Part shown: piece by piece, positions 1 to 24,067 of the stretch | Layout of the letters: every line of letters begins with the position of its first letter | Numbering within the stretch: position 1 is the first letter of the stretch | Origin: Conexivisphaerales archaeon | Lineage (GTDB): Archaea > Thermoproteota > Nitrososphaeria > Conexivisphaerales > DTJL01 | Direction: 5' to 3' | Assembly: GCA_049509455.1 (NCBI GenBank) | Contig: JBEKZX010000020.1 | Location: 1 to 24,067 of the forward strand | DNA: 24,067 bases | Notes under the pieces: model-generated | Seen by the model: the letters and a program-made list of their open reading frames with translations, nothing else | What the model was told of the DNA's origin: nothing | The model's database searches: none | Made by a program: the position numbers and the translations under genes

Positions 1-2
1 CC

Positions 3-455
3 AAGGTCGGGACCTACTCGTCTGACGAGCTGAAGAACAAGACGCTGGTGCTGGTGAAGCCAGACGCGTTCGCAAGGAAGCTCACGGGTGAAGTCATCAG
101 CAGGTTCGAGGCCAAGGGCTTCAACCTCCTCGAAGTCAGGAAGCTTCGAATGACGAAAGGGCAGGCCGAGGAATTCTACTCCGTCCACAAGGGGAAACCC
201 TTCTATGAGAAGCTTGTCTCCTCGATCTCGGCAGGGCCCATCGTAGCCCTCGTCCTGGAGATACCAACGTCGAGGGACACCAAAGGGAGGACCGCGGTCG
301 AGGTGGTCCGCTTGATGGTGGGCGCCACCAACCCTTCGGAAGCAGCCCCAGGGACTCTGCGCGGGGACCTCGGGATGGACATCACGGACAACGTCGTCCA
401 TGCGTCCGATTCCGTCGAGAGCTTCGTAAGGGAATCCGGGGTCATTTTCAAGTAG
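3..455 (+). CDS. ndk: Nucleoside diphosphate kinase (5' partial; frame is open from the window edge)
   Basis: TLVLVKPD N-terminal motif, GTLRGD loop and catalytic NVVHASDS His. The frame has no stop back to position 3, so the true start is not visible. Confidence 0.95.
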   Translation, partial: KVGTYSSDELKNKTLVLVKPDAFARKLTGEVISRFEAKGFNLLEVRKLRMTKGQAEEFYSVHKGKPFYEKLVSSISAGPIVALVLEIPTSRDTKGRTAVEVVRLMVGATNPSEAAPGTLRGDLGMDITDNVVHASDSVESFVRESGVIFK

Positions 456-518
456 TTTTCCCTCCTTCGTCGGGCACCAGTGGAGCTCCCAGCATCTCGA
501 AGCGCCGAGTTTTCGATG

Positions 519-532
519 GGAATAGGTTATAT
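519..532 (+). promoter_or_regulatory. Putative BRE/TATA box for aIF5B
   Basis: GGAATAGG-TTATAT (TATA at 527-532), about 40 nt upstream of the ATG at 572. Confidence 0.5.
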
Positions 533-571
533 CCTCCAATTCGGTCCCTTTCCTCTGGATGCTGGTCCGCC

Positions 572-2356
572 ATGGCTCCACTGATGCGTCAGCCCATAGT
601 AGTCGTCCTAGGCCACGTGGATGCCGGCAAGACGAGCCTGCTTGACCGCCTTAGGGGCACGGGCGTCCAGGCTCGCGAAGCGGGAGGAATCACACAGCAG
701 ATAGGCGCCAGCTTTTTCCCTCCGGACACCCTGTCTTCCATCTGCGGACCCCTCCTCAAGAGCCTCGGTGGAGGTGTCAAGATACCCGGCCTCCTGGTCA
801 TAGACACCCCCGGACACGAGGCATTCAGCAACCTCCGCATGAGGGGAGGCTCGGCCGCCGACATCGCAGTGCTCGTGGTGGACATTACGAAAGGACTGGA
901 ACCGCAGACGCTGGAGAGCATCGAGATCCTCAGGGCAAGAAAGGTCCCATTTGTCGTCGCACTTAACAAGATAGACCTACTGGCGGGTTGGAGATCGAAG
1001 CCCAACAGACTGGTTATCGCAGCCCAGAAAGAGCTGGAGCCGGCTACGGTAGAGCTGCTGGACCAGGGGATTTACAACGTCATCGGACAGCTTTCGAGGT
1101 TGGGTTTCACCAGCGAAGTCTACTACAGGGTCCAGAGCTTCACCAAAGAGGTCTCGATCGTGCCAGTTTCCGCTCACACAGGGGAAGGCACAGCGGAGCT
1201 GATGGCGGTCATCGTGGGGCTGACCCAGCAGTTCATGGGCGACCGTCTGAAAACGAGCCTCGGGCAACCTCGAGGCATCGTCCTCGAGGTGAAAGACGAG
1301 CCCGGCCTAGGCGAGACGGCCAACGTCATCCTCGTTGACGGCGTGCTGAGGGTGGGCTCGACGGTCGTCGTCGGCAAGAAGGAGGGAGCACAGGGAGTCA
1401 AGATTAGGGCCCTGCTGGAACCCAAACCTCTCGATGAAATGAGGGACCCCCGAGACCGGTTCACGCCCGTGCAGGAGGTCCATGCGGCCGCCGGCGTGAA
1501 GCTCTCCGCGCCGGACCTAGAAGGCGTGCTTGCCGGATCTCCCGTGGTCGGTGTGACGCCGGAGCAGGACCTAGAAGGGGCCAAAAGAATAGTCGATTCG
1601 GCCGTCAGGGAGGCCCTAGTACAGACGAACATGTTGGGCGTCATAGTCAAGGCGGACACTCTGGGGGCGCTCGAGGCTATGACCACCCTGCTGAGGAAGA
1701 AGGAAATCCCGGTCCGGATCGCCGACATAGGCCAGCTCAACAAGAGGGACGTCGTGCAGGCGGAATCGGTCCTAAACTCCGATAGATACCTGGGGGTTAT
1801 ACTAGCCTTCAACGTGAAGGTGCTAGAGGAGGCCGAGGAGGAGGCGAAAGAGAGGGGCGTAAGAGTGTTCGTCGGCGACGTCATTTACAACCTCATCGAT
1901 GAATATACGACGTGGGCTGCGACGGAGAAAGAGAACGAAAAGCGCGCCACGCTTTCGACGATGACCTCGCCGTGCAAATTCCGCCTTCTAAGGGGCCTGG
2001 TCTTCCGCAGGAGCGGCCCGGCCGTCTTCGGCGTTGAAGTGGCGGAAGGGACGCTCCGCAGCAAGGTTAAAGTCATGAACGCTTCCGGCGAAGAGGTAGG
2101 AATCGTGCAACAGCTGCAGAACGAAGGGACCGAAGTCGAGATGGCCAGGAAGGGGGAGCAGGTGGCCATCTCTGTGAAAGGGCCCGTTATCGGCCGCCAA
2201 GTCAAAGAGGAGGAAGTCCTGTACTCGCTGCCCTCTAGCGACGATGCAAGGCTCTACAAGACGAAGTTCGCCGACCGCCTGTCGCCGGAGGAGCTGAAGC
2301 TGCTAGATAACATCATATCGTTGAGAAGGAAGGTCCAGTACATGTACGCGTTCTAA
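572..2356 (+). CDS. infB: Translation initiation factor aIF5B (IF-2 family)
   Basis: RQPIVVVLGHVDAGKT P-loop, GGITQQIGA, DTPGHEAF and NKID motifs. 594 aa in the canonical position after ndk. Confidence 0.98.
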   Translation: MAPLMRQPIVVVLGHVDAGKTSLLDRLRGTGVQAREAGGITQQIGASFFPPDTLSSICGPLLKSLGGGVKIPGLLVIDTPGHEAFSNLRMRGGSAADIAVLVVDITKGLEPQTLESIEILRARKVPFVVALNKIDLLAGWRSKPNRLVIAAQKELEPATVELLDQGIYNVIGQLSRLGFTSEVYYRVQSFTKEVSIVPVSAHTGEGTAELMAVIVGLTQQFMGDRLKTSLGQPRGIVLEVKDEPGLGETANVILVDGVLRVGSTVVVGKKEGAQGVKIRALLEPKPLDEMRDPRDRFTPVQEVHAAAGVKLSAPDLEGVLAGSPVVGVTPEQDLEGAKRIVDSAVREALVQTNMLGVIVKADTLGALEAMTTLLRKKEIPVRIADIGQLNKRDVVQAESVLNSDRYLGVILAFNVKVLEEAEEEAKERGVRVFVGDVIYNLIDEYTTWAATEKENEKRATLSTMTSPCKFRLLRGLVFRRSGPAVFGVEVAEGTLRSKVKVMNASGEEVGIVQQLQNEGTEVEMARKGEQVAISVKGPVIGRQVKEEEVLYSLPSSDDARLYKTKFADRLSPEELKLLDNIISLRRKVQYMYAF

Positions 2357-2358
2357 CT

Positions 2359-2373
2359 GAAAAGCTATATAAG
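2359..2373 (+). promoter_or_regulatory. BRE + TATA box for rpS6e
   Basis: GAAAAGC-TATATAAG, a close match to the archaeal consensus, directly after the infB stop. Confidence 0.75.
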
Positions 2374-2408
2374 ATTCGTAACGGAGGCTCTTGGGAGAGG
2401 AACGGAAG

Positions 2409-2822
2409 ATGCCCACGTTTCAGGTCGTCCTGTCGGAGCCGAAGACAAGGAAGGCCTTAAAGCTGGAGCTCAAGGATCCGAAGTCCTCCTTCATGATCGG
2501 CCTGAAGCTCGGCCAGGTCGTGGACGCCAACCAGATCGGCATAAAGGGCAAAATCAAGATCACCGGAGGAAGCGACAGGGCGGGGTTCCCCATGCGAGCC
2601 GGCATACAGGGGACCGGGAAGAAGTACGTGAACCTGGCGGACGGGCCAGGATTCAAGTCGACATCGTCGGGCCTGAGGAAGAGGAAGCTTATCAGAGGAG
2701 AGACCATCTCCGACGACATCTATCAGATTAACGCGGTGCTCACTGAAGGCGAGATGCCCGAGGTTCCCGCAGAGGCAAAGGCGGAGGGCGACGCTTCAGC
2801 CAAAGCCGGAAACAAGGCGTAG
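2409..2822 (+). CDS. rps6e: 30S ribosomal protein S6e
   Basis: KITGGSDRAGFPMR and RKRKLIRGETIS motifs; canonical position between infB and aIF2-gamma. ATG 2409 preferred over TTG 2391. Confidence 0.95.
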   Translation: MPTFQVVLSEPKTRKALKLELKDPKSSFMIGLKLGQVVDANQIGIKGKIKITGGSDRAGFPMRAGIQGTGKKYVNLADGPGFKSTSSGLRKRKLIRGETISDDIYQINAVLTEGEMPEVPAEAKAEGDASAKAGNKA

Positions 2823-2875
2823 GCTCCTTCATACTGAACCTTTATCAATGCACCTTCGGGATACCCTAACCATAC

Positions 2876-4114
2876 ATGTCTAGCGGCATCAGCAAGCCCA
2901 TCCCCAAGCAGCCAGAGGTTAACATAGGCACGAGTGGCCACGTTGACCATGGGAAGACAACCCTCGTAGAAGCGCTAACCGGGAAGTGGACGAGCGCCCA
3001 CAGCGAAGAGCTGCGCAGGGGCATCACCATACGCGTGGGATACGCCGATGCGGCTATCTACCGCTGCGAAGGGGTCGCCGCGCCTGGATGCTATAACACC
3101 TTGGGGGAATGCATCGGAACGGAAGCCCAGCTCCTCAGGGTAGTCTCCTTCGTTGACAGCCCGGGGCACGAAAGCCTGATGGCCAACATGCTCAGCGGGG
3201 CCGCCATAATGGACGGCGCCATCATCGTGATCGCCGCCAACGAGCCGGTGCCGCAGCCCCAGACCAAGGAACACGTGCAAGCACTGAAGATGATCGGCGT
3301 CGACAAGGTCGTCGTCGCCCAGAACAAGGTGGATCTGGTAGCATACGAGGCGGCGCTCGAGAATGAGGCGAAGATTAGGGCCTTCTTGGAGTCCATCGGC
3401 TACGGCAACGCGCCGCTAATCCCCATCTCAGCCCAGAGGCATCTGAACATCGACGCCCTCCTGGAGGCCATCGAGACGACGATACCTACTCCTCAGCGGG
3501 ACGTCCAGGCCAAGCCCTTCATGTACGTGCTTCGTTCGTTCGACGTCAACAAGCCCGGGACCTCCATCGAGAAGATCAAGGGAGGCGTCGTCGGCGGAAG
3601 CCTCACACAGGGTTCCCTTAAGGTCGGCGAAGAAGTCGAGATAAAGCCGGGCCTGTACGACCATATCAAGACGAAGTACGTACCGGTCGTGACCAAGATC
3701 GTGAGCCTGAGCACGAGCGCGGGGCTTGTCGACTCCGTGAAACCGGGTGGGCTCGTGGCCGTGGGGACGACCCTAGATCCATTCTACGCTAAGAGCGACG
3801 CGCTGGTGGGCAGCGTCGCGGGGAGCCCCGGGAGCCTTCCCGAGGAGATTAGCGAGCTGGTAATGAAAGCGAGCCTCTTCGATACCGTCGTTGGGGTGAA
3901 CGAAGCAATCAAGGTGGACCCCATCAAGATGAACGAAATCCTGAGGCTCAACGTCGGGACTGCGACCACGGCCGGCAGCGTCGTGCAGATGAAGGGCGGA
4001 AACACATACGTCAAGCTGAGGAAGCCCGTTTGCCCGGTGCCGGGAGCTAGGGTGGCTATAAGTAGAAGGATTGGCGACCGTTGGCGCCTCATCGGTTCGG
4101 CCATCCTGGTGTAG
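2876..4114 (+). CDS. eif2g: Translation initiation factor aIF2 gamma subunit
   Basis: QPEVNIGTSGHVDHGKT, EELRRGITIRVGYA, DSPGHE, QTKEH, NKVD, RSFDVNKPG and RWRLIG motifs. Confidence 0.98.
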   Translation: MSSGISKPIPKQPEVNIGTSGHVDHGKTTLVEALTGKWTSAHSEELRRGITIRVGYADAAIYRCEGVAAPGCYNTLGECIGTEAQLLRVVSFVDSPGHESLMANMLSGAAIMDGAIIVIAANEPVPQPQTKEHVQALKMIGVDKVVVAQNKVDLVAYEAALENEAKIRAFLESIGYGNAPLIPISAQRHLNIDALLEAIETTIPTPQRDVQAKPFMYVLRSFDVNKPGTSIEKIKGGVVGGSLTQGSLKVGEEVEIKPGLYDHIKTKYVPVVTKIVSLSTSAGLVDSVKPGGLVAVGTTLDPFYAKSDALVGSVAGSPGSLPEEISELVMKASLFDTVVGVNEAIKVDPIKMNEILRLNVGTATTAGSVVQMKGGNTYVKLRKPVCPVPGARVAISRRIGDRWRLIGSAILV

Positions 4115-4117
4115 CCC

Positions 4118-4489
4118 TTGCTCGTCCTGCTGGACACGAGCATACTCATTTTCTTGGCTGAGAAGCCCTCCTCTTTTCTAGACGATTTGGGAGCGTGCCT
4201 GGGGAAGGCGGATCTTTGCGTCCCTGACTCCGTCCTAGGAGAGCTTACGAGCTTAAGCCAGTCACGGGGACCGAAGGGAAGGAAGGCCAAGCTCGCCCTG
4301 TCCTACGCGGCTCGACTTACTTCCGTTGAGCAAGGAGGGGAGGCTGATGACGCACTGGTGATCCTCGCCCAGGAGAAGAGGGCGGTAGTGGCGACCCTAG
4401 ACGGAAAGCTGACGTCTTCGCTTAGGAGGAGAGGTGTGCCTGTGGCTACGGTGAAGAGCGACCGCCTCCTGCTTCTGGGGATTAGGTAG
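4118..4489 (+). CDS. PIN-domain nuclease (Fcf1/Utp24-like)
   Basis: LLDTS, VLGEL, ADDAL and VATLD acidic PIN motifs. TTG start; canonical position after aIF2-gamma. Confidence 0.85.
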   Translation: MLVLLDTSILIFLAEKPSSFLDDLGACLGKADLCVPDSVLGELTSLSQSRGPKGRKAKLALSYAARLTSVEQGGEADDALVILAQEKRAVVATLDGKLTSSLRRRGVPVATVKSDRLLLLGIR

Positions 4490-4553
4490 GCGGACCTCGC
4501 GTCACGACCGAGATGGCGAGGAGTTCAGGGCACACAGGGCCGTGTGACATACT

Positions 4554-4566
4554 GAAAACTTTAAAA
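4554..4566 (+). promoter_or_regulatory. BRE + TATA box for the rpoE1-spt4-DUF359 unit
   Basis: GAAAAC-TTTAAAA upstream of the TTG at 4628. Confidence 0.7.
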
Positions 4567-4627
4567 TACGTGCGCCTGAGACCTCTTCGTGGAGCAGGGC
4601 CGTCAGGTCTTTGTGAGAGGGTAAGGC

Positions 4628-5218
4628 TTGTTTCAGTTAGTCAAGCTGAGGGACGTGATAAGGGTTCCTCCTGACAAGTTCAGGGAGCCACTGAAGGAGG
4701 TGGCCCAGTCGGTGCTTAAGATGAGATATGAGAGCACTCTGACGCCTGAGCACGGCTATATAATCCTGGTCACGGGTGTCCAAGTCGAGCCCGTCGGCAA
4801 GATGGTACACGGAGACGGCGGCATCTACCACCACGTTGAATTCAGCGTCTTGGCCTACGAACCGAGGCTGCAAGAGATAGTCGAAGGGGAGGTCGTCGAG
4901 ATAACCGAGTTCGGCGCGTTCGTGAGAATCGGACCCGCCGATGCGCTCCTCCACGTCTCGCAAATCATGGACGATTATATTTCATCCGACCTCAAGCAAG
5001 GGATAATCTTAGGGAGCAGCACCAACAGGAGGCTCAAGGTGGGCTCTAAGGTGCGTGTGAGGATCACAGCCGTGAGCCTCAGCCGCGGCATCAGCCTCGG
5101 GAAGATAGGGGTCACGTGCCGGCAACCCTTCCTGGGAGCCCTTGAATGGATCGAAGAGGACTTAGCCAAGGCCGCACCCAGGCCGGCCCGTGAGCCCAAG
5201 GTAACGGGCGGTAAGTAG
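4628..5218 (+). CDS. rpoE1: DNA-directed RNA polymerase subunit E' (Rpo7)
   Basis: VIRVPPDKF, GDGGIY, S1 domain EFGAFVRIGPADALLHVSQIMDD and KIGVTCRQPFLG motifs. Confidence 0.97.
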   Translation: MFQLVKLRDVIRVPPDKFREPLKEVAQSVLKMRYESTLTPEHGYIILVTGVQVEPVGKMVHGDGGIYHHVEFSVLAYEPRLQEIVEGEVVEITEFGAFVRIGPADALLHVSQIMDDYISSDLKQGIILGSSTNRRLKVGSKVRVRITAVSLSRGISLGKIGVTCRQPFLGALEWIEEDLAKAAPRPAREPKVTGGK

Positions 5219-5220
5219 AG

Positions 5221-5409
5221 ATGGCCAAGGAGCTGGCATGCCGTAAGTGCATGTTCATCACTCAGGGGAAGGTCTGTCCAGCCTGCGGCTCCGTAGACCT
5301 CACAGAGAACTGGAAGGGCCTGGTTGTCATCTTCAACGTCGAGAAGTCCGAGGTCGCCAAGACCTTGGGCGTGTCCAAGCCAGGGAAGTATGCCCTCCAG
5401 GCGAGCTAG
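5221..5409 (+). CDS. spt4: Transcription elongation factor Spt4 (RpoE'')
   Basis: ACRKC...CPAC zinc ribbon, WKGLVVI and PGKYAL; 62 aa directly after rpoE1. Confidence 0.96.
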   Translation: MAKELACRKCMFITQGKVCPACGSVDLTENWKGLVVIFNVEKSEVAKTLGVSKPGKYALQAS

Positions 5410-5414
5410 GTGCC

Positions 5415-5930
5415 TTGCCATATTACAGCCTCGGAATCTACTTGCGGGAAGAGTTCAGCCGACCGCTGGGAGCGGTCATAAGGAACGACAGAATCGAATC
5501 CTATCTCAAGAGCGTCGAGATAAAGGACGCCTCTCTAATCACTGTGGGCGACAGGACCACCGAGTACTTCGTGTCGCACGGCCACCGCCCCAAGCTACAA
5601 ATCGTCGACGCCATGGAGAAGAGGGCGAAGCGTCCGGCTCCGATGGGAGGTTTCGACCACCAGACCAGCGTGAGGAACCCGGCGGGGGGCATAGCGTCTG
5701 AAGCGGCCGACATCATTCGCGCTGAGCTCCACCGCGAAGGTGCCGCTAGGTTGCTCGTCGACGGGGAGGAGGACCTTCTGGTGCTCCCTGCGGTCTTCTA
5801 CGCCAAGGAGGGCACCGACATCTTCTACGGGCAGCCCAACGAAGGTTTGGTGCACCTGAGGGTCACGCCTCAGTTGAAGAAGCTGGCTGCAGACATGCTC
5901 GGCCGCATCGGGTTCATGGCATCAGTATAG
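5415..5930 (+). CDS. DUF359 family GTP-dependent dephospho-CoA kinase
   Basis: LREEFSRPLG, TVGD, VRNPAGGI, VDGEEDL and YGQPNEG motifs. TTG 5415 inferred as start; the upstream part of the 227-aa ORF overlaps spt4. Confidence 0.88.
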   Translation: MPYYSLGIYLREEFSRPLGAVIRNDRIESYLKSVEIKDASLITVGDRTTEYFVSHGHRPKLQIVDAMEKRAKRPAPMGGFDHQTSVRNPAGGIASEAADIIRAELHREGAARLLVDGEEDLLVLPAVFYAKEGTDIFYGQPNEGLVHLRVTPQLKKLAADMLGRIGFMASV

Positions 5931-5986
5931 CGGTCTTCCCTGGCGCTTCGAAGCATATCCCACTAGGCTCTGACCGGCCATCCTTT

Positions 5987-6360
5987 GGGCTCGCCGAGGA
6001 CTCGTAGGTTTCATCGCGGCTCGGAGTGGTTGACATAGAATTGCCCTAGGCAGTCTTTCAGGGTTTGCAGCTCTACGGCTGCATGCACCGTGTCCTAGGC
6101 TACCTGGCCCAGCACGGCCTTTGATGACGCTATCTGGGCCACGTCTGGCGTTTTGGTTGCGTTGGTTCGGACAACTGCCTTCTTTCTCAACCATCGGCCT
6201 TCGACTTGAACCAATAGGCATTCGTCAAATTCTCTCCTGATCTTGGGTAAAGGGCACAGAAGCCGACGAGTCGCCCCAGCCTTCCCGGACCTGGCTGGGT
6301 GCCCCTCGCTAGAGTGAAGCGATCTGGGGCTCTGCATCCCTAGGGACCTTGCGTCAGCCC
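5987..6360 (-). ncRNA. Putative large structured non-coding RNA of unknown class (may extend to about 5967-6375)
   Basis: No credible protein in the ~490 nt gap. Ends pair (GGGCU 6360-6356 with AGCCC 5991-5987). Long-range helices include GACUCGU 6272-6266 with ACGAGUC 6005-5999, CGGCUU/GAGCCG, GGAG/CUCC, UUGAC/GUCAA and GAAU/AUUC. GC-rich hairpins lie at 6301-6330 and 6275-6299, and a pseudoknot at 6087-6141. Several non-Watson-Crick positions are G-U only on the minus strand. Confidence 0.6.
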
Positions 6361-6390
6361 GTTCTCGACCAGAGCTTCCCACCATAAGCT

Positions 6391-6398
6391 TCTTAAAT
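6391..6398. promoter_or_regulatory. TATA element usable in both directions (rpS24e on +, putative ncRNA on -)
   Basis: The + strand TTAAAT at 6393-6398 is about 27 nt before ATG 6420 (leaderless spacing). The - strand TTTAAG at 6397-6392 predicts a start near 6368. Confidence 0.5.
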
Positions 6399-6419
6399 GC
6401 TAACGCTGGTAGGCGTTGG

Positions 6420-6776
6420 ATGACTATGTCCCTGCAGCGCACGAAACTGTTCGAAAACACGCTGCTCGGCCGGAAGGAGGCGACCTACCTCTTCAAGGAA
6501 TCGGCCGGGATGCTATCTAGACCCCAGGCCATCAAAATGGTGGCGACAGATTTGGGCGTCAAGGAGGAGAGCGTCATGACGATAGCCATCAGGGGCAAGC
6601 ACGGAACCCGCGACGTGGTCGGGACCTTCTACATCTTCGAAGACATGAAGGCCGCTAGGGACCAATTGCCTAAGTACTACTTCTTGAGGAGTATGCCTAA
6701 GGACGAGAGGAAGAAGTACTTCGAGGAACTCAGAAAGAGCAAGGCGAAGAAGGTGGCGCCTGCGCAGAAGAAGTGA
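6420..6776 (+). CDS. rps24e: 30S ribosomal protein S24e
   Basis: ENTLLGRKE motif and position immediately before rpS27ae; Lys-rich C-terminal tail. Start is ATG 6420 or 6426. Confidence 0.85.
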   Translation: MTMSLQRTKLFENTLLGRKEATYLFKESAGMLSRPQAIKMVATDLGVKEESVMTIAIRGKHGTRDVVGTFYIFEDMKAARDQLPKYYFLRSMPKDERKKYFEELRKSKAKKVAPAQKK

Positions 6777-6794
6777 ATGGAAGGGAATTGAGTT

Positions 6795-7031
6795 TTGAGC
6801 ACTGAAGTAGCACCGCCGGTGGAGGAGAAGAAGCCGAAGGCCGTCCGGAAGCCTAAGAAGCCAAAGGTCAGCCCCTCTGTTTACAAGTTCTACACGGTCA
6901 GCGGTTCGGTTCTGTCCAAGACGAAGCGTGAGTGCCCGAGATGCGGCAGGGGTACTTTCATGGCCCAGCACAAGGACAGGTACTACTGCGGCAAGTGCGG
7001 ATTCACCGAGTGGTTCGAAAGGAAGCGCTAG
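6795..7031 (+). CDS. rps27ae: 30S ribosomal protein S27ae
   Basis: CPRCGRGTFMAQHKDRYYCGKCG zinc finger. TTG start with a Lys/Pro-rich N-terminal extension. Confidence 0.96.
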   Translation: MSTEVAPPVEEKKPKAVRKPKKPKVSPSVYKFYTVSGSVLSKTKRECPRCGRGTFMAQHKDRYYCGKCGFTEWFERKR

Positions 7032-8650
7032 GGAAGCTCCAGCTCATTGCGGATGGCGATGGCCACCGGGGGCTGAACGAGTATCTGAAAAGGCAGTACG
7101 TACTTCGTAGCGGAAGCCGAGACCAGGTTCTCCTTGGGCCCGGTCATCTTATAGCTGGACTTGAACAGGCGCACCAGCCGGACGACGGCCTCGGGGGAGT
7201 CCGCCGTTATGGCAGAGTAATAGAGGTACTCCACTATGTCCCAGGGCTGCTCCCCTCCCTCCTCCGCCTGCTCCAGGTCCACGATGTTGACTCCTTCTTC
7301 GTTTATCAGCACGTTGCTGGGCTTGGTGTCGCCTAGGCAGTAGCCGATGGAGTGGATCCTGCCCAGCACCTCGGCGAACTTCTGCACCTTAGCCAAGGCC
7401 GAGGGTTCCCCTCGCATCGCGGCCCTGGTCAGGGGCTCCAAGTTCTCCCCCTCGACGAACTCCTTAACGATCACCTTGTCGTCAGGCTCGACCAGGACCA
7501 CCCTAGGCGTGAGGGCCCCGGCCCTCTTGATGGAGATGGTTCCTTTGTACTCCCGGGCCATTCTGAGGAGGGGCTTCGACTCGAACTGCTTCGCGGTGAC
7601 GGTCATCATGTTGGCCACCACCCATTTGAAGCTCCAGAAGTCTTGGTACTTCTTGGCCACGAGCTTGGTCTCCCCGCCGGGGTGCTGGATGGTGTAGAGG
7701 GTGGCGGAGGAGAAGAAGTCTCCCATGCCCTCGGTCTTATACTGATAGGGCGAGCCTATGTTAAGCTCCGCGATGGCCTCCTTAATCCAGTCGGAGGAGA
7801 AGACGAGGCGGCCATGGGGAAGGCGGATGACGCTCTTGGGCTCCTCCAGTTCTGGAGGGAGCTTCTCGATCGCCCGGCTGCGGCTGATTTTCGAAGTGAG
7901 CTCTTTGAACGCTGTGTTGGCGCCCACCATGCCGGCGAAGCCGTGGGCGATATACTGCTTGACGCCTCGTTCGGCCACCCTGAGCGGCTCCGCGAAGAGG
8001 GGAGCCTTGATCTTCCTGCCAGCTTCCCTAGTGATGACGCAGTATTCGCCCTCTCGTCTGATGAACCCCTGTCTCACCAGTTCAGCGATGACACGCTCGA
8101 AGCCCGCGAGTGAGCTGGCGACGTTCGACTCCTGCTGGGGGCCGCTGTAGGTCTTCGCATAGGAGTAAATGACGGGCGGGTAGATGAAGGCGCGTTTCTT
8201 CAGCTTCTCGAACAGGAAGTAAGAAGGAGGGATGAGCATCTGCTCCGCGAAGACGTCGTATCTGTCGAAAAGCTCCTCGATAGCCTCGAGAACGACGCGG
8301 CGCTTAAGGCTGTCCTCTGCCCTCCGCAGGAATTCTCCCCCCTCCAGGTCCTCATGGACGTTCAGGAACCTCCCAGAGACGAACTCCCCCAGCGACGCCT
8401 CCTCGGCGTCCTTGATGAGGGCCTTTTCGTCCACCAGCAACGCAGAGTACTCCTTCCCTTCTATGCCGCCGTAGGCGTACTTCGAGTGGGGGCGGAGCTT
8501 GTCGACCACAACTATCAGGTCGTAGTCGCTGTCTGGCCTCGAATAGCCGGCGACCTTGGAGCCATAGGCTGCGATGGCCACTATCTTCCGGCCTTCGGCC
8601 GCACGCAGGGCCGCTCTCCGGACTGTCTCCTTCTCGTCTTCGCTCAGCAT
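7028..8650 (-). CDS. Fusion of a pol-beta-type minimal nucleotidyltransferase and a Bud32/RIO/Kdo-like kinase domain
   Basis: N-terminal YGSKVAGYSRPDSDYDLIVV (hGS-x-DxD). C-terminal TPRV...IVKEFVEG...LGRIHSIGYCLGDTKPSNVL...VDLEQA kinase catalytic and Mg-binding loops. Confidence 0.85.
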   Translation of the reverse strand: MLSEDEKETVRRAALRAAEGRKIVAIAAYGSKVAGYSRPDSDYDLIVVVDKLRPHSKYAYGGIEGKEYSALLVDEKALIKDAEEASLGEFVSGRFLNVHEDLEGGEFLRRAEDSLKRRVVLEAIEELFDRYDVFAEQMLIPPSYFLFEKLKKRAFIYPPVIYSYAKTYSGPQQESNVASSLAGFERVIAELVRQGFIRREGEYCVITREAGRKIKAPLFAEPLRVAERGVKQYIAHGFAGMVGANTAFKELTSKISRSRAIEKLPPELEEPKSVIRLPHGRLVFSSDWIKEAIAELNIGSPYQYKTEGMGDFFSSATLYTIQHPGGETKLVAKKYQDFWSFKWVVANMMTVTAKQFESKPLLRMAREYKGTISIKRAGALTPRVVLVEPDDKVIVKEFVEGENLEPLTRAAMRGEPSALAKVQKFAEVLGRIHSIGYCLGDTKPSNVLINEEGVNIVDLEQAEEGGEQPWDIVEYLYYSAITADSPEAVVRLVRLFKSSYKMTGPKENLVSASATKYVLPFQILVQPPVAIAIRNELELP

Positions 8651-9336
8651 CAGTCCTCCAACTCCCTGATTCTAGCGAGGGCGGCGTTGTCAAAGTCGGC
8701 GTTGAGCACGGCTTCAAGAGGTATCCTAGCCGAGTTGTCATCAGGGCGGACCACTGTAACCGGGAGCTTATTCTCATACCAATTCTTTATGGTCTTCTGG
8801 TTAAGGGCCTCGTCAGCGAAGCCCTCTTCGAACTTGACATCGATGAGCGTGGAGAGGCTCTTGAAACGCCCGAATATCTTCTGCGGCGGCATGGCCTCCT
8901 CCATGTCCCTATACGTCGCCTCGAACATGGTGGAGGCGGAGGGGGCCGAAATGGGTTGCTCCGTAAAGCGCCTGATGAGCTCGAGGTAATGGGTGAATTC
9001 GTGGGCCGCGACGGCAAGCATCGTCTTCTTGGACGCATAAAGGACCAGGGGGGCAGTGAACTCGATGAGGAGGTGTAGCCTATCGTTGAAGGCCACGGGG
9101 ACGTTCCTCGCGTAGTAGATGCCCGTCGCACCCACTTCCACGGAGGACCTGACCAATATCAGGAGGGGCTGTACGTAGTAAGGTGGATAGGACAGCCGGG
9201 CAGCCTTCTCCACCTTTTCAATGGATTCAATGAGAACCGACGACCTCTCTACCAACTTGCCATAAACCTCAGGTGGAAGCCTTCCAGATTGAAGCGCCTC
9301 TTTCGCCTTCGCCAGTGGATCCACCCGTAGGGACAT
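8650..9336 (-). CDS. Conserved hypothetical protein with HExxH (zincin-like) motif
   Basis: AHEFTHYLE motif. Resembles, from memory, a Nitrososphaerota conserved hypothetical family. Stop overlaps the next start (TGATG). ATG 9336 chosen because of TATA spacing. Confidence 0.75.
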   Translation of the reverse strand: MSLRVDPLAKAKEALQSGRLPPEVYGKLVERSSVLIESIEKVEKAARLSYPPYYVQPLLILVRSSVEVGATGIYYARNVPVAFNDRLHLLIEFTAPLVLYASKKTMLAVAAHEFTHYLELIRRFTEQPISAPSASTMFEATYRDMEEAMPPQKIFGRFKSLSTLIDVKFEEGFADEALNQKTIKNWYENKLPVTVVRPDDNSARIPLEAVLNADFDNAALARIRELED

Positions 9337-9362
9337 GTTCAGAAAAGCCACGGATGGAGAAC

Positions 9363-9374
9363 GTTAAAGGTTTT
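9363..9374 (-). promoter_or_regulatory. BRE + TATA for the HExxH / NTase-kinase operon
   Basis: Minus-strand AAAACC-TTTAAC, about 27 nt before ATG 9336. Confidence 0.55.
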
Positions 9375-9424
9375 GCTCCTGGAGCCTAGCTCTCGTTCGA
9401 CGGGAGCTCGTCCTTCCGTAAGGT

Positions 9425-10240
9425 ATGGTTCTTGACTCAATATCTATATCAAGTGGCTCGGTGAGCTCAGCTTCGCTGGGCCCTTCATTGAAATGTGAAG
9501 CCTGTGGAGTTGAAGAACCCTTCCCGTTCAAATGCGCCTACTGCGGAAGGTATTTCTGCGGAGAGCACAGGCTTCCAGAGAATCACGCCTGTGTGAAATA
9601 CGCCTACGCGCTGCCTCCCAAGCAGTACACCACCACCAACCAGGGAGACACCACGTTCATCCCAGGCCTCGGCGGCCAGATTTCGTCTCAGAGGGAGGCC
9701 GTGTCCTTCGCCATCGGGGCCGCGCTGGTCTGGCTCGTGGGCATATCTCTACTGGGGTTCGTCCTTGACAACACCGCCATACTCATCAACAGCGTCCTCT
9801 TCGTATTTGCCTTCCTGGGCCACGAATACTCTCACAGGCTGGCCGCCCATCACTTCGGCCTCTGGGCCGAGTTCAGGCTCAACCTTCTTGGCGCGGTGCT
9901 GACGGGTATCTCGATCATCCTACCCATAAAGTTCGTTGCGCCGGGGGCGGCCATGTTGGGAGGCTACAGCGACGACAGGACTTTGGGCTTGGTGGCCGTG
10001 TCAGGCCCGCTGGTCAATATTCTGATGTCGGTTGTATTGCTGCCCTTCGTCTTCACGTCGTCGGGGAGCTACCTCTGGCCGGCCTTCTACGTAAGCTCGT
10101 TCATCGCCGTCTTCAACCTGATCCCCGTAGCCATCCTCGACGGCAAGAAGGTGTTCGACTGGAGCAAGGGCGTGTGGGCGCTGATGTTCGCCATATCGGT
10201 CGTCTTCTTGGCGGTCGCCTGGTTCACCTGGCTCGCCTAG
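9425..10240 (+). CDS. AN1-type zinc finger fused to an M50 (site-2 protease) intramembrane metallopeptidase
   Basis: CEAC...CAYCGRYFCGEHRLPENHAC AN1 finger, HEYSH, AVSGPLVN and FNLIP...LDG motifs, with multiple hydrophobic helices. Confidence 0.9.
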   Translation: MVLDSISISSGSVSSASLGPSLKCEACGVEEPFPFKCAYCGRYFCGEHRLPENHACVKYAYALPPKQYTTTNQGDTTFIPGLGGQISSQREAVSFAIGAALVWLVGISLLGFVLDNTAILINSVLFVFAFLGHEYSHRLAAHHFGLWAEFRLNLLGAVLTGISIILPIKFVAPGAAMLGGYSDDRTLGLVAVSGPLVNILMSVVLLPFVFTSSGSYLWPAFYVSSFIAVFNLIPVAILDGKKVFDWSKGVWALMFAISVVFLAVAWFTWLA

Positions 10241-10247
10241 GCCCCGT

Positions 10248-10892
10248 TCATGGGATGCCTATCTCTTCCACGATCAGCCTGCCGGCTACGTCCGGCCTGC
10301 TGAGCAGGCCTGGCTTCGGAGCGTGCAGGGTTACGGTGACGTCGGCCTTCACGACCATGCCATGATCCTCCCCGGTGTCGGAGTCGAGGCCGGAGGGGAC
10401 ATCGACGGCGATCCTCAGGGCCTTTGCGTCGTTCGTCATCCTGATGGCCGAAGCCTGAGGCTCCCCCACGTTTCCTTTCACGCCCGTCCCGAATATCGCG
10501 TCTATTAGAACCTGACTCGAGTCGAAGAGGGGGCTCAGCGCGTGAAGCTCTTCAGCGGTGGCCGCCTCTACGACCTTGATGTCCTCCATCCTCGAAAGGA
10601 CCCGCCATTGGAGCATTGCCTCTTCGGTCTTGACCCTGTCACGACTTCCCAGCAGTATGACGGTGACGGAGGCTCGTCCGTGGAGGTGGCGCGCTGCCGC
10701 GGCCCCGTCTCCACCGTTGTTGCCCGTGCCGGCGACAACCAGCACGACAGGCTTCAGCCTCAGGTCGTAGAAGAGGCCCACGGTCCCTGCTAGGGCCTTC
10801 CCGGCGCTTTCCATCAACAGAAGCTTGGAAATACCCTTGGCGGAGGCGGCGTCCTCCGCCCTTTTCATAGAAGATGCGTCGACAGTCTTCAC
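10248..10892 (-). CDS. nnrE: NAD(P)H-hydrate epimerase (stand-alone YjeF_N)
   Basis: LMESAG, GTGNNGGDG, IDAIFGTG, AVDVPSG and ADVTVTL motifs. GTG start overlaps the upstream stop. Confidence 0.93.
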   Translation of the reverse strand: MKTVDASSMKRAEDAASAKGISKLLLMESAGKALAGTVGLFYDLRLKPVVLVVAGTGNNGGDGAAAARHLHGRASVTVILLGSRDRVKTEEAMLQWRVLSRMEDIKVVEAATAEELHALSPLFDSSQVLIDAIFGTGVKGNVGEPQASAIRMTNDAKALRIAVDVPSGLDSDTGEDHGMVVKADVTVTLHAPKPGLLSRPDVAGRLIVEEIGIP

Positions 10893-11701
10893 TTTCCGGC
10901 ACCAAGGATGCCGACGGTGCAGGCGGAGACCCCCCTATCCCTCAGCGCCTTGACAAAGGGGTTTATGCCGACGGAGTCACCCGACTCATGGCCCAAGAGG
11001 ACCAGGTTCTTGCTGGTCGGATCGTCCTTGAGCTTCTTCAACTCTTCCCCGTCGATGTGCATGTAGATGAGGGTGTCGACGCCATGAGTGAAGTAGGCCT
11101 TGCCGATGGCGTATCCGCCGTTGGTGCCCGCGGCGACGGCCAGCTTAGTCCTGCCTCGCTTGGCCGCTGGGTCCCCGAGGACGATTTCGGGCTTGATTTC
11201 AGATATCCTGTATTCGGGGAGGGTGAAGAGCGCTCCCACCACGTCCTGCACATTCGGCCCTGCGTTCATTAGAGCGGCATCCATGATGTGCCGCCCTATC
11301 TCGTCGCAGGGAAGGTGGACATTCATAAGAGGCATCTTCATCTTCTCCGCTGCCTCGACAACCTGATTGTAGATGGAAGGATGCGCCTTCAGCCTGACCT
11401 TCTTCATGAGCTGTTCGACGGCCGCCTCGGCCTCCTTCTTGGGGACTCCTTCTTCCCTGAGAAACTCGACATGCCTGGAGAGGACCTTGTAGAAGTTAAC
11501 GCTGGTCTTTCCCAGCGGATGATGAGAGATTACGCTATCGCAGCCCATCTCCCTAGCCATGAGCAGCTCTCCTAAGCCAACGTCAATGGAGATCCACGGC
11601 CTTGAGATCTCTCCTCCAGGAACCTGGATACCGGTGTCAGCCGGGACCTCCTTGAATCCCGACAGCTTCAGCGACATTTCGATGATCTCCCTCTGGTTCA
11701 A
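10889..11701 (-). CDS. Nif3-like dinuclear metal-centre protein
   Basis: IDVG, SHHP, NVHLPCD, YMHI and GHESGDSVG metal-ligand pattern. TTG 11701 inferred as start, since the longer ORF runs through the divergent promoter. Confidence 0.65.
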   Translation of the reverse strand: MNQREIIEMSLKLSGFKEVPADTGIQVPGGEISRPWISIDVGLGELLMAREMGCDSVISHHPLGKTSVNFYKVLSRHVEFLREEGVPKKEAEAAVEQLMKKVRLKAHPSIYNQVVEAAEKMKMPLMNVHLPCDEIGRHIMDAALMNAGPNVQDVVGALFTLPEYRISEIKPEIVLGDPAAKRGRTKLAVAAGTNGGYAIGKAYFTHGVDTLIYMHIDGEELKKLKDDPTSKNLVLLGHESGDSVGINPFVKALRDRGVSACTVGILGAGK

Positions 11702-11738
11702 GAAAGCGCGCCTTTCTGCCTCGGTAAGCCTCCTACGC

Positions 11739-11746
11739 CTTTTAAG
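11739..11746. promoter_or_regulatory. Shared bidirectional TATA (Nif3-like / DUF62)
   Basis: CTTTTAAG is the only AT-rich element between the divergent genes. It lies about 25-30 nt before ATG 11771 (+) and about 40 nt before TTG 11701 (-). Confidence 0.55.
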
Positions 11747-11770
11747 CGTGGTGCTTCTTGTGCCAGGTGA

Positions 11771-12562
11771 ATGAAGCTGATTGCTCTGCTGACGGACTAT
11801 GGTCTGTCTGACCACTACGTCGGAGTCATCAAGGGCGTAATCAAGGGGATTTCACCAAAGACGGAGATCATCGATATCACACATGAGGTGAAGGCGTATG
11901 ACGTCAGGGACGGGGCCTTCCTCCTACTGCAGGCTTCCAAGTTCCTCCCAAGGGACTGCGTCGTAGTGGCAGTGGTGGATCCTGGAGTCAACACCCGGAG
12001 GAGGGCGATCGCTGTCGAGACCAAGGAGAGGGTATACTTAGGGCCTGACAATGGCCTCCTTTATCCTGCAGCCTCGCGTGAAGGCATAGTCTCCGTATAC
12101 GACATTGGGAAGGGGCCACATGTGCTTTCAGATTCAACGACTTTTGCGGGACGTGACATCTTCGCCCCCGCCGCGGCACATGTTAGCTCGGGGACGGCCC
12201 TGAGCAGTCTAGGGAGGAAGGTCAGTGGGATGGCGGTAATGGAGCTCACTGGCGCCATGTTCACGGAAGATGCCGTCGAGGGGATGATCCTTCACATTGA
12301 TCGGTTTGGAAACGCGGTTTCAAACATCGAAGGCGACAGTTTTCACAGATGGAGCCGTGGGGCATCCCTCTTCAGGCTGCGCTCGGGCTACAAGGTGGCG
12401 AAGGTTCGACTTGTGTCTTCATATCAAGAGATAAGGGGGGTCGGGCTGGTGGTAGGGAGTGGTGGAACGCTCGAGGTGTCGGGCAGAGAAGAGAGACCGG
12501 ACGTCGTGCTGTCGCCAACTGGCCGGTTCTCGATAGAGCGCGACGGAAAGCGAACCCATTAG
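11771..12562 (+). CDS. DUF62 / SAM hydroxide adenosyltransferase (chlorinase/fluorinase superfamily)
   Basis: LTDYG, DITH, VVDPGV, GPDNGLL, TFAGRDIFAP and HIDRFGN motifs. Confidence 0.92.
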   Translation: MKLIALLTDYGLSDHYVGVIKGVIKGISPKTEIIDITHEVKAYDVRDGAFLLLQASKFLPRDCVVVAVVDPGVNTRRRAIAVETKERVYLGPDNGLLYPAASREGIVSVYDIGKGPHVLSDSTTFAGRDIFAPAAAHVSSGTALSSLGRKVSGMAVMELTGAMFTEDAVEGMILHIDRFGNAVSNIEGDSFHRWSRGASLFRLRSGYKVAKVRLVSSYQEIRGVGLVVGSGGTLEVSGREERPDVVLSPTGRFSIERDGKRTH

Positions 12563-12649
12563 TGCATCGCGGTTGTCGTCTTTGTGAAAAGTTGTTGGCG
12601 GGGTTACCTATTTAAGCCGAGCCGAGTTATTACTAGAGCTGCTGGGTCT

Positions 12650-12961
12650 TTGGTGTCTGTTAACAACACTGTGACCGACATCGTGTCCAGGACACTCACT
12701 GACCTTTTCGGGCAACAGACCGCTGGCACGGTCTTCGCCTTCTGTGAGAAGAACGGCCTCCCCGTCGCATTAATCCCCCAGCGTCTGGTTCCCTTCGGAC
12801 AAATCCTGAACTCTCTCCTGGGCGAGGTGACGGCCGCATCGGTTTGTAACCTCATTGCCCGCAACATTCTGGCGGAGTTCCACATGACCATCACGGGAGA
12901 CCAGCCGACCCTGGAGGAGGCTTCTCGCGTGGTCTGGAATCAGCGCAGGCTGAAAGTCTAG
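12650..12961 (+). CDS. Small hypothetical helical protein
   Basis: Protein-like ~100-aa ORF. TATA-like TTTAAG at 12611-12616 supports a start at TTG 12650 or GTG 12653 rather than 12584. Confidence 0.6.
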   Translation: MVSVNNTVTDIVSRTLTDLFGQQTAGTVFAFCEKNGLPVALIPQRLVPFGQILNSLLGEVTAASVCNLIARNILAEFHMTITGDQPTLEEASRVVWNQRRLKV

Positions 12962-12976
12962 CGGCCTGGCGAAAGC

Positions 12977-13453
12977 CTAGAATTCGGTCCCGCCTTCTAT
13001 CCGCTTCAGCCATGCCCTGTGGTTGCGGAAGTCCGGGCATTCCTGCTCCACCAGGCTCCAGAATCGTTTTGAGTGGTTGGGCTCCTTCAAATGCATGAGC
13101 TCATGAAGCACGACGTAGTCGATGACCTCCTGCGGCGCCGTGGCCAGCTTGAAGTTGAAGCTCAGGTTCCCTCGACTCGAGCAACTCCCCCACCGCGTCC
13201 GCTGCTCACGTATCATTATCGTATTGACCTTGAGGCCGAGCCGACGGCTTATGCGCCAGACGCTCTGTCTTATGACGATGTTCGCCTCGGCCCGGTACCA
13301 CCTCTTGATGGCGCGCTTGATCTCGGCGGCTGTCGCCTTGGGGACGAAGATAACGGCTCGGCCGTCTTCAAGGCGGACCTTCGACCGGGGGTTGTCGTCA
13401 GCGACGACCAAGACGGGGTATTCCTTGCCTCTGAAGAGGACTCTGTCGATCAC
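12977..13453 (-). CDS. YgjP/DUF45 (SprT-like, often labelled M48) metal-dependent hydrolase, short form
   Basis: QRTRWGSCS, DYVVLHELMHL (HExxH) and NHSKRFW motifs. The start is uncertain; GTG 13453 is the first plausible in-frame start before family-like sequence. Confidence 0.8.
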   Translation of the reverse strand: MIDRVLFRGKEYPVLVVADDNPRSKVRLEDGRAVIFVPKATAAEIKRAIKRWYRAEANIVIRQSVWRISRRLGLKVNTIMIREQRTRWGSCSSRGNLSFNFKLATAPQEVIDYVVLHELMHLKEPNHSKRFWSLVEQECPDFRNHRAWLKRIEGGTEF

Positions 13454-13758
13454 CGACGACCTTGCCTTTATCGGGAAAGGACACCAGAGCTCATAACGCT
13501 TGTGGTGGCCAATTGGATGCAGGGCGTCTGGAGCCTTAGCGGTGGCATTAAATGCTGGGGAGAGGGATGGCCGCCTCCTCCTTGTTGCGAAGAAGACGAC
13601 CCTCCGAGCGACGGCGGCTCGCGTTGCCCGTGTCAAAGCATGAGTAAACTATAGTGCTTACTTCTCATAAACGATGTGATAGGAAAGGGCCATCAATTCA
13701 AAGGCGGAATTCTGCCATGGCCTCCGTTGGCGATCAGTCCATCAAGGAAGGAGAGGAC

Positions 13759-14655
13759 CTACTGCCTCTCGGCGCTCTTAGGGACTTCGGTGGTTACGCC
13801 GGCAGTCTCGGGCATGACCTCTGCGCTGACCTTGTGTTTTAGGGGATGCGTGGGCTCGGCCTTGTCGAGGAGCTTCGTCAGCCTGAGATGCTCGTTTGTG
13901 CCACCACGTCGAACCTTGACTATCTCCGCAATGATCGAGATGGCTATCTCTTCGGGCGTTTCGGCGCCGATGTCCAGCCCCACGGGGGCGTATATCTGGA
14001 AGAGCTTCTCCGCCGGAATCCCTTCCTTGAGGAGGTCCTTGTACGCCGTGCTGACGCGGTTCTTGCTGCCGACCATGCCGATATACCGGGCTTTGGTGTC
14101 GAGGACGGAGCGCAACGCCTCCACGTCGTACCGATGCTCGGTGATGACGAGGACGCTATCGTACGAAGTGACCTTGACCTCCTTGATCTTCTGCAGGACG
14201 TCCTGCGTGTATATCTCGGCATTGGGGAAGGCCGACTCAGTAGCGAAGGGATCTAACACCATCATCCGGTGCCCAAGTATTTCGCCGATCTTATAACAGG
14301 CCCTCGCGATGTTGCCCGACCCAAAAATGATCAGGCGCTCGGTGGGCTCAACAAGCTCCATGGCGACCTTGACGGTGCCGCCGCAGGCCATGCCGAGGCC
14401 ACTCCAGCTCTCGTCGCCAAGATTGAAGGTCTTGACGTGGGTCTGGCCATCTTCGAAGACGAAGCGCGCTTCGCGGACGACATATTTTTCGACGCAGCCG
14501 CCGCCGATGGTGCCGATGGTGGGCCCCGTCTCAGGGATGACCATCTTCGTGCTGACGCCCCTCGGAACGGAGCCGTCAGCTTCAATCACTGTGGCGACCA
14601 CCACACGAGTGCCGTCCGCCACCATTCTAGATACGATGGTGAAGATGTCTTCCAT
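13759..14655 (-). CDS. XdhC/CoxI family Mo-cofactor chaperone
   Basis: GSVPR, GTIGGGCVE, GMACGG, IFGSG, YIGMVGS and APVGLDIGAETPEEIAISIIAE motifs. Confidence 0.95.
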   Translation of the reverse strand: MEDIFTIVSRMVADGTRVVVATVIEADGSVPRGVSTKMVIPETGPTIGTIGGGCVEKYVVREARFVFEDGQTHVKTFNLGDESWSGLGMACGGTVKVAMELVEPTERLIIFGSGNIARACYKIGEILGHRMMVLDPFATESAFPNAEIYTQDVLQKIKEVKVTSYDSVLVITEHRYDVEALRSVLDTKARYIGMVGSKNRVSTAYKDLLKEGIPAEKLFQIYAPVGLDIGAETPEEIAISIIAEIVKVRRGGTNEHLRLTKLLDKAEPTHPLKHKVSAEVMPETAGVTTEVPKSAERQ

Positions 14656-14677
14656 GTCCCTACACTGATTTCGCCTG

Positions 14678-14974
14678 TCAGTCCCACCTTTGTCCGCAGG
14701 GGCCGATAGCCGGGAGGGGCTTCTCGGCCAGCTTTTCGGGCGACTTCCTCAGGACCAGGTGGAAGTCCGCTCCCTCCTCTCTCGAGGAGATGATCTCCTG
14801 GCCGTGATTCCAACAGTACTTCAGGACGTTCTCCTTCGACGTGTGGTCGTTGACCACGATTTCGACGACCTCGCCCAGCTGGGCTTTCTCGATGGCACGC
14901 TTGGTCATAAGAATGGGTCTCGGGCAGGGTTCATTCCTGGCATCGACGACCGACTGGGCAACTAGTTCGTCCAT
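14678..14974 (-). CDS. TusA/SirA family sulfurtransferase with C-terminal extension
   Basis: VDARNEPCPRP (CPxP) motif and typical fold length; GGAGAAGG RBS upstream. Confidence 0.9.
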   Translation of the reverse strand: MDELVAQSVVDARNEPCPRPILMTKRAIEKAQLGEVVEIVVNDHTSKENVLKYCWNHGQEIISSREEGADFHLVLRKSPEKLAEKPLPAIGPCGQRWD

Positions 14975-15004
14975 TAGTAACCTTCTCCGTTTACGTACCA
15001 GTAG

Positions 15005-15011
15005 CTTAAAA
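15005..15011 (-). promoter_or_regulatory. TATA box for tusA-xdhC
   Basis: Minus-strand TTTTAAG, about 30 nt before ATG 14974. Confidence 0.5.
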
Positions 15012-15223
15012 TGTTATCCATGAGCGTGATATATGAAATAAATACAATATGAACTGCCGGCGCAGGTTCTTGCAAGCGGGGGACAGGCAGACGGCGCGCC
15101 CGTCGGGGAGGGAATGCCAGCATCAGGGTACCGAAACGGAAGTCACGGCCAATACTGATGCTTTCTACACTCCGTTTACAATATTAATATAGCTCGAAAG
15201 CTACTTATTACCTCTAGTGCACC

Positions 15224-16420
15224 ATGTCAAGGAAGCTAATCCCATCTAGTTCCGGGGCCCTCGACGTGCTCGTAGTCGTCTTGGTCGTCGTCGCCGTCAG
15301 CTTCGTCGTGTATTCGGCCTCTGGGATGTTCATCGGCGTACTGGTGGCCGCGCTGTTCGGGCTAGCGACCTGGGCCCTCATGGTGTCCTCCAAGCCCTAC
15401 AGGCTGAGGAGCATCTTCGTGTTCGGCCTCACCGTGGCCATGTGGACGGCCTTCTTGGCTTTCATCGCCCAGCTGGGCCCCACCTACCTGATTAAATGGC
15501 TAAGCACACATCAGAGGGTCCCGCTGACGCCGAACCCCGTATCGGAAACAGGCTTCGTGTCGATTCTCTGCCCGTATCTGCTGCCGACTGCCATTGGTAA
15601 GTCCATTCACGTGACCATGCCCGTCTACATCACCTTCCTAACCACGTTCCCGCCCAACATCGGCCTGTTTTCCCTGATATTCCTCGCATATGCCGGCACC
15701 GCCTTCATTCTAGGGAAGGGATGGTGTGGCTGGCTTTGCCCATTCGGAGGGCTGGGAGAGGTGGTCCGCCAGCGGCACAGGCCTCTCAAAGCTTACAAGA
15801 AGTCGGTAAACTGGATTATGAAGTCTTCATGGGGGAAGGGCTTCGATGTCGAGGGCCGCGAGCCAGGCCAGATGCTCCGCGACGTGAAATATGCCTTCCT
15901 GGTCGTCACCGTCCTGCTGGCCCTCTTCTATTCGGTGCAGTGGTTCTGCGTGTTCTGCTGGGCCGGGATCTTGGGGTGGTTCAGGTCGTCTCTCAACATA
16001 GGCATCTTCGTGGGGATACTGGCTGTCCTGTTCCTCGGCCTCCCTCTCCTCAGCACCAAGAAGTGGTGCCATTCCATCTGCCCCGTGGGCGCCGGGCTGA
16101 GCCTGATGGACAGGGCTACGCCCTTCAGGATAACTATTGACGATGAAAAGTGCAACGAATGCTATGCCTGCCTCAACGTCTGCCCGACATTCGGGTTCGC
16201 GCGCCGCGCGAACGGCGGGGTGAGCGTCACCGACACCTGCGACAAATGCCTCGTCTGCGTCTATAAGTGCCCGACCAAAGCCATAGACCTACGTCTTTAC
16301 AACATCAAGACTGACGCCAAGAAGTTCCTCTTCCCGGCCGCGGTGGTGCTGGGCGCCTTCTGGTTCTACTGGTTCATCGTGGTGGCCTACAACCTGGTCG
16401 CGTTGGGGGCGCTTTTCTGA
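15224..16420 (+). CDS. NapH/MauN/RdxA-like polytopic membrane 4Fe-4S protein
   Basis: WCGWLCPFG and WCHSICPVG CxxxCP motifs, CVFC, and two CxxCxxCxxxCP ferredoxin motifs, with many TM helices. Confidence 0.88.
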   Translation: MSRKLIPSSSGALDVLVVVLVVVAVSFVVYSASGMFIGVLVAALFGLATWALMVSSKPYRLRSIFVFGLTVAMWTAFLAFIAQLGPTYLIKWLSTHQRVPLTPNPVSETGFVSILCPYLLPTAIGKSIHVTMPVYITFLTTFPPNIGLFSLIFLAYAGTAFILGKGWCGWLCPFGGLGEVVRQRHRPLKAYKKSVNWIMKSSWGKGFDVEGREPGQMLRDVKYAFLVVTVLLALFYSVQWFCVFCWAGILGWFRSSLNIGIFVGILAVLFLGLPLLSTKKWCHSICPVGAGLSLMDRATPFRITIDDEKCNECYACLNVCPTFGFARRANGGVSVTDTCDKCLVCVYKCPTKAIDLRLYNIKTDAKKFLFPAAVVLGAFWFYWFIVVAYNLVALGALF

Positions 16421-17112
16421 TGGGGCTGGATACTCTTGCCGCCGCGCTCCTCCTTGGTCTGAGCAGCGGAGTCCAGTGCACCGTGACATGCCTACCGCTC
16501 CTTCTCACTCAGCTCACGGCTGCAAAGAGGACCGTCAGGGACAACCTGCGGATCTCCCTTCTGTTTTCGCTGGGCAGACTGATGGTGTACTTTGCCATGG
16601 CCTACCTTCTGTACATCTCGTTCAGGGCGTTCAGTGGGACCCTCGGAAACCCGCTGTCGGAATCCCTTACGTCTGTCCTGATGGGCACGATCCTTATTTA
16701 CTATTGCGTCAAGGCGATCAGGAAGAAGGCCGCCACGAACTGCGGCGTTCGGACTCAGGGCAAACTCGCACACCTGCCGTTCACGAACTTCGCATTCAGG
16801 GCGAATCCCGGGAGGAACTCGACCTCGCTCTTGCTGGGAATAGTTTCAAGCATGAGCGTCTGCCTCCCTCTCGTGGCGCTCATCTCCCTCTCGGCAAACG
16901 CTGATCTGGCCACAGCCTTCTCGTCGGTCTCGCTGTTCTGGATCGGTTCTTCCGTCTACTCTGTGGGACTCGCCCTGACGCTGGCAGGGGTCTCGCGGAT
17001 AAGGATAGGAGCGTCCCTAAGCAGAAGGGTGGGCTTCATCGGAAGCCTCTCCGGCGTCATGCTTGGAGCGATCATGCTCTTGGCAGGTCTGAGCGCGCTG
17101 ACAATTCTTTAG
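16420..17112 (+). CDS. DsbD_2 / UreH-like (TauE/SafE-annotated) membrane protein
   Basis: GLSSGVQCTVTCLP CxxxC motif, SLGRL and about 6 hydrophobic helices. Start overlaps the upstream stop (TGATG). Confidence 0.75.
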   Translation: MGLDTLAAALLLGLSSGVQCTVTCLPLLLTQLTAAKRTVRDNLRISLLFSLGRLMVYFAMAYLLYISFRAFSGTLGNPLSESLTSVLMGTILIYYCVKAIRKKAATNCGVRTQGKLAHLPFTNFAFRANPGRNSTSLLLGIVSSMSVCLPLVALISLSANADLATAFSSVSLFWIGSSVYSVGLALTLAGVSRIRIGASLSRRVGFIGSLSGVMLGAIMLLAGLSALTIL

Positions 17113-17561
17113 AACAGCCGGGAGAAGACGTTGACATAATTCACCATGACGATCTGGAAGAAGAGGATCCCAACGTAGAAGCCGACGATGTAGATTATGG
17201 CGGCCCCGTTTCCCGTCGTGGCGTTCACATGCTGCCTCAGAGGGCATCCTTCCGCCAAGACTGAGAAGAAAGCGTAACCCAGCCCGCCGATCACCGCGAG
17301 GGTCAGGGTCGCGAGGGACCCCGCCCCCGGCTCGTTGTGCAACATCAGGGGAAAGTCGGCCATATAGGGCGAGAACCTGAAGAAGAGGAGGTAGCCTACC
17401 AGTGCTCCCAGGGCCATGCCGACGATGGTCCTCATGAAGAGCGTGTCCCTGAATAGGTAGAAGTCCCGGTAGCCCGAGATGGAGCAGGACTTCGACCGCT
17501 GCCAGAGGTAGCCTATCACGAAGCCGGCGGCGAGAGTGGCGAGGCCGATTTCAATAGTCAC
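17109..17561 (-). CDS. YeeE/YedE thiosulfate/sulfur-compound transporter, C-terminal half
   Basis: QRSKSC..G.RD and LAEGCPLRQH motifs. GTG 17561 overlaps the upstream stop (GTGA). Confidence 0.85.
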   Translation of the reverse strand: MTIEIGLATLAAGFVIGYLWQRSKSCSISGYRDFYLFRDTLFMRTIVGMALGALVGYLLFFRFSPYMADFPLMLHNEPGAGSLATLTLAVIGGLGYAFFSVLAEGCPLRQHVNATTGNGAAIIYIVGFYVGILFFQIVMVNYVNVFSRLF

Positions 17562-18025
17562 CGGCGGACCCTCCATTTGATGTAGTTAGACGACAGCACG
17601 ACGCCGGAGAGCATGCCGGCCAGCCCCACCAACGCGACGAAGCTCCCGTACGTCAAGGCCATTATGATATGCACCGAGCAGTAGCCGAGCGTCAGCCCGA
17701 ACATTGCTACAAAGAACCCATTGATGAAATGGTCGAGGGGATGCCTGGGCATCCTGAAGTTGAACTCCTTGTTGCGCAAGGTCGACAGCGAAGCCCCCAG
17801 CACGACGCCCACCACCGTCAGTATGGGGATGTCCAACGACGGGTCGTGGACGTAGAGCGTCGTCCCGACCAGATGGTTCACAATCCAGTCAATGAGATCA
17901 CTGGGGTGGCTGATAAAACAGATGCCGAACGCCGACGGTGGGGCGATGAAAAACACGGCTTGGGCCACGGCGGCCCATAGGCCTGTAACGAAACCTGCGA
18001 GGAGCTTATCTACTTTCATACGCAT
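17558..18025 (-). CDS. YeeE/YedE transporter, N-terminal half
   Basis: PPSAFGICFISHP, LTVVGVVLGA, EFNFR and LGYCS motifs; hydrophobic. Confidence 0.8.
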   Translation of the reverse strand: MRMKVDKLLAGFVTGLWAAVAQAVFFIAPPSAFGICFISHPSDLIDWIVNHLVGTTLYVHDPSLDIPILTVVGVVLGASLSTLRNKEFNFRMPRHPLDHFINGFFVAMFGLTLGYCSVHIIMALTYGSFVALVGLAGMLSGVVLSSNYIKWRVRR

Positions 18026-18030
18026 CCAAC

Positions 18031-18903
18031 CTATGACGTGTCGGCCACCTTTCTGACGGCCTCCCCGATGTGCTTCACGATCTCAAAGACCTGAGTGGCC
18101 GGCGTGGGGTTTGACATCTGCCCCGCCAGGCGATTGGCCCTGCCAGCTATGACGCAGGCGCGAATCGGCTCATACCCTCCTGAGATGAGAGCAGAGACCA
18201 TCCCGGTGATCGTGTCCCCGGTCCCACCGATGGGCTCCAGGGCAGGGATGTTGGGCTCAGAGATGGTGTACATAATCTTGCCGTCGTCGACGATGAAGTC
18301 CGTGGGCCCCTTGATGAGGAGATATCTAGGGGCATTGCCGGCGGCGTAGGCCTTCTCTATGAGCTTGGGCACTTCTGTCGTGTCGATTTCGAAGAGCATA
18401 GACTTTACGTAGGCCGGGTGGCCAGCTTGCGGATCGGCTAGGAAGCATATTTCGCCGGCGTCGGGCGTGAAGAGGTCGAACTTCCTGCATGCACCTGTGG
18501 CCTTCGCTATGAGCATCGAGCCGGCGTCGGCTATCATGAAGGGCCTCTTCTTCCAGTAGTCTAGCATTTCAGTGAACTCCATGAAGGGCTTCCTGATCGG
18601 AAGTATGTAATGCATGGTCACGGCGGTGGCGCCCAGCGCCCCGGCCTGCTCAGTGAGATATGCGTAGAGGGCGGCCGAACCGGCGCCCTGTCCCATATCA
18701 CCGGCCACCACCCCCATGGGTGCCTCTATGCCCAAAGCCTCGGCTGCCGTGGCGGAGGCGGCCATCATGGCCATTGCGCCTATGGAGCCCAGCTCCTTGG
18801 GGATGTATTTGTCTCCCAACGAGATGGACTTGCCGTCGTATTTTATCGTGCCGAAGATGAGGGAACTGTCCTCGACGGGGAGCGTCCCTGAAAGGAGGAG
18901 CAC
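18031..18903 (-). CDS. Ribokinase-fold (PfkB/YjeF_C-like) protein of the DUF3343-associated family
   Basis: IADAG, DLFTPDAGE, LLIKG and PIGGTGDTITG anion-hole motif. GTG start directly after the DUF3343 stop. Confidence 0.8.
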   Translation of the reverse strand: MLLLSGTLPVEDSSLIFGTIKYDGKSISLGDKYIPKELGSIGAMAMMAASATAAEALGIEAPMGVVAGDMGQGAGSAALYAYLTEQAGALGATAVTMHYILPIRKPFMEFTEMLDYWKKRPFMIADAGSMLIAKATGACRKFDLFTPDAGEICFLADPQAGHPAYVKSMLFEIDTTEVPKLIEKAYAAGNAPRYLLIKGPTDFIVDDGKIMYTISEPNIPALEPIGGTGDTITGMVSALISGGYEPIRACVIAGRANRLAGQMSNPTPATQVFEIVKHIGEAVRKVADTS

Positions 18904-19449
18904 CTATTTCATCTTCCTCCAGGCTTGCAGGGCGGCTTCGTACGCCTTCTGAAGAGTGTAGGCGCAGAGCGTGAAGCCCAGCTCATTGGGGGAAACGGCC
19001 TTGTCCAGCGGCTGGCCTATCATCCGCAGGGCAAGGAGGGGTATGTCCGGGCAGCCCCCTCCGGAGATGTTGACGATGACGCCCGAAGCCTTCTCGAAGG
19101 TAAGCTTCATGTTGCCGATGCGTATCATCAGGTATGGCCCGAAGTCGACCTTCTTAACGAGCTTGCTGACCTGCAGCGGAGGGAGGTCGCCTTCGGAGGC
19201 GAACACGACATCAAGTATGGGAATGCCGTCCGCGAGCAGCACCTTCTCAGCGGAATTGACCTGGTTGCTGGGGACGGACATGGCTATGTCGCATCCCGTC
19301 CGAACCTCTGGAGGGGGGGCGCCGGCTTTGGTGTCAAACCCGGCCCGCTTGAGGACGTGCTCGGCCCTCATGGCGTCCCTAAAGAGCTCGAAGAGGAAGA
19401 GAGACCTAGAAAGGCCGTATTGGTCGGTCCGCTTATGCGGGGAGGACAA
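18904..19449 (-). CDS. DUF3343 family protein with three conserved Cys
   Basis: APPPEVRTGCD, NISGGGCPDIP and GFTLCAYTL motifs; TTG start. Confidence 0.78.
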   Translation of the reverse strand: MSSPHKRTDQYGLSRSLFLFELFRDAMRAEHVLKRAGFDTKAGAPPPEVRTGCDIAMSVPSNQVNSAEKVLLADGIPILDVVFASEGDLPPLQVSKLVKKVDFGPYLMIRIGNMKLTFEKASGVIVNISGGGCPDIPLLALRMIGQPLDKAVSPNELGFTLCAYTLQKAYEAALQAWRKMK

Positions 19450-19480
19450 CTAATCGCTCACTACATCATCGAATCCGGCA

Positions 19481-19488
19481 GATATAAT
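19481..19488 (-). promoter_or_regulatory. TATA box for the DUF3343-kinase-YeeE operon
   Basis: Minus-strand ATTATATC, about 30-35 nt before TTG 19449. Confidence 0.55.
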
Positions 19489-19546
19489 CCTTTGAGCCGC
19501 ACACTACATTCAGCATGCTTATTCTAACTATCAGTCTTGGTTTGGA

Positions 19547-20038
19547 CTAGCAGGGGTCCGATCCGACTTTGGCCGCTTCGGGGTCCAGCCCCCTCAATGT
19601 CTCGGCCAGCCCCACGACGGCTGCCACCACGCTGGGCGTCGGCCTCCCCCTCATCTTCCTAACCTGAACGCCCAGGAGCATGACCCTGACGCCTTTCAGC
19701 TCCGACTCGATGACATGGGCGAGCACAGCCAGAGGGAACTTGTGCACCAAGAAGAACTTGACCTCCTGCGTAAGGAGGTCCTCGAGGACGACGGAGCCCG
19801 GATCCAGACCCCTGTCGACGGCGTTCACCATCAGGATGACCTCGGGCCTAGCCTCGAGCACCTCGGGAAGGAACTTCTCAGGGGCCGTTTCACAGAGGAG
19901 GATCTTCATGTTCGATACATTCCTGTGAAGCTTTTTAAAAAGAAGGGGGCCGGCGATGTCGTCACCCCAGTCGCTGCCCACACACATCACTATGGTCCGC
20001 CGGCCCTTGATGAGGCGGCGAATCTCTGCTGGATCCAT
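19547..20038 (-). CDS. Hydrogenase maturation endopeptidase (HycI-like)
   Basis: VGSDWGDDIAG, ETAPE, VNAVD, GS(V) and HKFPL motifs; last gene of the hydrogenase operon. Confidence 0.88.
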   Translation of the reverse strand: MDPAEIRRLIKGRRTIVMCVGSDWGDDIAGPLLFKKLHRNVSNMKILLCETAPEKFLPEVLEARPEVILMVNAVDRGLDPGSVVLEDLLTQEVKFFLVHKFPLAVLAHVIESELKGVRVMLLGVQVRKMRGRPTPSVVAAVVGLAETLRGLDPEAAKVGSDPC

Positions 20039-20051
20039 CGGAGAGCTACGG

Positions 20052-20918
20052 TCAGGCAGTCTGAGTGCTCGGGGCTATTTGCTTTGCGTCCTCCAGCATC
20101 GCTCTGTACATGGCCATGTAGTTGAAGGAGAATGGGCAGACCCCGGCGCATAGGTTGCATTCTGTGCAGGTCGCCATCTGTTCGGAAACGTACCTGATCT
20201 CGGGTTCCGTCAGCTTCCTCGTCCTGCGAATCTGGTAATACTTCCTCAGCTTCAGAACGGGGGCCTCCATCGGGTCCTTGTTGAACGCTTCGTAGGCGGG
20301 GCAGACCTCCACGCACCTTCCGCACTTTCCGCACGCAGAGGCGAAGGCCAGCATTCCAGTTCGCGAGTCCGGCTTGGTGAACCTCCAGTACAACGTGGCG
20401 ACGCCGTGTCTCACGGCCCCTCCTGCAAAGAAGGAGACCACGAGCCACACGTAGATCAGCATAAGGTGGAGTGTGCCAAGGTACGCGTAGCCTTGACCCG
20501 TGAAGCTGGAGATGGTTACGAACCCGAAGACCTCTAGTGCCTGCACAATGCCCACTACGGCTATCGGAAACAGGAACACAAGGTCCACGAAGAAGACCTT
20601 GCCATAGGCCAGCCTGAATGCCGGGTTCCGGGCATAGCGCCACAGGAGCCCTATCCCTCCCGCCAGGATCAGCAGGCCGGTGATGCCATGAATCCATGAA
20701 ATCACCCATCCGTATCCTCCGAACACCTCCGCCGTGCCGGCGACGAGGAACGGAACCTCCATGCACAAGCCGGTGATGATGTTGCCCCAGAGGCCCAGGT
20801 GAAACGCAAAATCGCTCAGCCCGACCTTGAGACTTCTCGAGAAGAGCAGATCCAGAAGTCCCGGCTTCTTAGCATGAAGTGAAGATAGCTTGTATCTTTC
20901 AGCCTTGCTCTTTGCCAT
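20052..20918 (-). CDS. NarI/HdrE-like di-heme cytochrome b fused to an HdrC-like 2x[4Fe-4S] domain
   Basis: Four intramembrane His (AFHL, WIHG, TLHL, VRHG), then CGKCGRCVEVCP and CTECNLCAGVCP. Confidence 0.82.
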   Translation of the reverse strand: MAKSKAERYKLSSLHAKKPGLLDLLFSRSLKVGLSDFAFHLGLWGNIITGLCMEVPFLVAGTAEVFGGYGWVISWIHGITGLLILAGGIGLLWRYARNPAFRLAYGKVFFVDLVFLFPIAVVGIVQALEVFGFVTISSFTGQGYAYLGTLHLMLIYVWLVVSFFAGGAVRHGVATLYWRFTKPDSRTGMLAFASACGKCGRCVEVCPAYEAFNKDPMEAPVLKLRKYYQIRRTRKLTEPEIRYVSEQMATCTECNLCAGVCPFSFNYMAMYRAMLEDAKQIAPSTQTA

Positions 20919-20919
20919 C

Positions 20920-21855
20920 TTAGTTCACCTTTTTCTCCTCTTTCTTGGCGACCAACGGCTTCTCTTCCCCCTTGTTGTCACGCCACCTCAGCGCGAAGAA
21001 GGCCACTCCGGCAAGCAGGGGAATCCAGGCGAGCCGTATCCAGTGCTCGGCCGTCGAGTAAAGCTTGTTCTGGTTGGGGTATGCGGACTTGATGACCGTG
21101 ACCTCGGGTGAAGTGGAGAATGCCTTGAACTCGGCGGCGGTGACTACGTAGAAGGTGGAGGTATCGTTCTGATAGAGGAGCGTCGCGTCAGTGCCAGTGG
21201 TTTGGTTCAGCGTCTGGACGACCTTCTGACCCAGCGTGACCATGTCCGAGTACGAGCCCCAATTCTTCGAGACCATCTTGGGGAAGGCGGTCGCGAGCGC
21301 AGGCGACATCTGCCCGGGGCATACCTGGACGCAGAAGGGCGCGGTGTCGCTGGTCTCCGTGAACTTGGCGCAATGGTCGCACTTCAAAATCTTCCTATTT
21401 GCGTTGTCTGTCGTTATCGACCCGAAGGGGCATACTGTGGTGCACAAATAGCAACCGATGCACATGTCGGCATCGTAGGTGACGGTGCCTGTAGCCTGCT
21501 GCGTCAAGGCGTGCGTCTGGCAGACTGTGGCGCACGGGGCGTTGATGCAGTGGAGGCAGTTCTGAGCTATGGGCATTGTCCCGTAGGGGGGTTGAGTAAC
21601 TACCTTGGTGTAGGCGTTGGCCGTCGGCCATGTTGTTCCGGTGTGCAGGCTGAGGTTCGGCGCGCTCAAGCCGCTGTGATACTGCTCGTCGGCGAAAACG
21701 CAATGGTCGCAGCCGATGCAGTTCGGCACAACGATGAGCATGGCGTTCTTGGGTGTGCTGGCCTGTAGCAGCTTGGGTGCCGTCGCGGCCGTGACTACCA
21801 GAAGGCTGCCACCAGCGGCGACCGTCTTCAGGAAACTCCTTCTGTCCATGTTCAT
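20920..21855 (-). CDS. Tat-exported HybA/FdnH/DmsB-like four-cluster ferredoxin with C-terminal membrane anchor
   Basis: DRRSFLK twin-arginine signal, four Cys motifs, C-terminal WIRLAWIPLLAGVAFFALRW helix; GGAGGT RBS. Confidence 0.9.
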   Translation of the reverse strand: MNMDRRSFLKTVAAGGSLLVVTAATAPKLLQASTPKNAMLIVVPNCIGCDHCVFADEQYHSGLSAPNLSLHTGTTWPTANAYTKVVTQPPYGTMPIAQNCLHCINAPCATVCQTHALTQQATGTVTYDADMCIGCYLCTTVCPFGSITTDNANRKILKCDHCAKFTETSDTAPFCVQVCPGQMSPALATAFPKMVSKNWGSYSDMVTLGQKVVQTLNQTTGTDATLLYQNDTSTFYVVTAAEFKAFSTSPEVTVIKSAYPNQNKLYSTAEHWIRLAWIPLLAGVAFFALRWRDNKGEEKPLVAKKEEKKVN

Positions 21856-21858
21856 CTT

Positions 21859-23271
21859 CTAATTACCTCCTATCACTCTTTTCACTTTGCCATCCGCGCC
21901 CAACAGCTCGACCTTCAGCGCCCTTTCGAGGTGCGTGGCGCAAGAGATGCATGGGTCGTAGGCCCTTATGACCAAGCCCACTTCATGCCACAGGTTGTCT
22001 TCGTTGACCTTGCCTGGGCTGACGTTCCTGTTTGCCGCGCTCCAGAGCGATGCTTCGAAGCCGTTAGCGTTGATTACCGTGGGAGTTATGATGTTGGCCT
22101 TGGTGATGTAACCTTCGTCGTTCCACTTGTAGTGGTGGATGACCGTGCCCCTTGCGGCTTCACAGGAGCCGGCCCCTTCACCCGCCTTCATCTTGAAGGG
22201 TGTCTTGAGCTCTCCCTGCGTAATCGAGGAGTCCGAAAGCAGCTGCTCCAGCCTCTCCGCGGCGAAGACGAGACAGACGTACCTGGCGAGGTCGTACTGC
22301 AGCGTGCCGTGCACCGGGGAGCCATATTTCCCTTTCAGTTCCTTCAAGAGCTTGTCGGCCACTTCGGTACCGGTCTTCTTGGAGATGTTGACACGCGCTA
22401 GGGGTCCCGTGCGAACGAAGGACTTGTCCTTGGGCTGTCCTTTCACCGTAACGCTCTTTCCGAAGGAGTAGGGCAGGGGCTCCTCTGATATCTGGTTCAT
22501 GTAGTCGCCTACCTTGAATTCGGAGATCTTGGCGCCCGTCTTGTCAATGATGGAGATGTCTCCCCTGTAAAAGCTCATGGTCCCGGAGTCGCTCATGCCG
22601 AGGTAGCTCGACTCGACCTTGCCCAGCTCAATGTTGTCGTCTACGAACTTTTCGTAGATAGGGGCGATGACCGCGTCGTACCAGCCGATGACGTTCTTCT
22701 TCGCCTCGAGGAGGTAGCCGAGAAGCTTCTTTCTGGTGTCCTCGTCGAATCCCCTGTTAATCCCGCCTGGGACTGCGGTCATGGGGTGGACGGCCTGGAC
22801 GCCGATGGTCTCTATGATCTTCTGTCCCACGGCCCGTGTGTAAACGACCTGCTTGACCACCTCAGGGAACTTCCTGTAAACTCCTATGATATCGCGCTGC
22901 TTGAATGGAAGCTCCGGAAGGAGGAAGTCGGGTCCAGCGAGGATGAAGGTATGAAGAGTGTGGTCCCCCAAGATCTCGCCCATCAGCATCAGCTCCCTGA
23001 GCTTCTCTGCCCGCTCGGGTAGCTCGAGGCCCAGCCCGTCGTCGATGGCCTTCGCACTGGCCAAGTGGTGGGGAATCGGGCAGACCCCACAAATCCTGGT
23101 TACGATTATGGGGGCCCTGTGCACCAGCCTGCCTTCCAAGAACTTCTCAAAGCCCCTGAACTCGGCAAAGTCTGCGAGCGTCTTCGTTACCTTCCCCTTC
23201 TGATCTAGCTGCACCCTTACGTTGAGGTGCCCTTCTATTCGTGTGACCGGATCGATTTCAATTTGACTCAT
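21859..23271 (-). CDS. [NiFe]-hydrogenase large subunit, group 3 (HoxH/MvhA-like)
   Basis: IDPVTRIEGH, RGFE, L1 RICGVCPIPH, EAARG and L2 YDPCISCATH followed by a cleavable C-terminal tail; GGGTGA RBS. Confidence 0.97.
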   Translation of the reverse strand: MSQIEIDPVTRIEGHLNVRVQLDQKGKVTKTLADFAEFRGFEKFLEGRLVHRAPIIVTRICGVCPIPHHLASAKAIDDGLGLELPERAEKLRELMLMGEILGDHTLHTFILAGPDFLLPELPFKQRDIIGVYRKFPEVVKQVVYTRAVGQKIIETIGVQAVHPMTAVPGGINRGFDEDTRKKLLGYLLEAKKNVIGWYDAVIAPIYEKFVDDNIELGKVESSYLGMSDSGTMSFYRGDISIIDKTGAKISEFKVGDYMNQISEEPLPYSFGKSVTVKGQPKDKSFVRTGPLARVNISKKTGTEVADKLLKELKGKYGSPVHGTLQYDLARYVCLVFAAERLEQLLSDSSITQGELKTPFKMKAGEGAGSCEAARGTVIHHYKWNDEGYITKANIITPTVINANGFEASLWSAANRNVSPGKVNEDNLWHEVGLVIRAYDPCISCATHLERALKVELLGADGKVKRVIGGN

Positions 23272-23278
23272 TTCTTGT

Positions 23279-23758
23279 TCACCCTAAGATATCGCTCAAC
23301 AGTTCCCTGATCACCGGACCCGGTGGGGGGCAACCCGGTATCACGTAGTCGACCTTGACGTACTTGGAGAGTGGCTCCACCTTGTCAAGAAGCTCGGGAA
23401 TGCCGTCGGTGGGCGTCCTGTCGCCATATGCCCTGGCCAGCAACTCCTCGGGCGTGAAGAGGTTCCCCAAGCCGGGCATTGCGCCGGTGCTTGGGCAACT
23501 GCCGAACGAGACGAGGATCTTCGACTTCTTCCTAGCAGCCTCAACCCTTTCGAGGTCATGCTTAGTCCTTACCACGCCTATCACGAATGTAACGTCGGCT
23601 TGGTCGAAATCAGTGGTACTGGCCAACACGGGTGCATAGACGAGATCGACGCTCTTGTCCAACAACTTTAGCAGGCCGATGCCAAGATCAGCCAAAGCGA
23701 TTTCACATCCGCCGCAGATGGCGCAATCTTCGATCGCGAGTTTTGCTTTAGCCGCCAT
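23279..23758 (-). CDS. [NiFe]-hydrogenase small subunit, short HoxY-type (proximal cluster only)
   Basis: CAICGGCE, FGSCP and IPGCPP motifs. 159 aa, with no Tat signal and no medial/distal cluster domain. Confidence 0.93.
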   Translation of the reverse strand: MAAKAKLAIEDCAICGGCEIALADLGIGLLKLLDKSVDLVYAPVLASTTDFDQADVTFVIGVVRTKHDLERVEAARKKSKILVSFGSCPSTGAMPGLGNLFTPEELLARAYGDRTPTDGIPELLDKVEPLSKYVKVDYVIPGCPPPGPVIRELLSDILG

Positions 23759-23845
23759 AACCTTTGACTTCCTTTGTGAATCGTCGTTGCTCTAATAAGT
23801 CTAACCTACTGGTAATATTTACAGACTTTGCGAGCAAGGAGACAA

Positions 23846-23884
23846 TGATAGAGTAATTATAGAATATCGATAACGATTTTATAG
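23846..23884. repeat. Four phased hexamers at 11-bp spacing upstream of the hydrogenase operon
   Basis: TGATAG 23846, TTATAG 23857, CGATAA 23868 and TTATAG 23879. Confidence 0.6.
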
Positions 23885-23963
23885 GCAGCATGATGACATC
23901 AAGAGCGCGTTCAGTTAGGCTCGTCCAAACGCTTAAAGCCGATGGAGAAGCTTTGTCAGATTG

Positions 23964-24067
23964 ATGCCCTCCGTAAGGTCCGTCCTTCTTTCGATGGCCG
24001 GAGTGGCCTTGGCGCTCGTTCTTGCCCGGTACACGGCCAAGTACCAGTACGGCATCTTGTGGGGGCT
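23964..24067 (+). CDS. Membrane or secreted protein, 3' partial
   Basis: MPSVRSVLLSMAGVALALVLARYTAKYQYGILWG is open to the window edge. TTAAAG at 23933-23938 gives leaderless spacing to TTG 23961/ATG 23964. Confidence 0.6.
   Translation, partial: MPSVRSVLLSMAGVALALVLARYTAKYQYGILWG

Follow-up and report, generated by a model that had tools for sequence, protein, structure and literature searches.

A [NiFe] hydrogenase of group 3 type and its possible wiring to an exported ferredoxin in a Conexivisphaerales archaeon

The closest relatives of both catalytic subunits described here belong to the group 3c hydrogenases MvhAGD and VhuAGD (5odc). The genes lie in a stretch of 24,067 nucleotides, hereafter the window, from contig JBEKZX010000020.1 of a Conexivisphaerales archaeon (assembly GCA_049509455.1). 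MvhA (chain 5odc_F) is the best solved relative of the large subunit, at 325 bits, and MvhG matches the small subunit at 109 bits. The two systems share L1 and L2 motifs, the presence of a maturation protease and an apparently cytoplasmic site, and the window protein meets the group 3c large-subunit criterion for L1 (RxCGxCxxxH) and L2 (DPCxxCxxH). The differences lie elsewhere. Whereas the group 3c small subunit has about 290–310 residues and carries proximal, medial and distal clusters, that of the window has only 159 and lacks the medial/distal domain. The operon contains neither MvhD nor HdrABC, its partners being membrane proteins, and the large subunit, unlike group 3c members, falls outside the canonical Mvh sequences. 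Comparably short small subunits (179–189 residues) are found in the group 3d enzyme HoxHY (5xf9) and in NiFe-HydABCSL (7t2r), but these are farther in sequence (71 and 62 bits, respectively), and the window operon lacks a HoxEFU or HydABC diaphorase module. HoxY has a proximal cluster only, from which electrons pass directly to another Fe–S subunit.

The membrane partners resemble parts of other systems. EtfD of Mycobacterium smegmatis (9ojn), of the HdrED/DsrMK/HmeCD/EMO family, has a His-ligated haem b bundle fused to a cytoplasmic 2x[4Fe-4S] domain, as is predicted in the window, and passes electrons from a cytoplasmic donor through Fe–S clusters and haem b to menaquinone (PMC13083937). The window subunit differs in lacking CCG domains and in having four helices rather than five; its partner is a hydrogenase rather than ETF or a thiol substrate, and an exported ferredoxin is encoded alongside. 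In E. coli hydrogenase 2 (HybA) and formate dehydrogenase N (FdnH/FdnI, 1kqf), a Tat-exported or co-exported, C-terminally anchored four-cluster ferredoxin sits on a four-helix cytochrome b, an arrangement like that of the window. In those enzymes, however, the catalytic subunit is exported, carrying or riding a Tat signal, and the cytochrome ends at a quinone site, whereas the window protein ends at a cytoplasmic Fe–S domain. Nor does the window operon encode the Tat-bearing three-cluster small subunit or the group 1 large subunit of Hyb-like enzymes. DsrMKJOP and HmcABCDEF of sulfate reducers follow the same logic: a b-type cytochrome links a ferredoxin exported from the cell (DsrO, HmcB) to an HdrD-like Fe–S protein in the cytoplasm. 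The relative in L068 keeps an HdrB-like subunit. The window operon has no cytochrome c, NrfD-type subunit or CCG catalytic domain, and a hydrogenase takes the cytoplasmic position.

Operon layout and the catalytic subunits

A first-pass annotation had read the locus as a hydrogenase operon with characteristic active-site motifs, and all five ORFs and both motifs were confirmed (Table 1). The genes form a tight minus-strand operon at 19547–23758, with gaps of 7, 3, 1 and 13 nt from the small-subunit gene through to the protease gene.

Table 1. Positions of the operon genes, their main sequence features and the adjoining genes
Feature	Position	Strand	Supporting match
[NiFe] hydrogenase small subunit	23279..23758	-	Oxidored_q6 3.6e-24; VhuG model
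[NiFe] hydrogenase large subunit, group 3c-like, 470 aa	21859..23271	-	NiFeSe_Hases; L1/L2 motifs
Large-subunit L1 motif	23068-23097	-	
Large-subunit L2 motif	21931-21957	-	
Four-cluster ferredoxin (HybA/FdnH type), predicted Tat export, C-terminal anchor	20920..21855	-	Fer4_11 2.2e-13
Ferredoxin Tat motif	21826-21843	-	
Ferredoxin membrane anchor	20983-21027	-	
Membrane subunit, four helices + HdrC-like 2x[4Fe-4S] domain	20052..20918	-	Fer4_8, Fer4_17; fold matches
Membrane-subunit Cys motifs	20298-20333 and 20133-20168	-	
Hydrogenase maturation endopeptidase (HycI/FrhD type)	19547..20038	-	TIGR00142 hycI 2e-15
DUF3343 (Se/S-carrier-like) gene + carbohydrate-kinase-fold gene	18031..19449	-	Pfam Se_S_carrier, Carb_kinase

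The large subunit carries RICGVCPIPH at residues 59–68 and DPCISCATH at 439–447, followed by a C-terminal tail of 23 residues. It matches Pfam NiFeSe_Hases at 6.4e-35; among NCBIfam models VhuA scores highest, with 322.7 bits, which is under the 800-bit equivalog cut-off. Models of group 1 large subunits reach no further than the N-terminal 115–170 residues (92–162 bits). The small subunit covers positions 1–160 of the 286 in the VhuG model and ends 14 residues past its GCPP motif. Its Cys15, Cys18, Cys88 and Cys143 line up with the residues that hold the proximal cluster in 9sfi_I, a solved F420-non-reducing small subunit, and it has no RR motif or signal peptide. Translation may in fact begin as many as nine codons downstream. 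The earlier description of this subunit as HoxY-like held in part: the protein is short and without a Tat signal, but it is closer to Mvh/Vhu G (109–121 bits) than to HoxY.

A single clade, supported at 100 in FastTree, holds 44 of 72 large subunits and includes all 12 whose linkage is known; IQ-TREE gave the same clade an SH-aLRT of 100 on a 42-row subset. The phylogeny suggested in the annotation places the window large subunit in a clade separate from canonical Mvh; the trees, built without labelled HydDB reference sequences, bear on this separation and not on a place among the formal subgroups. Of the group 3c/3d assignment made at first reading, the 3c-like identity held. On balance we regard the enzyme as a group 3 variant derived from the Mvh/Vhu (group 3c) lineage, a view favoured but not secured by the evidence. 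Pfam and NCBIfam matches revealed no HoxEFU, flavoprotein or NuoE/F/G-like genes in the operon, and likewise no MvhD or Hdr gene. The claim that the usual partners are absent from the operon held; the same genome has an HdrA/HdrC-linked hydrogenase locus on another contig (C63), as well as a four-gene locus with group 3b (sulfhydrogenase) gene sizes on contig C1.

The operon protease scores 47.4 bits against TIGR00072, whose cut-off is 47.45, and its gene follows the membrane-subunit gene in L016, L017, L019 and L021. DUF3343 and carbohydrate-kinase genes adjoin in these four loci (two copies in L021) and in L025 and are missing at L023 and L024; their membership in the system is uncertain, though possible. 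A 5'-open minus-strand ORF upstream of the small subunit (23748–24065) looks non-coding, with no homology to the ectodomain of the fused small subunits discussed below, and was set aside. No long minus-strand ORF lies directly upstream of the small-subunit gene at the same-genus locus L013.

Conservation of the four-gene linkage

The four redox genes are linked in six further loci, on archaeal and apparently bacterial contigs, in three gene orders: small–large–ferredoxin–membrane in L016, L017, L019 and L021; large and small genes divergent from the ferredoxin–membrane pair in L023; and ferredoxin–membrane–small–large in L024. Further pairs of hits are tied together by equal lengths of their longest contigs. 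The ferredoxin gene adjoins that of the membrane subunit at every locus seen, and its Tat signal is kept wherever the hydrogenase genes are present. A pseudogene reading was rejected; the frameshifts at L017 are confined to one long-read MAG.

It could be argued that chance alone put the ferredoxin/membrane pair beside the hydrogenase pair and that the two have no joint function. Direct evidence of physical contact is absent, and L068 has the ferredoxin/membrane module without a hydrogenase. This explanation seems to us very unlikely. The linkage survives the changes of gene order and extends down to 37% identity in the membrane subunit, the gaps are just 1–13 nt, and a small subunit with only a proximal cluster needs an Fe–S partner, for which the operon offers no other candidate. 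The annotation had named unlinked homologues as grounds for refutation; that check failed to refute, the ferredoxin and membrane genes staying with the hydrogenase in the six loci.

The module's neighbour in L024 and L068 is an AOR accompanied by a ferredoxin that has a Tat signal. The window genome yielded no AOR gene, and AOR is therefore not the outside partner here.

The membrane subunit, the ferredoxin and their sidedness

The membrane subunit has four predicted helices followed by two CxxCxxCxxxCP motifs, invariant among its homologues, and ends at residue 288. Its structure model (pLDDT 76) aligns in VIA-align with EtfD (9ojn; Z 14.3 over 256 residues) and with NarI (Z 10.6), whereas a Foldseek search of the PDB returned nothing at E <= 0.001. 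The protein matches no Pfam cytochrome b family and not PF02754 (CCG). The candidate haem ligands His40, His77 and His151 are conserved, while His171 is Gln in some homologues. Binding of haem b by the four-helix bundle through His40, His77, His151 and His171 is likely, an inference that rests on fold and His conservation only. The proposed NarI/HdrE-like cytochrome b thus rests on the fold and on conserved His40, His77 and His151, without a Pfam family; the HdrC-like domain is confirmed. Composition shows that the 2x[4Fe-4S] domain faces the cytoplasm (P(extracellular-like) 0.003 for the cytoplasmic parts).

Relatives carry other modules at this end of the protein. Profile searches reach CCG-bearing forms of 580–670 residues (CCG domains are present in P0186 and P0201), P0184 joins the same transmembrane domain to a GltD-like NAD(P)H oxidoreductase in one protein, and in L068 an HdrB-like CCG protein comes after the homologue. 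Among 401 genomes of the phylum the profile found one other full-length homologue (G396), the remaining matches covering the Fe–S domain only. Candidatus Methanohalarchaeum thermophilum also has a full-length homologue, although its adjacency to a hydrogenase is unconfirmed.

The ferredoxin has RRSFLK at residues 5–10, four Cys groups, and a hydrophobic C-terminal helix (277–291) followed by a Lys/Glu tail. Its matches to the HybA, HmcB and DsrO models are weak, HybA being best at 76.8 bits. Ferredoxins of the HybA/FdnH/DmsB/NrfC family use sixteen Cys in four groups to bind four [4Fe-4S] clusters. All six homologues keep the RR motif, the anchor and 15 Cys; the 16th Cys, present in five of them, is replaced by Asp56 in the window ferredoxin, for which four clusters are a prediction. 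Its ectodomain has few charged residues (DEKR 0.114; P(extracellular-like) 0.992), and TatC is encoded in the genome. Motif, anchor and composition place the ferredoxin on the outer face with a C-terminal anchor, export itself being inferred. The annotation's Tat-exported, anchored HybA/FdnH-like ferredoxin is supported to this extent, with Asp56 as the exception.

On which side of the membrane the catalytic dimer lies is the central question. The charged fraction (D+E+K+R) has genome medians of 0.252 for cytoplasmic and 0.124 for secreted proteins. The small and large subunits stand at 0.245 and 0.255, resembling the enzymes of the C1 (3b-like) and HdrA-linked loci; only one of 51 secreted training proteins reaches 0.245. 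A logistic classifier on 20-letter composition (cross-validated AUC 0.974) gave both subunits P(extracellular-like) of 0.000. As controls we took signal-less CoxL/CoxM-like subunits beside Tat-bearing CoxS-like genes, presumed hitchhikers, whose charged fraction is 0.12–0.15. The 20-letter classifier gave these just 0.01–0.50, so the control is clean on charged fraction only. Across hosts the hydrogenase subunits range from 0.22 to 0.26 and the ferredoxin ectodomain from 0.113 to 0.255.

Natural fusions add independent support. One subclade, with P0348, P0469 and P0349 on JGI and ENA contigs of 38582, 21305 and 9960 bases, has small subunits that are extended at the N-terminal side. A hydrophobic leader comes first, then an ectodomain rich in beta structure and bearing sequons, then a hydrophobic (transmembrane) helix and a run of basic residues (RARKRK or QRKR), and only after these the small subunit. 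Two of the ectodomains are 35.6% identical (E 1e-54). These fusions are known at the protein level, their encoding DNA being unread, and the structure model of the fused form (pLDDT 55) is of low confidence, too weak for a fold search with the ectodomain. By the positive-inside rule they probably place the small subunit on the inner face, as inferred from sequence. Composition, the exchangeable cytoplasmic modules of relatives and the fusions together make a cytoplasmic dimer likely, and the annotation's preference for this location, based on composition, holds quantitatively.

The rival model, also raised in the annotation, is an outward-facing uptake hydrogenase in which the signal-less dimer joins the ferredoxin while still in the cytoplasm and is exported on the Tat signal of the ferredoxin. 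H2 would be oxidised outside, and electrons would pass through the haems and the cytoplasmic Fe–S domain to an unknown cytoplasmic acceptor, in a classic energy-conserving redox loop like those of Hyb or Isp-type group 1 enzymes. The energetics are favourable; the best match of the ferredoxin, though weak, is the HybA model; and DUF3343 and neighbouring sulfur-carrier genes could provide the acceptor. An FdnH-like relative in L068 lacks its own signal and probably hitchhikes, and since Tat-CoxS-like operons occur in the window genome, hitchhiking seems to take place in both the module family and the genome. We nevertheless consider this model unlikely. The hydrogenase subunits are fully cytoplasmic in composition, whereas the ferredoxin and the presumed hitchhikers of the same genome are charge-poor; the fusions put the small subunit after a helix and basic stretch, hence on the cytoplasmic side; and the corresponding end of the membrane subunit bears cytoplasmic catalytic modules in its relatives.

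Proposed electron path and its implications

The reading we favour, by a modest margin, is a cytoplasm-facing hydrogenase wired through the membrane subunit to the exported ferredoxin. The large subunit and the one-cluster small subunit would remain in the cytoplasm, where the exposed proximal [4Fe-4S] cluster would exchange electrons with the 2x[4Fe-4S] domain of the membrane subunit. Docking of the dimer on this domain is inferred from composition, the exchangeable modules of relatives and the type-I-anchored fusions. Through the bundle of four helices, which probably holds one or two b haems, electrons would cross the membrane to or from the tail-anchored, Tat-exported four-cluster ferredoxin on the outer face, which may in turn exchange them with an extracytoplasmic partner or substrate not encoded in the operon. 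EtfD, the closest solved fold, was counted in support of this wire.

The direction of flow is less certain. H2 uptake feeding the outward wire or a membrane quinone is the likelier of two options, at slightly less than even odds; less likely, but possible, is that low-potential extracytoplasmic dehydrogenases send electrons inward to form H2, which would build proton-motive force. Against the proposed wire, every characterised HybA/FdnH-type ferredoxin has an outer-face catalytic partner, which for HybA is a hydrogenase, and the operon encodes no outside partner. Oxidation of H2 inside with outward electron flow would also cost proton-motive force.

An alternative that keeps the dimer inside is a cytoplasm-facing H2:quinone (or phenazine) oxidoreductase, with electrons passing from the dimer through the Fe–S domain and haem to a membrane quinone, as in EtfD, and with the ferredoxin as a side branch or structural anchor. 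In its favour, the best fold match works in this way, the genome has three Tat-Rieske proteins, which point to a chain that oxidises quinol, and the membrane subunit has its homologue in Ca. Methanohalarchaeum thermophilum. For the class to which that organism belongs, published work describes respiration through a membrane-bound [NiFe] hydrogenase, cytochrome b, a carrier resembling methanophenazine, and HdrDE (PMC7374477, PMC9796771). The adjacency of the ferredoxin and membrane genes at every locus seen and the retained Tat signal are hard to square with a side branch, and a genome search did not find MqnA/D and gave only a sub-threshold MenA-like gene. This alternative, too, appears unlikely.

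A bolder version of the transmembrane wire, which we offer tentatively, would make these enzymes an unnamed group 3 subgroup that forms the cytoplasmic terminal of an Fe–S/haem wire linking H2 turnover inside to redox chemistry outside. Two modes are possible: H2-driven extracellular electron transfer without multihaem cytochromes, or H2 evolution in the cytoplasm driven by exported low-potential dehydrogenases, the redox loop building proton-motive force. In that case the ferredoxin/membrane pair might serve as an all-purpose adaptor whose cytoplasmic head can be exchanged (hydrogenase, HdrB-like or GltD-like). No described subgroup with the same gene set was found in the literature searched, in agreement with the annotation, which did not recognise the combination as a defined subgroup, and the layout is likely to lie outside the standard hydrogenase classes. 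The word hydrogenase was not found in the AMET1 proteome paper.

The homologue in the enrichment-cultured Ca. Methanohalarchaeum, together with a related hydrogenase gene cluster that is reported to occur in the pure-culture sister genus Methanonatronarchaeum, may allow bench tests. Hydrogenase surveys file such enzymes under group 3c and predict soluble, Hdr-linked electron bifurcation (e.g. PMC11094006). If the wiring to the membrane and exterior is true, such metabolic reconstructions would be wrong here, affecting Conexivisphaerales-like archaea, other Nitrososphaerota and some bacteria. It would also mean a new route from cytoplasmic H2 chemistry to the cell exterior and would add a modular transmembrane conduit of Fe–S clusters and b haem.

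The operon and its redox partners

The window is the entire contig C54 (24 kb) of an archaeal MAG of 2.05 Mb (95.5% complete). It carries archaeal housekeeping genes (aIF2, S6e, eIF2-gamma, Rpo7-like, S24e), and the database proteins nearest to its own carry the label Conexivisphaerales or Nitrososphaerota. Five open reading frames fill the hydrogenase operon, separated by gaps of 7, 3, 1, and 13 nt. The motifs on which the first-pass annotation had based a group 3-type catalytic dimer with an exported ferredoxin and a membrane subunit were all found in the window proteins. After the operon come genes for a DUF3343 (Se/S-carrier-like) protein and one of carbohydrate-kinase fold, along with a YedE/YeeE transporter divided between two genes; DUF3343 and kinase-fold genes adjoin in the related loci L016, L017, L019, L021 (duplicated there), and L025. 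Nearby, a NapH-like membrane polyferredoxin (Fer4_5) is translationally coupled with a DsbD_2-family membrane protein, a couple that might be another electron-export pair.

Coordinates of the operon, its genes, and other features discussed
Feature	Location	Position	Strand	Length (aa)	Family or remark
Hydrogenase operon	window	19547-23758	minus
Small subunit	operon		minus	159	Oxidored_q6
[NiFe] large subunit	operon		minus	470
Ferredoxin	operon		minus	311
Membrane/Fe-S protein	operon		minus	288
HycI-type protease	operon		minus	163
First cysteine motif of ferredoxin	window	21688-21720			residues 46-56
DUF3343 to YedE/YeeE genes	window	17109-19449
NapH-like/DsbD_2 couple	window	15224-17112
CoxSLM-type molybdenum hydroxylase operon	L032, G000 (host genome) contig C49	19156-23109
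CoxSLM-type molybdenum hydroxylase operon	L034, contig C98	3274-7354
Ferredoxin and AOR pair	L024	4276-6983			upstream of hydrogenase module
Operon with split genes	L017, G004 contig C3	5660-9359
Relative of the module, without hydrogenase	L068, G396 contig C13	6373-13721

The ferredoxin is very likely a member of the HybA/FdnH/DmsB four-cluster family. A twin-arginine leader (RRSFLK, then a hydrophobic stretch) precedes four cysteine groups, a C-terminal hydrophobic helix, and a Lys/Glu-rich tail, all of which are kept in 6/6 aligned homologues. Asp56 replaces the fourth cysteine of the first motif (CxxCxxCxxxD), a position occupied by cysteine in all five other ferredoxins aligned; it is possible that the first cluster is Asp-ligated or [3Fe-4S].

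A basic N-terminus and four predicted helices characterise the membrane subunit, which also carries two invariant CxxCxxCxxxCP motifs and did not match the Pfam cytochrome b families. Four helices and a basic N-terminus lead us to expect both ends, including the Fe-S domain, in the cytoplasm. A predicted model (pLDDT 76) has its best fold match in mycobacterial EtfD, where 256 residues across the bundle and Fe-S domain align (Z 14.3), followed by NarI (Z 10.6), hydrogenase-1 cytochrome b (Z 9.3), and FdnI (Z 7.2). Of the histidines, His40 and His77 do not vary, His151 is conserved at ≥90%, and His171 is variable. The bundle likely holds one b haem and plausibly another; both are inferred, not assayed. 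As with EtfD (PMC13083937), a membrane quinone could be the true acceptor here too, though we consider this unlikely. The membrane-subunit family is very small: 5.8 billion proteins yielded 52 clusters, and a set of 1.84 billion yielded 13 representatives at E ≤ 1e-30.

The catalytic dimer and its relatives

Among family models, the large subunit scores highest with VhuA (322.7 bits), then ShyA (212.6) and FrhA (175.4), each under its equivalog cut-off. The best solved chain is MvhA (5odc, 325 bits), followed by the large subunit of NiFe-HydABCSL (311 bits); two other archaeal hydrogenase chains (9sfi_g, 304 bits; 9sw2_F, 297 bits) and the NAD-reducing enzyme (5xf9, 264 bits) score lower, and group 1 enzymes align at their N-termini only. 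The small subunit retains the four proximal-cluster cysteines and covers the first 150–165 residues of Mvh/Vhu G chains (288–308 aa). Because it ends 14 residues past GCPP, it has no medial/distal cluster domain. The 5xf9_C and 7t2r_E chains are likewise short (179–189 aa) but are farther from it in sequence. The same genome holds an ordinary HdrC/HdrA-linked hydrogenase on contig C63 and, on C1, a four-gene hydrogenase locus that is group 3b-like by gene sizes only; thus the enzyme of the operon is an additional and distinct one.

At every locus readable as DNA, the ferredoxin gene adjoins a full-length membrane-subunit gene with hydrogenase genes beside the pair; the exception to this linkage is a more distant homologue, in L068, where no hydrogenase is present. 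The order is small–large–ferredoxin–membrane(–protease) in L016, L017, L019, and L021; in L023 the ferredoxin–membrane pair is divergent from large and small, and in L024, on a GC-rich, bacterial-looking contig, it precedes small and large. In all six linked loci the small subunit is short and signal-less, with a Tat leader present on the ferredoxin itself. Longest contigs of identical size tie together further pairs of large-subunit and membrane-subunit matches. In L017, from one same-genus MAG, the large-subunit, membrane-subunit, and protease genes are each split into 2–3 frames, through long-read indel errors or operon decay.

A tree of large subunits places 44 of 72 sequences, including 12/12 with known linkage, in one clade, split with support of 100 from Methanocella/Methanobacterium-type Mvh and from the genome's own HdrA-linked enzyme. 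IQ-TREE recovers the same split (SH-aLRT 100, 42 rows). The trees contain no labelled HydDB references, and placement among HydDB subgroups is not covered; in published surveys the clade would be labelled 3c.

Which side of the membrane the hydrogenase faces

Genome composition, cross-host composition, partner modules, and natural fusions together tip the balance modestly toward a hydrogenase that faces the cytoplasm, the arrangement favoured in the first-pass annotation. In the host genome the median D+E+K+R fraction is 0.124 for secreted proteins versus 0.252 for proteins without hydrophobic segments, and S+T+N+Q is higher in secreted proteins (0.285 versus 0.167). The ferredoxin ectodomain is extracellular-like (charged 0.114, polar 0.302). 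The charged fractions of the small (0.245) and large (0.255) subunits are indistinguishable from those of the C1 and HdrA-linked hydrogenases, and only 1/51 secreted training proteins is as charged. In a cross-validated classifier (AUC 0.974), each hydrogenase subunit scored an extracellular-like probability of 0.000 and the cytoplasmic parts of the membrane subunit scored 0.003, against 0.992 for the ferredoxin ectodomain.

Two CoxSLM-type operons, with a Tat signal only on the CoxS-like [2Fe-2S] subunit, serve as a hitchhiking control from the same genome. The CoxL- and CoxM-like partners, which have no signal, are as charge-poor as secreted proteins (0.12–0.15), and with Tat on the small subunit only, these enzymes are probably exported whole. 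The control is clean on charged fraction only, since the full classifier is undecided (0.01–0.50). Across hosts, the charged fraction of the ferredoxin ectodomain ranges from 0.113 to 0.255 while that of the hydrogenase subunits stays at 0.22–0.26, indicating different environments for the two.

Other cytoplasmic modules occupy the same end in relatives of the membrane subunit, and this also argues for an inward-facing hydrogenase. In L068 an FdnH-like ferredoxin is followed by the membrane-subunit homologue and an HdrB-like CCG protein. That ferredoxin is signal-less; the HdrB-like gene is followed by a Tat-signal FMN_bind protein and ApbE, and a Tat-signal ferredoxin and an aldehyde:ferredoxin oxidoreductase (AOR) are transcribed divergently. 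In P0184 (820 aa) the family's transmembrane domain is joined to an NAD(P)H flavoprotein that resembles GltD/NfnB and has additional 4Fe-4S domains; P0184 may be an NAD(P)H-linked form of the conduit.

One subclade has longer proteins in which the small subunit forms the C-terminal domain (P0348, P0469, and P0349, on JGI and ENA contigs of 38582, 21305, and 9960 bases). P0348 and its twin P0469 comprise a hydrophobic leader, a beta-rich domain, a hydrophobic helix, a basic stretch (RARKRK or QRKR), and a complete small-subunit domain; P0349 starts later, without the leader. Under the positive-inside rule, such a type-I layout has the small subunit facing the cytoplasm. The Ser/Thr/Asn-rich ectodomain spans some 250 aa, has five N-x-S/T sequons in P0348, and matches no Pfam family. 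Sequence identity between the two ectodomains is 35.6% (E 1e-54), indicating that the extension is coding. The fusions are evidence at the protein level, not checked in DNA, and their AlphaFold model is weak (pLDDT 55).

Hitchhiking, in which the dimer is exported with the ferredoxin and faces outward, is opposed by the hydrogenase composition, the swapped modules, and the small-subunit fusions, all of which point inward. In its favor, an outward-facing enzyme would form a familiar energy-conserving loop, whereas H2 oxidation inside with outward electron flow would cost proton-motive force. Moreover, no characterised HybA/FdnH-type four-cluster ferredoxin is known to us that lacks an outer-face catalytic partner, and no such partner is encoded in the operon. 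For these reasons we retain hitchhiking at low odds, slightly below the quinone alternative.

Electron flow and what is new

If the hydrogenase is cytoplasmic, its outside partners could be exported low-potential dehydrogenases that send electrons inward. This is hinted at by L024 (with hydrogenase) and L068 (with the HdrB-like protein), where AOR and a second, Tat-bearing ferredoxin gene directly adjoin the module. The evidence is only suggestive, and neither direction nor partner can be read from sequence. No AOR gene was found in the host genome. Papers on Methanonatronarchaeia attribute H2 uptake to HdrDE and cytochrome b together with a membrane-bound [NiFe] hydrogenase complex (PMC7374477, PMC9796771); OKY78013.1 of Ca. 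Methanohalarchaeum thermophilum is a full-length membrane-subunit homologue, whose adjacency to that hydrogenase is unestablished.

The catalytic core and the fold of each partner were already known. The literature searched contains no description of a group 3-type dimer combined with a haem/Fe-S fusion subunit and a ferredoxin bearing a Tat signal. What is new is this gene combination, the large-subunit clade, and the sidedness, which is inferred, with fusion proteins, exchangeable cytoplasmic modules, and composition controls from the host genome among its support.
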